Assembly: GCA_964420375.1 (NCBI GenBank)
Contig: CAYQTK010000003.1
Span: 1 to 55,691 of the forward strand
Source of the DNA: an uncultured bacterium
Lineage (GTDB): Bacteria > RBG-13-61-14 > DATKZS01
Length of the DNA stretch: 55,691 nucleotides
Reading direction: 5' to 3'
The position numbers and the translations under genes were made by a program. A model generated the notes under the pieces. That model worked only from the letters and a program-made list of their open reading frames with translations. It searched no databases and had not been told where the DNA came from. Positions 1-55,691 of the stretch are shown piece after piece. Within the stretch, counting starts at the first letter, position 1; each line of letters begins with the position of its first letter.

Positions 1-82
1 GCACAGGCAGGCGTGTCCGGCACAGGCAGGCGGAACGCACAGGCAGGCGCACTCCGAAAACGGAGGTTCGCAACGGGAACTA
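1..82 (+). mobile_element. Right end of MITE-like palindromic repeat element (copy 1, cut by window edge) carrying nested mini-palindrome right halves
   Basis: Ends ...CGCACTCCGAAAACGGAGGTTCGCAACGGGAAC-TA, nearly identical to the right end of the copy at 40366-40592. Three successive GCACAGGCAGG right halves precede it. Confidence 0.85.
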
Positions 83-234
83 AATATACATCTCCTACCA
101 TGTCCATCAATATTTTCCCTCTAATGAAAACCTTCATTTTTTTGTCTTCTAATATCTTCCAACTTGATCCCGCCTTTCCCCGTGATTAACCTTAGGGAAT
201 AAGTTATTGAGTCTGAGCGGGAAAGGAGTTTGCC

Positions 235-729
235 ATGAAAGTTGGAATTATCGCTGACACGCATGACCATCTTCCCAATGTGCGCCGGTTCCTGGAGCGC
301 TTTTCAGATGCCGGCGTGGAACAGGTCCTTCATGCGGGCGACATCGTGGCGCCGTTTGTTTTCCTGGAGTTCGACAAGTACAAGCTCCCTTTCAAGGCCG
401 TGTTCGGCAACAACGACGGCGAGGTCCTGCTCCTGGAGAAGCTTGCGGAGAAGCGCGGCGAGATATTAAAAGGCCCGATAAACTTCGAGCTTTCCGGCCG
501 GAAGATCGTTCTCATGCACGAGCCGATGATGCCGGACGCCCTGGCGGACTCGGGCCATTTCGACCTGGTGGTTTACGGGCATACTCACAGCACAGACGAA
601 AGAAAGCAGGGCAAGGCCCTGATTCTCAACCCCGGCGAGGTCTGCGGCTATCTTTCGGGAAGGTCCACCGCCATGGTCTGCGACCTCGACGACCTGTCGG
701 TGGAAACCATCGAGCTTCAGCGCCGGTAG
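235..729 (+). CDS. Metallophosphoesterase, YfcE/MJ0936 phosphodiesterase family
   Basis: Calcineurin-like motifs DTHD, HAGD, GNND, YGHTH, NPG; AAGGAG RBS upstream. Confidence 0.92.
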   Translation: MKVGIIADTHDHLPNVRRFLERFSDAGVEQVLHAGDIVAPFVFLEFDKYKLPFKAVFGNNDGEVLLLEKLAEKRGEILKGPINFELSGRKIVLMHEPMMPDALADSGHFDLVVYGHTHSTDERKQGKALILNPGEVCGYLSGRSTAMVCDLDDLSVETIELQRR

Positions 730-734
730 TCTTT

Positions 735-1745
735 ATGTCCGAACCAAAAGCCTCCCTCAAAACCCGGCCGAAGAAGTACACCTGGCTGTGGCGTGTCGCA
801 ACTGCGCTGGTGTCGGCAGGCATCCTCTACTGGTTCTTCCGGGGCATTTCGTGGGACGAGGTCATAACGTCCGCCTCCGAGGCCGACTATGTTCCCGCCT
901 GGCTGGGAATGATCATCCCGGTCCTCCTGTTCTGGATTTCCGACGCCGCCTATACGGTCAAGTCCTTCGAGTGGTTCCACAAGAGGGTCCCGCTGTCCGA
1001 CTACTTCGTGATCAAGGCCGCGGCATACCTGCTGGCCATGATCAACATCGCCTTCGCCACCGGCGGAGTATTCTACTATTTTATTCGCAAGACCGGCATT
1101 ACCGTTCAAAAGCAGGTGGGCATCCTGGTCTGGCGCGAGCTCATGGTTGTGTTCGGCTGCGGCGTGTTTTTCGCTGCTCTTGCGCTCGGCGTGTTCGCAT
1201 ACAGCCGGGAGATGGCAGCGGAGGCTTTCCTGGGTTTCTGGGGACCGGCACTCGCGGCGATACTGCTTTTTTCTATCGAGTCGTGGCGGTTCTGGAGAAA
1301 GGGCAAAGGACTTTTGTTCAGGAACCTTCCTCTTTCGTACCACAAGCAGTTCTGGGAGCCTTTCCATAACCCGCAAGCCAAGCAATGGATACAGGGAATG
1401 GTCTACATGCTGCCCGCAATTCTGGCCTATTGCGTGGGCCTGTGGGTCACTGCCCGGGCATTTGACGTGTACGTGCCTTTCATCACCTTCATGTTCTGGA
1501 TCCCGCTGGTGGCACTGATATCCGCCCTGCCGGTGGCCTTCAGCAACTTCGGAACAACCACTGCCGCATGGGTGGCCTTCTTCGCAGCATATGCCGACCG
1601 TGCCGACATCATGGTGCTTACCATATTCATACCCGCAGCACGCCTCATTATCAGGGCGGTAATCGGCGCCGCCTTTGTGCCGTCGGCAATGAAAGAGCTG
1701 GAGACCGTGCCCGGCTACAAAAGCGGGGAAGAGACCTCCAACTGA
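735..1745 (+). CDS. Lysylphosphatidylglycerol synthase TM / UPF0104 flippase-like membrane protein
   Basis: About 8 hydrophobic segments, N-terminal 'LVSAGILYWFF', C-terminal 'ALPVAFSNFGTT..AWVAFF'; adjacent to a glycosyltransferase. Confidence 0.7.
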   Translation: MSEPKASLKTRPKKYTWLWRVATALVSAGILYWFFRGISWDEVITSASEADYVPAWLGMIIPVLLFWISDAAYTVKSFEWFHKRVPLSDYFVIKAAAYLLAMINIAFATGGVFYYFIRKTGITVQKQVGILVWRELMVVFGCGVFFAALALGVFAYSREMAAEAFLGFWGPALAAILLFSIESWRFWRKGKGLLFRNLPLSYHKQFWEPFHNPQAKQWIQGMVYMLPAILAYCVGLWVTARAFDVYVPFITFMFWIPLVALISALPVAFSNFGTTTAAWVAFFAAYADRADIMVLTIFIPAARLIIRAVIGAAFVPSAMKELETVPGYKSGEETSN

Positions 1746-1809
1746 AACAGCTTCAACCATTGGCCGTTGGTTTCAACGCGTCTTCGCCTTGTGTTAAATT
1801 AAACCCGGA

Positions 1810-3141
1810 ATGCCTGCACCCGTATCAAGACCTCTTCATATCGCACTTTTAAGCTACCGGGGAAACATGTTCTGCGGGGGCCAGGGAGTGTATGTAACCT
1901 CCCTTGGCAGAGGACTTGCAGAAAGGGGCCACCGGGTACGGCTGCTTTCGGGGCCGCCCTACCCCGACCGGGTTGATGGAGTGGAAACCTTGCAGCTTCC
2001 GGGAGAAAACCACATCAACAGCCCTGCTTCTCATCTCCACTCCCGGGACCCGCTGGCTGTGTTCAATCCCCTGGAGTTTGCGGAGTACACCCTGGCCCGG
2101 GCAGGTTCGAACCCGGAGATGATGGCCTTCAGCATGCGCTGTTATAATGCCCTCCGCCACATCCACTCTCATGATCCCCTGGACCTGGTATGTGATAACC
2201 AGGGGCTGGGATACGGACTCCTGCTTATAAGAGCCCTAGGCATACCGGTGGCCGCCACCGTACACCATCCCCTCCAGGTGGACCGGGCGGAGGACATCAA
2301 GCAAACCAACGGGCTCATAAAAAAAATCCGCCGTGCGATCTACTACCCGCTTTTCATGCAAAAGACAGTGGCGGCAAGGCTCGACCGGATTATCACGGTA
2401 AGCGATTTCTCGCGGGACCTTATCTCCAGGCTTTATAAGCTTGATACCGCGGCCATGGAGGTGGTGCCCAACGGCGTTGACCACGATCTTTATCGACCGC
2501 TGCCGGAAGTAAAAAGAGAACCCGGCAGGCTGTTGTTCGTGGGAAGCACCGAGGACCGCAAAAAAGGCGTCAGGTATCTGCTCGAAGCCCTGTCCGGCCT
2601 TCCTGAAAGGTACAGGTGTATCATAGTGGACGGCCGCAGATACCCGGGCCGGGTGTATGCCCGCGACCTTGCAGAGGAGCTTATGGTTTCGCATAGAGTG
2701 AGTTTCCGCGACCGCATCAGCGTGGCCGAGCTTATCGAGGAGTATAACCGGGCGGCTATAATGGTTGTGCCTTCCTTGTTCGAGGGTTTCGGCCTGCCCG
2801 CGCTTGAAGCCATGGCCTGCGGCACTCCGCTGGTGGCCACCACCGCGGGGGCGTTGCCTGAAGTGGCGGACAAGGAATGCGCATATTTTGTAAAGCCGGA
2901 AAGCTTAAGCCAAATAAAACAAGCGGTACAGGAGCTGGAATCCGATCCCCTGCGCCTGGAAAGAATGGGACGTAAAGCCAGGGAGCGGGCGGTGTCATGC
3001 TTTTCCTGGCAACGGGCCGCCCGCCGCATGGAACGAATCTTTTACGAGCTTGCAGGAGAACACAAAAACCGGGCAACCGCGGCGCACGGTCCGGTTCAAG
3101 ACACCTCTGCCGGAACTGCAAAGGGCCCCCAAGGATCATGA
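1810..3141 (+). CDS. Glycosyltransferase family 4 (GT-B)
   Basis: SYRGNMFCGGQGVY N-terminal loop, VPNGVD, RKKG, and PSLFEGFGLPALEAMACGTP (ExFGxxxxE) motif. Confidence 0.93.
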   Translation: MPAPVSRPLHIALLSYRGNMFCGGQGVYVTSLGRGLAERGHRVRLLSGPPYPDRVDGVETLQLPGENHINSPASHLHSRDPLAVFNPLEFAEYTLARAGSNPEMMAFSMRCYNALRHIHSHDPLDLVCDNQGLGYGLLLIRALGIPVAATVHHPLQVDRAEDIKQTNGLIKKIRRAIYYPLFMQKTVAARLDRIITVSDFSRDLISRLYKLDTAAMEVVPNGVDHDLYRPLPEVKREPGRLLFVGSTEDRKKGVRYLLEALSGLPERYRCIIVDGRRYPGRVYARDLAEELMVSHRVSFRDRISVAELIEEYNRAAIMVVPSLFEGFGLPALEAMACGTPLVATTAGALPEVADKECAYFVKPESLSQIKQAVQELESDPLRLERMGRKARERAVSCFSWQRAARRMERIFYELAGEHKNRATAAHGPVQDTSAGTAKGPQGS

Positions 3142-4838
3142 AAGAAGAAAGCTCCATTCTGGACAAAGGCCCTGACAAGCGTACGACGTGGCTTCTGGGA
3201 TCAATAGTGTTCATCGCCGCCCTTGCTGTAAGGCTGACCTTTCTCGACGGTCTGGGCCAGAGCCCCTCTTTTTATGTGGACCTGCAAAGGGGAAGCGACA
3301 CCTATCGCTACTTTGTGTGGGCCCTGTCCATATCCGAAAGGGGAGAACTCATTGGAGAAGGCGTCTACAACCAGGCGCCGCTCTACCCCTATTTTCTGGC
3401 GCTGGTGTTCAAGCTCACCGGTGGGGGGAACCTTATCATTCCCCGACTGGTCCAGGCGTTAATGGGATCGTTTACCGCGGTGATAGTCTTTCTTTTCAGC
3501 GCCCGGCTTAAAAACCACGCCGCGGGAGTGCTCTCCGGGCTGCTCATCGCATTTTACGGTCCGTTGCTCATGTATGACACCGCTTTTCTGCGGACCTCGC
3601 TTATAACCTTTTTAAACGTGCTGCTGTTGTATCTGCTGGCCTCGGCAAGGACCCGGCCTTCTGATAAAAAGGGCCTCGTGATCGGCCTGGTGCTGGCGCT
3701 GGCTGTGCTCGCCAAGCCCAACATCATGATCATGCTGCCTGCGCTGGCATGGTGGATCGCGGACACCAGGAAAATAAGCCATGGACTTCTAAGGGGACCG
3801 TTCTCCCATGACAAAAAGATATCCTGGATTCCCCGGCCTTCTGCCTGGAGGTCGGCAACCCTGGGCATTGTCATCGGTTTCATTTTCGTCATGGGCCCTC
3901 TGGTCATTAGAAACATAAAGGCTGATGTGTTTGCTTTTGCCCTGAGCAAGCGGGGGTCCCTCGAGTTCATAGCCGGAAACCATCCGGACGTGGGGGTAAC
4001 CGGATGGGATGTTAGCCCCTCGGTGAAAAAGATAAATGAAGGATGTCAGAACAGTATTATCAAATCCATCCCTGCGGTGTTAGAGCTGTACAGTGACAAT
4101 CCCGCCGGGCTTTTTATTAGACAGCTCAAAAAGTTCTGGGTGTTGTTGAACTGGTTCGAGGCACATGAAATCAACTACTACGTGGAGAGGCACTACCTGG
4201 ACATCCTGAAGTTGCCCTGGATCAACTGGCCGGTGCTGCTGGGAGTGGCGCTTTGCGGGATGTTCTTTGTACGAAAGGGCCCGAGGAGGTTCTTCGAATT
4301 ATATTCTTACCTTGCTCTCTACACCCTCGCCACCATCGCCTTTTACGTGAACCTGAGGTTCCGGGTCCCCATGGTTCCGGCATTGGCGGTGTTCGGGGGA
4401 ATAGGCATAGAGTCAATGTATGCACTCGGCAGACGCAAAAAGTGGAAGGCGTTCGCAGGGGCCATGGTCTTCGCTGTTTTAGTTGCCGTCATACTCTGGC
4501 CGCGACCGCAAGAGCCTCTGGGACCGAACGATTACCATAACCTGGTGCGGTATCACCTTATAAAGGAGGAGCCGGAAAAAGCCGAACAGTGGCACCGGCG
4601 AGGGCTGGACCACGCCCGGAAACTGGTTCGGGAAGAGGGCGACGCCCGCTCTCACTATCTGGTCGCCAGGATGCTGTTTCTGGGAGGCGAGCCTTTGAGC
4701 CGGGTGGAGAAAGAGCTCGACAAGGCAGAGCAATTGGAACACCGCCGACCATTGGACGCCCTTATTAAGGAGTTCCGAAAGGTCATAAAGATGCGCCGGA
4801 TCAAAGAGGACGAGTTATGGAAAGGCTACCGGATGTAA
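3138..4838 (+). CDS. GT-C glycosyltransferase (GT39/ArnT/PMT-like) with C-terminal TPR-like helices
   Basis: D-containing first periplasmic loop, QAPLYPYFLA, LAKPN, RFRVP motifs, many TM helices. Start moved to ATG 3138, which overlaps the upstream stop (ATGA). Confidence 0.8.
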   Translation: MKEESSILDKGPDKRTTWLLGSIVFIAALAVRLTFLDGLGQSPSFYVDLQRGSDTYRYFVWALSISERGELIGEGVYNQAPLYPYFLALVFKLTGGGNLIIPRLVQALMGSFTAVIVFLFSARLKNHAAGVLSGLLIAFYGPLLMYDTAFLRTSLITFLNVLLLYLLASARTRPSDKKGLVIGLVLALAVLAKPNIMIMLPALAWWIADTRKISHGLLRGPFSHDKKISWIPRPSAWRSATLGIVIGFIFVMGPLVIRNIKADVFAFALSKRGSLEFIAGNHPDVGVTGWDVSPSVKKINEGCQNSIIKSIPAVLELYSDNPAGLFIRQLKKFWVLLNWFEAHEINYYVERHYLDILKLPWINWPVLLGVALCGMFFVRKGPRRFFELYSYLALYTLATIAFYVNLRFRVPMVPALAVFGGIGIESMYALGRRKKWKAFAGAMVFAVLVAVILWPRPQEPLGPNDYHNLVRYHLIKEEPEKAEQWHRRGLDHARKLVREEGDARSHYLVARMLFLGGEPLSRVEKELDKAEQLEHRRPLDALIKEFRKVIKMRRIKEDELWKGYRM

Positions 4839-4871
4839 GGCCCGCGGATATTGTTGCCGGCCGGGTTTTTT
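4839..4871 (+). terminator. Possible intrinsic terminator
   Basis: Imperfect GC-rich stem (CCCGCGG...CCGGCCGGG) followed by a T run directly after the stop codon. Confidence 0.4.
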
Positions 4872-4905
4872 GCGTTTACTTCAATTGTTCTTTTACTCTG
4901 ATATT

Positions 4906-5424
4906 ATGGAACAGACTGCATTGAAGCTCTTCTGTGACGAACAGCTCGGCAAGCTGGCCCGCTGGCTCCGCATCCTCGGCCAGGACACCAAGTACGAGAA
5001 GGAGATCTCCGACACTGAGCTTATCCGCCGGTCCAGGGCGGAGGGCAGGTCCATATTGACCCGTGACCGGAGCCTGGCGGAGAAGACGAAAGACGTCGAG
5101 GTCTGCTGCCTGGAAGAGAACTATCCCGCTTTGCAACTGCAGGAGTTTGCAAGGCGGTTCCGGCACCGACTTCATATTAACCTTTTCACCAGATGCGCCA
5201 TCTGCAACGGGGAGATAGAACAAGTAAGCAAATCGGAGGTTAAGGACAAGGTCCCCCCTTTTGTTTACGAGACCCAGGAGAGGTTCACCAGGTGTACATC
5301 CTGCGGCCGCATCTACTGGAAGGCCACTCACCGGGACCGGATCGAGCTTCAACTCCGCGAGCTTCTGGGAGACCTTTACACCGGCGGGCACACGGATAAT
5401 AATAAGCCGGAGCGCCGGCATTAA
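4906..5424 (+). CDS. Mut7-C RNase (PIN-like) domain protein
   Basis: FCDEQLGKLARWLRILGQDT, ILTRDR, FTRCAICNG, C..CGRIYW..TH zinc-ribbon motifs; start taken at ATG 4906. Confidence 0.9.
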   Translation: MEQTALKLFCDEQLGKLARWLRILGQDTKYEKEISDTELIRRSRAEGRSILTRDRSLAEKTKDVEVCCLEENYPALQLQEFARRFRHRLHINLFTRCAICNGEIEQVSKSEVKDKVPPFVYETQERFTRCTSCGRIYWKATHRDRIELQLRELLGDLYTGGHTDNNKPERRH

Positions 5425-5444
5425 GTGAGTTTAAGGAGGAAGTA

Positions 5445-6356
5445 ATGAAAGACAAAGTTTTGATCGTGGGTTCCGTGGCTTATGACACCATCGAGACCGC
5501 GGCGGGAAAAGTGGAGAGGGCACTGGGAGGAGCGGCGACCTACTCGTCGGTGGCAGCAAGTTACTATTGCACGCCCTGCATGGTGGCGGTGGTCGGCGAT
5601 GATTTTCAGGACGGGCACATCGAGTACTTCACCGGCTGCGGAATAGACCTGTGCGGGCTCCAGCGGGCCAAGGGGAAAACCTTCCAATGGGTGGGAAGGT
5701 ATCACGAAGACATGATAGGCAGGGAGACGCTGGACACGCAGTTGAACGTGTTCGAGAGCTTCGACCCGGTCCTGCCCGACGAGCTCAAGAGCCTGAAGTA
5801 CGTGTTCCTGGCGAACATCCATCCCGGCCTTCAAAAACGGGTCCTCGAACAGGTGGAAAACCCCGAGTTCGTGCTTTGCGATACCATGGACCTGTGGATC
5901 AACACCGCCAGGGAAGAACTCCTCGAACTCCTCCCCCAGGTGGACGTGCTGGTCATCAACGACGAAGAGGTCCGCATGCTCACCGGTGACTACAACATCT
6001 ACCGGGCGGCGCGCAAGCTGATCGACATGGGGGTGAAAAGGGGAATGATAGTAAAACGCGGCGAGCACGGCTCGACCCTGGTGACCAGGGACGAGATAGG
6101 ATTTGCACCAGCCTTCCCCATAATCGAGCTGGTAGACCCCACCGGAGCCGGGGACAGCTTTGCAGGGGCCATCATCGGTTACCTCGCGGGCGCGGGAGAG
6201 GTCAACACCAAGAACCTCAGAAGCTCGCTCATCCACGGCGCAGCAGTGGCCAGCTTTACTGTGGAAGGCTTTGGCGTGGAACGGCTTCTCCAGATCAGCG
6301 AGGCGGACATAGAAAGCCGCATCAAGTCACTTCGCGAGCTTATGATCGTGGAGTAA
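5445..6356 (+). CDS. PfkB-family carbohydrate/nucleoside kinase
   Basis: VGSVAYD, GGAATY, INDEE, DPTGAGDSFAG PfkB signature; AAGGAGG RBS. Confidence 0.92.
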   Translation: MKDKVLIVGSVAYDTIETAAGKVERALGGAATYSSVAASYYCTPCMVAVVGDDFQDGHIEYFTGCGIDLCGLQRAKGKTFQWVGRYHEDMIGRETLDTQLNVFESFDPVLPDELKSLKYVFLANIHPGLQKRVLEQVENPEFVLCDTMDLWINTAREELLELLPQVDVLVINDEEVRMLTGDYNIYRAARKLIDMGVKRGMIVKRGEHGSTLVTRDEIGFAPAFPIIELVDPTGAGDSFAGAIIGYLAGAGEVNTKNLRSSLIHGAAVASFTVEGFGVERLLQISEADIESRIKSLRELMIVE

Positions 6357-6365
6357 GCCTTTTCT

Positions 6366-6540
6366 TAGAGCCTCTTGCGAAACGGAGGTTTAATTTAATT
6401 TTGCGGCGCTGTTTTAAGAGTGCAGCAGCAAGCTGTCCGCTTTTTCCGCCGAGAAGCTTGCTTGTCGGAAATGCGCTCCACAAGAGGCCCGCAGTTTAGG
6501 AGGCGCCTTTTTGCAACGGAGTTTTGCAGGAGGCTCATTA
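6366..6540 (+). mobile_element. MITE-like palindromic repeat element (copy 2, internally shortened)
   Basis: TA-GAGCCTCTTGCGAAAC ... GTTTTGCAGGAGGCTC (14/16 inverted repeat). The body aligns with copies at 40366 and 55317 but lacks the 16-bp hairpin and the right REP-like unit. Confidence 0.85.
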
Positions 6541-6563
6541 CTCATAACTTAAGGAGAAAGCAG

Positions 6564-8174
6564 ATGAGATCAGGGGTCATAGTGGCGGCGATTCTTTTAT
6601 TGGCGGCGGGCTTTCCCGCGTTTGCCCGTGCTGAAGGGCTTTGTACCCGGCCGGTACAGACGGGGCAGGGTCCGGTGCTTGGCCGGGCTGCGGCTTCCGG
6701 GGAAGCTTGCGTGTGGAAAGGCATCCCTTATGCAAGGCCGCCGGTGGGAGAGCTGCGCTGGCGTCCGCCTGAGCCGCCTTTGCCGCGAGAGGGGGTCTTC
6801 AAGGCGGACGAGTTCTCCGCGGCCTGCATTCAGGAGAAGAAGCCGGCCTCTGCCGGCGAGTGCCGGTCCATAAGCGAGGACTGCCTGTATCTCAACATCT
6901 GGAGTCCGCAAAAGGAAGGCCAATTCCCGGTAATGTACTGGATTTACGGCGGGGGCTTTCGCTCGGGAGCGGGAAGCTGGGACATGTTCAACGGCGCAAA
7001 GCTGGCCGCCACCCGCGACGTGGTGGTGGTAACCATAAACTACCGGGTGGGGCCTTTCGGTTTTCTGGCCCTGCCTGAACTGGCTTCGGAAGACCCCCGC
7101 GGCAGCACCGGAGTCTATGGCATCCAGGACCAGATCCGGGGACTGGAATGGGTCAGAAACAACATTGCCAACTTCGGCGGCGACCCGGATAACGTCACCA
7201 TCTTCGGACAGTCCGCGGGAGCGCACAGCGTGTACTTCCTGCTCGTCTCCCCGGAGGCCGAGGGACTTTTCCACCGGGCCATACCCATGAGCGGCAACTG
7301 CGACTTCGGCATTACCATGGAGACAGCCTTGGACACGGGCGATTACTTTGCGAAAGAAGCCGGCTGCCAGGGGCGGGACAGGCTCGAGTGCCTGCGCGGG
7401 AAAAAGCCGTCCGAGCTTGCCATGAAAAGCAAGAACCAGATCGTGGACGCTCTCTCCGGAGGAGAGTACAAGTTTTTCCCGGCAGTGGACGGCCACGTTA
7501 TTCCCGACTACCCGGTAAGGCTGATGAAAAAGGGAGAGTACAACAAGGTCCCGGTCATGGTGGGCCACACCCGCGACGAGGTCCGGCTTTACACCATCAT
7601 GTTCCCCGCCTTCAGCCTGACTCCGCGCTGGTTCGTGGACTGGGCCATCAAAAAGACCGCGGCGCCGGTGTACGACGAGGTATTCGAACTCTATTCCTAC
7701 CGGGAATTCAAGACCCCGTCTCACCTTCTGATGCGGGTCGCCAACGACGCCTACATAGCACAGGGCATAATGGCCGCCGAAGCCATGGAAGAGGTCCCGG
7801 TATACCTTTACAGGTTCGACTGGAACGAGACCAATTTCCCCAACAAGCTGGGGGCGTTCCACGGCATAGACATCCCGTTCGTGTTCGGAAACTTCGACCT
7901 GGGCTCGGATATAGCCAAGATGGTGGCCAACAGGAACACCTTTGAAAAGGCGAAGCCCCTCTCCGAAACGGTGAGCAACTACTACACCAACTTTGCAAGG
8001 ACCGGCGACCCCAATGGAGCCGGCCTGCCCCACTGGCCGGAGTATGAAAAGACAGACCCGCGCCGCATCCACCTGGACACCAAAACCACGGCCCGGCACA
8101 TAAGAGAAAAGGAGATGAAACGCTACCGGCTTTTCAGTGAATACACCTTAACCGAAATAAGAAACATTCACTGA
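6564..8174 (+). CDS. Secreted type-B carboxylesterase/lipase
   Basis: Signal peptide, GIPYARPPVGELRW, SEDCLYLNIW, YGGGF oxyanion hole, GQSAG nucleophile, FHGID His. True start is ATG 6564 with AAGGAG RBS; the upstream ORF extension lies in the repeat. Confidence 0.93.
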   Translation: MRSGVIVAAILLLAAGFPAFARAEGLCTRPVQTGQGPVLGRAAASGEACVWKGIPYARPPVGELRWRPPEPPLPREGVFKADEFSAACIQEKKPASAGECRSISEDCLYLNIWSPQKEGQFPVMYWIYGGGFRSGAGSWDMFNGAKLAATRDVVVVTINYRVGPFGFLALPELASEDPRGSTGVYGIQDQIRGLEWVRNNIANFGGDPDNVTIFGQSAGAHSVYFLLVSPEAEGLFHRAIPMSGNCDFGITMETALDTGDYFAKEAGCQGRDRLECLRGKKPSELAMKSKNQIVDALSGGEYKFFPAVDGHVIPDYPVRLMKKGEYNKVPVMVGHTRDEVRLYTIMFPAFSLTPRWFVDWAIKKTAAPVYDEVFELYSYREFKTPSHLLMRVANDAYIAQGIMAAEAMEEVPVYLYRFDWNETNFPNKLGAFHGIDIPFVFGNFDLGSDIAKMVANRNTFEKAKPLSETVSNYYTNFARTGDPNGAGLPHWPEYEKTDPRRIHLDTKTTARHIREKEMKRYRLFSEYTLTEIRNIH

Positions 8175-8192
8175 TGCTTCCAGGGCGGGCGA

Positions 8193-9260
8193 TTATTTCT
8201 TGCCGGCCGCTTTCGGCTCGGCGGAGGAGTTTGTCTTTGTATTATCTTTTTCCGGCGGAGGCGGATACGGCGGCTCTCCCACTATGGTTCCCACGTTTAT
8301 GGTGATGCCCTCCTGCTGGAAGAACTCCCTGATGATCCGTTCGACCTCTTCTTTGCTCACGCCCTCGAGCTCGTCTTCCATGCGGGCGGAGAGTCGATCG
8401 AGGCGGTCGGCCACCCGGGAGAGATCCTCTGCTGCCTCCCACAGCTTGTCCGTCTTCGCCTTTACCGAGTCCTCGTCGTCGGGCACGAATCTTTGCAAAT
8501 CGGATACCGTGCGGTCAACCTTGTTTAACAGGCTGCGGGTCTCGCCAATCAACCGGCGTCCCTCTTGCAACGCAGGACTTGCCTGTCCCGCCACGCCCTC
8601 CAGGTCGGAGAGCAGCGGCTCGACCCGCGGCCGGAGCTGTGCGCTCATGGCGGAGAGGTCTTCGGAAGCGTCCGCCAGGTTATGGAGCGCCCGGCGGGCC
8701 TCTTCCACGTCCGACGGCCGGAGGCTTGCAACCGTGGACAGGATTTGCCGGAGGTTCTCGCGGTCCTCGGGGGACAACTCCTCCATTATGGACTTGATCC
8801 GCTCGAGAAGATACAGGCCTTCGTTGATAAGCTCGTCCATGCGCGGGGGGTCCACTCCCCGAACGGTGGCGTTTTCCTTTAATACCGGAGAGTCCGGCGA
8901 TCCGGGGGATATCTCCATGATCTTGCCTCCCAGCAGACTCTCCATGTGGACCGCAAAGGTCGAGTCCTCCCGGATGAGCTTTTTGGCCCGCCTGTCTATC
9001 ACCAGGACCAGCTCCATGGTGGGCCGGTCCTTTTCCGGCTTCTTGGCAAAATGGATGGAGTCGACCCTTCCCACCTTGGCGCCGGCAAGGTGAACGTCGG
9101 AGCCCGGCTTGATGCCTCCGGCGTAGTCCAGGGTCACCTTGATGTTGTAGGTGTTGGTAAAGGGATTGTAATCTCCGAGAAGGAACAGGAATGCCAGCAC
9201 CAACCCGATAGCGAGCACCACCACGATACCTACTTTTACCTCGATGCTAACCCTTTCCAT
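8193..9260 (-). CDS. mlaD: MCE/MlaD-family protein with long helical C-terminus
   Basis: N-terminal TM 'EVKVGIVV', AGGIKPGSDVHLAGAKVGRV, SLLGGKIMEISPG MCE motifs. Confidence 0.9.
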   Translation of the reverse strand: MERVSIEVKVGIVVVLAIGLVLAFLFLLGDYNPFTNTYNIKVTLDYAGGIKPGSDVHLAGAKVGRVDSIHFAKKPEKDRPTMELVLVIDRRAKKLIREDSTFAVHMESLLGGKIMEISPGSPDSPVLKENATVRGVDPPRMDELINEGLYLLERIKSIMEELSPEDRENLRQILSTVASLRPSDVEEARRALHNLADASEDLSAMSAQLRPRVEPLLSDLEGVAGQASPALQEGRRLIGETRSLLNKVDRTVSDLQRFVPDDEDSVKAKTDKLWEAAEDLSRVADRLDRLSARMEDELEGVSKEEVERIIREFFQQEGITINVGTIVGEPPYPPPPEKDNTKTNSSAEPKAAGKK

Positions 9261-9273
9261 GCCTTGCTCCGAT

Positions 9274-10146
9274 CTAAAGAAAGCTCATTGCTGCGACCAC
9301 GAGTTTATCAGCGATGGCGGTAATGGTAAAGTCGATCACGATTATGATAAGTATCGAGGTCACCACAGCCCTGGTGGTGGCTAGACCCACCCCCCGGGCT
9401 CCGCCCACGCAGCGGAATCCGTAAAAGCAGCTCACGATGGGCACCACCCAGCCCAGGGCCACCGACTTCAAGATGAGGTTTATGAAGTCCGGCCAGGCCA
9501 CGTAAGAGTTCATTATACTGATATAGGACTGCATGTTAAAGGCGGGACGGCTGGCCAGGTATCCTCCGACAATGCAGCAGAAAAGTCCGATGATGCTGAG
9601 ACTGACCTGCATGACCATGCAGGCCGCGAAACGGGGAACAGCCAGGTAATGAACCGGGCTGACCCCCATGAGCTTCAAGGCGTCCACCTGGTCGGTGGTG
9701 TTCATGCTGCCTATCTCCGCGGTAAAGCCCGCGCCCACCTTGGCGGCCATCATGCAGGCGACCACGGTGGGACCGAACTCCCGGAAGAAAAGCAGGCCGG
9801 CCACACCCGGCACCAGGCTGGTGTTATGGAGAAGCCGGGAGAGCTGGAAGTTAAGCTCCAGCACGACGATCATGCCCATGAACCCCAGGGTTATTGCGAT
9901 AAGGGGCAGGGACTTCCAGCCGGCGAGCTCCGCCTGCGATATCATCAGTCTGATCCGGTAGGGCGGCCGGAGAAGATATAAGAGCGTCTCCACCAGGAGC
10001 TTGGCTATGCCCCCCAGTGTGTCCAGGAAACCGAGGATGGCCCCGCCGATGCCCCGCACGGTGATGCCCATCCTGGCGATGTAAAGTATCTGGTCCAGGG
10101 TGATAAGGATCACCCGCAAGGTGGGGTTCTTTATCCTCGTGCTCAT
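9274..10146 (-). CDS. mlaE: MlaE/YrbE-family ABC permease (B copy)
   Basis: REFGP, KVGAGFTAEIGSM, QVDALKLMG, GGARGVGLATTRAVV; start at ATG 10146 overlapping the upstream stop. Confidence 0.9.
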   Translation of the reverse strand: MSTRIKNPTLRVILITLDQILYIARMGITVRGIGGAILGFLDTLGGIAKLLVETLLYLLRPPYRIRLMISQAELAGWKSLPLIAITLGFMGMIVVLELNFQLSRLLHNTSLVPGVAGLLFFREFGPTVVACMMAAKVGAGFTAEIGSMNTTDQVDALKLMGVSPVHYLAVPRFAACMVMQVSLSIIGLFCCIVGGYLASRPAFNMQSYISIMNSYVAWPDFINLILKSVALGWVVPIVSCFYGFRCVGGARGVGLATTRAVVTSILIIIVIDFTITAIADKLVVAAMSFL

Positions 10147-11003
10147 GGTATCTCCATAAAGAAAAGAAATCTTTCGGCAACCTCGAAGGTGATCGAAGCC
10201 ACCCGGGCGATAATATAGTCCGCCAGGAAAATGGCAATGGAGCTGGTCACCAGGCAGGAGTTGACCGACCTGCCCACCCCTTCCGAGCCTCCCTCGGTAT
10301 AAAGGCCCTTGTAACAGCACACCGTTGACAGGACGACCCCGAAAAGAAGGCTCTTGAGCATGCCGTTGGACAAGGCCCAGGCAGCAGCCAGGCTGCGGAT
10401 GCTGGCGAAGTACTTGCCGAGACCCATGTCAGCCAAAAGGTAAGCGGAAAGCGCTCCCCCCGCGGTGGCGATGATCAGGCCCAGAATGGTCAGGATGAAG
10501 ATCATGACCGTCACCGCCAGGAAACGGGGGACCACCAGGAACTGGATGGGGTCCGCGCCCAGGCAGCGCACCGCGTCCACCTGCTCGGTCACCTTCATAG
10601 TCCCCAGCTCCGCGGTAATGTAAGCCCCCACCCGGGCGGCGATCATCACCGACACCAGCACCGGCCCGACCTCCCGCAGGATACCCGAGGTCGTCACTCC
10701 TCCCAGGTACTGAAGTGTGCCCGTGCCGAATTGGGAAAGCGCGTAATGAAACTGTATGGAAACGATGGCCCCCACAAAAAGGCCGGCCAGGCCCACTACC
10801 GGGATGGACCGGACTCCCACCTGGTAAAGCTGAATGATCAGCTCGCGGATCTCGAACGGGCGGCGGAAACCGCTCCGGATCACCTTGAGCAGGAAGATCA
10901 GCATTCCCCCGACCTCAAAAAGCACGGGTCCCAGCCAGGTGAAGAGATACCCCGTCACCATGAACGGGACCTGCCAGACAAGATTAAGAACCCGCTTTAT
11001 CAA
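10143..11003 (-). CDS. mlaE: MlaE/YrbE-family ABC permease (A copy)
   Basis: REVGP, RVGAYITAELGTMKVTEQVDA, GGSEGVG motifs. Start uncertain (TTG 11003 has GAGG upstream; ORF is open to 11090). Confidence 0.9.
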   Translation of the reverse strand: MIKRVLNLVWQVPFMVTGYLFTWLGPVLFEVGGMLIFLLKVIRSGFRRPFEIRELIIQLYQVGVRSIPVVGLAGLFVGAIVSIQFHYALSQFGTGTLQYLGGVTTSGILREVGPVLVSVMIAARVGAYITAELGTMKVTEQVDAVRCLGADPIQFLVVPRFLAVTVMIFILTILGLIIATAGGALSAYLLADMGLGKYFASIRSLAAAWALSNGMLKSLLFGVVLSTVCCYKGLYTEGGSEGVGRSVNSCLVTSSIAIFLADYIIARVASITFEVAERFLFFMEIP

Positions 11004-11730
11004 CCTCTGTTCCCCCACGGAACTCGGCAACCGCCGGATCATCGCTCGATTTGAACTCGTCCACCGTGCCCACGAAACGAAAATCGCCATTGTAAAGAAG
11101 ACCCACCCGGTCGGCGATCTTGGACATGCTTTCCAGGTCGTGACTCACCACTATGGCGGTGGCCCCTATTTTTTGGTTGAGCTTGAGAATCAGCTCGTTT
11201 ATCCGGTCGGCGGTAAAGGGATCAAGACCGGTGGTGGGCTCGTCGTAAAGAACATATGCCGGAGAAAGGATAACCGTACGGGCAAGTCCGACCCGCTTCT
11301 GCTCGCCGAAGCTGAGCTCGTGCGGCAGGCGCAGCGCTATGGAAAAGTCCAGGTCAACGTCTTCCAAAGAACTCTTGACACGTTCTGCGATCTCGTCCTC
11401 GGAAAGATTGCCCAGACGCCGCAGACCGAATGCCACGTTCTCGAGCACGGTCATCGAGTCGAACAGGGTGGGAAGCTGAAATACCATGCCGCACTTCTTG
11501 CGGATGCGCTGAAACTCCGGCTCCGACAAACCGGTGATATCTTCTCCGTCAATGCGGACCTCGCCGCTGTCAACCCGGAGAAGGCCCACCAGCAGACGGA
11601 TCATCACCGTCTTGCCCGCGCCGGTCTGGCCCAGCACAAAAAAGGTCTCGCCGTCCCGGACAGTGAGGTGTATGCCCCCTAAAACAAGGTTTTCGCCAAA
11701 GCTCTTCCACACGTTGTTGTACTCGATCAT
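10984..11730 (-). CDS. mlaF: MlaF/Mkl-family ABC ATPase
   Basis: Walker A GQTGAGKT, VFQ Q-loop, LSFGE (variant signature), YDEPTTGLDP, SHD; start at ATG 11730. Confidence 0.9.
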   Translation of the reverse strand: MIEYNNVWKSFGENLVLGGIHLTVRDGETFFVLGQTGAGKTVMIRLLVGLLRVDSGEVRIDGEDITGLSEPEFQRIRKKCGMVFQLPTLFDSMTVLENVAFGLRRLGNLSEDEIAERVKSSLEDVDLDFSIALRLPHELSFGEQKRVGLARTVILSPAYVLYDEPTTGLDPFTADRINELILKLNQKIGATAIVVSHDLESMSKIADRVGLLYNGDFRFVGTVDEFKSSDDPAVAEFRGGTEVDKAGS

Positions 11731-11734
11731 GGCT

Positions 11735-12481
11735 CTAAGCCCGGTCCTTTCTTGGAGGCTCGCTCTCGTCAAGCTCGGGCAGGTGCAGGGAGGACAACCT
11801 CTGCGGCGGTCCCAGCTCGCGGGCTTTCCCTTGCCGGAGCAACACCGCCCGGTCCGCTGTCTTCTGCGCCACCGCAAGCTGATTGGTCACTACAATGCCG
11901 GACTGACCATCGCCGCGCAGCTCGGCTATCATCTTTGAGATCACCGCGGAGGTAATGGGATCGAGTCCCGCGGTGGGGTCGTCATAAAAAACCACCTCGG
12001 GGTTGTGGGCGATGGCCCGGGCTATGCCGACCCGCTTCTTCATGCCGCCGGAGAGCTCGCAGGGGTACTTGTCGCCGATAGGACCGAGCCGGAGCCGCTC
12101 CAGAAGCCCGTTCACCCTGCCGGCGATCTCCCCTCGGTCCAGACACAGGACCTCCTGGAGTACAAAGCCTATGTTCCCGGAGACCGTCATGGAGTCGAAA
12201 AGCGCATTGCCCTGGAAAAGCATGCCTGCCGACCTGCGGATTTTATCCGCGTTGCCCCCCTGCGAAGAGCTCATCGAGTATCCCGCCACCGACACCTCGC
12301 CCGACTCGATCTCCACCAGACCCACCAGGCACCTTAAAAACGTGCTCTTGCCCGACCCGGAAACACCCATGAGAGCAACCATCTCTCCCCGGTCCACCGC
12401 AAGGTCTACGCCGTCAAGGACCACACGGTCACCCAGGCTGACCCGCAACCCCCGGGCTTGGATTATCTTCGGCTCAGCCAT
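11735..12481 (-). CDS. mlaF: Second MlaF/Mkl-family ABC ATPase
   Basis: GVSGSGKS, LSGGMKKRV, YDDPTAGLDP (E to D), VTNQ in place of the His switch. Confidence 0.88.
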   Translation of the reverse strand: MAEPKIIQARGLRVSLGDRVVLDGVDLAVDRGEMVALMGVSGSGKSTFLRCLVGLVEIESGEVSVAGYSMSSSQGGNADKIRRSAGMLFQGNALFDSMTVSGNIGFVLQEVLCLDRGEIAGRVNGLLERLRLGPIGDKYPCELSGGMKKRVGIARAIAHNPEVVFYDDPTAGLDPITSAVISKMIAELRGDGQSGIVVTNQLAVAQKTADRAVLLRQGKARELGPPQRLSSLHLPELDESEPPRKDRA

Positions 12482-12502
12482 AAAGACCTCGCTGTCGAAA
12501 AA

Positions 12503-13384
12503 CTATGGCGTCCGTATCCGGGCCAGGACCGCCATGTGATCGGAAGGGCGGCGGTCGTTGCCATAGGTGTCGTCAAGCACTTCGTAAGAGAGGACCTCCA
12601 TCCCCCCGGACACGAAGATGTAATCGATCCGTTTTTTGGGATCGGAGCCCGGCAGGAAGTTCCGGGAGGTTTCATAAGGTCCTTGGGGATCGCTTGTAGA
12701 TATCTTCCTGCCGTCCCGGAAGTGTTCGGTCATGACCTGGTAGGGACGCGATTCGGGAGTGGCGTTGAAATCGCCGGTCACCACTATGGGAGAGTCCCCC
12801 GCGATCTCACCCGCTTTTGCTGACAGGAGCTTCGCGCTTTCCAACCTCGCTTTCCTGCTGACGTGATCGAAGTGGGTGTTGAAGATATAAAAGACCTTGC
12901 CGGTCTCCAGGTCCCGAAGCTTCCCCCAGGTAACGATGCGGGGAAACGACGATTTCCAGGAGATGGAGCCGGCTTTCCCCGGCGTCTCGGAGAGCCAGAA
13001 GGTCCCGTGTTCCTGAAGCTCGAAACGGTCACTCTTGTAAAACACATTGCATCTTTCGCCGATATGTCTGCCGTCGGCGCGGGGCCGGCCGAAGCTCTCG
13101 TACTCCGGCAGCATCCGCTCCAGGTCCCGAAGCTGAAGTGCCTTGACCTCCTGGAAGCCGATAACCTCGGGGGAGTAGCGGCGGATATGATCTCCCACTT
13201 CTTCGGAGCGGAAAAACCACATGTCAAGCCCGTCCTCCAGGGCTATGCAGCGGATGTTAAAGCTCATGACGCGGACAGCAGGACCATTGTCCTGACCTGC
13301 CGCCGGTGATACCAAAACCCACAGGCAACCGGCAAAAACCAGCGGTGCCGCGGCCGACGTAATCCTTTGCTTTGAAAATCTCAT
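12503..13384 (-). CDS. Exported endonuclease/exonuclease/phosphatase (EEP) family protein
   Basis: Signal peptide; MSFNIR, GFQE, FWLSETP, NTHFDH, GDFN, IDYIF, PSDH motifs. Confidence 0.92.
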   Translation of the reverse strand: MRFSKQRITSAAAPLVFAGCLWVLVSPAAGQDNGPAVRVMSFNIRCIALEDGLDMWFFRSEEVGDHIRRYSPEVIGFQEVKALQLRDLERMLPEYESFGRPRADGRHIGERCNVFYKSDRFELQEHGTFWLSETPGKAGSISWKSSFPRIVTWGKLRDLETGKVFYIFNTHFDHVSRKARLESAKLLSAKAGEIAGDSPIVVTGDFNATPESRPYQVMTEHFRDGRKISTSDPQGPYETSRNFLPGSDPKKRIDYIFVSGGMEVLSYEVLDDTYGNDRRPSDHMAVLARIRTP

Positions 13385-13388
13385 GACA

Positions 13389-14501
13389 TCATCCCTTCTT
13401 GTCTGTCGTCACTTGTCCGGTCTTCCACTTTTCGACCCGGTCCTCTATTACCTCGTGGCCCATGCCCGGCTCGTTGCGAAGCTCGATTACCCCGTCCTCC
13501 ATTACCACCGGCGGGTCGATTATGTCCTCCTCCCAGTAACGGTCACTAGCCGAGATGTCGCCCGGCAGGGAGAACTCGCCGAGGCTGTTCAACGCCAGGT
13601 TGTGCGCCCGCCCTACCCCGCTCTCCAGCATGCCTCCGCACCACACGGCAAGACCGTGGAACACGCTCTCCCGCGCCATCTGCCGGGCATTCTGGAGTCC
13701 GCCCACCCTGCCGAACTTCAGGTTCACGATGCGGCAGGAACCCAGCGCTATTGCAGAGTAAAGATGGTGTATGTTCAAAATGGACTCGTCAAGGCAGATG
13801 TGGGTGCGCAGCCTTTTTTGGAGGTCGGCGTGGTTCACCAGGTCGCACGACGAAAGCGGCTGCTCGATCATGATGAGATGGAAACGGTCAAGGGTCTGAA
13901 GCCGGTCCAGGTCATCCAGGATATACGAACAGTTGGCGTCCACCATCAGGGGAAAGTAATCGAAGTACTCCCGGATGGCCCCCACCACCGAAACGTCCTG
14001 GCCGGGCTTGATCTTGATCTTGACGCGCCGGTAACCTTCCGAAAGAGAGCTTTCAATGTTGCTGAAAAGAGCGCCCTGGTCGTTCTCGATGCCAATGCTG
14101 ACCCCCGCCTCGATTTCCGTCCGGCTTCCGTCCAGCCACTCGTAAACCGGAATGTTCCTGCTCCGGCAGTAAAGATCAATGAAAGCGGTCTCCAGCCCGG
14201 TGGTGGTGAAGGGGAACCCCTTGATCGCCTCCAGCGCGGAAAGGAACTCCCGGGGGGACTCGAACTCCTGACCCGCAATCAGCGGGAAAAAGTATTTCTC
14301 CAACGCCAGCAGGCATATGGGAGGCGTCTCCCCGCAATAATCCGGATACTCGCAAACCGCGGCTTCGCCCCAGCCCGCAAGACCTTCGGACATGAGCTTT
14401 ACAAGCACAACCTCACGCTCCGTCTGCCTGCCGTAGCTGGTCTCGAAAGCATTCTTTAAAGGCATCTTGATAGAACAGGCATCCGCCCTCTCTATCTTCA
14501 T
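13389..14501 (-). CDS. menC: N-succinylamino acid racemase / o-succinylbenzoate synthase (NSAR/OSBS subfamily, enolase superfamily)
   Basis: FETSYG, KIKI, VDAN, IEQP, LDES, NLKFGRVGG, GGMLESGVGRA, PGDISASDRYW. Confidence 0.88.
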   Translation of the reverse strand: MKIERADACSIKMPLKNAFETSYGRQTEREVVLVKLMSEGLAGWGEAAVCEYPDYCGETPPICLLALEKYFFPLIAGQEFESPREFLSALEAIKGFPFTTTGLETAFIDLYCRSRNIPVYEWLDGSRTEIEAGVSIGIENDQGALFSNIESSLSEGYRRVKIKIKPGQDVSVVGAIREYFDYFPLMVDANCSYILDDLDRLQTLDRFHLIMIEQPLSSCDLVNHADLQKRLRTHICLDESILNIHHLYSAIALGSCRIVNLKFGRVGGLQNARQMARESVFHGLAVWCGGMLESGVGRAHNLALNSLGEFSLPGDISASDRYWEEDIIDPPVVMEDGVIELRNEPGMGHEVIEDRVEKWKTGQVTTDKKG

Positions 14502-15379
14502 TAAACGTCCTCCTTTTCCAGAATGTAATAGTTGGCCCTGTCCGGCCCCCGCCGGGGCATCATGGCGGTAACGGCGTATCCCTGGCCGAAAAGACCGGAC
14601 ATAAGACCTCTCAGCCGAAGCAGGCGGGAGTTGGCTTCATGGTAATCCCGCGCCGCCAGCTCGTGGACTCCCTCCGGAATCCGGACCAGCAGAGGTCCGG
14701 AACCGTCCGGCTGTGGAGATTCCTCGTAGATAGTGACTATTGTATCACCAGCGTAAACCGCCTCCAATTCGTCGGGGGAAGGTATCTTGCCCTGAAGGCG
14801 TTCTTTTACCCTTGGGCTCTCCGGTCTCCATTCCAGGAGTAGGCGGTCGGTGGGAAGGCCCGGATCAAAGCTTCCTCCCATGCTGCCGTAGAGGTCCGGA
14901 AGATAATGCCGGCAGACTGCTCCCAGCTTGCGGAAGTTCAGGTTGGCGTTTGCCGCCTGCAAGGGATCAAAGGTCCAGGTTATCAGCTCCACCCCGTGGC
15001 GGGCAGCAAAAAGGGCATGCGCCCGCTTGGCCTCCATGCCCAGGCCCAGAGAGCGGTACTCCGGAAGAAAACCCATGAAGTTCGAGTGGTGGTGGTATCC
15101 CCATTCCGGAGTGAAAGCGGGCATCACGTAAACCACGCCCGCGCGCGCGCCGTCAACCTCAATGCCCAGGATGAGACCACCCGTCTTGGCCGTCACCACT
15201 GCCTCGTGAAGAGGTATCTCCTCTTTTGCCGTGAACCCCCAGATGCGGTTCAAAAGCTCCAGGTAGGGGCCGATCTCGGAGTCGGTCAACAAAAGCTCCG
15301 CCATAAGCTTCCGTCCGGAGGACTCCTTGGTATAGCGCTTTTCGGGTATTGTCTCTTGAAAACCGTAGCCCGCGAACAT
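14501..15379 (-). CDS. GNAT-superfamily acyl(succinyl)transferase partner of NSAR
   Basis: HHSNFMG..PEYRSLGLG, ITWTFDPLQAANANLNFRKLGA, YG..G.LPTDRL; GGGAGG RBS before ATG 15379; TAATG overlap with menC. Confidence 0.85.
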   Translation of the reverse strand: MFAGYGFQETIPEKRYTKESSGRKLMAELLLTDSEIGPYLELLNRIWGFTAKEEIPLHEAVVTAKTGGLILGIEVDGARAGVVYVMPAFTPEWGYHHHSNFMGFLPEYRSLGLGMEAKRAHALFAARHGVELITWTFDPLQAANANLNFRKLGAVCRHYLPDLYGSMGGSFDPGLPTDRLLLEWRPESPRVKERLQGKIPSPDELEAVYAGDTIVTIYEESPQPDGSGPLLVRIPEGVHELAARDYHEANSRLLRLRGLMSGLFGQGYAVTAMMPRRGPDRANYYILEKEDV

Positions 15380-15612
15380 AGAGCCTCCCCTTGTCTTTGA
15401 CCGGGCCGGACCCGCAGCCCGCGCGTCCCGTAAGTTTTCCCATATCACGTCGCAATCGCGTCTGCAAGACCGGTTGTTTCCGTCAGCCCGGGTCGCCGGA
15501 TATGATCGGCAAAGCGGCCTCTTCCCACGGGAACAGGGAACGGGCTCTTTGACTGGCGTGCGGCTTTGATGCAATTATACTTCAATAAAACACATTAAGG
15601 GTAACAGAGATA

Positions 15613-16683
15613 ATGGAAAAAATGTGCACGCGAAGACTCGCTTTCCGATTTTTGCTGATTATTTGCAGTACTATCATCGCGCTTCTGGCGGCCGAGCTAG
15701 CGCTCAGGGTCACCGGCTATTGCCCGCGGGTCATGAAAGGCAGGTCCGGCGGATGGGGCAGTCAACCCGTACTTGCAAAGGACACGCCGGAAGGAGTGCT
15801 TTACATCTTCAAACCGGACCAGGTGCTCTCTGAGCATTGGATCAATAACCCCCGCGGGTACTTCGATTACAAAAACGACGGCCTCCGTTACCGGATTAAC
15901 AACCGAGGTTTTCGTGGAAAGGATTATCAAAAGTCAAAAACCGGTGGATTCCGGATAGCTTTTCTGGGGGATTCCCTGTGCTGGGGACAGGGTGTCAAAA
16001 GAGAAGACAGGTTCACCGAGATTCTACAAACGAAGCTGAACACCAGCGGGGAGCTTGACACCGAGTTCGAGGTCTATAACTTCGGCCTTCCCGGTTACTC
16101 CCTTGTCAACGAGGTGAATCTTTTCAGAGAGACGGTCCTGGATTTCAAGCCCGACATGGCGGCCATCCTTTTTTATATCAACGACATCGACCCCCGCTTC
16201 GGCAGAGGAGTGATGACCTTTATGGGCGGCAACAAGAGCATGAAGAAATTGAGGCAATACAGTTACCTCGCCGACCTGATCGTCGGCAGGATCGACGAAA
16301 GCAAGGGTGAGAAGCGGGTAATCGAGTTCTACCAGAGGTTTTACAAAAAAGGCAATAAGCACTTTGTGAACATGGAAAAGGCGCTGGAGGAGTTCGCCGC
16401 GCTGTGCCGTGAAAACGATATAGTGCCGCTGGTGGCGATTCATCCGGTGTTGATGAGGCTTGACGACTCCCATCCTTTCCTGGAGCAGCACGCCATGGTT
16501 AAAAAGATATGCAGGAAAAACGATATCATGGTGCTTGACCTTTTCGAGGCCTATAAGGGAAGGGACGGCTACAGCCTGTGGGTCCATCCCACTGACGGGC
16601 ATCCCAACCAGAAAGGACATGAGATCACTGCCGAAGCCCTGGCAAGGTTCATTAAAGCCCGCCAAGAGAAAATATCAGAATAA
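15613..16683 (+). CDS. Membrane-anchored SGNH/GDSL hydrolase
   Basis: N-terminal TM 'LLAAELALR', INNRGFRG, LGDS, NFGLPGY, ND, DGHPN..GH. Confidence 0.88.
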   Translation: MEKMCTRRLAFRFLLIICSTIIALLAAELALRVTGYCPRVMKGRSGGWGSQPVLAKDTPEGVLYIFKPDQVLSEHWINNPRGYFDYKNDGLRYRINNRGFRGKDYQKSKTGGFRIAFLGDSLCWGQGVKREDRFTEILQTKLNTSGELDTEFEVYNFGLPGYSLVNEVNLFRETVLDFKPDMAAILFYINDIDPRFGRGVMTFMGGNKSMKKLRQYSYLADLIVGRIDESKGEKRVIEFYQRFYKKGNKHFVNMEKALEEFAALCRENDIVPLVAIHPVLMRLDDSHPFLEQHAMVKKICRKNDIMVLDLFEAYKGRDGYSLWVHPTDGHPNQKGHEITAEALARFIKARQEKISE

Positions 16684-16772
16684 TGCCGGCCGACGGAACA
16701 CGTTCATGCCCTGTGGCACCACTTCATGCAGGCTGCAAGAGAATCATCCTCGTTTACAGCAAGGCTCCTTGC

Positions 16773-17639
16773 TCATTTCGGCGCGGAGCGGGCGCACCGG
16801 AAGCCGTAGTTGTCGGTTTCCATGGAGGAGAACATGTGGTCCCGGGCGGCCGTTCGAAGGTCGTCCTTGTAGTCCCAGCTTCCTCCCCTTAAAACGCGCC
16901 AGTCTCCAGAGTCGGGGCCTTTCGGGTTGTTTGCGGTTTTATTGTCCGCACAAAGCTTATAATAGTCGGGACCATACCAGTCCGCGGTCCACTCTCCCAC
17001 GTTGCCTCCCATATCGAAAAGACCGTAGCCGTTTGGCGGATACTTCCCCGCCTGCGATGTGTCTTGGGGGTCTTGCTCGGCGTGGTAATAATTGGCGTCA
17101 TTTTTACTGATGGAGTTTCCACACGGATATCGCTTGCCGGAAAGACCTCCCCTGGCCGCATATTCCCACTCCGCCTCGGTAGGAAGGCGCTTGCCGGCAA
17201 ACTCGCAGTAGTTGCGGGCCTGCTTCCAGTCGACGTAGATCACCGGATAGTCGCCATAGGCCGCGTCCCTAAAATATGATTTCCTGGTGTGGCTGCTCTC
17301 TTCCTGGGGAGGAGAACACTTGCCGGCGTCCAGACATTCTCCGTACTCAGCGTTGGTCACCTCATGGAGGTCCATGAAAAAGTCCTCCGAAAAGCACACC
17401 TTGTGAACCGGTAGCTCGTCCTTTTTACCTTCATTGAAATGATCTCCCATCATGAAGCATCCGGAGGGTATCCTGGCCATGCCTCGGGGTGCCCGCTTCT
17501 TTTTTGCCGGCCTTTTATCCCCCGAGCCTGTGTTTGTCCAACCGGGACCATCGTTTGTGCCCTCCTTTTCGCAGGCCGGCGTCACCATGCACAACACTCC
17601 GACCAGGAAAAGAAAAGGCAATCTCCATGTGTGTTTCAT
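16773..17639 (-). CDS. Formylglycine-generating-enzyme-fold (SUMF1/FGE-sulfatase) lipoprotein
   Basis: Lipobox-like VTPAC; EVTNAEY, RLPTEAEWEYAARGG, NGYGLFDMGGNVGEW, RGGSW, GFRCA. Confidence 0.9.
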   Translation of the reverse strand: MKHTWRLPFLFLVGVLCMVTPACEKEGTNDGPGWTNTGSGDKRPAKKKRAPRGMARIPSGCFMMGDHFNEGKKDELPVHKVCFSEDFFMDLHEVTNAEYGECLDAGKCSPPQEESSHTRKSYFRDAAYGDYPVIYVDWKQARNYCEFAGKRLPTEAEWEYAARGGLSGKRYPCGNSISKNDANYYHAEQDPQDTSQAGKYPPNGYGLFDMGGNVGEWTADWYGPDYYKLCADNKTANNPKGPDSGDWRVLRGGSWDYKDDLRTAARDHMFSSMETDNYGFRCARSAPK

Positions 17640-17908
17640 ACTTCCCTGCCTTTCTCCTGTGTGGCTTTTCTACAAGATTATAACCGTTTTCCGTCGGACT
17701 TGTAAAGACCGGGGCTGCCTTTCATTCCAGCTCCTGACCCATGTTCCGTGCCGAACCCCCTCAAAATACCCTGCCTTTATAACCGCCGCCAAAAGGGCAT
17801 TACTCCCCTATCGACTCGAAACATCAAAACCAGCGTCCAACCGGCCCCCAAACTCTAACCGCCAAAACACCCTCCCGAATCTTCGGGGCTGCGTTTTTTC
17901 CCTGTTGA

Positions 17909-17937
17909 TTGAAGATACTCTCCGGTGATGCTATTAT
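17909..17937 (+). promoter_or_regulatory. Putative sigma70 promoter of ftsH
   Basis: TTGAAG-17 bp-TATTAT with extended -10 TG, about 100 bp upstream of the start. Confidence 0.4.
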
Positions 17938-18037
17938 AAATTAAACAAGTCAGAAACAGTAATGCAAGGTCCGGTTAAGGCGGTTCTCAGCCGGAAGATT
18001 TTATCTTATAATACGGTCAATAAGGGAGACGACTGTT

Positions 18038-19951
18038 TTGGGCAATATAGGAAAAACCCTTTTTGTTTGGGTACTCATATTCGCAGTTTTCATCTCTATA
18101 TTCTGGTTTGTAAACCAGGACAAAGAGAAAGCCGACTCTATCAAGTACAGCAAGTTCATAGGGCTGGTTGAAGACGGCGAGGTCGCTTCGATAACCGTTA
18201 AAGGCGAGGAGATATCCGGGGAGTACATCAAGGCCGACGGTTCCTTCAAGACCTACGGTCCTGTTGACGTGGAGATGTTCAATCTTCTCAAGGAGAACGG
18301 GGTCGAGGTCGAGTACAAAGAGGACAAGGAATCTGCGATAATGCAGGTTCTTTTCACGTATCTTCCCATCCTGCTTCTGGTCTTTTTCATGATATTTTTC
18401 ATCCGTCAGATGCAGAGTTCGGGCGGCAAGGCCATGAGCTTCGGCAAGAGCCGGGCCAAGCTTTTCAACGAGGGGCAGCAGAAGGTCACCTTTGACGACG
18501 TGGCCGGCATAGTCGAGGTCAAAGAAGAGCTTCAGGAGATCATCGAGTTTTTAAAGGACCCCCGCAAGTTCACCAAGCTGGGCGGTCGGATACCCAAGGG
18601 GATGCTGCTGGTGGGCGCGCCGGGCACGGGCAAGACCCTGGTGGGCCGGGCCATAGCCGGGGAAGCGGGCGTTCCTTTCCTGTCCATCTCCGGCTCCGAC
18701 TTCGTGGAGATGTTCGTGGGCGTGGGAGCGTCCCGCGTCCGGGACCTGTTCATGCAGGGCAAGAAGAACGCGCCCTGCATCATCTTTATTGACGAGTTGG
18801 ACGCAGTAGGCAGGCACCGCGGCGCCGGAGTAGGCGGCGGACACGACGAGCGGGAGCAGACCTTGAACCAACTCCTGGTGGAAATGGACGGGTTTGAGAC
18901 CAACGAGGGCGTCATCATTGTGGCGGCGACCAACCGTCCCGACGTGCTCGACCCCGCCCTGTTGCGGCCGGGCAGGTTCGACCGGCAGGTGGTTGTTCCC
19001 CGGCCCGACGTAAAAGGCAGGTTCGATATCCTCAAGGTCCATGCCAATAAGGTGACCCTGGCTGACGACACCAACCTGGAGGACATCGCCAAGGGGACCC
19101 CCGGTTTTTCCGGCGCCGACCTCGAGAACCTGGTCAACGAGGCCGCGCTCATCGCCGCCCGCCGCAACAAGGACTACGTGGACCAGCTCGATTTCGAGTT
19201 TGCCAAGGACAAGGTCATGATGGGCACCGAGCGCCGGAGCATGGTGATAAGCGAGGAGGAAAAAAGGGTCACCGCTTACCACGAAAGCGGTCATGCCATG
19301 GCAGCCTTCCTGGTGCCGGGCAGCGATCCGGTCCACAAGGTCACCATTATTCCCCGGGGGAGGGCGCTGGGAGTGACCCAGCAGCTTCCCAACGAGGACA
19401 AGTACACCATATCCAAGGAAAAGGCGGAGAACGACATGGTCATGCTGCTAGGCGGCCGTGCGGCAGAGGAGATATCACTTTCCACCCGCACGTCCGGATC
19501 AGGCAACGACCTGGAAAGGGCCACCGAGCTCGCCCGGAAGATGGTCTGCGAGTGGGGAATGAGCGAAGAGATGGGCCCTGTCACCTTTGGCGAAAAGGAT
19601 GAAGAGATATTTCTCGGCAAGGAGCTGGCATCCAAAAAATCCTACAGCGAAAAGACCGCGGAGAAGATAGACACCGAGATAAAAAAAATCGTGAGCAAGG
19701 CTTATGAGCGGGCTGTGGACCTGTTGACCAATAACCGCGACAAGCTCGAGATCATGGCCCATGCGCTTCTCGAACGCGAGTCCCTGGACGCCGGCGAGAT
19801 CAAGCTCATCATGAAAGGCGAAGAGCTCCCTCCCATAAAACTGGAAGACGACAGGATCAAGCAGAAGGAAGAACACAAAAAGGACAAGAAAAAGAAGTCC
19901 GAAGTCAAGCCGGTGGTCCCCGCAACCGACCCCGTGGGAGGGGAAGCCTGA
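18038..19951 (+). CDS. ftsH: ATP-dependent zinc metalloprotease FtsH
   Basis: Two N-terminal TMs, [21 protein letters not shown] '[21 protein letters not shown]', HESGH zinc motif; TTG start with GGGAG RBS. Confidence 0.98.
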
Positions 19952-20076
19952 TACCCTCTTGCCCGGTCCATATCCATCACAGGGGGCTGAGAATCTCCTT
20001 TGAATAGAAGGACGCCTCTGCCGGGCGGTCTTTATTTTTTCGTGCCCATCCCTAAAAATAACCTTGGCGGATCGTT

Positions 20077-22815
20077 ATGAGCCTTATTCACAAAAGCTTG
20101 CCGCTTACAGGGCTGTTAATCATTTCCTGCATCTTGTTTGCGGCATCGTCTCCAACCGCGGCCTGTAAAGAAGAAGCAGACTTTGCAACAGCATGGCCGG
20201 AGATAACCGGGGAAACAAGGCCCTGGACTTACTGGTGGTGGATGGGCAGCGCCGTCGAGAAAGAGGAGATCAGGAAAAACCTGGAGATGCTCGACCGGGC
20301 GGGTCTGGGAGGAGTGCATATCATACCCGTTTATGGAGTGAAGGGGTATGAGCACATGTACATCAACTACCTGTCGCGCCGCTGGATGAAGATGTTCGAG
20401 TTCACCACCAAGGAGGCCCGCCGCCTGGGTATGAGGGTGGATATTTCCACAGGCACTGGCTGGCCGTTCGGCGGGCCGCAGATAAAAGCCGAACACGCCG
20501 CCAAGACCGTGCATCTTGAAAAGAGCGCAGACAAATATGAAGCCAAAGCAAAAGAAACCGGCCAACAGGTAAAGCGTGCCGCACCCGGCGGCCACGGCCC
20601 CGTCATGGACTACTACTCCGAAGAAGCCCTGCAGGCGTATCTTTCCCGCTTCGACAATGCCTTTTTAAAAACCGCGGTACGACCGCGCTCGTTTTACAAC
20701 GATTCCTTCGAGGTCTACGGCGCGGACTGGACGCGGGACATGTTCGAGGAGTTCAAGCACCGCCGGGGCTACGATCTCCGCGAACACCTGGCAGCCCTGG
20801 ACGACAAGGGAGGCGACGAGTATGTCTCCCGCGTCATGTGCGATTATCGCGAGACGATCTCCGATCTTTTGCTGGAAGATTTCACCCGCCCCTGGACAGA
20901 GTGGGCGCATGAACAAGGAGCGATAACCCGCAACCAGGCACACGGATCTCCCGGTAACCTGCTCGACCTCTATGCCGCTGCCGACGTGCCCGAGACCGAG
21001 GTCTTCGGACCGAGCCGTTTCAACATCCCCGGCATAGACTATTACCAAGAACTGCCCGGCCACCAGGGAAAGCCCGATATCCTGGTCATGAAGTTCGCGT
21101 CAAGCGCGGCCCACGTGGGCGGCAAAAGACTTGCCTCATCCGAGTCATGCACCTGGCTTAACGAGCATTTCACCATATCTCTCGCCCAGGTTAAACCGGA
21201 GATAGACAAGCTCTGGATGGGAGGAGTCAATCATATCTTCTTTCACGGCATAACCTACTCGCCGACCTGTGAACAATGGCCGGGGTGGCTGTTCTACGCC
21301 TCCACCAACTTCGGGCCGACAAATCCGTGGTTTCGAGACCTGCCCGCATTGAATGCATATATCGCCCGGACCCAGGCGTTTCTCCAGGCAGGCGCGTCCG
21401 ACAACGACGTACTGCTCTACTGGCCCGTCCACGACCTGTGGAGCGGAGTGTATGAAAAAGACCCCTCGGACAGGTTCAACGAAAACATGGCCGAAGCCTG
21501 GAAGCACCTTGTCCAGGGCAGGCCGGCCGAGTTCGCCGATACTGTGCAAAGCGCGGCAGTCGAGCTGTATGAAGCCAAACAAAGCAGGGTCAAGCTCTTC
21601 TCCGTTCACAAGGCTTCTACCTGGCTTCACGCAACTCCCTTTGGACAGACCGCCCGCCGACTGCTGGAGAAAGGCTACAGCTTTGATTACGTCTCCGACC
21701 GGATGATCGCGGAACTCACCTTTGACGGGCTCATTAGATCGCAAGGGGGCGCAACGTACAAGGCAATAGTTGTGCCGCGGCTGCGTTACATGCCGGTCGA
21801 GACCCAGCAGAACCTGAGCCGGCTCTCCAGAGAGGGCGCCTCCATCATATATCTTGATGAGCTTCCCGCGGATGTGCCCGGGCTCCGGCGACTTGAAAAA
21901 CGCAGGCGGCTTCTCCGCAAAGCAGTCGAGCAGTTGGAAGAGGACAGCGTCATGTACGGCAAAAACATGGAAGCCATGCTCCACGCAGCAGGTGTGGAAA
22001 GGGAAACCATGGTTGATCATGGTCTTTCCTTTATCAGGCGGTCGCACCGGCAGGGCTGTTACTACTTCACGGCCAACCTGGGACCGCGTAAAGTCGAGGA
22101 GTGGATCGAGCTGGGAACAACCGTCCGCTCCGCCATAATCTTCGACACTATGCATAAAAAGAGGGGCCTTGCCCCGCTGGATTCAAGTGGGGACGGAAGG
22201 ACAAGGATATATCTCGAGCTCGATCCCGGTCGCTCACTGGTTGTGAAAACGTTCACCAACAAGGAACCGGTGGTGAGGCCGTGGAAATATTGCGGTCCGG
22301 CAGTAGAGAGCATATCAATCGAGGGCCCCTGGCACGTCGAGTTCATCGCCGGAGGTCCTGAACTTCCGGAGAGCTACAACACAAGCTCGCTTGAGTCCTG
22401 GACCCGCAGGCAGGGAAGCGATTACAAGTACTTCTCGGGCACCGCTCGTTACTCAACGGATTTCCACGTTCCTGCCGACGCTATGGTGCGCGACTGGTGC
22501 CTGAAGCTGGGTGAAGTCCATGAAAGCGCCCGAGTGTTCATAAACGGCGAAGAGGCGGGCGTGGTTTTCAGCCCGCCTTACAAGCTTCGGGCGGGCAAGT
22601 ACCTGCATCCCGGTATCAACCATCTGGCAATCGAGGTCACCAATCTTTCCGCCAACCGGATCATATACCTCGACCGGCACCTGAAAAAGTGGAAGAAGTT
22701 CCGTGATATTAACTTCGTGAACGTTAACTACCTGCCGTTTTACGCGGGTTTGTGGGAGCCTTTCGAGTCCGGTCTCATCGGGCCGCTTCTCCTGGTACCG
22801 GAGATAAAAGGTTGA
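20077..22815 (+). CDS. Exported glycoside hydrolase, GH106 (alpha-L-rhamnosidase-like) with C-terminal sugar-binding domain
   Basis: RPWTYWWWMGSAV, GTGWPFGGP, FYNDSFE, QAHGSP, PETE, SESCTW, HIFFHG, FSGTARY, GLIGP; signal peptide. Confidence 0.82.
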   Translation: MSLIHKSLPLTGLLIISCILFAASSPTAACKEEADFATAWPEITGETRPWTYWWWMGSAVEKEEIRKNLEMLDRAGLGGVHIIPVYGVKGYEHMYINYLSRRWMKMFEFTTKEARRLGMRVDISTGTGWPFGGPQIKAEHAAKTVHLEKSADKYEAKAKETGQQVKRAAPGGHGPVMDYYSEEALQAYLSRFDNAFLKTAVRPRSFYNDSFEVYGADWTRDMFEEFKHRRGYDLREHLAALDDKGGDEYVSRVMCDYRETISDLLLEDFTRPWTEWAHEQGAITRNQAHGSPGNLLDLYAAADVPETEVFGPSRFNIPGIDYYQELPGHQGKPDILVMKFASSAAHVGGKRLASSESCTWLNEHFTISLAQVKPEIDKLWMGGVNHIFFHGITYSPTCEQWPGWLFYASTNFGPTNPWFRDLPALNAYIARTQAFLQAGASDNDVLLYWPVHDLWSGVYEKDPSDRFNENMAEAWKHLVQGRPAEFADTVQSAAVELYEAKQSRVKLFSVHKASTWLHATPFGQTARRLLEKGYSFDYVSDRMIAELTFDGLIRSQGGATYKAIVVPRLRYMPVETQQNLSRLSREGASIIYLDELPADVPGLRRLEKRRRLLRKAVEQLEEDSVMYGKNMEAMLHAAGVERETMVDHGLSFIRRSHRQGCYYFTANLGPRKVEEWIELGTTVRSAIIFDTMHKKRGLAPLDSSGDGRTRIYLELDPGRSLVVKTFTNKEPVVRPWKYCGPAVESISIEGPWHVEFIAGGPELPESYNTSSLESWTRRQGSDYKYFSGTARYSTDFHVPADAMVRDWCLKLGEVHESARVFINGEEAGVVFSPPYKLRAGKYLHPGINHLAIEVTNLSANRIIYLDRHLKKWKKFRDINFVNVNYLPFYAGLWEPFESGLIGPLLLVPEIKG

Positions 22816-22963
22816 AGAGCGGGCAACATATTGCCGTTTAAGCCGTCCGATCCGTGCTCGCGTTGCAGTCTATAGTATTTGGCTGCTCCATAGAATCCGG
22901 GAGATACTTCAGTCCCTGCTGATGAAACCATGGCATCTTCCTCCTTCCGTGCCGCCGTGGAGA

Positions 22964-23020
22964 TATGAAAGCGCAAGCAAGCTTGTGCAGTCCAAAAACG
23001 GAGATTCCAACAAGCACTGG
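22964..23020 (+). repeat. Decayed right end of the MITE-like repeat element
   Basis: TATGAAAGCGCAAGC-AA-GCTTGTGCAGTCCAAAAACGGA aligns with TATGAAAGCGAAAGC-AA-GCTTTCGCACTCCGAAAACGGA of copy 3. Confidence 0.7.
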
Positions 23021-23069
23021 TCTGTCCTTTTTTTCCCGGAGTGCGGTCTTTAAGCGGACCTTTCATGTG

Positions 23070-24002
23070 TTATAACTTTTTTCCTTTGAAAAAAGCCACC
23101 GTCTTCTCCAGTCCTTCGTGGAGAGACACGGCGGGCTCCCATAAGAGGACCTTTTCGGCAAGGGCGGGGGCAAGTACGCTCCGCCTCTGTTCGCCCGGCT
23201 TGGGGGGACCGTGAGTCTCCTCCGCGTCAGAGGCGGTGAGATCGGCGAGTATGCGGAAGATGCCGTTTATGTCCGTCTCTTTGCCGGTGCCTATGTTGAC
23301 CGTACCTATAAAGTTGGAGTAAAGGGAGGCCACGTTGGCCCGGGCCACGTCTTCCACATATACGAAGTCCCGCGTCTGTAAGCCGTCGCCGTTTATTACC
23401 GGCTTTTCTCCCCTCTGCATCTTCTGGCAGAAGATGGCCACCACGCCGGCCTCCCCGAACGGGTCCTGGCGGGGACCGTAGACGTTGGCGTAGCGAAGCG
23501 ATACCCAGCGCAGGCCGTGGGTCTTTTCGTAAAAGTAAAGGTATCTCTCCGTGGCCAGCTTGGAAACGGCGTAAGGTGAAAGCGGCTTCTCGGGATGTGT
23601 CTCTGCCGCCGGAAACGTCTCCTGCTCGCCGTAAACCGCGCCGCCGGTGCCTGCGAAAACAAAACGACCGGTCTCATGCTTTATACAGCTTTCCAGGAGA
23701 TTAAGACTGCCCATGATATTCACGTCAGCGTCGAAAACCGGGTCCTCCACCGAGTCGCGGACGCTGACCTGGGCGGCGTGATGGTTTACAAGCCCGGGCT
23801 TGAAATCTTCAAACACGCGATCAAGGGCGTCCCGGTCGCGTATGTCAACTTCCTTGAGCGAGATGCCGGCGGGAAGGTTCTCCTTTCTGCCGCGTAAAAG
23901 ATTGTCCACCGCCAGAACCTGGTGGCCCTCATTTAGAAAAGCCTCGGCAACGTGAGAGCCTATGAAGCCCGCGCCGCCAGTTACCAGTATCCGCAACCGC
24001 AC
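23070..24002 (-). CDS. NAD-dependent epimerase/dehydratase, UDP-glucose 4-epimerase type
   Basis: TGGAGFIGSH, HHAAQVSV, YAVSK, RYANVYGPRQDP.GEAGVV, RDFVYV; start may be TTG 23996. Confidence 0.92.
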   Translation of the reverse strand: MRLRILVTGGAGFIGSHVAEAFLNEGHQVLAVDNLLRGRKENLPAGISLKEVDIRDRDALDRVFEDFKPGLVNHHAAQVSVRDSVEDPVFDADVNIMGSLNLLESCIKHETGRFVFAGTGGAVYGEQETFPAAETHPEKPLSPYAVSKLATERYLYFYEKTHGLRWVSLRYANVYGPRQDPFGEAGVVAIFCQKMQRGEKPVINGDGLQTRDFVYVEDVARANVASLYSNFIGTVNIGTGKETDINGIFRILADLTASDAEETHGPPKPGEQRRSVLAPALAEKVLLWEPAVSLHEGLEKTVAFFKGKKL

Positions 24003-24031
24003 ACCCCCTTTCGTTCTTGTTTTGCCGGACC

Positions 24032-24790
24032 TTAATCGTCCGGCTCGATCACCTTGTTTTCAAGTACCAGCACCGGGTTTTCGTAAAGCACCTTGCCGGC
24101 GCGCTTGCCGAGCAGCTTCTCCGCCTTTTTCCGAAAACCGGGCAGCAGCTCGGAAAGCCCGGCCGAGGAATGGCCGTCAGTGCCCACCAGGTCGATGAGT
24201 CCTTCCTTGGCCATTTTCTTTATCACCTTGAAAGTCTGCTTTCCCGCGAGCCCCGTTATGCTCTCCAGGTTGGCCTGAAACAAGTGTCCGCTCTGGCGCA
24301 GCCCCTTCAGAATACGGGGAGAGCGCTGCACTGCAAGGTACCGCTCCGGGTGGGCGATCACCGGCCGGAGAAAGGGAAGGACGTCTCTCATCTCCTTGTC
24401 CTCCAACAGGTCCGGCCACGACCTCTCCCCCACGTAGGGGGGCCAGTTGATGACAGGCAGCTCGAGAAGAAGGTAATTGGAATCCCCCAGGGTGCAAAGG
24501 GGATGGAAAAACCGCAGCAGGTCACACAGAGCCCGGTCCATGTAATACTCCGCCCCGGATACGACCTCGAGGGGTATGCCCTCTTCGGAGTAGAAGTCGG
24601 AAAGCTCGCGCGCGTTCCGGTGAATGACTTCGCTTGTCAGCCGTGACCCGTCCTGGTCGATGACGTGAGGCGTGGATATGATCTTCTCGAAGCCATGCTC
24701 GGCAAGCAGCTTTCCCATCCGAGCGGATTCTTCGAGGTCACCGGCGCCGTCGTCCACGCCGGGAAGTATGTGGCAGTGAACGTCGATCAT
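24032..24790 (-). CDS. CpsB/CapC/YwqE-type PHP tyrosine-protein phosphatase
   Basis: IDVHCHILPGVDDGA, STPH, GAE, IAHPERY, GTDGH. Confidence 0.92.
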   Translation of the reverse strand: MIDVHCHILPGVDDGAGDLEESARMGKLLAEHGFEKIISTPHVIDQDGSRLTSEVIHRNARELSDFYSEEGIPLEVVSGAEYYMDRALCDLLRFFHPLCTLGDSNYLLLELPVINWPPYVGERSWPDLLEDKEMRDVLPFLRPVIAHPERYLAVQRSPRILKGLRQSGHLFQANLESITGLAGKQTFKVIKKMAKEGLIDLVGTDGHSSAGLSELLPGFRKKAEKLLGKRAGKVLYENPVLVLENKVIEPDD

Positions 24791-25503
24791 GGGCCCCTCG
24801 GCTCTTTCCCTTTGCCTTGTTCGTCTTCACTGCCGGTCCCCGGCTTTTTCTCCACGGAAAAGTTGCGAAGTATGCGCACGTGTCTGCCGCACAAGTACTC
24901 CTCGTCTTCCGAGTCCCGGAAAAAGGCGCGGGCGCCGCAAACCGCGCAACGCCGACCGGAAAAGCCCGCGGCTATGAAGTCTGTAAGCAGCCGGTCGAGC
25001 CGCCAAGACGCCAGCTCGATAAAGGTCCTTCCCTTGCGGAGATACAGGTACACTACCCCGGCGAGAATGGCCGCCATGAAAACGCCCTGAACGCCATACT
25101 TGATAAAGACATTGATATATTCCCACCCGATGTAGTTTCCCAGCGCGAAGTCCATCTTCCAGGCGGGCCAGAAGTACATGATTTTCCAGCTTACGTCATT
25201 GGTGAGATTGTCCAGTATCACCTGCACGAAAGAGGAAACCGCGCAAAACAGGAACATGGTGAGGTATCGTCCCCGGTTGATAAGGGAGAGGATTACGCCT
25301 ATGCCGAGGGCCCAGAAGATATTGTGGCTGAAGGTGTGGTGGAGGGTCTCCAGGTCCGGATTTACCATGCTGGGCAGGAAGTCGACGTCGGTGGAAAGTG
25401 CGGCGAACATGATGAGCTTTCGCTCGCGAAGGTTGAAGTCCTTCGCGTTGGCCAAAAACGAGCCTGCGGCCACGTGATACAAAGGGTTCATGATTCTCAT
25501 CAT
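24787..25503 (-). CDS. Membrane-bound metal-dependent hydrolase (YbcI/YdjM-like) with C-terminal Cys/His finger
   Basis: N-terminal H, DVD, HHTFSHN, ILD motifs; C-terminal CAVC...CGRH. Start may be ATG 25491. Confidence 0.7.
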   Translation of the reverse strand: MMRIMNPLYHVAAGSFLANAKDFNLRERKLIMFAALSTDVDFLPSMVNPDLETLHHTFSHNIFWALGIGVILSLINRGRYLTMFLFCAVSSFVQVILDNLTNDVSWKIMYFWPAWKMDFALGNYIGWEYINVFIKYGVQGVFMAAILAGVVYLYLRKGRTFIELASWRLDRLLTDFIAAGFSGRRCAVCGARAFFRDSEDEEYLCGRHVRILRNFSVEKKPGTGSEDEQGKGKEPRGP

Positions 25504-25644
25504 AGACCAGGGGCCCGGCCATATCAAAGTCGGCGGGGATCAGGTTGGAGACTGAAGTATTGAGAGAGCGGCCATTGGTTGCTTTTTGGAGGTGGTGGTG
25601 TTATTACTTGGAGGAGAAGTTCGGGTTCGGAGGGACGCTTACCT

Positions 25645-27564
25645 ATGCCACTTTTGGGCGAGATGCTGGTAAATGACAAGGTCATCACCAAAAAGCAATT
25701 GGAAGAAGGGATTCAGAACCAGGTCATATTCGGGGGAAGACTGGGCACCAATCTCGTCGAGATGGAGTATATTGACGAGCAGACCCTGACCAAGTACCTG
25801 GCCAAAAAGCACGGGGTCCCCACAGTGGCCTGGCGGTCCCTGAACCGGATCAAGCCCGACGTGCTAAAGATTTTTACCCAGAAGCTGGCCAAGTCAACTG
25901 AGTCCTTTCCCGTCAAGATCGACGGCAAAGCCCTCTACGTGGTCATGGCCGACCCCGGCGACCTGGAAGCCATCCAGGAAATAAGCTTTGCCACCCAGAA
26001 GAAAGTAAACCCCCTGGTGCTGCCCGAGATAAGGGTCTTCGACCTTCTGACCCGGTTTTACAAAATAGGCAGAGAACTCCGCTACATCAACCTGGCCATG
26101 AAGTACCAGGTTTCCGCTCCGGAAAAGGCCAGGCCCGAAGCTTCGCCGCGCCCGGCGGTCGCAGACAGAAAGCAAAAAGAGCGCGAAGAAATCCACGAAA
26201 AGATCGACTTCGACAGAAGCCAGGACCTGATGAGCGACGAAGAGTTCCAGAAAATCACCGACGGGCAATACGCCGAACAGGGCTCTGAAACTCCTGCCGG
26301 GCCCGAACCGGAACAAACGGCTCAAGAGAAACCCGGGCCCGAACCGTTGAAACCCGCGATAGAACAGACTCAGCCGGAGACGCAAGCGCCGCCGCCGGAA
26401 CCGGCGGCCAAGGCCCCTCCTGCAGGCAGCCCGGAACAGTACCGCAAGGTCGCCCAGGGTCTTTACAGCCTGCTCATGAAAAGGGGGGTACAACAGTACC
26501 TTGACAAGGAGACACTCCAGGAGTTTCTCAAGGTCTTTGTAAAAAGCCAGCTCACCTCCAGGCAGCTCAGTCTTAACTATCTTGCCAACTGGATGATCAT
26601 CGAGGCCAACGCTTCCGTGGAATGGCTTGAAGAGGTCATGGAGGAGTTCCGAAGTTATGGCCCCTCCTTGAACCTGGAGGTGTATCTGCCGGGCGAGCAG
26701 ATACCCGCGGCAAAACCTGTTGAGCCTGCACCCGCGGCCCCTGCCGCAGAAGATGTCCCCAAAGAAGTGGTGGAACCTGAAGAGCTGACAACGGTTGAGG
26801 AGCAGCCGTCTCCCGCCGAGATGGAGAGTGCTCCCTCTCCGGAGGAAGACAGGGCCGAGGCCAAGCCTGCAGAGGACGTGCTTGACGAGTTGGAAGCCAT
26901 GGAGGCTTCTGCGGAGACGGTAGACGAAGTGAAGACGGAGCAGGCGTCCTACGAGATACTGGAGCTCAGCCCGGAAGAGATGGCCACTGCGGACGAGCTG
27001 GAAAGCTTTGTTCCGGAGGAGGGGGACCTGGAAGGAGAGGAGCAGGAAGTAGAAGCAGAGGAGTACGTCGAGCTTTCGCTGGAGGAGGCCCGCCACAAGA
27101 TACTGACCGAGGTGAACGACCGCAACGACATCTCCCGTATTGTGCTGGGCTTTGCGCAGGGCTTTTTCAAAAGGTCTTTGCTTTTCACTGTCAGGGGAGA
27201 AACCCTGTACGGGTGGGACGGTCGCGGCCCCGGCATCAACACCAAGATGGCCGAGTCCATAATGCTTCCTCTTACGGAGACCAGCGTGTTCCAACTGGTA
27301 ACCAACACCATGAGCTTTTTCCTGGGCCCTCTTCCGCCGGCGCCGGTGAACCAGAGGTTTTTAAAGATATTGGGAGGCCAGACACCCAACAACGCCTTCA
27401 TCATGCCGGTGGTGGTCAATGAAAAGGTGGTCTACATGCTCTACGGGGACAACGGGGAAGGCGAGTTCGTACCGGTAAACGCACCCGAGGTCCAGATTCT
27501 CGCCTATCAGATACCCGCCGCCCTGGAGACCCTGATAAAGCGCAAGAAAGCGGAAGCCGCTTAA
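25645..27564 (+). CDS. MshEN (T2SSE_N/GspE N-terminal) domain protein with Pro/Glu-rich linker and C-terminal GAF-like domain (FrgA-like)
   Basis: LLGEMLV...QLEEGIQNQ...GGRLGTNLVEM tandem MshEN-like repeats, VVMADP; no ATPase domain; C-terminal 'LYGWDGRG...PVVVNEKVVYMLYGDN'. Confidence 0.72.
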   Translation: MPLLGEMLVNDKVITKKQLEEGIQNQVIFGGRLGTNLVEMEYIDEQTLTKYLAKKHGVPTVAWRSLNRIKPDVLKIFTQKLAKSTESFPVKIDGKALYVVMADPGDLEAIQEISFATQKKVNPLVLPEIRVFDLLTRFYKIGRELRYINLAMKYQVSAPEKARPEASPRPAVADRKQKEREEIHEKIDFDRSQDLMSDEEFQKITDGQYAEQGSETPAGPEPEQTAQEKPGPEPLKPAIEQTQPETQAPPPEPAAKAPPAGSPEQYRKVAQGLYSLLMKRGVQQYLDKETLQEFLKVFVKSQLTSRQLSLNYLANWMIIEANASVEWLEEVMEEFRSYGPSLNLEVYLPGEQIPAAKPVEPAPAAPAAEDVPKEVVEPEELTTVEEQPSPAEMESAPSPEEDRAEAKPAEDVLDELEAMEASAETVDEVKTEQASYEILELSPEEMATADELESFVPEEGDLEGEEQEVEAEEYVELSLEEARHKILTEVNDRNDISRIVLGFAQGFFKRSLLFTVRGETLYGWDGRGPGINTKMAESIMLPLTETSVFQLVTNTMSFFLGPLPPAPVNQRFLKILGGQTPNNAFIMPVVVNEKVVYMLYGDNGEGEFVPVNAPEVQILAYQIPAALETLIKRKKAEAA

Positions 27565-27589
27565 GTAATACGCTTGATTTGGAGGTGAC

Positions 27590-28627
27590 ATGCACCAGGA
27601 ACTGTTTAAAATTCCGTATACCGATTTCACGATTTACACCTACGGGCCCATCATGGCCCTGGGTTTCCTCGTGGCTTTCTTCCTCATGTACCATATCGCC
27701 AGGCTCAGGAACGAAGACGCGGACTTCTACATGGACCTTTACATCCTCCTTATCCTCGGCGGTCTTCTGGGAGCCAAGCTGTTATACAACATCGTGGAGT
27801 ACGAGTACTTCCTCCAACTGGTAGAGCGGGAAGGGCTTTTCAGCGCACTCTTTAACGTCATGAACTGCCGGAACGGCGGCCTGGTGTGGTACGGCGGAGT
27901 TGTTCTTGACCTGGGCATCATCTGGTGGTACGCGCGCCGCCGCGGCATACCCGTGGTGCAGGTGTTGGACACCGCTGCCGCACCCGTGGCACTGGGGCTG
28001 GCCATCGGCAGGTGGGGATGCCTGATGGGAGGATGCTGTTACGGAGCGCCGGTGGACGTGTCCGTGCCCACCCAGCTCGGAGTGGCAGCCGGACTCGAGG
28101 CCGACCTCGCAGCAATGCTCAAACAAAGCGTGCCGTGGTGGGCCATAAACTATCCCCAGGACGCGGTGAACGTGCCGCAAGGATGGGTCCATCCCGCGCC
28201 CCTTTACGCCTTCTTATACGGCGTGATCATCGCAGGAGTGATTTACGCAACAATAAGGAAAGGAGTTAGAAGGGGCGTGCCCGCACTGCTCTGGCTCACC
28301 CTGTATCCGGCGGCGCGCTTTTCACAGGAGTTCGTTCGCGGAGACGTGGTCAGGGGATTCATTTATCGCGGAGACGACTTCTTTATGTCGACCTCCCAGT
28401 TTTTGAGCGCACTCCTTTTCCTGACGGCAGTTGCAGGATGGATCATGGTCTTCAGAAGACCTCCGCAAAAGGTGGTAACCCGGGATGATCTAAAGCCGAA
28501 GGAAGACAAAAAAGACAAGGCGCAAAAAGAAAAGCCCAAGCAAAGTAAAAACAAGTCGGACAAAGGCGGGAGCACGAAAAAAAAGCAGAAGAAGAAGGGG
28601 ACCGATGAGGGAAAAGAGAAAAAATAG
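27590..28627 (+). CDS. lgt: Prolipoprotein diacylglyceryl transferase
   Basis: IYTYG, GGLLGAKL, GGLVWYGG, AIGRWGCLMGGCCYG, HPAPLY, RFSQEFVRGD, STSQ; GGAGG RBS. Confidence 0.88.
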   Translation: MHQELFKIPYTDFTIYTYGPIMALGFLVAFFLMYHIARLRNEDADFYMDLYILLILGGLLGAKLLYNIVEYEYFLQLVEREGLFSALFNVMNCRNGGLVWYGGVVLDLGIIWWYARRRGIPVVQVLDTAAAPVALGLAIGRWGCLMGGCCYGAPVDVSVPTQLGVAAGLEADLAAMLKQSVPWWAINYPQDAVNVPQGWVHPAPLYAFLYGVIIAGVIYATIRKGVRRGVPALLWLTLYPAARFSQEFVRGDVVRGFIYRGDDFFMSTSQFLSALLFLTAVAGWIMVFRRPPQKVVTRDDLKPKEDKKDKAQKEKPKQSKNKSDKGGSTKKKQKKKGTDEGKEKK

Positions 28628-29738
28628 GTGTTATAACCATTTTCTTTTGCGTCTTGTTCCGGTTGTAATAGTCTTGGCCTTTGCAGGGACACCGCCGCCG
28701 CTTTTTGCACAAGACAGCGGCCAAGGCCGGCTGGGTCCCTATCCACCGCTTTCCACTGCATTTTACGAGATCAAGCAGTTTGCCGAGAATCATCCGTCGC
28801 TTGCCGGGTTGGAGATCATCGGCCAAAGCGTTGAAGGCCGTCCCTTATACATGCTCCATATCGGCAGGCAGGACGGCAAGTCCCGTCCGGAGGCCCTTAT
28901 TACGGGCAACATCCACGCCGGCGAGGTCATCTCTTCGCGGGTGGCGATCGAGGTCTGCCGCCGCTTATTGGAGGACGAGGGGGACGATCCCTGGATCACA
29001 GCGCTTGTTGACCGGACCGACTTTTACATAGTTCCGCTTTTGAACCCGGACGGCTATCACCGCGTGATCTCCACCCGCGGCAAGGGGGGAGACATCGGCA
29101 TCAGAAAGAACGCCAACGGTGTGGACCTGAACCGCAACTTCCCGCTTGCGCCGGGCGCAAAAAGCAGGCATCCCCTGGCAGGCAGCAAAGACCCGGACTC
29201 CAACTACTACATGGGAGAGAAGCCGCTCTCCGAACCGGAGACCCGGGCCATTGCCGAGCTTGCCTCGGAGCACAACTTCTACGCCGCGCTAAACCTTCAC
29301 AGCGTGGCCGGCAAGTTCCTCTATCCGTACTGCTTCGACAACAGGTCCGCTCCCCACCGGCGGCAGCTCAGAAAGATGGGGATCGCCTTTGTTCACAAGC
29401 AGCCCGAGTGGGACTACAAGGTCCAGCAGAGCTACAGGTGGTATCCCACCCTGGGCGACATGGACGACTTCCTCTACATTAACCACGGAGTGCTCTCCGC
29501 CACCGTCGAGCACGGAACAATAAGCCATAACTTTACCTATGCCCTGGTCAACCGGCCCTTTATGTTCTGGATCATGAACCCTTACGACGCAGACAACTGG
29601 ATCGAGAACGACGCAGACGCCGCGCTCGCCGCAATCGAGTCCGCGTTAATTACGACCAAGGGGAAACCATACCCTCCATCCGAGTGCAAACCCGAGCCTG
29701 AAGAGGACTGGTGGGAAAGACTCATGCCAGAGAACTGA
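28605..29738 (+). CDS. Secreted M14 zinc carboxypeptidase
   Basis: IGQSVEGRP, IHAGE (HxxE), NPDG, RKNANGVDLNRNF, SEPETRA, LHS, catalytic E in ATVE. Confidence 0.9.
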   Translation: MREKRKNRCYNHFLLRLVPVVIVLAFAGTPPPLFAQDSGQGRLGPYPPLSTAFYEIKQFAENHPSLAGLEIIGQSVEGRPLYMLHIGRQDGKSRPEALITGNIHAGEVISSRVAIEVCRRLLEDEGDDPWITALVDRTDFYIVPLLNPDGYHRVISTRGKGGDIGIRKNANGVDLNRNFPLAPGAKSRHPLAGSKDPDSNYYMGEKPLSEPETRAIAELASEHNFYAALNLHSVAGKFLYPYCFDNRSAPHRRQLRKMGIAFVHKQPEWDYKVQQSYRWYPTLGDMDDFLYINHGVLSATVEHGTISHNFTYALVNRPFMFWIMNPYDADNWIENDADAALAAIESALITTKGKPYPPSECKPEPEEDWWERLMPEN

Positions 29739-31594
29739 CGCCCGACGACCGGCGTCTTCTGCCCAGCGGCTTCAGACACCATGCCGGGGCAGCCGTTATC
29801 ATCGCGACCCTTGTTGCGGCCGTTTATCTGCCTGCTTTGCAAGCGCCCTTTCTGTACGACGATCAGCGCAACATAACCGAAAACACCTACATCCGGATGA
29901 CCGGCCTATCTGTTACAGGCATCAAGAAAGCCATGGTCCAGGACAAGTTCCAGCTCCGGCCGGTGGCCAACTTTACCTTTGCTCTCGATTATTATTTACA
30001 CCGCTTGAACAAAACCCTGATGCACGCGGAGAACATGGCCCTCCACGCCATCGCTGCCTTCTGCCTCTACCTCCTGGCCGCCTTCCTGGCCCGGAAGTTC
30101 GGGAACGACAACAAAGCCGGTCATTTGTTCTACCCACCCCTTTTAGCAGCACTCGCCTGGTCGCTACATCCGGCCCACACCCAGGCGGTGACGTACATCG
30201 TGCAGAGGCAGACCTTGATGGCGGTCTGTTTCTCTCTTATTGCTTTCCTTTTCTATGTCCTGGCCAGAGAGTCGGCGGGCTCTCGCAAAAAGGCCGCTTT
30301 TTTTGTTATTACGCTGTTTTCTTTGCTTGTGGCCGGAGGGAGCAAGGAGATAGCAATAGCCTTGCCCGTGGTTTGCTTTCTCTACGAGTTAATGCTCATA
30401 AGGCGGGACGACCCTGAAGCGGGCCGTATCGCCCTTGTTGCAACGGGGTCCGTTGTCGCCGTACTTGCCCTTATTGCGGGGGCCGCGCTTTTATCTACCG
30501 GTCTCTGGTCCGCGTACGTGGGAGGATATGAGCATCTTGACTATGGCCCGTTTCAAAGGATGCTTACCGAGACCCGGATCATAGCCGGCTACCTGGGAAC
30601 CATGGCCTTTCCGCATCCTGTGCGCATGGCGCTTGACCACGACCCGCAACTGTCCGTTTCGCTTCTCCGGCCTGTAACAACCCTGCCCGCGGTTGTCCTT
30701 ATCCTGGCAGCCTTTGCTGCAGGGGTCGAGGCTATCCGCCGCGGCAAGCTCGCGGGAGTTCTGCTTCTGGGGTTTTTGGTTTCCCTTGCTCCCGAGTCGT
30801 CTTTCATACCCGTCGAGCTCGAGTACGACCACCGCATGTACATGCCTTCACTGTTCGTGATACCGCCGGTTGTCTTCTGGCTTGTGAACACCGTCAATCT
30901 TAAAAAGGCCCTTCCCTTAATGTGCGCGGCATTGGTGTTTGGGGGAGTTCTCACTTACTCCCGCAATCAGAGCTATGGATCGAAGAAAAGGATATGGAAA
31001 GACTCTGCACAAAAGTCGCCCGCGAAGGTCCGACCGTGGTCAAACCTTTGTGCCGCCTACCTCGAAGAGGAGCGCCCTTTCGAGGCCCTCACCGCCTGCG
31101 AGCTCGCCTGCAAGCGGAATCCGCAAGTTGCCGACCCGCTTGTCAACAAGGCCAAGGCGCTTTACCAGACGGGGCAGACCGAAAAAGCGGCGCAGTTGCT
31201 TGAAGAGGCGGTAGAGTCGTTTCCGAAAAGCGCATCCGCGCATTACAACTACGGCAGGTACCTGGAGAAGATAAAGGGGGCCCCGGCAGGCGCGATAAAA
31301 GAGTACCGGCGGTCTCTGGAGCTCGAGGCTTCCCATTTAGAGGCCCGGCTCGCCCTGGGCACACTTTTGAAGAAAGAGGGGGATATTGGCCGGGCCCGCG
31401 AGGAGTTGTCAATACTGGTGAAGGATTATCCCGAGTGCGGGCGCTGCTGGGCGTGGTACGGGATTGCCGCTTACGAGTCCGGTTACATGGAGGCTGCGTC
31501 CCATGCGCTTTCGCGGGCAAAAAAGCACGGGCAGGAAGACGGGGCGGCGCGCAGGTTGGAGTCGCTTATCCGCTCCGGTCCTTCCGGGCCTTGA
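29711..31594 (+). CDS. TMTC-like (DUF1736) GT-C protein O-glycosyltransferase with TPR repeats
   Basis: FLYDD acidic motif, RPV, HPAHTQAVTYIVQR, SKE, YDHRMYMPS, then TPR repeats; start uncertain. Confidence 0.82.
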   Translation: MGKTHARELTPDDRRLLPSGFRHHAGAAVIIATLVAAVYLPALQAPFLYDDQRNITENTYIRMTGLSVTGIKKAMVQDKFQLRPVANFTFALDYYLHRLNKTLMHAENMALHAIAAFCLYLLAAFLARKFGNDNKAGHLFYPPLLAALAWSLHPAHTQAVTYIVQRQTLMAVCFSLIAFLFYVLARESAGSRKKAAFFVITLFSLLVAGGSKEIAIALPVVCFLYELMLIRRDDPEAGRIALVATGSVVAVLALIAGAALLSTGLWSAYVGGYEHLDYGPFQRMLTETRIIAGYLGTMAFPHPVRMALDHDPQLSVSLLRPVTTLPAVVLILAAFAAGVEAIRRGKLAGVLLLGFLVSLAPESSFIPVELEYDHRMYMPSLFVIPPVVFWLVNTVNLKKALPLMCAALVFGGVLTYSRNQSYGSKKRIWKDSAQKSPAKVRPWSNLCAAYLEEERPFEALTACELACKRNPQVADPLVNKAKALYQTGQTEKAAQLLEEAVESFPKSASAHYNYGRYLEKIKGAPAGAIKEYRRSLELEASHLEARLALGTLLKKEGDIGRAREELSILVKDYPECGRCWAWYGIAAYESGYMEAASHALSRAKKHGQEDGAARRLESLIRSGPSGP

Positions 31595-34394
31595 TCATCT
31601 CGATTATCTTGAGTATGGACGGCAGGTAGATCACTGCAGCGATCCAGCACAGGCATATTCCCATGGTCAGCGTGGACCCCATGAGGGAGAGACCGCGCCA
31701 CTGCGCGGGGATGATGGACGCGAACCCGATCATGGTGGTAAATGCGGAGAGGGTGACCGCGCGGCCGGTGCTTTCCACCACCGGAGTGATGGACTTGTCT
31801 CCCTTTTTTTCGCCGATCCATCGGTGGACCACGTACACCCCGTAGTCCACGCCTATGCCGATGATAAGCGGCAGCATGGCCACGTTGACGATGTTGAACT
31901 TGAGACCCACGGTGTTCATGATTCCCACCATGGCCACTGCGCCGCACCCCAGCGGTACCAGGGTAAGCAGCGTATGCCACAACCCGCGGTAGTTAATGAG
32001 GATAACGATGAACACCAAAGACAGGGCTATCAGGGAGACGTGAAGCAGGTCCTCTTTGACCTGGGCGAGGATGCGCTCGAAAAGAACGGCAACACCCATG
32101 GCATCCGGGTCCACGTCTTGAAGGTCGCTGACCACGGCCTTTAAGTTCTGCTCCTCCCAGATGATAACCGACGGATAGGCGTAAATGAGAAAGTTGCCCT
32201 GCTCGCCCTGGAAACGGTCGATAAGCTCGGGATGGTTCCGGCTGAGACTGTCCACGGTGACCTCTTCAGCGGAAACCATGTCCTCCACATTGGCCCAGTT
32301 GTCAACGAACTCCCGGCGAAGCTCGTAATCGAGACGGCCCAGCCGGGAGAGGACCTTCTGCCGGTCCGTGCTCTCCAGGGTCTTGATCAGGCCGTCCAGC
32401 TCCTTGTAAAGCTCGCGGGCGCCGTCTTCAGCCTCACCCATCTCGGACATCATGTAGAAGATGCCCACCAGCCCCCGGCCGGGAGCGCCCACAGTCCCGC
32501 GGAGGGTCCTAAGGGACTTCATGAACTCCTGGAACTCCGCTTCGGTCATGGGGGGTATCTTTTCGGGGTCCCTGGCGGGAACTTTCTGCGGAGGAGATAT
32601 CCCTTGCAAGGCCTTCTCCAGCCGGTTTATCTGCTCGATCTTTTTCGACTGGTTCTCGGGAATAAAATCGGAGATGGCGTCCACCCGGTTCACGGTCTCT
32701 TTTGACCGCAGCTCTGCCGCCAGCCTGCGGTCTTCTTCCACCGAGTGGGAGATGATCATGCCGTAGTTGGTGTCAATGCCGAACCACTCGGGAATCTTGT
32801 GAACAAGCTGGATGCTCTCCACGTTCTGCGGTTCCAGGTTCAAGTAGTTGTACTCGAACTGGTAATCGGGCAGCCGGCTGGCCAGTATGATTATTATTAT
32901 GGTAAGACCGACTACAAGGTAGACGGCGCCCCGGTGGATGACCTTTCCGAAGCCGCGCATGATGCGGGGATCAAACCTCTTCTGCGTCGGTCCGATGCTC
33001 TCCTTGGCCCGGTCCCAGGCCACCAGCAGGGACCCCAGCCCGAAGGTCATCATGAAAACGAAAAGGATGATGCCCGTGCCCGCTACTATTCCCATCTCCT
33101 GGCCCGCCCGGAAGGTGGCGTATATCAGGGAGAAGAAAGCCAGTGCCGTGGCTATGGCCCCGGTAAGAATGCTTACGCCCGTCTGAGTGAGCGTAAGGTC
33201 CAGGCTTTCCTTTATAGAGCGGCCGGCATGTCTCTCCTCGGTGTACCTGGAGAGGATGAGTATGGCGTAGTCTATGCCCAGCCCCAGGAGTATGGCCCCG
33301 AAGATGGCGGTCACCGGGGTCAGGTATCCCACGGTCCAGAAGGCGGCCCCCACCGACCAGAGGATGCCCAGGCCCAGGGGAAGGCCCACCATGAGTATCG
33401 AACTCAGGTTCCGAAAGGCGAACGCGAAAAGTATCATCACCCCCAGAAAGGCCAGGCCGGTGGTGAACTTCATGTCTCTCCGGATCACCCGGTTGTCGTC
33501 GCGCATCACCGCGGCGTTGCCCGTCATCTTGGGCTCGGGAACGTCGGGGAAATCCTTTTTCAACGAGTCGACCACGCCCTCCACGTACTCCATGTACTTC
33601 GCGCACCACTCGAAATTCTCCGCGGGCTCGGTGGATGAGACCAGCATGAGAAGCCTCTTGCCGTCTTTGGACACGAAGTAGGGCTCGGACAGATCAATGG
33701 GAAGCTCTTGCTCCTCCCCCTTTAGAAGCTTGGACAGGAAAGCGTCCTTTAACTCTTCGGTCTGGTTCTCCGGTCCGGAAACTATGTAATCTTCGCCGAT
33801 GTCCACCACCCGGCAGAGCAGGTCGAACACCAGTCCGTAATCAGCCCCGCTTCCGGAGAGTTCGGGAATCCTGCCGCTTTTGATGTAAGAGGAAAGCATG
33901 GAGTCCACGCCCTGGAGCGATTCGGTAAGACCGGGCTCGGAGACCAGCTTTTTGATGGGCTCGCGGTTCCTCTCCACCATGTCGGCCACCAGCCGGGTCT
34001 GCTCCGGCTCCAGGTAGAGGAGCGAGTACTCCATGTAATCGGTGACCTCGATCTTGTGGAACACCGCGGGAACGTACTCCGGGTTCTTGACAAGCTCCTC
34101 GGCAAGCGCGTCCGCGTACTCCTTGCTTCTTTCAAGGTCATCCGATTCGACCACCACGAAAAGATACGAAAGCGCGCCGAAACGCTCCACCGCGTCCTTG
34201 TAGTGGACCACTGCAGGGTCGTCCTCCGCCAGCATGTCAACGAAGTTAAGCTTAAGGGTAAGATGGGTGGCCGATATGTAAGCGAACACGGACAAGAGCA
34301 CCATGCAGATAAGCACGACCCAGTAATAGCGATACACGATATTGGAAACGCCCTGCATAAGCCGGGCGCGCCAGCCAACGTACAAAAACTTCAT
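31566..34394 (-). CDS. MMPL/RND-family lipid exporter (HpnN-like)
   Basis: Two RND halves with GLGIDYAI and GIGVDYGV motifs, TG.SILTGA, SAFTTMIGF, large periplasmic loops. Confidence 0.9.
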   Translation of the reverse strand: MKFLYVGWRARLMQGVSNIVYRYYWVVLICMVLLSVFAYISATHLTLKLNFVDMLAEDDPAVVHYKDAVERFGALSYLFVVVESDDLERSKEYADALAEELVKNPEYVPAVFHKIEVTDYMEYSLLYLEPEQTRLVADMVERNREPIKKLVSEPGLTESLQGVDSMLSSYIKSGRIPELSGSGADYGLVFDLLCRVVDIGEDYIVSGPENQTEELKDAFLSKLLKGEEQELPIDLSEPYFVSKDGKRLLMLVSSTEPAENFEWCAKYMEYVEGVVDSLKKDFPDVPEPKMTGNAAVMRDDNRVIRRDMKFTTGLAFLGVMILFAFAFRNLSSILMVGLPLGLGILWSVGAAFWTVGYLTPVTAIFGAILLGLGIDYAILILSRYTEERHAGRSIKESLDLTLTQTGVSILTGAIATALAFFSLIYATFRAGQEMGIVAGTGIILFVFMMTFGLGSLLVAWDRAKESIGPTQKRFDPRIMRGFGKVIHRGAVYLVVGLTIIIIILASRLPDYQFEYNYLNLEPQNVESIQLVHKIPEWFGIDTNYGMIISHSVEEDRRLAAELRSKETVNRVDAISDFIPENQSKKIEQINRLEKALQGISPPQKVPARDPEKIPPMTEAEFQEFMKSLRTLRGTVGAPGRGLVGIFYMMSEMGEAEDGARELYKELDGLIKTLESTDRQKVLSRLGRLDYELRREFVDNWANVEDMVSAEEVTVDSLSRNHPELIDRFQGEQGNFLIYAYPSVIIWEEQNLKAVVSDLQDVDPDAMGVAVLFERILAQVKEDLLHVSLIALSLVFIVILINYRGLWHTLLTLVPLGCGAVAMVGIMNTVGLKFNIVNVAMLPLIIGIGVDYGVYVVHRWIGEKKGDKSITPVVESTGRAVTLSAFTTMIGFASIIPAQWRGLSLMGSTLTMGICLCWIAAVIYLPSILKIIEMIKARKDRSG

Positions 34395-34396
34395 TT

Positions 34397-34424
34397 ACAG
34401 CCTCTCTTTAACAGCCTCTCTTTA
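34397..34424. repeat. 14-bp tandem duplication containing the MMPL ribosome-binding site
   Basis: ACAGCCTCTCTTTA x2 directly upstream of the minus-strand ATG (reads TAAAGAGAGGCTGT x2). Confidence 0.85.
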
Positions 34425-34734
34425 ACTGATCGGTAACTCTTTCTTTTGTACCACAGGCCCGGTGTAGAGTAAAGCTGAAGAGACGCCCGGAAGCCCCGTG
34501 TTTTTCTCGAAGTCTCCGTACGTCTGGCGGACAGGGAATTACAGAGCACATTTTTTTTCTTTGTCCCGCCTTTAGTATGTCTTTGGCGAGACTGAAAAAC
34601 AGCAGATAAACCGGCTTTTCCAACATCACCGAGCGCTGAGGTGGTCCGGGAGTTTTCTGGAGGGGCCTGATCGGTTTTATTGATTTATGCAGAAATAATG
34701 GTACGGGAGGAAGCGCTGGAACGAATTTATGTCC

Positions 34735-34753
34735 CGACTGAAGTCGCTCGCAC
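34735..34753 (-). repeat. GTGCGAGCG-type REP-like palindrome
   Basis: CGACTGAAGTCGCTCGCAC is the exact reverse complement of 38740-38758. Confidence 0.75.
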
Positions 34754-34944
34754 GTATCACATTACTTTTACAGAGCATGATAATGCCCGTCTTTGCGACA
34801 TGTATTAAGAAATCGTTTTTACATAGCTTCGTAAAGCCCTTGAAGCTTCAATATCCTTATGATAGTCTAAACATCATCCGGGTAGGGGATCGAGAACGGC
34901 CGGTTTGAAGCCGGTCTTTTATTGTTTCGGTATTTGGGAGGACC

Positions 34945-35235
34945 ATGATGAAGATCAGCCGTGAAGAGGTCGAGTACGTGGCCCACCTCGCACGTCTGGC
35001 GCTGGAGCCTCGGGAGGCCGAGGAGTTCACCGGCCAGCTCGACGATATCCTCATATACTTCGAGAAGCTCAACGAACTGGACACCGGAAATGTCGAGCCC
35101 ATGCAGCACGCCATCAACATAGTGAACGCTTTTCGCGAAGACGAGGTCCGGGAGTCTTATGACTCGGAGACCGCTCTTGCGAACGCTCCTGATTCGCAGG
35201 AAAGCTTTTTCAAGGTCCCCAAGATCATCGAGTAG
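34945..35235 (+). CDS. gatC: Asp/Glu-tRNA amidotransferase subunit C
   Basis: ISREEVEYVAHLARL, LNELDT.NVEP, FREDEV, FKVPKII; GGGAGG RBS. Confidence 0.97.
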   Translation: MMKISREEVEYVAHLARLALEPREAEEFTGQLDDILIYFEKLNELDTGNVEPMQHAINIVNAFREDEVRESYDSETALANAPDSQESFFKVPKIIE

Positions 35236-35321
35236 GCGGGGCCGCGCTTGCAAGATATCCGGAGAATATAGTTTTATATCAAGCTTATTAAAAATAAGGC
35301 ATATCATGTAAGTGACTTTAC

Positions 35322-35343
35322 TCGCGGCTTATGCCGCTCGCAC
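35322..35343 (-). repeat. GTGCGAGCG-type REP-like palindrome (variant)
   Basis: Minus strand reads GTGCGAGCGGC-ATAA-GCCGCGA, versus GTGCGAGCGAC-TTCA-GTCGCGA at 38740-38761; compensatory stem change. Confidence 0.7.
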
Positions 35344-35410
35344 CAGAGTCGCTTGCTGGATGGGCAGCTTGTTTGTGTTTCTTTGTTTTCGTCTCTGAGA
35401 GGTGCCTAAG

Positions 35411-36871
35411 ATGGAGCTTTACGAGCTTGGAGTTGTTCAACTTGCGGAGCGCATTCGACGGGGGGAAGCCGGATCGGTGGAGGCGGTCGAGTCGGTTCTC
35501 TCGCGGATCGATGCGGTTGATCCTAAAATCCACGCCTATCTTCACCTGAACCGGGAAGGTGCCCTGGCAGCGGCAGAGGAGGCCGACCGGGCGCGTTCAC
35601 GCGGTGAAGACAAACCTTTGCTGGGCGTTCCCCTGGGTATCAAGGACATCTTCCTCACCAAGGGGCTTCCTACCACCGCTGCTTCGCGGATACTGGAGAA
35701 CTACGTTCCCCCTTACGATTCCACTGCCGTGGCCCGCTTAAAGGACGCGGGAGCCATCGTCCTCGGCAAGTTCAACATGGACGAGTTCGCCATGGGCAGT
35801 TCGAACGAAAAGAGCGGGTTCATGCCCAGCAACAACCCGTGGAACTTGAGCCGGATACCGGGCGGCAGCTCGGGGGCCAATGCCGCGGCAATAGCTACCG
35901 ACTCCTGCCTCGGCTCGCTGGGCACTGACACCGGCGGCTCCATCCGACAGCCCGCCTCCTGCTGCGGGGTGGTGGGAATAAAGCCCACCTACGGCAGGGT
36001 GAGCCGCTACGGTGTCATCGCCTTTGCATCCAGCCTGGACCAGGTCGGAGCCATCACCAAGAACGTGGCTGACTCCGCATTGCTATTGAAGCTCATTGCC
36101 GGCCCCGACCCCATGGACTCGACCTCGGTGCCCATGGAGGTCCCCGACTATACCGAGTCTTTGAACCGCGATATCAAGGGCATGAAGGTGGGGCTGCCCA
36201 AGGAGTACTTTGCTGCCGGGCTGGACCCGGGCGTGGAGAAGGCGGTACGCGAGGCAGTGAAAAAGCTTTCGGACATGGGCGCCGAGATCGGAGAGGTCAG
36301 TCTTCCCCATGCCGAGTACTGCGTGGCCTGTTACTACATAATCGCCCCGGCAGAGGCCTCGGCCAACCTGGCCCGATATGACGGCGCCCGCTACGGCCTG
36401 CGCGTGCACGAGGGCGGCGGGCTCATGGACATGTATAAAAAGACGCGCGACCGGGGCTTCGGCCCGGAGGTCAAGCGGCGCATCCTGATCGGGACCTATA
36501 CCCTGAGCGCGGGCTACTACGACCAGTACTATCTCAAGGCCTGCCGGGTGCGGAACCTTATCAAGCAGGACTTTGACCGGGCCTTCCAGGACTACGACGT
36601 GCTGGTGGCCCCCACCATCCCCACGCCGCCCTTCAAGCAGGGCGAGAAGATGGACGACCCCCTGGCCATGTACATGCTCGACATCCTCACCCTGTCGTGC
36701 AACCTGGCAGGACTGCCCGGAATGACCGTGCCCTGCGGGTTCTCCGACGACGGACTGCCCACGGGCCTCCAAATCCTCGCCGGACACTTCAACGAACAGG
36801 CCATCTTCAGGCTCGCCCACGCCTACGAGCAGGCAACGGAATGGCATAAAAAAAGACCGGAGCTCACGTGA
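35411..36871 (+). CDS. gatA: Asp/Glu-tRNA amidotransferase subunit A
   Basis: GIKD, NMDEFAMGSS, PGGSSG, GTDTGGSIRQPA amidase signature, FGPEVKRRILIGTY; start ATG 35411 (or GTG 35402). Confidence 0.98.
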   Translation: MELYELGVVQLAERIRRGEAGSVEAVESVLSRIDAVDPKIHAYLHLNREGALAAAEEADRARSRGEDKPLLGVPLGIKDIFLTKGLPTTAASRILENYVPPYDSTAVARLKDAGAIVLGKFNMDEFAMGSSNEKSGFMPSNNPWNLSRIPGGSSGANAAAIATDSCLGSLGTDTGGSIRQPASCCGVVGIKPTYGRVSRYGVIAFASSLDQVGAITKNVADSALLLKLIAGPDPMDSTSVPMEVPDYTESLNRDIKGMKVGLPKEYFAAGLDPGVEKAVREAVKKLSDMGAEIGEVSLPHAEYCVACYYIIAPAEASANLARYDGARYGLRVHEGGGLMDMYKKTRDRGFGPEVKRRILIGTYTLSAGYYDQYYLKACRVRNLIKQDFDRAFQDYDVLVAPTIPTPPFKQGEKMDDPLAMYMLDILTLSCNLAGLPGMTVPCGFSDDGLPTGLQILAGHFNEQAIFRLAHAYEQATEWHKKRPELT

Positions 36872-36892
36872 GCAAAAAAGAGAGTAAGCATA

Positions 36893-38143
36893 ATGATCAC
36901 CAGGATTAAAATCGACGGTTATAAGTCCTTCAAGGATTTCGAGCTCCAGATGAAACCGTTGATGGTGCTTTTCGGTCCCAACACCAGCGGCAAGAGCAAC
37001 CTGCTGGATGCATTGCGACTTATCAGCCTGGTGGGATCTGAAAAGGACATGAAAGATGTTTTTAAAAAGCATCGCGGACGGGCCAAGGAGAGCTTGTGGC
37101 GAAAAGAGATGAATTTATCATCGAGCTCGTCTTACATGAGATTCGAAGCGGACGTAAACCTGAACGACGATGTCTGTAATGCAGTGGAGGACAGAATTTT
37201 CGAACTGAGGTCCGGACTTGATCATGCCAAGCAGGACGGAAAAAAGGTCATGATCAATGAGCGGAACCTGCGTTACTCTTTTGAACTTGAGGTCCAGTCT
37301 TCCGGGGCAACGCGGGTCACTGATGAGAGGCTCTGCGCTTTGACCAAGAGGTCCCCCCGCAAGGAAAGAGCCAGAAATCCTTTTATCGAGAAGGTGGAGG
37401 ACAAGATAAGGATAAGAAAGGAAAGCCAGTCTCATCCCATATTTCAAGACGTTGGTCTGGATCGTTCCGTGTTGTCTACTTCCCTTTATCCGCCTCATCA
37501 TCCTCATATGGAAACTTTAAAGGAAGAGCTCACCAGATGGAAGTTCTATTACTTCGAGCCTGGAAAGATCATGCGGGAGAAAGTCCCGGAGAGCGAGGTG
37601 GACTCCATAGGTGAGAGGGGGGAGGACCTTGCCGGGTTCTTTTACACTTTGAAAAACAGGTCGGAGAAGAATTTCCGAAGTGCCCGGCAGACGGCGAGAA
37701 AGCTTATACCCGGCATCGAGGATTTCGATGTGAAGCTTGACAAGAGAGACGCCATGGTGGAGCTGGTTATAAAGGAGAGCCGGGGTGACTTTTCCTCCGC
37801 GCTTATTTCGGAGGGAACGCTCAAGATACTGGGTATGCTTGCCATATTCCATTCCCTGACTCCTCCTGCCCTGATAGGAGACGAAGGGCCGGAGAACGGC
37901 GTCCACCCGGAGCGACTCCACCTTATAGCGGAGACCTTTAAGAACCTGGCCAGCTACCAGGGCTGCCAGGTCATCGTAAATACTCATTCGCCGGAGTTCG
38001 TCGAGCTTTTCGACGACGAAAACCTTTTTTCCTGTCGAAAGGAAGAAGGCGTTACAACCATCGAGCCTCTGGGAGAGATAAAGCCGTTGTTCCGCAAGAA
38101 CCAGATCAAAGACAGGCGCTCCGATATTCCCAGGGTGGAGTGA
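36893..38143 (+). CDS. ABC-type (AAA_21/AbiEii-like) ATPase of a two-gene defence-like module
   Basis: IKIDGYKSFKD, FGPNTSGKSNLLDAL, ISEGT signature, GDEGPENGVHP (Walker B/D-loop variant), QVIVNTHSP. Confidence 0.88.
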   Translation: MITRIKIDGYKSFKDFELQMKPLMVLFGPNTSGKSNLLDALRLISLVGSEKDMKDVFKKHRGRAKESLWRKEMNLSSSSSYMRFEADVNLNDDVCNAVEDRIFELRSGLDHAKQDGKKVMINERNLRYSFELEVQSSGATRVTDERLCALTKRSPRKERARNPFIEKVEDKIRIRKESQSHPIFQDVGLDRSVLSTSLYPPHHPHMETLKEELTRWKFYYFEPGKIMREKVPESEVDSIGERGEDLAGFFYTLKNRSEKNFRSARQTARKLIPGIEDFDVKLDKRDAMVELVIKESRGDFSSALISEGTLKILGMLAIFHSLTPPALIGDEGPENGVHPERLHLIAETFKNLASYQGCQVIVNTHSPEFVELFDDENLFSCRKEEGVTTIEPLGEIKPLFRKNQIKDRRSDIPRVE

Positions 38144-38148
38144 TACAA

Positions 38149-38886
38149 ATGGCGGACGAGATCAAGATAGGCTATTTCCTGGAAGACGTTGCCCACCGGG
38201 CCTTTATAACGGCATTTGTAAAAAGATTGTTAAAGCACAAGTACGGCGACGACCTCCAAGTGGAAGGGGATATTTTCTGCGAAAGCGGCGGGTCCAAAGA
38301 GATAAACAGCTTTAGAGCTTTTCTAAAAGAATGGAAAAAAGACAGTGATATTAGTTTGCCTTACCATTCGCTGGTTATAGGCCATGATTGCAACTGCAAG
38401 GGCAAAGAAACAATCAAAAAAAAGTTCAGCAAACCTGCCAGCAAGGCGGGCTACCCGGAGGACAGAATTATATACGCCTTGCCCGATCCTTACATAGAGC
38501 GCTGGTACCTGGCCGACCCCCGAGCGTTCTTGGAAACCATCGAAGGCAACGAGCCGCCCGGAGAGATACCTTACGTACATAAAAAGGGGAAGCAGACTTT
38601 TTACAAGGACAAGATGCAAGAGACTTTATGGAAAAACGGGATCGGGTCTTCACTGGCAGGCGCGGAGTTAGGAGACCGGATCGCGGAGCTTGTTGATATT
38701 ATACATAACGACTTAAATAAGTGCGCATGTTTAATTTCTGTGCGAGCGACTTCAGTCGCGATTAAAATCGCTCGCACATATGCATATGTTGAAATATGCG
38801 CAATTATTTGTGACGTTGTGTATAGTAAAGCAGGATATGTAGACCCCAATTTCAAAGACTTTGCCGAAGCAATAAAAAGGCTGTGA
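38149..38886 (+). CDS. DUF4276/RloB-like TOPRIM-fold protein, interrupted in frame by a 123-bp palindromic insertion
   Basis: FLED (TOPRIM Glu), [17 protein letters not shown] motifs; directly follows the ATPase; residues encoded by 38702-38824 look foreign. Confidence 0.72.
38700..38824. mobile_element. TA-flanked palindromic MITE (123 bp plus duplicated TA) with REP-like core
   Basis: Ends TATACATAACG / CGTTGTGTATA; inner arms AAATAAGTGCGCATGTTT / AAATATGCGCAATTATTT; core TGTGCGAGCGA..TCGCTCGCACA perfect 11-bp repeat; AT-rich relative to host genes. Confidence 0.85.
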
Positions 38887-38894
38887 GGGGAAGC

Positions 38895-40340
38895 ATGGAT
38901 TACGAAGCTGTGATCGGGCTGGAGGTTCACGCCCAGCTTTTTACAAGGTCGAAGATATTCTGCGGCTGTTCCACCGAGTTCGGCGCGCCGCCCAACACCC
39001 GCGTTTGCCCGGTCTGTATCGGACTTCCCGGAGTCCTGCCCGTGCCTAACCGGCAGGTGGTGGAGATGGCGCTCAAGACGGCGCTTGCTCTAAACTTCGA
39101 GATTCAAAGGCGGAGCATATGGGAGCGCAAGAACTACTTTTATCCTGATCTGCCCAAGGGCTACCAGATATCGCAGTACGCATATCCGCTGGCCAGGAAC
39201 GGCTGGATCGAGATCAAGGCAGGCGAGAAAGAAAAGCGCATCGGTATCACGCGGCTTCACATGGAGGAGGACGCCGGCAAGCTGGTGCATTCCGAAGACA
39301 CCTTTTCACGTGCCAATGCGAGCTTTGCGGACTTCAACCGGAGCGGGGTCCCCCTGATGGAGATAGTGAGCGAACCCGACATCCGGTCCGCACAAGAGGC
39401 CGGGGCGTATCTGCGGGCGCTCCGGAGCATACTGGTCTACCTGGGCGTTTGCGACGGCAACATGGAGCAGGGCTCACTCCGTTGCGACGCCAACGTGAGC
39501 GTCCGTCCGCCGGGCAGTGAAGACATGGGCACTCGTGCGGAGATAAAGAACATGAACTCCTTCCGGAACGTGGAGCGGGCCCTGGACTACGAGATAAAAA
39601 GGCAGTCCCGGCTGCTGGAATCGGGCAAGAATGTGGTGCAGGAGACGCGCCTGTGGGACGACCGGGAGGGCAAGACCGTGGCCATGCGCGGCAAGGAGGA
39701 GTCCCACGACTACCGCTATTTCCCGGACCCGGACCTCTTGCCGCTGGAAGTTGACGAACAGTGGACGAAAAGGCTGCGGGAGAGACTTCCCGAGCTTCCC
39801 ATGGAAAAAATGAAGCGTTTCGTGGCCGATTACGGCATCCCCGAGTATGACGCCTCGGTGCTGACCTCGGAGCGGTCGCTGGCGGACTACTACGAGGCCG
39901 CTCTAAAGACGGGCGCGGACGCCAAGAAGACGGCCAACTGGGTCATGTCCGAGCTTCTGCGCGAGCTCAAGGATGACGAGCGCGACATAACCGACTGTCC
40001 CGTAAGCGCGGAGCAGTTGGGCTCGCTGGTGGGTATGATAGACTCGGGCGAGATCACCGGCAAGATCGGCAAGACGGTGTTCGCCGAGATGTACAAGACG
40101 GGCAAGAGCCCGGCGGAGGTCATCGAGGAGAAGGGATTGAAGCCCATGGCGGACGAGGGAGAAATCGGGAGCATCTGTGACCGGGTGATAGCGGAGAATC
40201 CCAAGCAGGTCAAGCAGTACCGGGAGGGCAAGACCAAGGTGCTGGGATTCTTTGTAGGACAGGTCATGAAGGCCAGCGGAGGCAAGGCTGACCCTCAAAT
40301 TGTCAACCGCCTGCTCACAAAAAAGCTTGAACGGGCATAG
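38895..40340 (+). CDS. gatB: Asp/Glu-tRNA amidotransferase subunit B
   Basis: [77 protein letters not shown]. Confidence 0.98.
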
Positions 40341-40365
40341 GCGGGTTTCTTATAATTTTTATAAT

Positions 40366-40592
40366 TAGTGCCCGTTGCGAAACGGAGGTTTAATTTACTT
40401 TTGCGGCGCTGTTCTGGAGTGCGGCAGCAAGCTGTCCGCTTTTTCCGCCGGGAAGCTTGCTTCCCGGAAATTTGACCCACAAGAGGCTCGCAGTTTACGG
40501 GACGCATTTTCATAAGTTCCGGCAAGCCGGAACTTATGAAAGCGAAAGCAAGCTTTCGCACTCCGAAAACGGAATTTTCGCAACGGGAACTA
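40366..40592 (+). mobile_element. MITE-like palindromic repeat element (copy 3, apparently intact, no mini-palindrome insertion)
   Basis: TAGTGCCCGTTGCGAAA ... TTTCGCAACGGGAACTA (16/17 inverted repeat including TA). Internal hairpins at 40448-40467, 40508-40541 and 40542-40559. Confidence 0.9.
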
Positions 40593-40775
40593 GTTATATT
40601 TGAGCATAAGACCGGATGATGTTATAAATATATGCGAACGCCGAGGAGCGGAAATTATAAGGCCAAGACAAATCGCCCTTAAGGAGAAGCGGGAGGAGGT
40701 TAGGCTGAGGCCCCGGTTTTTTGAAACCGAATTCCGGCTCTCCCGGCAGCTAACTATTCAGCAAGGGGGAAGAAG

Positions 40776-41588
40776 ATGATCGATTGGGACGAGCTTTTAG
40801 AGGACGTGAACTGGGGAAGGACCATTGCGTTACTGGTTGCGGGGATCCTCGTAATCGTGGTGGTTATCCTTGTTCTCATGGATTACACCAAGGCCCGTAA
40901 CCTGGAAATTCAACTGGAGACGGACCTCGATACAATAGAAATTACCAAGAGTGAACTCCGGTCACCGGGCAAGCAGCAGTTGAAACAGATCGAGCAGGAC
41001 ATTAAAAATTTGCAACAGCGGCTTGATCAAAACTCCGTCCAGGTTCCCGGGGTGTTCAGGCCGGAAGAGATAAAAAATCAAATCAACTCCCTGGCGGCGA
41101 ACAATAACGTGAACGTCATATCCGTCTCCCATCCGGAATGGGAGACCAGGAAAGAAGGGTATGCAATTATCCGGACTATTAACGTGGAGTTTACATCACG
41201 GCGACTCGGCAACGCCCGTTCTTTTATTGACGGATTGGACAGGCTCCCTTATCCGGTAACCGTGGAGTATCCGCAGCTTAACGCAGGCAATCGAATGGAA
41301 TGCACCATAAGCTTGTTCGTTTTTGACCAGGAAAAGTGGGAAAGCGATAATGTCTGCGAGCCCGATGTGGACTTTCCCGACATTCCTTTGCAGGAGAGAA
41401 AAAAAGATTATAAGGATATTTTTCTCAGTTACTTCAAAGAAGGCCCTAAAGAAATCCTGGAGAAAGTGGAACGCGAGCAGGCGGGTCTGAAGGACGTTAA
41501 AGCCGACTTCCAGGAGTACTGCGAGTTAAAAACTCAAAGAGAAAAGTTTGAGGTCCACCTCGATATTTTGAAGAAAGCCGGGGAATAA
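40776..41588 (+). CDS. Hypothetical bitopic membrane protein, weakly PilO/GspM-like
   Basis: Single N-terminal TM, coiled coil, then alternating alpha/beta region; GGGGGA RBS. Family call tentative. Confidence 0.55.
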   Translation: MIDWDELLEDVNWGRTIALLVAGILVIVVVILVLMDYTKARNLEIQLETDLDTIEITKSELRSPGKQQLKQIEQDIKNLQQRLDQNSVQVPGVFRPEEIKNQINSLAANNNVNVISVSHPEWETRKEGYAIIRTINVEFTSRRLGNARSFIDGLDRLPYPVTVEYPQLNAGNRMECTISLFVFDQEKWESDNVCEPDVDFPDIPLQERKKDYKDIFLSYFKEGPKEILEKVEREQAGLKDVKADFQEYCELKTQREKFEVHLDILKKAGE

Positions 41589-41612
41589 GGCTCTCGAAAA
41601 AGACCTTCCGAA

Positions 41613-42641
41613 ATGAAACATCTCGTACCCCGTTGGAAACACACGCCGGGCGTACATTGTGCCTCCACCGCTCTCGCAGACGTCATGAACCATTTCGGGC
41701 ACCGGGTGGACGAGGCCACCTGTTTCGGCTTGGGCGCGGGTTTGGGATTTGCCTACTTCGAGAGCGAAGCAATGTCTCCCACCAGAATGACCGTAACCCG
41801 CAGCAGGATGCTCGAACAGAGGTTCTTCGAGAGTATCGGAATTCCTTTCCAGTGGATCACCGAACCCGGTCCGGAAAAAGCCGAACAACAGTTGATAAAC
41901 TACCTCGCCCGGGACGTGCCCGTCTTGCTACGTGCGGATATAGCATGCCTTCCTCATTACAACACCGCCACTCATTTTCCCCCACACGTGATCGTGGCCT
42001 GGGGATACCATGACAACGCAGTCCTTATAGCGGATACCGGATGGGAAAAGTTGCAGGAGGTGAGCCGAAAAGACCTCTCCCGCGCCAGGTACGGGGGAAA
42101 CGCCTACATAAAAAACCAGGCGGAGCACTATCCTTTCCGGGAACCTCTGCCCCTGCCCGACATTAAAAAAGCCGCCCGCTACGCCCTGGCCAGGCAGGCG
42201 CAGGACCTCACCGGAGTCGACCCGCAGATTCCCGGCGTGTTCGGACTCTCCGGAATGAAGACAGCGGCGGAAAAGATGAAAGAATGGAAATATGCAACGG
42301 ACCGGCAATGGTGCGCCCGCTGGTTCTACCAGGTGATAGAAAAAAGGGGGACCGGAGGAGGGGCCTTCCGTCTCCTCTACTCCCGATTTCTGGAGAACCT
42401 CGTCAAGCTGGACCCGGAGATCGGCAAACCGGCACCGCCGGCGGACATGAAAGAGATCGCCAGGGAATGGACCGAGATGGCAATGCTCTTGAAAGAAATA
42501 AGTGAAAAGTTCAATCACCCGGACATGGACAAGCCCGCCCAAGCACTGGCACGCATCAGGGAAAAAGAACTGAACTTTTTCGAGCCGCTCTTAGGTCTTG
42601 GTGATTATCCCGGCATGGATGAATCAAGACAAAACCGATAA
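41613..42641 (+). CDS. BtrH-like (BtrH_N + DUF4872) papain-fold peptidase/hydrolase
   Basis: GVHCASTAL, FGLGAGLGFAY, HFPPH, IAD, IEKRGTGGGAFRLLYSRFL. Confidence 0.82.
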   Translation: MKHLVPRWKHTPGVHCASTALADVMNHFGHRVDEATCFGLGAGLGFAYFESEAMSPTRMTVTRSRMLEQRFFESIGIPFQWITEPGPEKAEQQLINYLARDVPVLLRADIACLPHYNTATHFPPHVIVAWGYHDNAVLIADTGWEKLQEVSRKDLSRARYGGNAYIKNQAEHYPFREPLPLPDIKKAARYALARQAQDLTGVDPQIPGVFGLSGMKTAAEKMKEWKYATDRQWCARWFYQVIEKRGTGGGAFRLLYSRFLENLVKLDPEIGKPAPPADMKEIAREWTEMAMLLKEISEKFNHPDMDKPAQALARIREKELNFFEPLLGLGDYPGMDESRQNR

Positions 42642-42702
42642 TTTTTGAGAAGCACGGGCAGATCCCGGCATCTAAATTATAGAAAAGAAGAAAAGTCCTA
42701 TA

Positions 42703-42730
42703 TTGACGCAGGAACTGGAGGTTATATAAT
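42703..42730 (+). promoter_or_regulatory. Putative sigma70 promoter
   Basis: TTGACG-16 bp-TATAAT, then AAGGAG RBS and GTG at 42768. Confidence 0.6.
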
Positions 42731-42767
42731 ATCTTGTACTTTCGTATTGATAAAAAGGAGTTTCAGG

Positions 42768-43451
42768 GTGGAAGGAAAATTTGCCGGACTTTATTGCGGA
42801 AGATTCATTAAGCTCCTTTTCGGCTTAACGGTATTTCTGGCGCCGCTTTTCATTTCCGGACAGGTGATCACCCCTGCCGATTCCTACTCCAGCCCGGATT
42901 GGCGGGAAAAGGCCCGGAAGTACGAAGCGAGCCTCGTGCGCGTCCAAAAGGACCTCGCCGGCACCTATTCGAGCAATGAGCTTCAGTTGGCGGACGTAAA
43001 GGAAAGCCAGGCCGGAGGAATCGGTTTCTGGCCCAATCCCGGCGGAACATCCCCTGACGCCCGATACCTGTGCGTCTTTATAAAGACCATGATACCTCCG
43101 CAAACCACGGGTCGGCCTTTTAACCAGCAGACCCGCAACGGCCGGCTCTTGGCAGTGTGGGACGCCTACGGCAAGCACATCGTCGGTCTTTTCGACAAGG
43201 AGCTGGAAAAGATTGATGACGGCTCGGTTAAAGGGGGAGCGCTGGTTATTATCTACTCCAAGAAGTCGCCGCAAGCCGAAGACTTTTGCGCAAGTTGTGA
43301 AGGCTTCGCCCTTTTCATGCCCTCCGGCGTGGTCAAATCCTATGCAGCCCACCGTATGACCAACCAGAGCCTCTTCCAGAAAAGCCGCATGTTCGGTATC
43401 CTGGAGGGGCGCGACCAGGTGAGCGCGCTTTATACTCTCTTCTATCCATGA
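42768..43451 (+). CDS. Hypothetical exported protein
   Basis: Promoter and RBS upstream, N-terminal hydrophobic segment, stop overlaps the next ATG (ATGA); no family recognised. Confidence 0.7.
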   Translation: MEGKFAGLYCGRFIKLLFGLTVFLAPLFISGQVITPADSYSSPDWREKARKYEASLVRVQKDLAGTYSSNELQLADVKESQAGGIGFWPNPGGTSPDARYLCVFIKTMIPPQTTGRPFNQQTRNGRLLAVWDAYGKHIVGLFDKELEKIDDGSVKGGALVIIYSKKSPQAEDFCASCEGFALFMPSGVVKSYAAHRMTNQSLFQKSRMFGILEGRDQVSALYTLFYP

Positions 43452-44536
43452 ATGCGCAAGGTCAGGGAAAAATCCGTACAGACAAAAAGGATGAAAACTT
43501 TTCCGCCCTTTCGGGAAGAACAATAAAGCGGGCCTTGCTTTCGTTCCTGGCGATCATTGTCTGTCTGTTGTTCGCCGAACTCCTCCTTCGGCTTATGGAT
43601 ATGCCCGCAGAATGGAAACCCCGCCATGACATGTACGGAGCAAAATGGAACTTCCTGCTCCACAGGCCTTCCCAAACGCCCGGTCTGCTCTACGAGCTTC
43701 GGCCGGGGGTCTCCGGATCCGCTTTGGGCGTACCCGTCAAGATCAACAGCCTGGGAGCGAGGGGAGAGGAAATAAAGGTAAGCAAGCCTCGGGGAGTAAA
43801 AAGGATCGTGGCCCTGGGAGATTCCATTACCTTCGGATGGAAGGTGGAGCGCGAGGACATATACGTGGAGATTCTGGAAGACCTCTTAAACCGCGAAACC
43901 GGTAAGACCTTCCAGGTGGTCAACATGGCGACCAGCGGCTACAACACCGCGGAGGAGGTCGCCCTGTTCATGGCGCGGGGGAAAAACCTGGACCCCCACA
44001 TGGTCATCATCGGCTACAGTCTGAACGACCCCGGCAACGAGCCCTTCCAACCGCTACGGGCCTATTATCAGCATGACGCCTGGTGGAAGAAAAGCAACCT
44101 GGTGCGCATGACAAGGAAGCTGTGGTGGAAGATGGAGATATACCTGAAGGGCGGGGGAGATTATTTCGTGATGATTCACAATGATGACCGGCACTGGCAA
44201 TCCGTGACGAACGCCTTTGAAAGAATGGGGACATGGTCGGATAAAACCGGCGTGCCCGTGCTGGTTGCTATATTCCCCCAGCCCGTGGCTGACGACTGGG
44301 AGGAGTATCCCTACCAGCACATCCATTGCCAGGTTGCTGAAGCAGCTTCTGAACACGGCCTTCAACCCGTCGATTTATATGAACCCTTCAGTGAAAAGCC
44401 CCCCGCAATGATAAGAATATCCAAACAGGACCCGCATCCTACGCCTTTCGGACACCGACTAGCCGCACAAAAAATCGCAAACTTCGTCCGCAGTCATTAC
44501 CCTGATCTCATCCGGCAGGACTCCTCACATAAGTGA
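43448..44536 (+). CDS. Membrane-anchored SGNH/GDSL hydrolase
   Basis: TM 'LLFAELLLR', INSLGARG, LGDSITFG, NMATSGYN, LND, DPHPT..GH. Confidence 0.88.
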   Translation: MNAQGQGKIRTDKKDENFSALSGRTIKRALLSFLAIIVCLLFAELLLRLMDMPAEWKPRHDMYGAKWNFLLHRPSQTPGLLYELRPGVSGSALGVPVKINSLGARGEEIKVSKPRGVKRIVALGDSITFGWKVEREDIYVEILEDLLNRETGKTFQVVNMATSGYNTAEEVALFMARGKNLDPHMVIIGYSLNDPGNEPFQPLRAYYQHDAWWKKSNLVRMTRKLWWKMEIYLKGGGDYFVMIHNDDRHWQSVTNAFERMGTWSDKTGVPVLVAIFPQPVADDWEEYPYQHIHCQVAEAASEHGLQPVDLYEPFSEKPPAMIRISKQDPHPTPFGHRLAAQKIANFVRSHYPDLIRQDSSHK

Positions 44537-44548
44537 ACTCCGCAAAAA

Positions 44549-44580
44549 AAAAAGCGAGAGAGACCATTCCCCCGCTTTTT
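44549..44580. terminator. Possible bidirectional terminator between convergent genes
   Basis: A-run + AAAAAGCG...CGCTTTTT inverted repeat between stops at 44536 (+) and 44601 (-). Confidence 0.4.
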
Positions 44581-44600
44581 CCCCGGCTTAACAAGGCATA

Positions 44601-44780
44601 TCAGCCTCCTGGTTCTACCGCGACCCTTGCGTCGTCAAAGCAAGCATTAAGTTCCTCTTCGCTCACATGCTTAGGGTCCTTCAAAGATTCCACCGGACAG
44701 ATAAACTCGTTGCCCGCCTTGTCCCTGACATGTACAAAGTTCGTCCTTTTTCCTGGGGTGTTCACTTCAGAGTCTGCCAT
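44601..44780 (-). CDS. Small hypothetical protein (59 aa), absent from ORF track
   Basis: MADSEVNTPGKRTNFVHVRDKAGNEFICPVESLKDPKHVSEEELNACFDDARVAVEPGG*, preceded by a perfect AAGGAGGTGA Shine-Dalgarno. Confidence 0.8.
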   Translation of the reverse strand: MADSEVNTPGKRTNFVHVRDKAGNEFICPVESLKDPKHVSEEELNACFDDARVAVEPGG

Positions 44781-44973
44781 TTTTTCACCTCCTTTTCGGT
44801 ATTGTCGTTTCTCATCCTGCTTTTAAAGATACCGAGACCCCAATTATGGTTACAATAAAGTCAAAAAAAACGGTTCGGGTTATGCAAACAAAAAATCTCC
44901 GGGATTTCGCCTTAGACCTGTGGCTTCCGGCGGAGGCGTGTTGTATCTTTATAATGAACGGGAAGGAAAACAG

Positions 44974-45699
44974 ATGAAAAAATTTAAATGCACGGTTTGC
45001 GGTTATGTTCACACCGGTGAAGAACCGCCGGAGAAATGCCCGGTGTGCGGTGCTCCCGCGGCCAAGTTTATCGAGCGCGATCCCTCCGAGGCTTTTCAGG
45101 CAGAGGCCGAGTTTGCTGAAAAGCAAAAGGGAAAAAATCAAGGCGACTCTTCTAATGCCGGAAGAAAAAAATCTCCAGGAGGCGATAACGACATCAAGAC
45201 AAGCGGAGCTCCTGCCGACCCCCTCTCCCGGCTGCTCGACATCATGGTCAAAAAGCATCTCCATCCCATATCCGTACATTTTCCCAACGGCATCCTTCCT
45301 GCGGCGCTGCTTTTTCTGCTCCTGGCAATGGGCCTCGACATCCTGGGCCTCGCCGACCGGGATGTGCTCGGCCTGGAACTTTCCGCCCTCCATGACGTGG
45401 CGTTTCTGAACCTCGCTTTCGTGGTGCTCGCCATGCCGGTGGTACTGTTTTCCGGCTTCCTGGACTGGAAAAAGCACTATCGCGGGATTATGACCAGGAT
45501 CATCAGGACAAAGATGACCTGCGGGTTTATCGTGCTCGGTCTCGGTGTCGCGCTTCTGGTATGGCGGCTTGCTTTTCCGGAATCGGTTACCGGAGGCGGC
45601 CTTATAAGCCTGTTGTACTTTTTGGTGAACGCGGGCATGCTCGCGGCAGCAGGGGTCGCAGGCAACCGGGGCGGGAGGCTTGTCTTCGGCAAAAAGTAG
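44974..45699 (+). CDS. Rubredoxin-like domain fused to DUF2231 membrane (heme-b-type) domain
   Basis: [23 protein letters not shown], then [26 protein letters not shown]; start ATG 44974. Confidence 0.85.
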
Positions 45700-45739
45700 T
45701 GGCCCCGGTTTTTTTAATACTTCCATAAAAGGAGCAAAG

Positions 45740-46402
45740 ATGTTAAAGGACGGAGAAAAGGGAGCGGTGTTGCAGTCTGACCGGGAGACGTACGGGATTG
45801 CCCCGTCCTTTCCCTGCGGCGAGGTCACGCCGGAGCTTCTTCGCAAGCTGGCGGAGGTCTCTGAAAAATACGGCGTCCAAAACATAAAGATCACCAGCGC
45901 CAACCGGATAGCTCTGCTCGGCTTGAAAGAGGAAGACCTTGACGACGTATGGAGCGAGCTGGGGATGGATGCCGGACCTCTGGTGGGCATGTGCGTGCGG
46001 AGCGTGCGATGCTGCGTGGGCAATTCCTACTGCCGGCTGGGCCAGCGCGACAGCATGGGACTTGGACACAAGCTGGTCGAGACATACATGGGCATGGAGC
46101 TTCCCAACAAGTTCAAAATCGCGGTGTCCGGCTGTCCCATAAACTGCGCGGAAGGATGGGTAAGGGACATAGGGCTTTTCGCCCAATCGAAAAAGTGGGC
46201 AGTGGTGGTAGGCGGAAACATCGGCTCACGTCCCCGCCTGGCCCGAGAGCTCGTTCGCGACATAGAAACCGACAACGAGGCCCTCGATATCATAGAGCGG
46301 ATCGTCAACTTCTACAAGCAAACCAAAGAACGCGGCCGCCTGGGCAGGGTCTTAGAGAAGACCGGCCTTGAGCCTTTGCGAAAAGCGATAGGGAGTATTT
46401 GA
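45740..46402 (+). CDS. Stand-alone nitrite/sulfite reductase-like protein (NIR_SIR ferredoxin-like + 4Fe-4S/siroheme domain)
   Basis: GAVLQSDRETY, KITSANRI, RSVRCCVGNSYC, PNKFKIAVSGCPINCAE, RDIGL; AAGGAG RBS. Confidence 0.88.
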   Translation: MLKDGEKGAVLQSDRETYGIAPSFPCGEVTPELLRKLAEVSEKYGVQNIKITSANRIALLGLKEEDLDDVWSELGMDAGPLVGMCVRSVRCCVGNSYCRLGQRDSMGLGHKLVETYMGMELPNKFKIAVSGCPINCAEGWVRDIGLFAQSKKWAVVVGGNIGSRPRLARELVRDIETDNEALDIIERIVNFYKQTKERGRLGRVLEKTGLEPLRKAIGSI

Positions 46403-46566
46403 CAGCCGGCCTGCATTCTGACGAGACGACAACAAGCTTGATGCCCTCGAAGTTATTCTAATGAGAACGAAAAACAACTGCCGAGTCCATGTAATTAAAC
46501 ATTCCCGGTTTCGTATATCCGGATTTCTTGTTCCCTGCGCGCACGAAAGGTAGAATATTGCGGACT

Positions 46567-48525
46567 ATGGCAAGGCTCGTCCTTTATATCCTGCCGGTCG
46601 TTCTTTGGGTTGCGGCGGCAGTGCCTTACGGATTTTGCAAGGAGGAGGGGAAATCCTTTAACCGCGCCCCCGGAGGCGAGGCAGGCGGTGAGGGTTTTGT
46701 TTATGACCGGCAAGGACGCTGGTTCGAGGTTTTCGCTCCTGAAGAGCAAAAGCAGAAGTTTTACAGCCGGAAGATGGAAGAGAAGGAAGGGGTAAGGATA
46801 AAGGAGATCGAGCTCGAAGGCTGCGACAAGATTTCCTGCCGGACGGTCAAGTCCGTCCTTCGCCAGAAGGAGACGCCCTGGTACCGGCTGACGCCCGGCA
46901 AGGAGGGATACGATCCTTTCTGGGCGCAAGAGGACTTGAACCGGATCGAGAAGTTTTACAAGAGCCGGGGATTTTTCAACGTGCACGTCACCGGCCCGGA
47001 GGAGACCTGGAGCGAGGACGGCAAAAGCGTAAGTATCCGGTACGAGATCGAGGAGAACAAGCCGGTACATGTTGAAAGGATCGAGGTCTACTTTCTGGAC
47101 GGTCTTCACGAAGACTGGGACCCCATGACCATGCGGTCGCTTCTGAAGTTCAAGGAAGGCGACCGCTTCGAGCAGTCCCCCTACCAGGACAGTGCGGAGG
47201 CCATGGAGACGTATTACCAAAACGAGGGTTTTTTCCACGTTTCCGTAAAGCGCAGCGCACTTATCGACCCGGAAGACCTTACCGCGGTGGTGACCTACCG
47301 CATCCGGCGGGGCCTTCGTTTTAACGTGGGCGAGATAAAGATCAAGGGCTGCGAAAAGACCGAGCCCGATGTTGTGAGAAGGGCCATCAAGGTCAAACCA
47401 GGCGACCATTACCGCAGGAACGAGGTGTATGCCGACCAGCGCGAGGTGCAGCGGCTTCCCATCTATCGGACGGTCCGCTTGAAAGAAGTTCCTCACGACG
47501 ACGCCCGGCGGATCGAACTGGTGTTTACAGTTAAAGAGGCTGATCCCCGCCAGGTAAAGGTGGGAGTGGGATACGGCAGTGAAGAAGAGGTCCGGGTCAT
47601 GGCGAGTTGGAGGCACGTGAATTTTATGGGAGGTGCACGGGAGCTGGCTGTTACCGCCCGCTGGTCGCAGCTTCTGGAAAGGGAAGAGATAAGGTTCACG
47701 CAACCCAACGTAGTTGACTCCGGCGACTACGTGCAATTAACGGGCGAACGCAGGGTGGAGAAAGAAGAAGCTTATACCCACGAAGCCCTTTCCCTGTCTC
47801 CCTTGTACCATTTTATCCTTACCCCCTATCTTTGGGCGGAGGTATCCTACCGGGTGGAGCAGGAGCGGACCTATGACGTGATCAGCGAACTTGGGATCGA
47901 GGAGGAAGACCTGGCGCGGGATGGCGTGCTTTCCGTGCTTGGCGGCCGCATTCATTGGGCGGACCTTAACGACCAGACCAACCCCACCCAGGGCGCCCGG
48001 GCAAGCCTCTACACCGAGGTCGGAGGCGGGGCGCTCGGTGGAGACTACTCTTATTACAAGACCGTCGGGGTGGCCCGCGGCTACTACCCGGTTTTTCCTC
48101 CGGTGGTTGCCGCTCTTCGCTGGAAGGCGGGCTATGCCGAGCCCTGGGGGGACATGGAACAGATACCCCTGTTCCTCCGTTTCTACACCGGCGGGACCGG
48201 CACGGTGCGCGGTTTTGGAAGGCACGAGCTCGGACCCGAAGACGCGGACGCTAACCCCATCGGCGGCTCCAAGCTGTGGGAGGGAAGCTTCGAGGTCCGC
48301 TTTCCCATCTGGGAAGAGTTCGGCGGAGTGGTGTTCACGGACAGCGGATGGGTATGGCCGGAGGATGAAGATATCGATCCTTACGACGTGCGCTTCGCCT
48401 CCGGAGTGGGCATAAGATATAACACCCCTATCGGGCCGCTGGCTTTGGACGTGGCCTTTCCGCATGAGCAGGATGAAGAGCAACTGGAGTACAGGATCCA
48501 TTTCAACGTGGGACATACCTTCTAA
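46567..48525 (+). CDS. tamA: Omp85/TamA-type outer membrane assembly protein
   Basis: Signal peptide, three POTRA-like repeats, RFYTGGTGTVRGF, GVGIRYNTPIGPLALD, C-terminal F. Confidence 0.85.
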   Translation: MARLVLYILPVVLWVAAAVPYGFCKEEGKSFNRAPGGEAGGEGFVYDRQGRWFEVFAPEEQKQKFYSRKMEEKEGVRIKEIELEGCDKISCRTVKSVLRQKETPWYRLTPGKEGYDPFWAQEDLNRIEKFYKSRGFFNVHVTGPEETWSEDGKSVSIRYEIEENKPVHVERIEVYFLDGLHEDWDPMTMRSLLKFKEGDRFEQSPYQDSAEAMETYYQNEGFFHVSVKRSALIDPEDLTAVVTYRIRRGLRFNVGEIKIKGCEKTEPDVVRRAIKVKPGDHYRRNEVYADQREVQRLPIYRTVRLKEVPHDDARRIELVFTVKEADPRQVKVGVGYGSEEEVRVMASWRHVNFMGGARELAVTARWSQLLEREEIRFTQPNVVDSGDYVQLTGERRVEKEEAYTHEALSLSPLYHFILTPYLWAEVSYRVEQERTYDVISELGIEEEDLARDGVLSVLGGRIHWADLNDQTNPTQGARASLYTEVGGGALGGDYSYYKTVGVARGYYPVFPPVVAALRWKAGYAEPWGDMEQIPLFLRFYTGGTGTVRGFGRHELGPEDADANPIGGSKLWEGSFEVRFPIWEEFGGVVFTDSGWVWPEDEDIDPYDVRFASGVGIRYNTPIGPLALDVAFPHEQDEEQLEYRIHFNVGHTF

Positions 48526-48542
48526 CAAGCGGGACAGGCACC

Positions 48543-51500
48543 ATGAAACGTGATTGGCGCTCTATACTAAATAAAGAAAAAGCCCGGAGGCTTTTAAGGG
48601 TGTCCGCTGTGGCAATCCTGGCGGCCCTGGTTTGCGGCGGTGCGGCATGGATGTACATAAAGCTCGCAAGGGGAGACTATAACTCCTGGATTCTGTCCTT
48701 TGCATTGGAAAAAACCAATCAAAGGCTGGCGGGTCAAGTCGAGGTTGAAGAGCTTGTCGGAAACCCCCTCGAATGGATCGCTCTGAACAAGATTGTAGTA
48801 GTTGACCCCGACAATGAAAAGGTGATAAAGGCCGAAAAGGCGGTGGTAAGCTACGTGCTTTTTAAAAACGGAAAATTCTCTCCGCACCTGGAAATAGAAG
48901 CCCACAACGTATGGGTAAAAGCCGAAAAGCAGGGCGACAAATGGAACCTCTCCCGGCTTCGCAAAAAAAGGCCTGGTTCCGGTAAGCCTTCATCATATCC
49001 GCCGCTGTCCGGCAAGATATACATATCCTCTTTGCAGGTCCATGCCCGCTCCGGCGCGGAAAAAACCTATGACGTAACAGTGGCCGAAGCAGCAGGAACC
49101 TTTAAAACAGAAGACAACGCCGTGGGCTTCGAGATAGAAGAGCTCACCGGTTTTGTGTCGCCTCCGGACGTTCCCTTAGAGGCTGCCGCGATTAACGGCA
49201 AAGCTTATAACACCGGCTCCGGCTGGGACGTGCGCATCCACAGCGGGAGCGTGCAAAGCCGAAACTCCGGCCTGAAGCTGGGGCAGGGAAGATACTTCAC
49301 CGGCACATCAGAGCTCGAGGCGAGGATACCCGAGATTAAAGCGACTCCGGAGACCATCGAGGCCGTCTGGGCCGGAAATCCTCTCAAGACAACCGTTACA
49401 GGCTCGGCGGAAGTATGGGGGAACATCCGTAACATCGGTTTTAAAACGGATATAAGCTCATCATCCGGCAGCCTGGTTGCAGGCGGGACATATGCCAGGC
49501 CAAAGAATGTTCTCGACTTGAAAGGGTCCATAAAGAACATGTCCGTACAGGAGTTAATAGAGAACGATGTTCCGCTAACCGGGCTTTTCGGTAAGTTCGA
49601 TCTCAAGTATGTCCTGCCGGCGGGAAGTACTCCCCGCAGTCTCCGGGCCCGCTTCGATCTCGAGTCATTCTCTTATCCGCGTATAAAGTCTTTTCCTCTC
49701 TCCTTTGACGTGGAGCTTACAGGCGAAGCTTACAAAGGCTCCGTGGTTTCGAGATCGCCGGGAAGGGGCTTCAGCGCAGACGTAAACGGCAAATTGAAAA
49801 AGCCCTATCCCTTCAATCTCCAAACCCTCTTTAATGAACTGGACCCCTCTACGATGGTGGAGAACGCTCCGCAGGCACTACTCACCGGTGATCTCGAGCT
49901 CGGGGGAAGCGGGACCAACAAGGACGACTTCCGGGGTCAGGGGACCTTGCACCTGCAACAATCCACTGTTAAAGACATGCGCATAAAAGATGCCCGACTT
50001 GTCTACACCATGGCAGCAGGGCGCTTCCGGGCGGAAAGCATGCGGGCGCTTTCCGACCGGCTCGAAATGGAAGGCACGGGCTGGATCGAGCCTTTCCATA
50101 AGGCGCTCCCCTTCAGCTTTGAGACAAGAGCAAAGCTGCTCGATCCGTCGCTCGTCACCGAGCTTACCAAGGGCCGGCTTTCGCTTGAAAAGGCGAAGGT
50201 CAACGCGGACGTAAGCGGCAACCGATACTACTGGCAAGCCGCGGGAAAGGGAGAAGCAGCGGGCGTCAAGGCCTCCGGAGTGCAGTCGGAAAGCGCATCC
50301 GTCAAACTGGCGCTTTCGGGAAAGGGAGCCGACAGTGTTCGGGGAAAAGCGGAACTTGATTTCGCCGGCTTTTTTATACCGGGAGCAAAACAGGGAAAGC
50401 TCCGCGTCCCTGTCATGGACGTTACCGCCTCCGCGGATATCAAGCCCTCTCCATTACAGGGGCCCCGGATCGACTTCAGCATTGATACCAAGGCAAAGGA
50501 GCCCGGCTACGCGTTAGCTTCACAAGGAAGCGTGAACATGGATGGAGGAAAACAGTTCGACCTCTTCCTTCAAAAGCTTGACCTCACCGTCATCGGACAG
50601 AAATGGATACTGTCGAGTCCGGCGCAGGTCACATCCCGGAGGGGCGCAATTTCCTTTAAAGGGTTCCAGTTGGAAAAAGACAAGTCAACCCTGGGGGCCT
50701 TCGGCGAAATTAAAGAGAACAATACCAACTTTACCCTGCTTCTAAACCAGTTCGATATGGCCCCCTTTGTAAACCGGCTCTATCCGGAAAGGACCATGCA
50801 GGGTGTGGTGAGCGGAAGCGCGTCCTTCGCCGGGAAGATGTCGGAACCCGAGCTTAGCGGCAGCTTCGGCATAACCGGCGCGCGCTTTCAAGACACCAGC
50901 CTCGACCGGCTGGAGGGGTATCTTAAATATAAACAAGAGAAGGTCGACTTTTCATTTCGAGGAAACTCCGAACTGGCAGGAGAAGTCCGGATCTGGGGAA
51001 AAGCCTCCATGACAGTCGCCCTGAATCCCGCCCATATCGGTTTGTACAATGACCGGCCTTTCAATTTTCGGCTTGACGCCTCCGACCTGTCGGTGGGCAT
51101 TCTGGATTACTTCATCCCCTGGCTGACCGAACTTTCCGGAACCGTCTCTCTAAAAGCCCATGTCAGGGGAACGCCGGACGATCCGGAATGGAACGGCAAG
51201 ACCCGGCTGACCAACGTAAGCTGCAAGGTCCCCGAGTGGGGGTTGTCGCTCGCCGGGCTTTCCGGCAGCGCGGACATCAAAAAGAACGTGGTCAGCATAC
51301 CCGAGATAACCGTGTTTTCCGGCGACGGCAGGGCCAGGCTATCCGGCGGTTTCAGGATCGACAATTACTCCGTAAGCGATCTGGGACTCAAGCTCGACGC
51401 CGACAACTTCAAGGCCATGAACACCCCCGACATAAACGCTTCGGTGGATGCTAAGTTGAAACTCACCGGTGATCTTAACTATCCCCGCTTCCGCGGCAAG

Positions 51501-52352
51501 GTCAAGTTCACCGAGCTTACTTACAGGCCTCCCTTGATCCTGGCATACCAGGGGACCTCATGGGAGTCCCAAGACCCCACCATCAGGGTCAAGGGCGAAG
51601 AAAGCGAGGTTGCCGAGTCATCACCACTGATTGACCGCGGCGACCTGGATATAAAAATCGTGATTCCCGACAATGCGCGGCTCAGAAACTCCGAACTCAA
51701 CATCCGCTTTGGAGGAGAGCTCCGGATGAGAAAACCTCCCGGCGGATTCTTTCTTCTCTTCGGCGACCTGCAAACAAAAGACGGCTGGCTGAATTTCCAG
51801 GGCAAGCAGTTCCGCATTGAAAGAGGAGTGTTCACCTTTCCCGCCATCCCGGTGATCGACCCCTCTCTGGACCTCCTTGCAAGCTACCGGGTGCCGGATT
51901 ACACCACCTACATAAAAATCACCGGAACCCTGTCCGAGCCGTCTTTGGAACTCTACTCCGACCCGCCACTCGACTCCGCGGACGTGCTCTCGGTGATCCT
52001 CTTCGGAAGGCCCATGAGCGAGCTGGCCCGCGGAGAACAGGAAACACTGGCACAGACCGGCGGACAGCTCGCCGCTTCCTATGCAGCGTCCAACCTGGCA
52101 AGCTCGCTGGGTATGGCGTTGAACCTGGACACCATCGTGGTCGAGACCGGAAAGACGGCAGAGGAGTCCGGAGTGGGCATCGGCAAGTACGTCAACGAAA
52201 AGCTATACCTGTATTACTTCCAGCAGTTCGGGGAAAAAGCGACGGAAGAGTTCCGCATCCGCTACGAGATAAACAAGAACTTCAGCGTACAAGCCTCCCA
52301 GGACGCCGAAGGCCAGGGAGGCGTGGACCTCTATTACACCTATACCTACTGA
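48543..52352 (+). CDS. tamB: Translocation and assembly module TamB
   Basis: N-terminal TM, long beta-rich repeats, DUF490-like C-terminus (ITGTLSEPSLELYSDPPL..ADVLSVILFGR, IGKYVNEKLY); follows tamA. Confidence 0.88.
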   Translation: MKRDWRSILNKEKARRLLRVSAVAILAALVCGGAAWMYIKLARGDYNSWILSFALEKTNQRLAGQVEVEELVGNPLEWIALNKIVVVDPDNEKVIKAEKAVVSYVLFKNGKFSPHLEIEAHNVWVKAEKQGDKWNLSRLRKKRPGSGKPSSYPPLSGKIYISSLQVHARSGAEKTYDVTVAEAAGTFKTEDNAVGFEIEELTGFVSPPDVPLEAAAINGKAYNTGSGWDVRIHSGSVQSRNSGLKLGQGRYFTGTSELEARIPEIKATPETIEAVWAGNPLKTTVTGSAEVWGNIRNIGFKTDISSSSGSLVAGGTYARPKNVLDLKGSIKNMSVQELIENDVPLTGLFGKFDLKYVLPAGSTPRSLRARFDLESFSYPRIKSFPLSFDVELTGEAYKGSVVSRSPGRGFSADVNGKLKKPYPFNLQTLFNELDPSTMVENAPQALLTGDLELGGSGTNKDDFRGQGTLHLQQSTVKDMRIKDARLVYTMAAGRFRAESMRALSDRLEMEGTGWIEPFHKALPFSFETRAKLLDPSLVTELTKGRLSLEKAKVNADVSGNRYYWQAAGKGEAAGVKASGVQSESASVKLALSGKGADSVRGKAELDFAGFFIPGAKQGKLRVPVMDVTASADIKPSPLQGPRIDFSIDTKAKEPGYALASQGSVNMDGGKQFDLFLQKLDLTVIGQKWILSSPAQVTSRRGAISFKGFQLEKDKSTLGAFGEIKENNTNFTLLLNQFDMAPFVNRLYPERTMQGVVSGSASFAGKMSEPELSGSFGITGARFQDTSLDRLEGYLKYKQEKVDFSFRGNSELAGEVRIWGKASMTVALNPAHIGLYNDRPFNFRLDASDLSVGILDYFIPWLTELSGTVSLKAHVRGTPDDPEWNGKTRLTNVSCKVPEWGLSLAGLSGSADIKKNVVSIPEITVFSGDGRARLSGGFRIDNYSVSDLGLKLDADNFKAMNTPDINASVDAKLKLTGDLNYPRFRGKVKFTELTYRPPLILAYQGTSWESQDPTIRVKGEESEVAESSPLIDRGDLDIKIVIPDNARLRNSELNIRFGGELRMRKPPGGFFLLFGDLQTKDGWLNFQGKQFRIERGVFTFPAIPVIDPSLDLLASYRVPDYTTYIKITGTLSEPSLELYSDPPLDSADVLSVILFGRPMSELARGEQETLAQTGGQLAASYAASNLASSLGMALNLDTIVVETGKTAEESGVGIGKYVNEKLYLYYFQQFGEKATEEFRIRYEINKNFSVQASQDAEGQGGVDLYYTYTY

Positions 52353-52372
52353 AGCGAAGTCGATAAACTGAT

Positions 52373-52398
52373 GGCCCGGACCATGACCGGCCCGGGCC
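52373..52398. terminator. Hairpin between convergent tamB and acylase
   Basis: GGCCCGG...CCGGGCC inverted repeat. Confidence 0.4.
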
Positions 52399-52432
52399 TT
52401 GTAAAGTAACGGAACCTTGGCTTCTTAAGCGC

Positions 52433-55087
52433 TCAGGGCTTAAGCTCCAGGTGATACCTGGCGTCGGACTTTACCTTGGCCGGGTCCATGGTGCCGGTGA
52501 GGTGGTCGCCGCGGAGCCAGACCTGGTGCAGGTCCCGGTAGTGGGGCGAAAGGTACTGGCCGGAGATGGACCCGTCAATCACCACTTGGGCCTTTTCCGG
52601 GTCGCCCATGTCGATAAGGTGCCGCCAAGCCGGGCCGTAGGTCGCCTTGAAATGCCACTCGCCGTCCTCCTGAGGACTGGCGCACCGCAGGGTGTGCCGC
52701 GAGCCCACGTGGGGGAAAGGACCCACCGACAGCTCCTCGAAAGGCCAGAAACCCAGCGGGTGATAGAACTTGACGGGATGGACGTCTCCCCACCTCCAGT
52801 CGGACGGGGCTTTGCCGTAATGGTCCTCCAGAAAAGCAACCGAGTCGCGAACCGAACGGACTATCATGTCGTTCATGTCCTCCACCTTGTCCTCCGTGGT
52901 CTTGTCGTCAAACGCGGGGGAGTGGCCCTTCTTCATCATGATCTCCACCGGAAGGTCTCCGTTAGACCCCTTCACGAAAAGCTCGAAGTCCTGCTTGTCC
53001 ATCTCGTCCGCGAAAACGTTGCGGCGCATCTCCTCCGCCCACTTGAAAAACACCGCGGTAGCAGTCGAGTCAAGGTCGGCCTCGAAGTCCCACGACTTGA
53101 GCTGCTCGTAGCCCTTCCTTACCCGGGGGTCATCCATTCCCTTCTCCTCGATGGCCGCCAGGATCAGGGGGACCTCGGTCTCCGCCTTGGGAACGTGAAC
53201 ATCGTTCTGCATCCGTTTCATGTCGGCCATGTCAATGGGAGCAAGCTCGTCCAGAAGCTCCTTGATGCGCATGGCCCGCCAGCCCCCGTCGTAATTAGTC
53301 GAGAACACGTGCTCGTACCATTCCAGGTCCACCACTTCGTTGTTGGCGGAAAGGATGTAACCGCGCTCCGGGTTCTCCAGGCGGGGAAGCTCGGAAAGAG
53401 GAATGAACCCGGTCCAGTCCCACTCGCCTGACGCGCCCGGCACCGGCATTACCCCCAGGCCCTTGTTGCGAACCGGAACCAGGCCCCCGGGAAGATAAAC
53501 AATGTTGCCGGACGAGTCAGCAGCGCTCCAGTTCTGACTCGGGACCACGATTTGATCCATGGCCCGCTTGAAGTCCTCGATGCCCTTGCCGCGCATCAGG
53601 GTGTCCAGGGCGGAAGACACGTTCATGAGCTCGAACTCGTCGTCCGGGATCTCTTCCACCTTGTCCATGAACTCGTCCACTGTAGCGGAGCTGATGAGGC
53701 TCTTGAAAACTTGGGGGTTCCGACAGAAGTCCCAGGCGGTCCAGCGCATGGTCACCGGTGGAGTGCCTTCCGGCAAAGGCACGTAATCCGTGATCACCGG
53801 ACCGTGAACAGTCTGGCGGACCTCGATCTCTTTGTTTACATATTGCCGGGTGGGGAACTTCCGGACCTTGATGACCTCCTTGCGGACGGTGAACGGCTTC
53901 CACTGCCCCTGGTGAAGGTACTTGCCGGGATGATTGTCTTTGTCCACCCTCTCCAGGTACAGGTCCTGAACGTCCGCAATCGACGTAGTCGCCGCCCAGG
54001 CAAGGTCTTTGGTATGGCCAAGCGCATGATACGGAGTTCCCGGCAGCATGACGCCGTAAGAGTCAATGCCCGCGCCTTTTACGTGGCACATGTACCAGAT
54101 GGACGGCTGCATGGTGGGAAGATGGGTGTCGTTGGCCAGCATGGGCGTACCCGTCTCCGTCATGTTTCCGGCCAGTATCCACTTGTTGGAGGCATAAGGA
54201 AGCCGTTCGCCAAGGGACCGTTGTATGCCGCCAAAAGAAGCGAGCAGCTTGAGCGCAGCATCGCCGGACATGGAATTATCGTAGGGATAGGGCAGATACT
54301 TTTGGGGAGGCCTGCCTCCAGGCGGGATGTCGCGGGGTGTGGACAGCTTGTTCTTCAAAAGCTCGGGCGGCACGATAGTAGGACCGTAGTGATCGTGAAT
54401 TGGAGCGGCCTCCCACATCACGTCCGCACCGTACTTCTCGTAAACACCGTAACGGAAAAGCTCGAACTGCCAGGAGAAGGTCAAAAGGAAACCCATCAGC
54501 CTGCCCGCGCTAACCACGTCCGCAGGCCGGAAGCGTGTCGGCTTGACCTTGAGCATCTGAAACTCGACAGGGAGCTCTTCCCGCTCCTCGTGGGTCTCTA
54601 TGTAATGATTGACGCCTTCCGAGTAGGCCTCGAGCTGCTTGTAGATGCGGGGGCGCTTCTCTTTCAGCAGGGCCTCCCCGACTTCGCCGATGTGCTTGAG
54701 TCCGAAGGTACGCATCATCTCGTCGATAACCACCGTGTCAATGGGAAGTCCCTTGAACCTGGCGCCCGGCACTTTGATGGACCCCAGAAGCTCGGACATG
54801 CGGCCCTCCGCAAACGCCCGCAAAAGAACCATCTCCCAGAGCCGGTCCTGGGCCTGGGTGTAGCCGATGGCGAAGAACAGGTCCTCTTCGTTCTCCGCAA
54901 AGATGTGGGGAACACCGTAATCGTCGCGGTAAACGTGAGCACCCGAATCAAGACCAGGCACCGTCAATTTCGCGTTATAGTCCGCGAGTGCAGGCTCCGG
55001 GTCCCTCTTGTAGCTCTGAAAAGCGGTGATACAGCCGATTACTGCCAAGAGCGATATAACCAGTCCTCCGATAATCGCCTTCTTCAT
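52433..55087 (-). CDS. Penicillin acylase family (peptidase S45, Ntn hydrolase)
   Basis: RDDYGVPHIFA, GYTQAQDRLWEM, beta-chain nucleophile ASNKW, LANDTHL, SANN, GQYLSPHY. Confidence 0.92.
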   Translation of the reverse strand: MKKAIIGGLVISLLAVIGCITAFQSYKRDPEPALADYNAKLTVPGLDSGAHVYRDDYGVPHIFAENEEDLFFAIGYTQAQDRLWEMVLLRAFAEGRMSELLGSIKVPGARFKGLPIDTVVIDEMMRTFGLKHIGEVGEALLKEKRPRIYKQLEAYSEGVNHYIETHEEREELPVEFQMLKVKPTRFRPADVVSAGRLMGFLLTFSWQFELFRYGVYEKYGADVMWEAAPIHDHYGPTIVPPELLKNKLSTPRDIPPGGRPPQKYLPYPYDNSMSGDAALKLLASFGGIQRSLGERLPYASNKWILAGNMTETGTPMLANDTHLPTMQPSIWYMCHVKGAGIDSYGVMLPGTPYHALGHTKDLAWAATTSIADVQDLYLERVDKDNHPGKYLHQGQWKPFTVRKEVIKVRKFPTRQYVNKEIEVRQTVHGPVITDYVPLPEGTPPVTMRWTAWDFCRNPQVFKSLISSATVDEFMDKVEEIPDDEFELMNVSSALDTLMRGKGIEDFKRAMDQIVVPSQNWSAADSSGNIVYLPGGLVPVRNKGLGVMPVPGASGEWDWTGFIPLSELPRLENPERGYILSANNEVVDLEWYEHVFSTNYDGGWRAMRIKELLDELAPIDMADMKRMQNDVHVPKAETEVPLILAAIEEKGMDDPRVRKGYEQLKSWDFEADLDSTATAVFFKWAEEMRRNVFADEMDKQDFELFVKGSNGDLPVEIMMKKGHSPAFDDKTTEDKVEDMNDMIVRSVRDSVAFLEDHYGKAPSDWRWGDVHPVKFYHPLGFWPFEELSVGPFPHVGSRHTLRCASPQEDGEWHFKATYGPAWRHLIDMGDPEKAQVVIDGSISGQYLSPHYRDLHQVWLRGDHLTGTMDPAKVKSDARYHLELKP

Positions 55088-55316
55088 TACTCCCTCCCTA
55101 AAGCTCGTTCCACTCCTTTAAAAACTGTGTAAGTATTACTCTCCCTCTCTCAAAAGGGAAAGCTCGAACACGGCAAATATACTAGAACTTGCCGGGTTTC
55201 TCAAAAATTCCCGGTTTTAAAGACAGCGTAGAAAATAGTTGTGCAAATGACAATGCTTGAAAACGCAGGGGCCGGCTCGGCAGGTTATCTGAAGATGATG
55301 TAACAGGTGAAATAAC

Positions 55317-55596
55317 TAGTGCCCGTTGCGAAACGGAGGTTTAATTTGCTTTTGCGGCGCTGTTTTGGAATGCGGCAGCAAGCTGTTCGCTTTTTCCGCC
55401 GGGATACTTGCTTGTCGGAAATGCGCTCCACAAGAGGCTCACAGTTTGCGAGGCGCCTGTTTGTAAGTTCCGGCAAGCCGGAACTTATGAAAGCGAAAGC
55501 AAGCTTTCCTGTCTGCCCTGTCTGCGTGTCCGCACAGGCAGGCGTGTCCGGCACAGGCAGGCGCACTCCGAAAACGGAGTTTCGAAACAGGCTCTA
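55317..55596 (+). mobile_element. MITE-like palindromic repeat element (copy 4) with doubly nested mini-palindrome insertion
   Basis: TA-GTGCCCGTTGCGAAAC ... GTTTCGAAACAGGCTC-TA; colinear with copy 3 apart from a 54-bp insert at 55508-55561. Confidence 0.9.
55508..55561. repeat. Nested CCTGTCTG...CAGGCAGG mini-palindromes
   Basis: CCTGTCTGC [CCTGTCTGCGTGTCCGCACAGGCAGG] CGTGTCCGGCACAGGCAGG; absent at the same site in copy 3 (TTT^CGCACTCC). Confidence 0.88.
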
Positions 55597-55691
55597 AATA
55601 TTTTTCGTGAGAGCGACTGATACCGCGTTTTTCGTGCTAGCCCGAGTTTCCTAGTTATAAAACAAACGCTCTAGTTCCCTATATATTCCAG

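What the first reader, a model, noticed from the sequence alone, without database searches (positions are those of the whole stretch)
38700..38824. 123-bp palindromic element inserted in frame inside a protein-coding gene
Seen: an AT-rich, near end-to-end hairpin bounded by TATACATAACG / CGTTGTGTATA. Removing it plus one TA removes exactly 41 codons and restores ...[25 protein letters not shown], a natural-looking C-terminal helix. The insert has no stop in this frame and adds a Cys-rich peptide ([40 protein letters not shown]). Known: TA duplication is typical of IS630/Tc1-mariner-type MITEs, and in-frame palindromic insertions are described for Rickettsia palindromic elements. Inference: either a tolerated protein-extending insertion or an inactivating hit on a toxic effector that gene callers miss because the ORF stays open.
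Basis: partly seen in the sequence, partly recalled or inferred. Interest (0 to 1): 0.75.

Follow-up and report, generated by a model that had tools for sequence, protein, structure and literature searches.

The report
In-frame palindromic repeat inside a nuclease gene
A 121-123 bp hairpin-forming repeat element, built around a REP-type motif, has landed in frame in the tail of a defence-type nuclease gene without breaking the reading frame, which is a known kind of event and not a new one.

Summary
Window 38700-38824 is an AT-rich, imperfect, near end-to-end palindrome (RNA MFE -55.7 kcal/mol, z -6.1). It adds exactly 41 codons with no stop to a 245-aa ORF (38149-38886). Five close homologues show a clean 41-column gap there. 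Of 129 homologues, 125 have no residue in the insert columns.

A TA repeat does flank the element. However, I found no second copy of the 123-bp element and no transposase. The new finding is that its centre (38740-38777) is two overlapping, inverted REP-type units. The same unit recurs at 34728-34756 and 35318-35346. Its 19-mer core occurs 57 times in 55 loci of other genomes, as REPIN-like doublets in Xanthomonadales.

The most likely reading is a composite REP/REPIN-class palindromic element that inserted as one unit at the turn between the last two helices of a DUF4276 (Toprim-like) partner of an ABC-type ATPase, and is probably tolerated. Intragenic REPs, and REP dimers nested in long palindromes, are already described (PMC3733652). 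It is a new member of a known kind, of moderate to low interest.

The parts
38700..38824 (+). Whole palindromic insertion including both flanking TA dinucleotides (125 nt; element plus one TA = 123 nt = 41 codons)
   Evidence: absent from homologues
38700..38701 (.). Left TA of the possible 2-bp target duplication
   Evidence: Read: the only direct repeat at a distance of 123 nt; weak evidence because it is only 2 bp
38823..38824 (.). Right TA of the possible 2-bp target duplication
   Evidence: Read
38702..38738 (+). Left AT-rich outer arm (not REP-like, no other copy found)
38740..38762 (+). REP-type unit A: 4-nt tag, GA, 5-bp stem, 4-nt loop, 3-nt tail
   Evidence: Covariance model R1: 45.4 bits, E 3.5e-7; 19-mer core shared with 55 loci
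38755..38777 (-). REP-type unit B in inverted orientation, overlapping unit A by 8 nt; its stem differs from A by a compensatory pair
   Evidence: R1: 24.0 bits, E 0.0042; 3 mismatches to the 19-mer
38779..38822 (+). Right AT-rich outer arm
38149..38886 (+). Host gene: DUF4276-family (Toprim-like) protein, 245 aa including the 41 inserted residues (about 185-225)
36893..38143 (+). Partner ABC-type ATPase (AAA_21 / AAA_15; PADLOC HEC-01A-like)
34728..34756 (-). Solitary REP-type unit upstream of gatC (exact 19-mer core)
   Evidence: 31.2 bits, E 1.8e-4; no long hairpin around it (z -0.94)
35318..35346 (-). Diverged REP-type unit between gatC and gatA, with both stem sides changed so that pairing is kept
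   Evidence: 16.4 bits, E 0.12: weak on its own

Best explanation
A non-autonomous palindromic repeat element of the REP/REPIN class inserted as one unit into the 3' part of a DUF4276 (Toprim-like) gene. The element is 121 bp, or 123 bp with one TA. It consists of two overlapping inverted REP-type units flanked by about 40-nt AT-rich inverted arms.

Shown:
- The 41 codons are absent from all relatives.
- The stretch is a strong hairpin.
- Its centre is a motif that is repeated in the window and in other genomes.
- The reading frame stays open.
- The catalytic-core residues and the C-terminal helix are kept.

Inferred:
- The element was moved in trans, most likely by a REP-associated tyrosine transposase encoded elsewhere in the genome.
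- It survived because it has 41 stop-free codons and sits at a helix-turn-helix junction on the protein surface, so the protein probably still folds.
- As RNA it adds a very stable hairpin about 60 nt before the stop codon, inside an apparent gatC-gatA-ATPase-DUF4276-gatB operon. There it may alter mRNA stability or translation, but it does not look like a terminator.
For: Insertion:
- Five homologues show a clean 41-column gap.
- 125 of 129 homologues of 180-300 aa have 0 residues in the insert columns; 3 have 1 and 1 has 11.
- All listed best stretches of the 150 top representatives end near query residue 184.

Foreign origin:
- The insert is 37% G+C against 48% for the host gene.
- Neither arm matches anything else in the window.

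REP nature of the centre:
- The 19-mer occurs 3 times in the window at up to 3 mismatches, against 0.01 expected.
- Model R1 finds four units in the window, all within 34.7-38.8 kb.
- The 19-mer gave 57 exact matches in 55 loci of genome contigs. About 4 are expected for a uniform 19-mer (my arithmetic).
- 45 of 57 matches continue with CGA, and 10 of 57 have an inverted partner within 120 nt, forming long hairpins in Xanthomonas, Rhodanobacter and Lysobacterales loci.
- 21 of the 55 loci come from a single MAG.
- The layout (tag, GW dinucleotide, 5-bp stem, 4-nt loop, 3-nt tail) matches the GTAG-1/2 layout in PMC3733652 (section 5 and Table 1 read).
- That paper also reports intragenic REPs, and REP dimers nested in long palindromes that begin TATAGGA (sections 7 and 15 read).

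One-step insertion: the central doublet is 38 nt, so the remaining 85 nt would shift the frame if inserted alone (inference).

Tolerance:
- In the AF2 model the core is above pLDDT 90 and the C-terminal helix is at 93-94. The insert is at pLDDT 51-70 and forms two helices between H172-181 and H227-244.
- In the insert-free homologue P0003 the equivalent spot is a 2-residue turn between H169-178 and H181-187.
- The nearly invariant residues E12, D13, D80, W119 and K153 are present.

Not a terminator: there is no terminator-like site on the + strand between 35201 and 40372.
Against: - No second copy of the whole 123-bp element was found anywhere I could look, so mobility of the composite is not shown. 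The insert peptide has no match in proteins of 30-429 aa.
- No RAYT or other transposase lies in the window.
- All four window units carry the tag GTGC, not GTAG/GTGG, so strict membership of the GTAG superfamily is not met.
- The TA flanks and 11-nt terminal inverted repeats fit a DDE-type MITE equally well.
- REP units are confined to 4 kb of the 55.7-kb window. That is not the dispersed pattern of a REP-rich genome.
- Tolerance of the insert rests on a low-confidence part of a model.
- The insert-bearing model lost the weak OLD-like fold match that the insert-free homologue gives.
Confidence: 0.5

Rival explanations
1. A classical MITE derived from a TA-targeting DDE transposon (IS630/Tc1-mariner type), mobilised through its 11-nt terminal inverted repeats. 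On this view the REP-like centre is incidental or captured cargo.
For: - The terminal inverted repeats match at 10 of 11 positions.
- TA lies at both ends at exactly the distance that gives 123 nt.
- The size and the end-to-end hairpin are typical of MITEs (MITE features as listed in passages of PMC3184786).
Against: - A 2-bp repeat in AT-rich sequence is weak evidence.
- No transposase is present in the window.
- No other copy with these termini was found.
- The only part shown to be repeated is the REP-type centre.
Confidence: 0.2
2. Two successive events: an 83-85 bp AT-rich palindromic element inserted first, and a REP doublet later inserted into its centre.
For: - REPs are reported to insert into palindromic targets (PMC3733652, section 7, the T. 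roseum case).
- The centre is 50-55% G+C and the arms are AT-rich.
Against: - The intermediate would not be a multiple of 3 and would have broken the frame (inference from the coordinates).
- No arm-only copy was found.
- In the two closest published cases, target palindromes without REPs were not found (PMC3733652, section 7).
Confidence: 0.1
3. The insertion inactivates the nuclease: a disabling hit on a potentially toxic effector. The ORF stays open only by chance, and the gene is on its way to decay.
For: - The chance that such a sequence stays open is not negligible: 4.8% of shuffles, times 1/3 for length.
- The insert is modelled with low confidence.
- The insert-bearing model no longer retrieves OLD-type folds.
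Against: - No other lesion is seen. The ATPase matches AAA_21 end to end, profile positions 1-304 of 304.
- The conserved core residues of the host protein are intact.
- The 20 residues after the insert align with P0002 across the gap; I count 15 of 20 identical by eye.
Confidence: 0.25
4. Assembly or amplification artefact (a fold-back chimera) and not real sequence.
For: The window appears to be an assembled contig of an uncultured organism. Its closest protein relative is annotated as a MAG protein.
Against: - The palindrome is imperfect (81-85% arm complementarity), asymmetric (arms of 37 and 44 nt) and internal to a 55.7-kb contig.
- Its centre is a motif found independently in many public genomes.
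Confidence: 0.03

Closest known systems
Intragenic GTAG/CGTC-tagged REPs, and REP dimers nested in long palindromes (Di Nocera, De Gregorio and Rocco 2013, PMC3733652; abstract, sections 5 and 7, passages of sections 15-17 and Table 1 read)
   Same: - A short stem-loop unit with a 4-nt tag, a GW dinucleotide and a 3-nt tail.
- Units paired in inverted orientation.
- Units lying entirely inside ORFs and read through as extra residues.
- In A. variabilis, dimers sit in the centre of a long palindrome whose ends begin TATAGGA and end TCCTATA. That is the same layout as here.
   Different: - The tag here is GTGC, not GTAG/GTGG.
- The two units overlap by 8 nt and are not 1-100 bp apart.
- The arms have a different sequence.
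- High copy number and a linked RAYT could not be shown for this genome.
- The paper's list of intragenic REPs is in an old .xls supplement that I did not open.
REPINs mobilised by RAYTs (Bertels and Rainey 2011, PMC3116915, and PMC3337134: search listing and abstracts only)
   Same: Two inverted REPs form one hairpin and are treated as a non-autonomous mobile unit. The same 19-mer core forms such doublets in Rhodanobacter and Xanthomonas loci.
   Different: - In classical REPINs the REPs are the outer arms, separated by a spacer. Here they are fused at the tip of the hairpin, and unrelated AT-rich arms form most of the stem.
- REPINs are described as extragenic.
Rickettsia palindromic elements (RPE), as summarised in PMC10969869 and PMC3733652 (passages read)
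   Same: Palindromic repeats of about 100-150 bp inserted in frame into unrelated genes, adding a peptide at sites thought to be compatible with the fold.
   Different: - Sequence relationship to RPEs was not tested.
- RPE families are multi-copy with a conserved peptide. Here only one copy is known, and no protein with the same peptide exists in the searched collection.
TA-flanked bacterial MITEs such as the Neisseria Correia/NEMIS elements (recalled from memory; NEMIS is named as a MITE in PMC3733652)
   Same: Size of about 100-155 bp, terminal inverted repeats beginning TATA, TA at both ends, and a stable RNA hairpin when co-transcribed.
   Different: - No sequence similarity was tested.
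- No multi-copy family or cognate transposase is shown here.
- The centre here is REP-type.

Membership tests
GTAG-tagged REP superfamily (PMC3733652) | Unpaired terminal tag fitting GTAG (published variants: GYAG, GYRG, GTRG, GTMG, GTGG) | tested here: not met
   All four window units begin GTGC. The 4th position differs from every published variant. In the Rhodanobacter doublets, the partner arms of the same core read GTGG or GTAG, so the unit is probably a derived variant. Strict membership is not claimed.
GTAG-tagged REP superfamily (PMC3733652) | Short stem-loop (stem 5-13 bp, loop 2-20 nt) with, for GTAG-1/2, a GW dinucleotide before the stem and a 3-nt tail after it | tested here: met
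   The unit has a 5-bp stem, a 4-nt loop, GA before the stem and GAT/GAC after it. Two window units keep the stem through changes on both sides.
GTAG-tagged REP superfamily (PMC3733652) | Repeated many times in the genome, mostly between genes | not testable with these tools
   Only 55.7 kb of the source genome is available. It holds four units at three sites, all within 4 kb. In other genomes: 57 exact 19-mer matches in 55 loci, 21 of those loci from one MAG.
REPIN/RAYT system | Two REPs in inverted orientation forming one hairpin | tested here: met
   Units at 38740-38762 (+) and 38755-38777 (-). They overlap by 8 nt and are not separated by a spacer.
REPIN/RAYT system | A cognate RAYT (Y1 HUH transposase) gene in the genome, usually flanked by the REPs | not testable with these tools
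   None of the 42 window ORFs scanned against Pfam is a transposase. The rest of the genome is not available.
MITE of the IS630/Tc1-mariner type | Terminal inverted repeats and a TA target-site duplication | tested here: inconclusive
   The 11-nt termini match at 10 of 11 positions. TA lies at both ends. A 2-bp repeat in AT-rich sequence is expected by chance roughly once in ten (my estimate).
MITE of the IS630/Tc1-mariner type | Multiple dispersed copies and a parent transposon with the same termini | tested here: not met
   No other copy was found in the window, in the 55 loci, in plasmids or in phages. No transposase is in the window. The search was limited: the arms were not scanned against genome or metagenome collections.
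Rickettsia palindromic elements | Sequence membership in one of the RPE families | not tested
   No RPE sequence was on hand. Only the behaviour (in-frame intragenic palindrome) is shared.
DUF4276 (PF14103) / Toprim superfamily (host gene) | Match to the Pfam model, plus a conserved Glu near strand 1 and an acidic motif after strand 3 | tested here: inconclusive
   - The protein itself scores E 0.25 and 12 bits against a 30.2-bit cut-off.
- 42 of 65 aligned relatives match PF14103.
- E12/D13 and D80 are conserved.
- The insert-free homologue's best PDB fold hit is the OLD C-terminal region 6nk8_A (E 3.6e-3, TM 0.44). That is weak: no match had E <= 0.001.
- The Toprim assignment of DUF4276 is taken from passages of PMC12065111.

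The most novel reading that the evidence does not exclude
The REP-cored palindrome is not a passive passenger. It would be a host-repeat insertion that tunes or tames a horizontally acquired ATPase-Toprim defence pair lodged inside the essential gatCAB operon. Two routes are possible: the stable sense-strand hairpin could set the mRNA fate of the cassette and of gatB, or the added Cys-containing helical hairpin could change how the nuclease is regulated. A further possibility is that composites of this kind (a fused REP doublet plus AT-rich arms) are a distinct, self-contained mobile unit that prefers stop-free, in-frame landings.
Probability: 0.07. Interest if true: 0.65.

Novelty: new member of a known kind. 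Interest (0 to 1): 0.35.

Why it matters
The case shows how a gene caller silently accepts a repeat-derived 41-residue insert as ordinary protein sequence. It adds a non-Rickettsia, non-model example of a palindromic repeat read through in frame, this time in the putative nuclease of an OLD-like two-gene defence pair. If the composite proves to be multi-copy, it would be a useful marker family for this uncultured lineage and a natural test of how much insertion a Toprim-like effector tolerates. By itself it opens no new question, because intragenic REPs, RPEs and in-frame MITEs have been described since 2000-2013.

Tried and rejected
- Other copies of the whole element: none in the window (blastn-short and blastn, self-BLAST), none beyond the 20-38 nt core in the 55 loci, none in plasmids or phages.
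- Insert peptide (residues 184-227) against the protein collection: only the query itself among proteins of 134-429 aa, and no candidate at 30-133 aa. Proteins longer than 429 aa were not searched.
- Rfam: no family at gathering score anywhere in the window. At E <= 1 the only hits were sub-threshold matches to two animal microRNA hairpin models (32.3 bits against an 81-bit cut-off). I take these as generic AT-rich hairpin resemblance.
- Terminator reading: no terminator-like site at the element.
- Second locus 34660-34830 as a degenerate full copy: rejected. Only the core aligns and there is no significant hairpin (z -0.94).
- Larger shared segments between the window and the 55 loci: none at E <= 1e-6.
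- PADLOC and NCBIfam give nothing for the host protein.
- Fold search with the insert-bearing model gave only unrelated weak hits.
- Literature search for the 14-nt stem-loop string found 0 papers.
- Taxonomic placement through cluster look-up could not be made because the database was switched off.
- Intron, intein or archaeal bulge-helix-bulge readings were considered and dropped on size and on the bacterial gene content, without a specific test.

Full report
**1. The observation**

The sequence at 38700-38824 is as described.
- The two 11-nt termini are the only matches to their pattern in the window.
- The repeat finder reports nested inverted repeats. The outer arms are 38697-38732 / 38792-38827 (36 nt, 81% complementary) and the inner arms are 38739-38758 / 38759-38778 (20 nt, 85%).
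- The sense RNA folds almost end to end at -55.7 kcal/mol, against -34.4 +/- 3.5 for 200 dinucleotide shuffles (z -6.1, none as good).
- Folded as DNA it gives z -5.8.
- The antisense RNA is 7.5 kcal/mol weaker (-48.2). Some arm mismatches are therefore G-U pairs on the sense strand only.
- The insert is 37% G+C. The 5' part of the host gene is 48%, the upstream ATPase gene 51%, gatA and gatB 60-62%, and the window 56%.

**2. It is a derived, in-frame insertion**

The ORF 38149-38886 (245 aa) reads through the element.

The word-indexed search gave 5 relatives besides the query itself, out of 405 candidates. All five show a clean 41-column gap exactly after ...VDI. The closest is P0002, a 135-aa fragment that is 85% identical over the matched stretches. 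It resumes with a closely similar C-terminal helix directly after the gap.

The exhaustive HMMER search gave 333 representatives at E <= 0.001, of which the best 150 are listed. Typical lengths are about 200 aa, and the best stretches end near query residue 184.

I aligned the 130 of 154 stored proteins that are 180-300 aa long; 24 shorter or longer ones were dropped as fragments or fusions. Among the 129 homologues, 125 have no residue in the insert columns, 3 have one and 1 has eleven.

At a distance of 123 nt the only direct repeat is TA (38700-38701 and 38823-38824, read). So the element is 121 bp, or 123 bp with one TA, which is 41 codons.

Only the host frame and its antisense are free of stops. 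Shuffled versions stay open in 963 of 20000 trials. Combined with the one-in-three chance of a length divisible by three, about 1.6% of random insertions of this kind would leave the ORF open. This suggests survivorship of a harmless hit, not design, and the case was noticed precisely because it is in frame.

**3. What the element is made of**

BLAST of the element against the window found one further 19-nt exact match, at 34735-34753 on the minus strand (0.01 expected).

It returned 55 loci with 57 matches. A uniform 19-mer would give about four (my arithmetic).

No locus shares more than 20-38 nt with the element, so the 123-bp composite itself was not found.

The matches define a longer conserved unit:
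- 45 of 57 continue with CGA, and 39 of 57 with CGA followed by C or T.
- The unit folds as a 5-bp stem with a 4-nt loop.
- In 10 of 57 cases an inverted partner lies within 120 nt and the pair forms a long hairpin. All ten are in Xanthomonas, Rhodanobacter or Lysobacterales records. This is the REPIN layout.
- 21 of the 55 loci come from one unclassified MAG. Smaller groups come from two 'delta proteobacterium' MAGs, a Chitinophagales MAG and another uncultured bacterium.
- A few hits lie in what look like coding regions of unrelated organisms and may be chance, for example L012, L029 and L030.

I built a covariance model from 56 of the 57 instances; one was too close to a locus end. Run over the whole window without filters, it finds four units and nothing else below E = 4:

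| Position | Strand | Bits | E-value |
|---|---|---|---|
| 38737-38765 | + | 45.4 | 3.5e-7 |
| 34728-34756 | - | 31.2 | 1.8e-4 |
| 38752-38780 | - | 24.0 | 0.0042 |
| 35318-35346 | - | 16.4 | 0.12 |

(All.)

The centre of the element is therefore two complete units in opposite orientation that share 8 nt. The minus-strand unit, and the unit between gatC and gatA, keep the stem through changes on both sides.

**4. Comparison with the literature**

The layout is a 4-nt tag, a GA dinucleotide, a stem-loop and a 3-nt tail. This is the layout given for GTAG-1/2 REPs by Di Nocera et al. 2013 (PMC3733652, section 5 and Table 1 read). The tag here is GTGC, which is outside the published variants, so I do not claim strict membership.

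The same paper reports REPs lying wholly inside ORFs in several species. It discusses that such inserts may be neutral when they fall in loops or linkers, and describes inserts encoding 20-30 residues, with clusters up to 82 (section 15 and discussion passages read).

[quoted passage not shown] That is the same architecture as here, with a different sequence.

In-frame fusion of MITEs and RPEs with host ORFs is reviewed in PMC10969869 and PMC3184786 (passages read).

The phenomenon is thus known. A search for the 14-nt stem-loop string in the paper library found nothing.

**5. The host gene and its setting**

- The upstream gene (36893-38143) matches AAA_21 end to end (E 2.5e-26) as well as AAA_15.
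- In PADLOC it matches HEC-01A models best (E 1.8e-58). AriA, AbiLi, mad3 and Old follow further down the list.
- In NCBIfam it matches the MAD3 model below the cut-off (140 bits against 420).
- The host protein matches nothing in PADLOC or NCBIfam and matches DUF4276 only at E 0.25. However, 42 of 65 aligned relatives are DUF4276.
- DUF4276 has been assigned to the Toprim superfamily and linked to Mad4 (PMC12065111, passages read). It is listed among partners of AAA_15/21 ATPases (PMC11464382, figure legend read).
- The insert-free homologue P0003 models at mean pLDDT 96.7. Its best solved-structure match is the C-terminal Toprim region of OLD nucleases (6nk8_A, E 3.6e-3, TM 0.44). This is weak, since no match had E <= 0.001.
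- The pair lies between gatA and gatB on the same strand, with spacers of 5-21 nt and no terminator-like site on that strand between 35201 and 40372. The hairpin is therefore almost certainly transcribed with gatB.

**6. Effect on the protein**

The AF2 model of the window protein has a mean pLDDT of 87.6.
- 181 of 245 residues are at or above pLDDT 90, and the 10-residue blocks through residue 180 average 87-98. The C-terminal helix is at 93-94.
- Residues 181-230 fall to block means of 51-70. They form two helices (189-197 and 208-221) between H172-181 and H227-244.
- In P0003 the corresponding point is a two-residue turn between H169-178 and H181-187.
- The nearly invariant residues of the family are all present.

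This fits a surface excursion that need not destroy the fold, but the model of the insert itself is not reliable. The insert-bearing model retrieves no OLD-like fold.

**7. Mechanism**

I favour a one-step insertion of the composite. The 38-nt doublet alone, or the 85-nt remainder alone, would each shift the frame (inference).

The element was probably moved in trans by a REP-associated tyrosine transposase, because the only demonstrably repeated part is the REP-type doublet.

The main rival is a TA-targeting DDE-type MITE, which the termini and the TA fit equally well. Neither enzyme is encoded in the window.

**8. What stayed unchecked**

- The outer arms were not scanned against any genome or metagenome collection.
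- The DNA of the nearest insert-free relative could not be fetched.
- The organism could not be placed.
- Proteins longer than 429 aa were not searched for the peptide.
- The .xls supplement of PMC3733652 that lists intragenic REPs was not opened.

**9. Verdict**

It is a new member of a known kind.

Noticed in passing
window 36893-38886, between gatA (35402-36871) and gatB (38895-40340): An ABC-type ATPase (HEC-01A / MAD3-like) and a DUF4276 Toprim-like gene sit inside the gatC-gatA-gatB cluster. They are on the same strand, tightly spaced, and about 10 points lower in G+C than the gat genes. This looks like a horizontally acquired OLD-like two-gene defence pair lodged in an essential operon.
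   Followed up: partly
window 6365-6516, 40361-40598, 55312-55601 and 1-88: A separate intergenic repeat family of about 150-290 bp (86-89% identity between copies), with an inner 34-nt palindrome at 40508-40541. It is unrelated to the element and has no Rfam match.
   Followed up: partly
window 34728-34756 (-) and 35318-35346 (-): Solitary REP-type units lie upstream of gatC and between gatC and gatA. All four REP-type units of the 55.7-kb window lie within 4 kb around the gat cluster, and none lies elsewhere.
   Followed up: yes
loci L006, L018, L020, L045, L047, L052 (one unclassified MAG): In these loci the REP-type unit is embedded in a longer shared repeat. In L020 two units lie 122 nt apart, which suggests a larger tandem or mosaic repeat in that genome.
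   Followed up: no
locus L025 (Abditibacterium MAG), around position 601: The same 19-mer forms the tip of a perfect palindrome of about 50 nt. This is another case where the unit sits at the centre of a longer inverted repeat.
   Followed up: no
window 38601-38930 (-): A 109-aa antisense ORF runs through the element because the palindrome is also stop-free in the antisense phase. It is probably spurious, but a gene caller could report it.
   Followed up: no
window 9610-9753 and 10503-10646: There is 70% nucleotide similarity between two adjacent MlaE permease genes. These are tandem paralogues next to two ABC ATPase genes and MlaD.
   Followed up: no

What the first reader, a model, noticed from the sequence alone, without database searches (positions are those of the whole stretch)
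40366..40592. Composite repeat family: IS-like terminal inverted repeats wrapped around a REP-like doublet (copies at 1-82, 6366-6540, 40366-40592, 55317-55596, fragment 22964-23020)
Seen: four intergenic copies and one fragment in 55 kb, all in the same orientation, with ~16-17 bp terminal inverted repeats flanked by TA. Inside copy 3 is an inverted pair GGAGTGCG-[hairpin]-CGCTTT (40416-40442) and AAAGCG-[hairpin]-CGCACTCC (40539-40564), with further perfect hairpins between them. Known: TA-flanked TIRs are the mark of DDE-transposase MITEs (the GAGCC..TTGCGAAA ends recall IS5-family ends), while short-tail + palindrome doublets are the mark of REP/REPIN elements mobilised by HUH (RAYT/TnpA-REP) enzymes. 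Inference: this is a hybrid non-autonomous element in which a REPIN-like unit rides inside a MITE shell. No transposase is encoded in the window, so any mobiliser acts in trans.
Basis: partly seen in the sequence, partly recalled or inferred. Interest (0 to 1): 0.78.

Follow-up and report, generated by a model that had tools for sequence, protein, structure and literature searches.

The report
REP doublet inside a transposon shell
A 227-base repeat present more than a hundred times in this bacterium's genome is a pair of palindromic REP units carried between the inverted-repeat ends of a cut-down insertion sequence, so it joins two kinds of small mobile DNA that are usually treated as separate.

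Summary
The 227-bp copy at 40366-40592 belongs to a family ("A") with 263 matches to its end sequence in the 4.43-Mb assembly, about 10 of them expected by chance. The ends are 17-bp inverted repeats (TAGTGCCCGTTGCGAAA). Inside lies an inverted pair of GGAGT-tagged palindromes.

The shell behaves like a DDE-type MITE. Orthologous sites are empty in both directions between two species of the genus. Copies with no cargo, or with unrelated cargo, still show the duplication.

The cargo is REPIN-like. The same motif occurs 93-95 times in two sister genera. In one of them (G004) bare doublets flank a RAYT-like gene. In the other (G002) they sit inside GAGCCTCTTGCAAAA ends shared with an intact 1373-bp IS5/IS1182-like element.

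The window's genome shows neither that transposase nor that RAYT, so the mobiliser of family A is unidentified. No Rfam match was found, and four literature searches listed no description of this architecture. I rate it a new variant of known kinds, of moderately high interest.

The parts
40366..40592 (+). Complete family-A element (copy 3, 227 bp)
   Evidence: It is the 100% reference, and 40 listed genome matches lie at 84-94% identity.
40366..40382 (+). Left terminal inverted repeat TAGTGCCCGTTGCGAAA
   Evidence: 263 genome matches at <=3 mismatches.
40576..40592 (-). Right terminal inverted repeat (reverse complement TAGTTCCCGTTGCGAAA; 16 of 17 bases match the left end)
40362..40365 (.). 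Left flank TA-AT. The outer TA is target preference. The next 2 bp are the position that is duplicated in most copies; in this copy they read AT, against GT on the right.
40593..40596 (.). Right flank GT-TA
40416..40442 (+). Left REP unit GGAGTGCG-hairpin-CGCTTT, followed by a T run (terminator-like)
40539..40564 (-). Right REP unit, inverted with respect to the left one
40448..40467 (.). Perfect hairpin CCGGGAAGC-TT-GCTTCCCGG
   Evidence: Read.
40511..40538 (.). Perfect 13-bp-stem hairpin CATAAGTTCCGGC-AA-GCCGGAACTTATG
   Evidence: Read; folded.
55317..55596 (+). Copy 4, a long variant (280 bp). An insert rich in CAGACAGG / CACAGGCAGG short repeats lies between the right hairpin and CGCACTCC.
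6366..6538 (+). Copy 2. It has family-C type ends (GAGCCTCTTGCGAAA at 6368-6382; GAGCCTCCTGCAAAA at 6522-6536 on the - strand), a family-A type left interior and one REP unit only. Flanks are CTTA / ATTA.
1..82 (+). Copy 1: the right end of a long variant, cut by the contig start
22964..23020 (+). Degenerate right-end fragment (right REP plus a decayed end)
   Evidence: Not recovered by BLAST at E<=1e-4.

Best explanation
Family A is a non-autonomous transposable element (a MITE). Its 17-bp inverted ends are recognised by a DDE-type transposase supplied in trans. Its usual cargo is a REPIN-like unit: two GGAGT-tagged REP palindromes in inverted orientation, with two further hairpins between them.

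Shown:
- The ends, not the cargo, define the mobile unit.
- Insertion goes into TA-NN-TA sites and duplicates the central 2 bp.
- The element is present or absent at orthologous sites of two species of the genus.
- The cargo motif is an independent, structurally constrained REP family across the bacterial family. In G004 it is associated with a RAYT-like gene.
- In G002 the same cargo lies within ends shared with an intact IS5/IS1182-like insertion sequence.

Inferred:
- An ancestral REPIN was enclosed by IS-derived ends and has since been spread by DDE transposition.
- The family-A ends are a diverged version of the GAGCCTCTTGCAAAA ends (11-12 of 15 positions agree, and window copy 2 is an intermediate).
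- The mobiliser is, or was, a relative of the G002 transposase. About 0.4 for this last step.
- In this genome the family is now probably orphaned or slow. No matching transposase was found, and the copies are on average 88.7% identical (maximum 94.7%).
- Side effects on the host are likely REP-like. Each REP is a hairpin followed by a T run, so a doublet looks like a two-way terminator or an mRNA-stabilising structure.
For: Copy number and ends:
- 263 end matches, 56 facing pairs and size classes near 187, 226, 255 and 280 bp. 101 of 344 contigs have an end motif within 350 bp of a contig end.

Target and duplication:
- T at -4 in 224 of 261 ends and A at -3 in 228 of 261.
- The dinucleotide is identical on both sides in 37 of 53 pairs, against 6.8 expected (maximum 16 in 2000 shuffles).
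- In five copies that lie against the ends of other repeats (C53, C204, C189, C169, C49), only a 2-bp duplication reconstructs a sensible pre-insertion site.

Shell moves without its usual cargo:
- 39-bp and 42-bp TIR-only copies, and 455-bp and 644-bp copies with other cargo, all have identical flanking hexamers.

Empty sites:
- The gatB intergenic gap is 406 bp here and 177 bp in G001, a difference of 229 bp.
- The G001:C93 copy is absent from G000:C231.

Cargo as an independent REP family:
- Motif counts are G000 83, G001 28, G002 93, G004 95, G007 18 and G003 6, with controls 0-1.
- Stem positions 9-11/18-20 show changes on both sides in 15 cells, reached by 0 of 500 shuffles.
- G004:C41 has a 176-aa Y1 gene (Pfam Y1_Tnp 25.9 bits against a cut-off of 23; NCBIfam REP_Tyr_transpos 79.9 against 80) with doublets on both sides.

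Shell and cargo together:
- TTGCRAAA lies within 4-34 nt of GGAGTGCG 99 times in G000, 73 in G002, 15 in G001, 3 in G003, 1 in G004 and 1 in G007, with controls 0.
- In G000, 74 of 83 motifs lie within 300 bp of a family-A end and 5 more lie in degenerate copies.

Autonomous relative:
- The G002 element is 1373 bp, has two intact copies, carries GAGCCTCTTGCAAAA ends and encodes a 390-aa DUF772 + DDE_Tnp_1 protein.

Independent assemblies:
- In four runs of one study the contigs break at 40361-40366, and the summed word depth on the element is 139-4727 against 5-12 on the flanks.
Against: - No transposase with family-A ends was found. The six DDE_Tnp_1 loci of G000 have other ends or are relics.
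- G000 has no DDE_3, no rve, and no homologue of the G002 transposase. G001 also lacks that homologue.
- Family-C copies in G000 show 4-bp duplications (TACA, TAAA, ATCA, TGCG). Family A duplicates 2 bp and carries an extra terminal TA, so the two shells may not use the same enzyme.
- 16 of 53 complete copies, including copy 3 itself (AT against GT), lack an identical dinucleotide.
- The two empty sites lie in diverged intergenic DNA, so the exact pre-insertion sequence could not be read.
- The G004 RAYT score is at, not above, the NCBIfam cut-off.
- The direction of the event is not resolved: a REPIN captured by a shell, or a shell interior adopted by a RAYT.
- The assembly is 96% complete in 344 contigs, and repeats are exactly what is missing from it.
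Confidence: 0.75

Rival explanations
1. The mobiliser is an IS630/Tc1-mariner-type (DDE_3) transposase rather than an IS5/IS1182-type one. The shell would be a relative of the IS630-like elements of this bacterial family, which make 2-bp staggered cuts.
For: - The duplication is 2 bp long. From my recollection of ISfinder, that is the IS630 length.
- IS630-like elements in the relatives begin TAG(T/A)G, like family A: G001 TAGTGTGCTGTCCCA, G003/G004 TAGTGTCATGTCAAC, G002 TAGAGCACTT.
- The second repeat family of this genome (B, TAGTGYCYTGTCAAGC) matches the G003/G004 IS630-like ends at 14 of 16 positions.
Against: - The duplicated dinucleotide is variable and lies outside the TA, so it is not TA itself.
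- Beyond the first 5-7 bases the family-A end resembles the GAGCCTCTTGCAAAA end much more closely: 11-12 of 15 positions, with window copy 2 as an intermediate.
- No DDE_3 gene was found in G000.
Confidence: 0.2
2. The whole element is a REPIN moved by a RAYT (HUH single-strand transposition). On this reading the 'terminal inverted repeats' are only the outer arms of a long palindrome.
For: - The element is one long imperfect palindrome.
- A RAYT-like gene exists in G000.
- GGAGT doublets flank a RAYT-like gene in G004.
Against: - A flanking 2-bp duplication is found in 37 of 53 copies.
- End-only copies without any REP keep the duplication.
- The G000 RAYT is flanked by a different REP, GCGAC-loop-GTCGC-TCGCAC.
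- None of the 16 Y1 loci that fetched, nor G000's own Y1 locus (L123), holds the GGAGT motif; only the separately fetched G004:C41 locus (L250) does.
- G000 has no homologue of the G004 RAYT closer than 30% identity.
Confidence: 0.07
3. The hairpin core is not an independent REPIN. It is a functional part of the transposon, for example subterminal transposase or host-factor binding sites, and its association with a Y1 gene in G004 is secondary.
For: - Core and shell co-occur in G000, G001, G002 and G003.
- The core sits symmetrically next to both ends.
Against: - In G004, 95 REP motifs contrast with 1 shell-adjacent motif.
- Three bare doublets surround the Y1 gene.
- The intact G002 insertion sequence carries no such core between its ends: L251 holds one motif, and it lies outside the IS.
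- Shells move without the core.
Confidence: 0.08
4. It is a host-selected structural or regulatory repeat (a terminator or mRNA-stabilising module) that spread by recombination rather than transposition.
For: - There are 5 terminator-like sites in 40300-40800 against 0.9 in shuffles.
- Orientation is weakly co-directional with neighbouring genes: 102 of 168 ends, p = 0.007, on crude ORF calls.
Against: - Precise ends, target preference and duplication.
- Element-sized presence/absence between the two species.
- More than 100 dispersed loci with unrelated flanks.
Confidence: 0.04

Closest known systems
Prokaryotic MITEs (Correia/NEMIS, RUP, Nezha, Chunjie)
   Same: Size of about 100-300 bp, no coding capacity, 15-30 bp inverted ends, flanking duplication, high copy number, intergenic location and a strongly folding transcript. 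These features are as described in passages of PMC3184786 and PMC3733652, and were tested here.
   Different: - No cognate insertion sequence is present in the same genome.
- The duplication is a variable dinucleotide inside TA-NN-TA. Chunjie has 9-bp repeats (passage of PMC3184786). RUP and Correia duplicate TA (recalled, not read here).
- The interior is a REP doublet that exists independently elsewhere.
REPIN-RAYT systems
   Same: Two REP palindromes in inverted orientation with a conserved tail. The stem is kept by compensatory change. A RAYT-like gene is flanked by the units in G004. The units are vertically widespread across a bacterial family.
   Different: - In this genome the doublet lies inside inverted ends with a target duplication, and no cognate RAYT was found.
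- The tag is GGAGT, not the GTAG or CGTC of the families in PMC3733652 (abstract and passages).
- The doublet span of about 150 bp is longer than I recall for Pseudomonas REPINs.
- Passages of bioRxiv 10.1101/2021.07.10.451892 treat REPINs and MITEs as distinct classes.
IS5/IS1182-superfamily insertion sequence of G002 (1373 bp) and its family-C MITEs
   Same: The ends GAGCCTCTTGCAAAA agree with the family-A ends at 11-12 of 15 positions. In G002 the same ends enclose the same REP doublet in units of about 186 bp.
   Different: - Family A has an extra terminal TA and a 2-bp duplication, whereas family-C copies show 4 bp.
- The transposase scores below the NCBIfam equivalog cut-offs for both IS1182 (79.7 against 270) and IS5 (78.7 against 140).
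- No homologue was found in G000 or G001.
REP-plus-unrelated-stem-loop composites flanking Pseudomonas RAYT genes; TIRtrons/TIRYTs (Di Nocera et al. 2013)
   Same: REP units joined to other inverted repeats and present in hundreds of copies, and Y1 transposases flanked by long inverted repeats (passages of PMC3733652).
   Different: Those structures are tied to Y1 genes, and no target duplication or DDE partner is described in the passages I read. Figures and supplements were not seen.
MITE with an internal minisatellite in Porphyromonas gingivalis
   Same: A MITE with variable internal short tandem repeats, like the CACAGGCAGG inserts of the long family-A variants (search listing and abstract of PMC4596501).
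   Different: It has no REP doublet cargo. I did not read the paper beyond the abstract.

Membership tests
MITE | Short (<~500 bp) and non-coding | tested here: met
   Of the 56 facing pairs, 52 are <=345 bp. The interior is made of hairpins.
MITE | Terminal inverted repeats | tested here: met
   17 bp, with 16 of 17 bases matching in copy 3. 263 genome matches.
MITE | Target-site duplication | tested here: met
   A 2-bp duplication in 37 of 53 pairs, against 6.8 expected.
MITE | Presence/absence at orthologous sites | tested here: met
   One site in each direction between G000 and G001. A third locus could not be judged because synteny is broken.
MITE | Autonomous element with the same ends in the genome | tested here: not met
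   No facing pair of 700-3000 bp holds a transposase gene. The related ends are seen only on the G002 element.
REPIN-RAYT | Palindromic unit with a conserved tail, in inverted doublets | tested here: met
   The doublet lies at 40416-40442 (+) and 40539-40564 (-).
REPIN-RAYT | Cognate RAYT gene flanked by the units, in the same genome | tested here: not met
   The one Y1 gene of G000 is flanked by a different REP. The feature is met only in G004.
REPIN-RAYT | Insertion without target duplication or transposon-type ends | tested here: not met
   Duplication and ends are present.
IS5/IS1182-derived element | Ends matching those of an IS5/IS1182-type insertion sequence | tested here: inconclusive
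   11-12 of 15 positions agree with the G002 element's ends, and copy 2 agrees at 14 of 15.
IS5/IS1182-derived element | Same duplication length as its relatives | tested here: not met
   Family C shows 4 bp and family A shows 2 bp.
IS630/Tc1-mariner-derived MITE | Duplication of a TA target | tested here: not met
   The duplicated dinucleotide is variable and lies outside the conserved TA.
IS630/Tc1-mariner-derived MITE | DDE_3 transposase in the genome | tested here: not met
   0 matches in G000 and one gene in G001.
Any Rfam family | Covariance-model match | tested here: not met
   0 matches at gathering scores in the window. 0 matches at E<=1 on 40340-40620.

The most novel reading that the evidence does not exclude
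A REPIN lineage changed its means of propagation. It was originally copied by a RAYT (HUH enzyme), the state kept in G004. It was then enclosed by the ends of an IS5/IS1182-like element, the state in G002, which still has the intact insertion sequence. After that it was amplified by DDE transposition to more than 100 copies in a genus where neither the RAYT nor the insertion sequence can now be found. If so, REPINs and MITEs are not separate evolutionary classes: one can ride the other. A vertically inherited REP population could then outlive, or escape, its dedicated transposase.
Probability: 0.35. Interest if true: 0.78.

Novelty: new variant of a known kind. Interest (0 to 1): 0.66.

Why it matters
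REP/REPIN elements (HUH-mobilised, single-copy RAYT, long-lived, vertically inherited) and MITEs (DDE-mobilised, short-lived parasites of insertion sequences) are presented as distinct classes with different population dynamics (passages of bioRxiv 10.1101/2021.07.10.451892).

This bacterial family offers three states of one REP family side by side:
- G004: bare doublets around a RAYT-like gene.
- G002: doublets inside ends shared with an intact insertion sequence.
- G000: an orphan shell-plus-doublet family at more than 100 copies.

That makes it directly testable whether a REPIN can be propagated by a DDE transposase, and what happens to a REP population when its RAYT is lost.

There is also a practical point. 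The family and its companions break this assembly: 101 of 344 contigs have a family-A end within 350 bp of a contig end.

Tried and rejected
- Parent IS among the DDE_Tnp_1 loci of G000:
  - The IS1634-family gene in C219 lies next to a family-A end, but it has its own ends (AACGGATGTTCCCTC, seen in G001:C71). It is inserted into family-A copies in C219 and C287.
  - C343 and C294 have CCTGAGTTTAC-type ends.
  - C117, C8 and C258 are partial or relics.
- A multi-copy sequence joined right after the right-type end in C312, C320, C78 and C35 looked like a possible parent. It is most likely an IS110-family insertion. Its G007 relative scores 203.5 bits as an IS110 RNA-guided transposase. Its interior is not assembled in G000 (PF01548: 0 matches).
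- The search for related loci with the C219 transposase found nothing in genome contigs.
- The scan of genome contigs for the exact end motif gave mostly single matches. My arithmetic expects over 100 chance matches in 596 Gb. One public MAG record had 9 matches on 7 contigs.
- The copy 2 locus could not be compared with G001 because synteny is broken.
- Duplications of 6 bp and 4 bp were considered and rejected, on five copies that abut other repeats.
- Sequencing runs: no RNA holder is listed. All four runs laid are contigs from one study, possibly the source sample. No contig bridges an empty site, and one small internal 42-bp skip variant was seen in three of the four runs.
- Literature: four searches listed no paper describing a REP doublet inside IS-type ends, and none on such repeats in this lineage. 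Only abstracts and passages were read, and supplements and figures were not seen, so a description may exist.

Full report
**1. What is in the window.**

The window is a whole contig (G000:C3) of a 4.43-Mb assembly in 344 contigs, 96% complete. Its GatB is at most 63% identical to named public records, and the best of these are Syntrophales/Syntrophobacterales-type MAGs.

Copy 3 (40366-40592, 227 bp) lies between gatB and an unassigned ORF. Read along its length, it consists of:
- TAGTGCCCGTTGCGAAA at the left end, followed by an A+T-rich stretch.
- The left REP unit, GGAGTGCG-hairpin-CGCTTTTT (40416-40442).
- A perfect 9-bp-stem hairpin (40448-40467).
- A 43-bp spacer.
- A perfect 13-bp-stem hairpin (40511-40538).
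- The right REP unit, AAAGCG-hairpin-CGCACTCC (40539-40564).
- A small CTCCG-type hairpin.
- The right end, TTTCGCAACGGGAACTA.

The two ends agree at 16 of 17 positions.

The element folds far better than shuffled sequence: z -7.0 as DNA and -8.1 as RNA. Rfam has no match at gathering scores in the window, nor at E<=1 on the element.

**2. How common it is.**

BLASTN of copy 3 against the genome gives 193 aligned pieces. Positions 3-198 are covered 92-132 times and positions 199-233 are covered 48-61 times. The drop arises because long variants carry an insert at position 198/199.

The 17-mer end has 263 matches at <=3 mismatches. My own arithmetic puts the chance expectation at about 10. Of the 263, 106 have the left-type interior, 103 the right-type and 54 another or none.

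Other figures:
- 56 facing pairs exist, and their sizes cluster near 187, 226, 255 and 280 bp.
- 101 of 344 contigs have an end motif within 350 bp of a contig end, so the family breaks the assembly.
- BLAST-covered family-A DNA is 31,086 bp in 224 merged loci.
- Seventeen standard-length copies are on average 88.7% identical pairwise, with a maximum of 94.7%. There is therefore no sign of very recent copying.
- In four public runs of one study (possibly the source), contigs break at 40361-40366 with heterogeneous continuations. Summed word depth on the element is 139-4727, against 5-12 on the flanks.

**3. The shell behaves as a transposon.**

Outside the conserved TAG there is a variable dinucleotide and then TA. 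T occupies -4 in 224 of 261 ends, and A occupies -3 in 228 of 261.

In 53 complete copies the dinucleotide is the same on both sides in 37. Shuffled partners give 6.8 on average, with a maximum of 16 in 2000 shuffles. The whole hexamer TANNTA is identical in 27.

A 6-bp, a 4-bp and a 2-bp duplication all predict the same empty site. Five copies that abut the ends of other repeats decide between them:
- In C53, C204 and C189 the flanks read TAGT | element | GTGC (or GTCC). A 2-bp model restores a normal TAGTGC end of the neighbouring repeat.
- In C169 and C49 the same model restores ...GGCACTA.
- The 4-bp and 6-bp models fail on these copies.

So the terminal TA belongs to the element, and the duplication is the next 2 bp.

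The ends alone suffice. Copies of 39 and 42 bp are just two ends, and they are flanked by TAAATA on both sides. Copies of 455 bp (carrying a tandem array of another REP) and of 644 bp keep identical flanking hexamers.

Orthologous sites differ between the two species of the genus:
- The gatB intergenic gap is 406 bp here and 177 bp in G001:C273. The difference is 229 bp, and the element plus 2 bp is also 229 bp. The ends of BLAST pieces are only approximate.
- The G001:C93 copy, flanked by TAAATA on both sides, is absent from G000:C231.
- Both intergenic regions are diverged, so the exact empty-site sequence could not be read.
- A third locus could not be compared.

G001 copies are 74-84% identical to copy 3, while G000 copies are 84-94% identical. 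This fits amplification, or homogenisation, within each species.

**4. The cargo is an independent REP family.**

The motif GGAGTGCG-N8-24-CGCTTT was counted on both strands. Reversed-pattern controls gave 0-1.

| Genome | Motif count |
|---|---|
| G000 | 83 |
| G001 | 28 |
| G002 | 93 |
| G004 | 95 |
| G007 | 18 |
| G003 | 6 |
| Rest of the order | 0-5 |

The motifs often occur as inverted pairs about 100-160 bp apart.

I aligned twenty 26-nt units from seven genomes; 15 are distinct. The three variable stem pairs show changes on both sides in 15 cells, which 0 of 500 shuffles reach. 91.4% of cells are paired, against 23-73% when the partner is slid. The flanks were fixed by the search pattern, but the stem was not.

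In G004:C41 a 176-aa Y1 gene is flanked on both sides by complete doublets, and a third doublet lies 1.4 kb away. It scores 25.9 bits on Pfam Y1_Tnp (cut-off 23) and 79.9 bits on NCBIfam REP-associated tyrosine transposase (cut-off 80). The doublets there have no TAGTGCC or GAGCC ends. This is the arrangement that defines RAYT-REPIN systems (abstracts of PMC3337134 and PMC3116915; passages of PMC3733652).

None of the 16 Y1 loci that fetched, nor G000's own Y1 locus (L123), holds the motif; it is found only in L250, the G004:C41 stretch I fetched separately.

G000 has one Y1 gene, at C4:35984-36301 between riboflavin genes. It is flanked by a different REP, GCGAC-loop-GTCGC-TCGCAC. Its similarity to the G004 protein is 30% over 94 residues.

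**5. Shell and cargo together, across genera.**

The end core TTGCRAAA lies 4-34 nt from GGAGTGCG 99 times in G000, 73 in G002, 15 in G001, 3 in G003, 1 in G004 and 1 in G007. Controls gave 0.

Of the 83 motifs in G000:
- 74 lie within 300 bp of a family-A end.
- 5 more lie in copies with decayed ends.
- 2 lie in unique sequence that looks coding.
- 2 are shell-less relics.

In G002 the shell ends are GAGCCTCTTGCAAAA, with 109 matches at <=1 mismatch. The other counts are G001 55, G004 26, G000 21 and G003 6, with controls 0-2.

The same ends bound a 1373-bp element present in two intact copies. It encodes a 390-aa protein with DUF772 and DDE_Tnp_1 domains. Its best NCBIfam matches are IS1182 (79.7 bits) and IS5 (78.7 bits), both below their cut-offs. 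A REP-carrying unit lies 11 bp from one of these copies.

This protein has no homologue in G000, G001 or G003 with this query.

The family-A end agrees with this end at 11-12 of 15 positions. Window copy 2 carries the GAGCC-type ends (14 of 15) around a family-A type left interior.

Family-C copies in G000 carry other cargo, and their duplications look 4 bp long: TACA, TAAA, ATCA and TGCG. Some are imperfect.

**6. Which enzyme moves family A.**

This is not settled.
- For an IS5/IS1182-type enzyme: the similarity of the ends and the complete system in G002.
- For an IS630-type enzyme: the 2-bp stagger and the TAG(T/A)G start shared with IS630-like elements in G001-G004.
- G000 shows no DDE_3, no rve and no IS110 catalytic domain. 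Its six DDE_Tnp_1 loci have other ends or are relics.

Either the mobiliser is lost or it lies in unassembled repeats.

**7. Likely effects on the host.**

Each REP is a G+C-rich hairpin followed by T's. The scan finds 5 terminator-like sites in 40300-40800, against 0.9 in shuffles.

Orientation is weakly co-directional with neighbouring genes: 102 of 168 ends, binomial p = 0.007. This rests on crude longest-ORF gene calls, and 52 of 263 ends fell 'inside' such ORFs. It is a hint, not a finding.

**8. Comparison with what is known, and novelty.**

The element meets the structural definition of a MITE, except that no cognate insertion sequence is present in the genome. Its cargo meets the structural definition of a REP doublet, but not the REPIN criteria of a cognate RAYT in the same genome and duplication-free insertion.

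Three related things are in print:
- Composites of REP units with unrelated stem-loops, and Y1 genes flanked by long inverted repeats (passages of PMC3733652).
- MITEs with internal minisatellites (abstract of PMC4596501).
- IS110-family insertion into REPs (passage of PMC3184786; abstract of PMC12288879).

Four searches listed no description of a REP doublet packaged within IS-type ends alongside an autonomous DDE partner. I read only abstracts and passages, and saw no figures or supplements.

I therefore rate it a new variant of known kinds. Its interest lies in the three states seen among sister genera, which make a switch from HUH to DDE propagation testable.

Noticed in passing
G000 genome-wide (e.g. 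C6:12535-12653, C12:14506-14624); not in the window at <=3 mismatches: A second and more abundant repeat, family B, has 332 matches to the end TAGTGCCCTGTCAAGCG. 17 of 45 facing pairs are 117-120 bp. It wraps a doublet of the other REP (GTGCGAGCGAC-loop-GTCGC...), the one that flanks the genome's only RAYT-like gene. Copies often abut head to head, sharing CTAG. This is the same 'shell around REP' design as the finding.
   Followed up: partly
G000:C4:35984-36301 (- strand): A single RAYT-like gene lies between riboflavin-synthesis genes. It scores 48.6 bits on Y1_Tnp, and a 106-aa piece scores 73 bits on REP_Tyr_transpos against a cut-off of 80. It is flanked by GCGAC-loop-GTCGC-TCGCAC units and by family-B copies.
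   Followed up: partly
G000:C312:1-240, C320:2480-2748, C78:17130-17258, C35:1-100: A multi-copy sequence is joined at the same point, right after the family-A right-type end and its CTCCGTTTTTGGAG hairpin. It starts an ORF, MSNVTKNE...FCGLDLHDKSM. A relative in G007:C72 scores 203.5 bits as an IS110-family RNA-guided transposase. This looks like site-specific insertion of an IS110-type element into the repeat. Its interior is not assembled in G000.
   Followed up: partly
G000:C219:5476-7247 and C287:880-1230: An IS1634-family element (291.5 bits; own ends AACGGATGTTCCCTC) is inserted inside two family-A copies. Several deletion relics lie elsewhere.
   Followed up: yes
window 1-45 and 55509-55560: Short tandem repeats of the CACAGGCAGGCG and CAGACAGGG types form the insert that distinguishes the long family-A variants. 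The same motif also occurs inside the REP unit of G003 and in family-C copies.
   Followed up: no
window 55597-55691: Right after copy 4 comes a fragment of the other REP type (...cgtgagagcgactgataccgcg...), and then the contig ends.
   Followed up: no
G000:C9:31661-32115 and C223:3516-4520: Family-A shells with unusual cargo. One (455 bp) holds about five tandem 36-bp units of the RAYT-type REP, with TATGTA on both flanks. The other holds a 1005-bp insert of unknown nature.
   Followed up: no
L189 (G001:C56), L187 (G004:C224), L188 (G003:C30), L186 (G002:C1): IS630-like (DDE_3) elements occur in the relatives; G002 has seven identical 1000-bp copies. The ends of the G003/G004 elements (TAGTGTCATGTCAAC) match the family-B ends at 14 of 16 positions. 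G000 has no DDE_3 gene.
   Followed up: partly
G000:C51:4323-4512, C92:1043-1231, C177:1912-2140, C251:5423-5611: Family-C MITEs (ends GAGCCTCTTGCAAAA) of 100-229 bp carry a different cargo and show 4-bp duplications. No matching transposase is found in this genome.
   Followed up: partly

What the first reader, a model, noticed from the sequence alone, without database searches (positions are those of the whole stretch)
55508..55561. Self-nesting 26-28 bp mini-palindrome inserted into the larger repeat (Russian-doll insertion)
Seen: copy 3 has the empty site GCTTT^CGCACTCC. Copy 4 has 54 extra bases at that exact point, made of an outer CCTGTCTGC...CGTGTCCGGCACAGGCAGG unit interrupted by an inner CCTGTCTGCGTGTCCGCACAGGCAGG unit (55517-55542). 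The outer insertion makes no target duplication, and both insertions sit immediately 5' of CG. Inference: an extremely small mobile palindrome that targets hairpin DNA, including itself. TSD-free insertion at a short motif is how HUH/Y1 single-strand transposition behaves.
Basis: partly seen in the sequence, partly recalled or inferred. Interest (0 to 1): 0.75.

Follow-up and report, generated by a model that had tools for sequence, protein, structure and literature searches.

The report
Tiny self-nesting palindromic mobile repeat
The 54 extra bases are two members of a family of 26-36-base imperfect DNA palindromes, one sitting inside the other, and the same little palindrome turns up at unrelated places in genomes labelled as many different bacterial phyla, so it behaves like one of the smallest mobile DNA elements known.

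Summary
Window 55508-55561 is a 54-nt block missing from the otherwise homologous copy at 40552-40564. It parses as a 26-nt palindrome (55517-55542) inside a 28-nt one.

The mobile-element reading is largely supported. Match lengths peak sharply at 27 nt (53) and 30 nt (27). Flanks are mostly unrelated, and record labels span more than 20 phyla. The rejoined outer unit equals an uninterrupted unit at L064:601-628.

Units lie in R^CR context in 62 of 111 cases (background 6.4%). No target duplication was detected. Flanks fold into a hairpin in 36 of 111 cases, against 9% of controls. Several loci show nesting in either orientation.

The proposed enzyme (HUH/Y1, RAYT-like) is untested:
- No such gene was found in the window or in 165 flanking frames.
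- The GTAG/CGTC foot of classical REPs is absent.

Replication slippage also remodels the arms, so not every extra arm is an insertion. I found no description of this family in print or in Rfam. I rate it a new variant of the small nested palindromic repeat class. Its main point of interest is the labelled cross-phylum spread.

The parts
55508..55516 (+). Left arm of the outer 28-nt unit
   Evidence: Joined to 55543-55561 it equals the uninterrupted unit at L064:601-628.
55517..55542 (+). Inner 26-nt imperfect palindrome, a complete unit
Evidence: Folds as ssDNA at -5.9 (+) and -6.5 (-) kcal/mol. Nearest uninterrupted relative is L003:601-626, 25 of 26 bases identical.
55543..55561 (+). Loop and right arm of the outer unit
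   Evidence: 55532-55563 is identical to window 1-32 (D7).
40552..40564 (+). Empty site in copy 3 of the host repeat (junction between 40556 and 40557)
   Evidence: Exact match to GCTTTCGCACTCC; alignment A1.
1..47 (+). Right-hand part of a deeper stack in copy 1. Three right arms (1-11, 20-30, 37-47); the left side lies off the window.
   Evidence: The third arm is preceded by the same loop as the 29-nt units of L029 and L059.
55317..55596 (+). Host: copy 4 of a ~227-nt MITE-like repeat (280 nt with the insert)
   Evidence: Inverted ends and flanking TA read.
40366..40592 (+). Host repeat copy 3 (empty allele)
6366..6537 (+). Host repeat copy 2. It lacks the whole internal segment that contains the insertion site.
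48..82 (+). Right end of host repeat copy 1
   Evidence: (D4).

Best explanation
The 54 bases are two members of a dispersed family of very small (26-36 nt) imperfect palindromes, one inserted into the other. Both sit in a MITE-like host repeat.

Shown:
- The family exists at about a hundred unrelated sites, in genomes labelled as many phyla.
- Units sit without a target duplication, preferentially in the context purine^C-purine.
- A third of units lie inside a larger hairpin, including other units in either orientation.
- The two arms are not exact complements. Paired in register, the first 12 positions give a stem with T.G, C.A and T.G mismatches, so the two strands differ.

Inferred:
- The unit is, or was, mobilised in trans as folded single-stranded DNA by a nuclease-ligase that recognises the imperfect hairpin. 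It would join the unit next to a two-base motif (YG on the complementary strand), as Y1/HUH transposases do.
- The nested pair was already present when the host repeat was copied, because copies 1 and 4 share it.
- Slippage between the directly repeated arms later adds or removes arms.
For: - Empty versus filled alleles of the same repeat.
- The pattern scan gave 117 loci and 123 matches: 53 of 27 nt and 27 of 30 nt, against 6 at gap 0. My own estimate of chance is about 4 per gap length for the whole 596-Gb collection, assuming equal base frequencies.
- Flanks are mostly unrelated. Only about a dozen locus pairs share flank homology.
- Long records of 120 kb to 5.9 Mb carry units under labels from six phyla: Planctomycetota, Latescibacterota, Nitrospirota, Pseudomonadota, Verrucomicrobiota and Acidobacteriota.
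- The rejoined outer unit equals L064:601-628.
- Opposite-orientation nesting occurs in L020, L049, L058, L092 and L102. Same-orientation nesting occurs in L065, L094, L095 and L113. Tandem duplication cannot produce the former.
- R^CR context in 62 of 111 units against 6.4% background; C at +1 in 90 of 111 against 25%.
- No duplication of 1-9 nt above permutation.
- Hairpin-forming flanks in 36 of 111 units against 9.2% of controls, Mann-Whitney p = 4e-5.
- No orientation bias relative to neighbouring genes: 26 sense and 28 antisense among 54 gene-unit relations. This argues for a DNA-level rather than a transcript-level entity.
- Pfam domains of flanking frames nearly all lie to one side of the unit.
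Against: - No candidate enzyme was seen: 0 HUH/Y1 hits in 44 window ORFs and in 165 flanking frames.
- REP-type tetranucleotide feet are absent.
- A single 26-36-nt hairpin has no room for the two distinct ends of IS200/IS605 elements.
- The hairpins are only moderately stable: -6 to -9 kcal/mol, and z = -1.5 for the 54-nt block.
- In this window the motif occurs only at one site of one repeat.
- Unpaired or surplus arms (window 31-47, L064:629-646, L072, L094) show that slippage or partial deletion also shapes these stacks.
- In the records of 4 Mb or more that were hit, only 1-3 loci each were returned.
- All 117 loci come from metagenome-derived assemblies, and most contigs are short, so some phylum labels may rest on binning.
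- All loci were selected with exact arms, so arm conservation is partly built into the sample.
Confidence: 0.6

Rival explanations
1. Local slippage only. The block arose in place by two tandem duplications, one of the 9-nt left arm and one of the 19-nt loop plus right arm, at an unstable spot of the host repeat. No unit moved.
For: - TRF scores exactly these two arrays, and a 17-nt array in copy 1.
- L072 has a plain right-arm duplication and L094 has surplus left arms.
- Within the window the motif is confined to this site.
Against: - It needs two separate duplications plus a 1-nt change, placed so that the result is two complete hairpins.
- The two units differ by a complementary C...G pair, as two natural subtypes do. 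The outer one equals L064:601-628 exactly.
- It explains neither how the first unit reached the empty site nor opposite-orientation nesting elsewhere.
Confidence: 0.12
2. A minimal MITE. The unit is just the two terminal inverted repeats of a DDE-type insertion sequence, fused and moved by that element's transposase.
For: - The outer 9-13 nt are conserved while the centre varies in length and sequence.
- The arms are imperfect complements, as IS ends often are (sequence reading).
- Three units have 8-9 of 9 matching flanking bases: L006, L015 and L073.
Against: - No duplication of any length from 1 to 9 nt is enriched over permutation in 111 units.
- The window's empty and filled alleles show none.
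- No full-length partner was seen. The one nearby transposase (ISL3-type, L009:897-1229) was not shown to be linked to the unit.
Confidence: 0.1
3. A functional hairpin (protein-binding site or RNA stem-loop) kept by selection and spread by gene transfer, rather than a selfish mobile element.
For: - In the homologous pair L013/L077 the flanks are 80.6% identical over 191 nt, but the 30-nt units differ at one base.
- The conserved mismatches are wobble-type (sequence reading).
- Few loci per long record.
Against: - No orientation preference relative to neighbouring genes: 26 against 28.
- Equal numbers upstream (26) and downstream (28) of genes.
- Self-nesting in both orientations.
- No Rfam family at gathering or relaxed thresholds.
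Confidence: 0.1
4. An assembly or library artefact.
For: - All loci are from metagenome-derived assemblies.
- Copy 4 lies 130 nt from the window end, and copy 1 is cut by the window start.
Against: - The same unit occurs in records whose contig names follow many different naming styles, including records of several Mb labelled 'chromosome: 1'. From this I infer different assemblers and read types.
- Loops vary, flanks are unique and two homologous loci share a unit.
- The arms are far shorter than the k-mer sizes shown in several contig names (k87 to k191).
Confidence: 0.03

Closest known systems
Small dispersed repeats (SDR4-6) of heterocyst-forming cyanobacteria (Elhai et al. 2008, Genome Res 18:1484). 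The reference was seen only in the reference lists. The paper is not held, so its content here is recalled.
   Same: As I recall it: 21-27-nt repeats with features of mobile elements, found inside one another and inside other repeats, with no encoded protein.
   Different: Different sequence and different hosts. The family here carries the same arms under labels from more than 20 phyla, whereas the SDRs were described within one group of cyanobacteria. I could not compare sequences or insertion rules.
REP / BIME / REPIN elements with their RAYT (TnpA-REP, Y1 HUH) genes. Passages read in PMC6006769 and PMC3733652.
   Same: Imperfect 20-40-nt extragenic palindromes, sometimes lying inside other palindromes (PMC3733652). 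The proposed mobilisation is as ssDNA hairpins.
   Different: The GTAG/GTGG or CGTC foot is absent. No RAYT was seen. The PMC6006769 passage says its 66 REP families are found mostly in Proteobacteria; that REP families are lineage-specific is my own recollection. This one is labelled across phyla. Self-nesting of single units is not a described REP feature in the passages I read.
Class 3 TnpA-Y1 genes flanked by atypical hairpins (Quentin et al. 2018, PMC6006769, section 27 read).
   Same: Non-canonical hairpins, at high copy in some genomes. Found in Planctomycetes, Acidobacteria and Proteobacteria, which are among the labels here.
   Different: Those hairpins have a CnGA foot. Here CnGA lies within 8 nt upstream in only 6 of 111 units. 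No link was tested.
IS200/IS605 single-strand transposition (recalled textbook knowledge; background passage).
   Same: Insertion without duplication next to a short motif, and reliance on imperfect hairpins that distinguish the two strands.
   Different: Those elements have two different ends and a 4-5-nt target. Here there is one hairpin and at most a 2-3-nt context.

Membership tests
REP / REPtron (RAYT-associated) | Dispersed extragenic imperfect palindrome of 20-40 nt | tested here: met
   Pfam domains of flanking frames lie beside the unit, not across it, in nearly all annotated loci.
REP / REPtron (RAYT-associated) | Conserved GTAG/GTGG (or CGTC) tetranucleotide at the foot of the hairpin | tested here: not met
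   GTAG/GTGG in 4 of 111 units and CGTC in 2 of 111 within 8 nt upstream. Background is 3.5% and 2.5%.
REP / REPtron (RAYT-associated) | A Y1 HUH (RAYT) gene in the same genome, flanked by the repeats | not testable with these tools
   None in 44 window ORFs or 165 flanking frames.
REP / REPtron (RAYT-associated) | Tens to hundreds of copies per genome | tested here: inconclusive
   Only 1-3 loci in each record of 4 Mb or more that was hit.
IS200/IS605-derived elements | No target duplication | tested here: met
IS200/IS605-derived elements | Two distinct subterminal hairpins and insertion 3' of a fixed 4-5-nt target | tested here: not met
   There is a single hairpin. Only R^CR is enriched (62 of 111), and the commonest 4-mers at -4..-1 reach 6 of 111.
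MITE of a DDE transposon | Terminal inverted repeats plus a flanking target duplication of fixed length | tested here: not met
   Inverted ends are present, but no duplication of 1-9 nt exceeds permutation.
Cyanobacterial SDR families | Sequence identity to SDR4-6 consensus | not tested
   The paper is not held, and no SDR sequence was available from any tool.
Integron attC site | R box GTTRRRY at the 3' end | tested here: not met
   0 of 111.
CRISPR array | Regularly spaced direct repeats | tested here: not met
   Of the 80 loci whose match positions one search lists, 78 have a single match; only L005 and L055 have a second, 236-239 nt away. One search shows a further separate second unit in L088, on the opposite strand.
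Any Rfam family | Covariance-model match at the gathering score | tested here: not met
   0 hits in the window. Only sub-threshold hairpin look-alikes in 19 loci and in window 55200-55691.

The most novel reading that the evidence does not exclude
A 26-36-nt imperfect hairpin is an active, horizontally spreading mobile element shared by many bacterial phyla of anoxic and subsurface habitats. It inserts without duplication at R^CR sites, and into itself, through a single-strand nuclease-ligase that has not yet been identified. This would make it the smallest and most widely shared transposable unit described in bacteria.
Probability: 0.3. Interest if true: 0.85.

Novelty: new variant of a known kind. 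Interest (0 to 1): 0.65.

Why it matters
Very small palindromic repeats are usually treated as lineage-specific genome furniture. Here one unit with the same arms is labelled across many phyla, shows a clear insertion context and a self-nesting habit, and encodes no enzyme.

That makes a concrete question testable: which trans-acting protein moves hairpins this small? A phylogenetic profile of the motif against nuclease genes would address it.

The family is also a practical marker for annotation, because these units break contigs and can be read as tandem repeats. It may further serve as a marker of gene flow among uncultured lineages.

Tried and rejected
- Rfam at gathering score on the whole window and at relaxed E-values on 19 loci and on window 55200-55691: nothing beyond sub-threshold hairpin look-alikes.
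- BLAST of a 40-nt unit with flanks (L013:596-635) against plasmids and phages: one 26-nt hit at E = 0.1 in a Burkholderia replicon, taken as chance; no phage hit.
- Host repeat copy 3 against plasmids: no match.
- Host repeat against the 117 loci: only the mini-palindrome part matches, so the source genome was not among the loci.
- A naive test for units inside open frames of 300 nt or more was uninformative: 63 of 123 against 58% of controls.
- Target-duplication search at all boundary offsets: negative.
- Orientation relative to neighbouring genes: none. For this I transcribed the 54 Pfam-positive frames. I left out three frames that run right across the unit (L007, L026, L033) and loci with only 19- or 22-nt matches.
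- Fuzzy search for diverged copies in loci and window: 27 raw hits against 0 in a shuffle, but most are re-readings of nested units. About five are genuine extra copies, so conservation could not be tested without selection bias.
- Literature: seven text searches and an eighth on Geobacter multicopy sequences found no description of this motif. Searching the arm sequences as text returned only unrelated primer matches.
- Elhai 2008 is not held.
- The supplements of PMC2996986 that list Geobacter palindromic multicopy families are PDFs (names seen). I did not try to open them, and they may hold a related family.
- Protein Atlas on the BamA-like ORF gave only a weak lead on the source phylum, with Thermodesulfobacteriota commonest.
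Read-level polymorphism, copy number per genome, phage carriage and co-occurrence with any nuclease therefore stayed unchecked.

Full report
**What is at the site**

The window holds four copies, all on the + strand, of a MITE-like repeat of about 227 nt. They lie at 1-82 (cut by the window start), 6366-6537, 40366-40592 and 55317-55596. The ends are inverted repeats and the full copies are flanked by TA (read).

Copy 3 has GCTTT followed directly by CGCACTCC (40552-40564). Copy 4 has 54 extra bases exactly there, at 55508-55561. The block reads as:
- a 9-nt left arm;
- 19 nt that complete an outer 28-nt unit.

Both junctions precede CG. No duplication flanks either insert, apart from a 1-nt ambiguity because a C lies on each side. 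Copy 1 shows three right arms at 1-47, and its first 32 bases are identical to 55532-55563.

**Is the nested reading right?**

Tandem Repeats Finder describes the same bases as a 9-nt x2 array next to a 19-nt x2.2 array. The parse therefore needs outside support, and three things supply it.
- The outer unit, once the inner one is taken out, is letter for letter the uninterrupted 28-nt unit at L064:601-628 in an unrelated genome. The inner unit differs at one base from L003:601-626.
- The two units differ by one extra C after the left arm and one extra G before the right arm. This is a complementary pair, as expected of two hairpin subtypes and not of a duplication with a random indel (sequence reading).
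- Other genomes hold units inside units in the opposite orientation (L020, L049, L058, L092, L102) as well as the same orientation (L065, L094, L095, L113). Tandem duplication cannot give the opposite orientation.

Slippage is nevertheless real in this family. L072 has a plain right-arm duplication, and L094 has surplus left arms. L064:629-646 and window 31-47 are right halves without a visible partner.

**The family**

The 123 matches are not spread evenly over gap lengths. Counts are 53 of 27 nt, 27 of 30 nt, 9 of 28 nt, 5 of 29 nt and 6 at gap zero. My own estimate of chance is about 4 per gap length for the whole 596-Gb collection at equal base frequencies. The 19-22-nt matches are therefore probably chance, and the 24-36-nt class (111 matches in 108 loci) is not.

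By my count of accession prefixes, the loci come from about 98 assemblies, 91 of them with 24-36-nt units. All are metagenome-derived. The labels span more than 20 phyla. Many contigs are short, so some labels depend on binning. Records of 120 kb to 5.9 Mb, however, carry units under labels from Planctomycetota, Latescibacterota, Nitrospirota, Pseudomonadota, Verrucomicrobiota and Acidobacteriota.

An all-against-all comparison shows flank homology for only about a dozen pairs. Some are copies of a larger repeat in one genome (L010/L036, L034/L100, L061/L082). L018, L039 and L106 share flanks across two Brocadiaceae assemblies. One pair is a homologous locus in two Mariprofundaceae (L013/L077).

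**Anatomy**

Paired in register, the outer 12 positions of the two arms form a stem with three mismatches, all of the transition type (T.G, C.A, T.G) (sequence reading). The palindrome is therefore imperfect in a fixed way and the two strands are distinguishable. The centre varies from 3 to about 12 nt and usually extends the stem.

As single-stranded DNA the units fold at -6 to -9 kcal/mol. The 54-nt block folds at -13.1 kcal/mol with z = -1.55, so these are modest hairpins.

Because the scan demanded exact arms, arm conservation across genomes is partly built in. A fuzzy search found only about five extra diverged copies. Those I read (L031, L097, L108 and the L095 variant) keep the T and G of the first mismatch.

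**Where units sit**

- The base after the unit is C in 90 of 111 cases (background 25%). It is followed by G (40) or A (34).
- The base before the unit is G (59) or A (31).
- The full context R^CR holds for 62 of 111 units against 6.4% background.

In the window's empty allele, and in rejoined host units, these bases belong to the target and not to the insert. No direct repeat of 1-9 nt at any boundary offset exceeds permutation. Only L006 (9 of 9), L015 and L073 (8 of 9) stand out.

The 18 nt on either side fold into a hairpin of -12 kcal/mol or better for 36 of 111 units, against 9.2% of 2,670 control positions. These hosts include other palindrome families, for example in L005, L045, L055, L066 and L101.

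Among the 165 largest open frames in the flanks, Pfam finds ordinary, unrelated genes. Their domains lie beside the unit, apart from possible in-frame cases in L007 and L033. Units are as often upstream (26) as downstream (28) of the neighbouring gene, and as often sense (26) as antisense (28).

**Mechanism**

What is shown fits a DNA-level element that arrives at new sites without duplicating them, prefers a very short context and hairpin DNA, and can land in its own kind.

Which enzyme does this is inference. A single-strand, hairpin-recognising Y1/HUH nuclease-ligase is the best analogy. I recall such enzymes as giving duplication-free insertion next to a short motif and as using imperfect hairpins to tell the strands apart. 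Read on the complementary strand, the unit lies 3' of YG.

Against membership in the REP/RAYT group:
- the GTAG/GTGG, CGTC and CnGA feet are at background level (definitions from passages);
- no Y1 gene lies in the window or near any unit;
- one small hairpin cannot carry the two distinct ends of IS200/IS605.

A DDE-type minimal MITE is disfavoured by the missing duplication. A transcript-level function is disfavoured by the lack of orientation bias. An artefact is disfavoured because the unit recurs across many differently named assemblies, including Mb-scale records.

The shared 32 nt of copies 1 and 4 imply that the nested pair was already in the host repeat when that repeat was copied.

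**Comparison and novelty**

I found no Rfam family and no paper describing this motif.

The nearest described phenomena are two:
- The 21-27-nt nested small dispersed repeats of cyanobacteria (Elhai 2008). The reference was seen, the paper is not held, and its content is recalled.
- REP/BIME elements, including atypical hairpins next to class 3 TnpA-Y1 genes (PMC6006769, section 27).

The new points here are the self-nesting single unit, the R^CR context and, above all, the same arms under labels from many phyla. I file it as a new variant of a known kind.

**Open points**

- Copy number per genome.
- Presence in cultured isolates. Plasmid and phage collections were negative.
- Read-level polymorphism.
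- The enzyme.

Noticed in passing
window 1-82, 6366-6537, 40366-40592, 55317-55596: A MITE-like repeat of about 227 nt in four copies, all on the + strand and all intergenic. It has ~17-nt inverted ends and flanking TA. The two end types (GTGCCCG... and GAGCCTC...) are mixed in copy 4. No match in plasmids, in the 117 loci or in Rfam.
   Followed up: partly
window 40507-40560 and 55458-55507 versus 6514-6518: Copy 2 of the host repeat lacks a ~54-nt internal segment present in copies 3 and 4. That segment holds a perfect palindrome with 16-nt arms (40508-40541, I6) and is where the mini-palindromes landed. It may itself be an older inserted palindrome.
   Followed up: partly
window 1 and 55691: The window starts inside the palindrome stack of copy 1 and ends 95 nt after copy 4. 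If the window is a whole contig, both ends fall at this repeat, as at assembly breaks.
   Followed up: no
window 36893-38886: An AAA_21 (AbiEii-like) ATPase ORF and a following ORF with no Pfam hit lie between a GatA-type amidase (35402-36871) and GatB (38883-40340). This looks like a small defence- or TA-like insert within the gatAB gene pair.
   Followed up: no
L006:592-639, L015, L073: Three units are flanked by near-perfect 8-9-nt direct repeats (9 of 9 in L006), unlike the other 108. Either these units landed in a short tandem motif, or a second insertion route exists.
   Followed up: partly
L005:590-640 and 826-876, L010, L045; L024, L055, L066, L101: Other small palindrome families act as hosts. 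One is a GTCATTCC...GGAATCC type, in Thermodesulfobacteriota and Pseudomonadota MAGs. The other is a longer CCTGCCTGCAGCG-type palindrome in Latescibacterota.
   Followed up: no
L020:144-203 and L058:584-643: A whole two-level nest (a unit inside an opposite-strand unit) is 98% identical over 60 nt in two different MAGs. This suggests that nests, once formed, are copied as one piece, as in window copies 1 and 4.
   Followed up: no
L064:530-575 (-): A sub-threshold match to the Rfam family Acido-Lenti-1 (26.4 bits, gathering score 37, E = 0.023), 25 nt from the unit.
   Followed up: no
L009:897-1229: The N-terminus of an ISL3-family transposase lies about 270 nt downstream of the unit in the Candidatus Brocadia pituitae genome. 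It is the only transposase seen near any unit.
   Followed up: no
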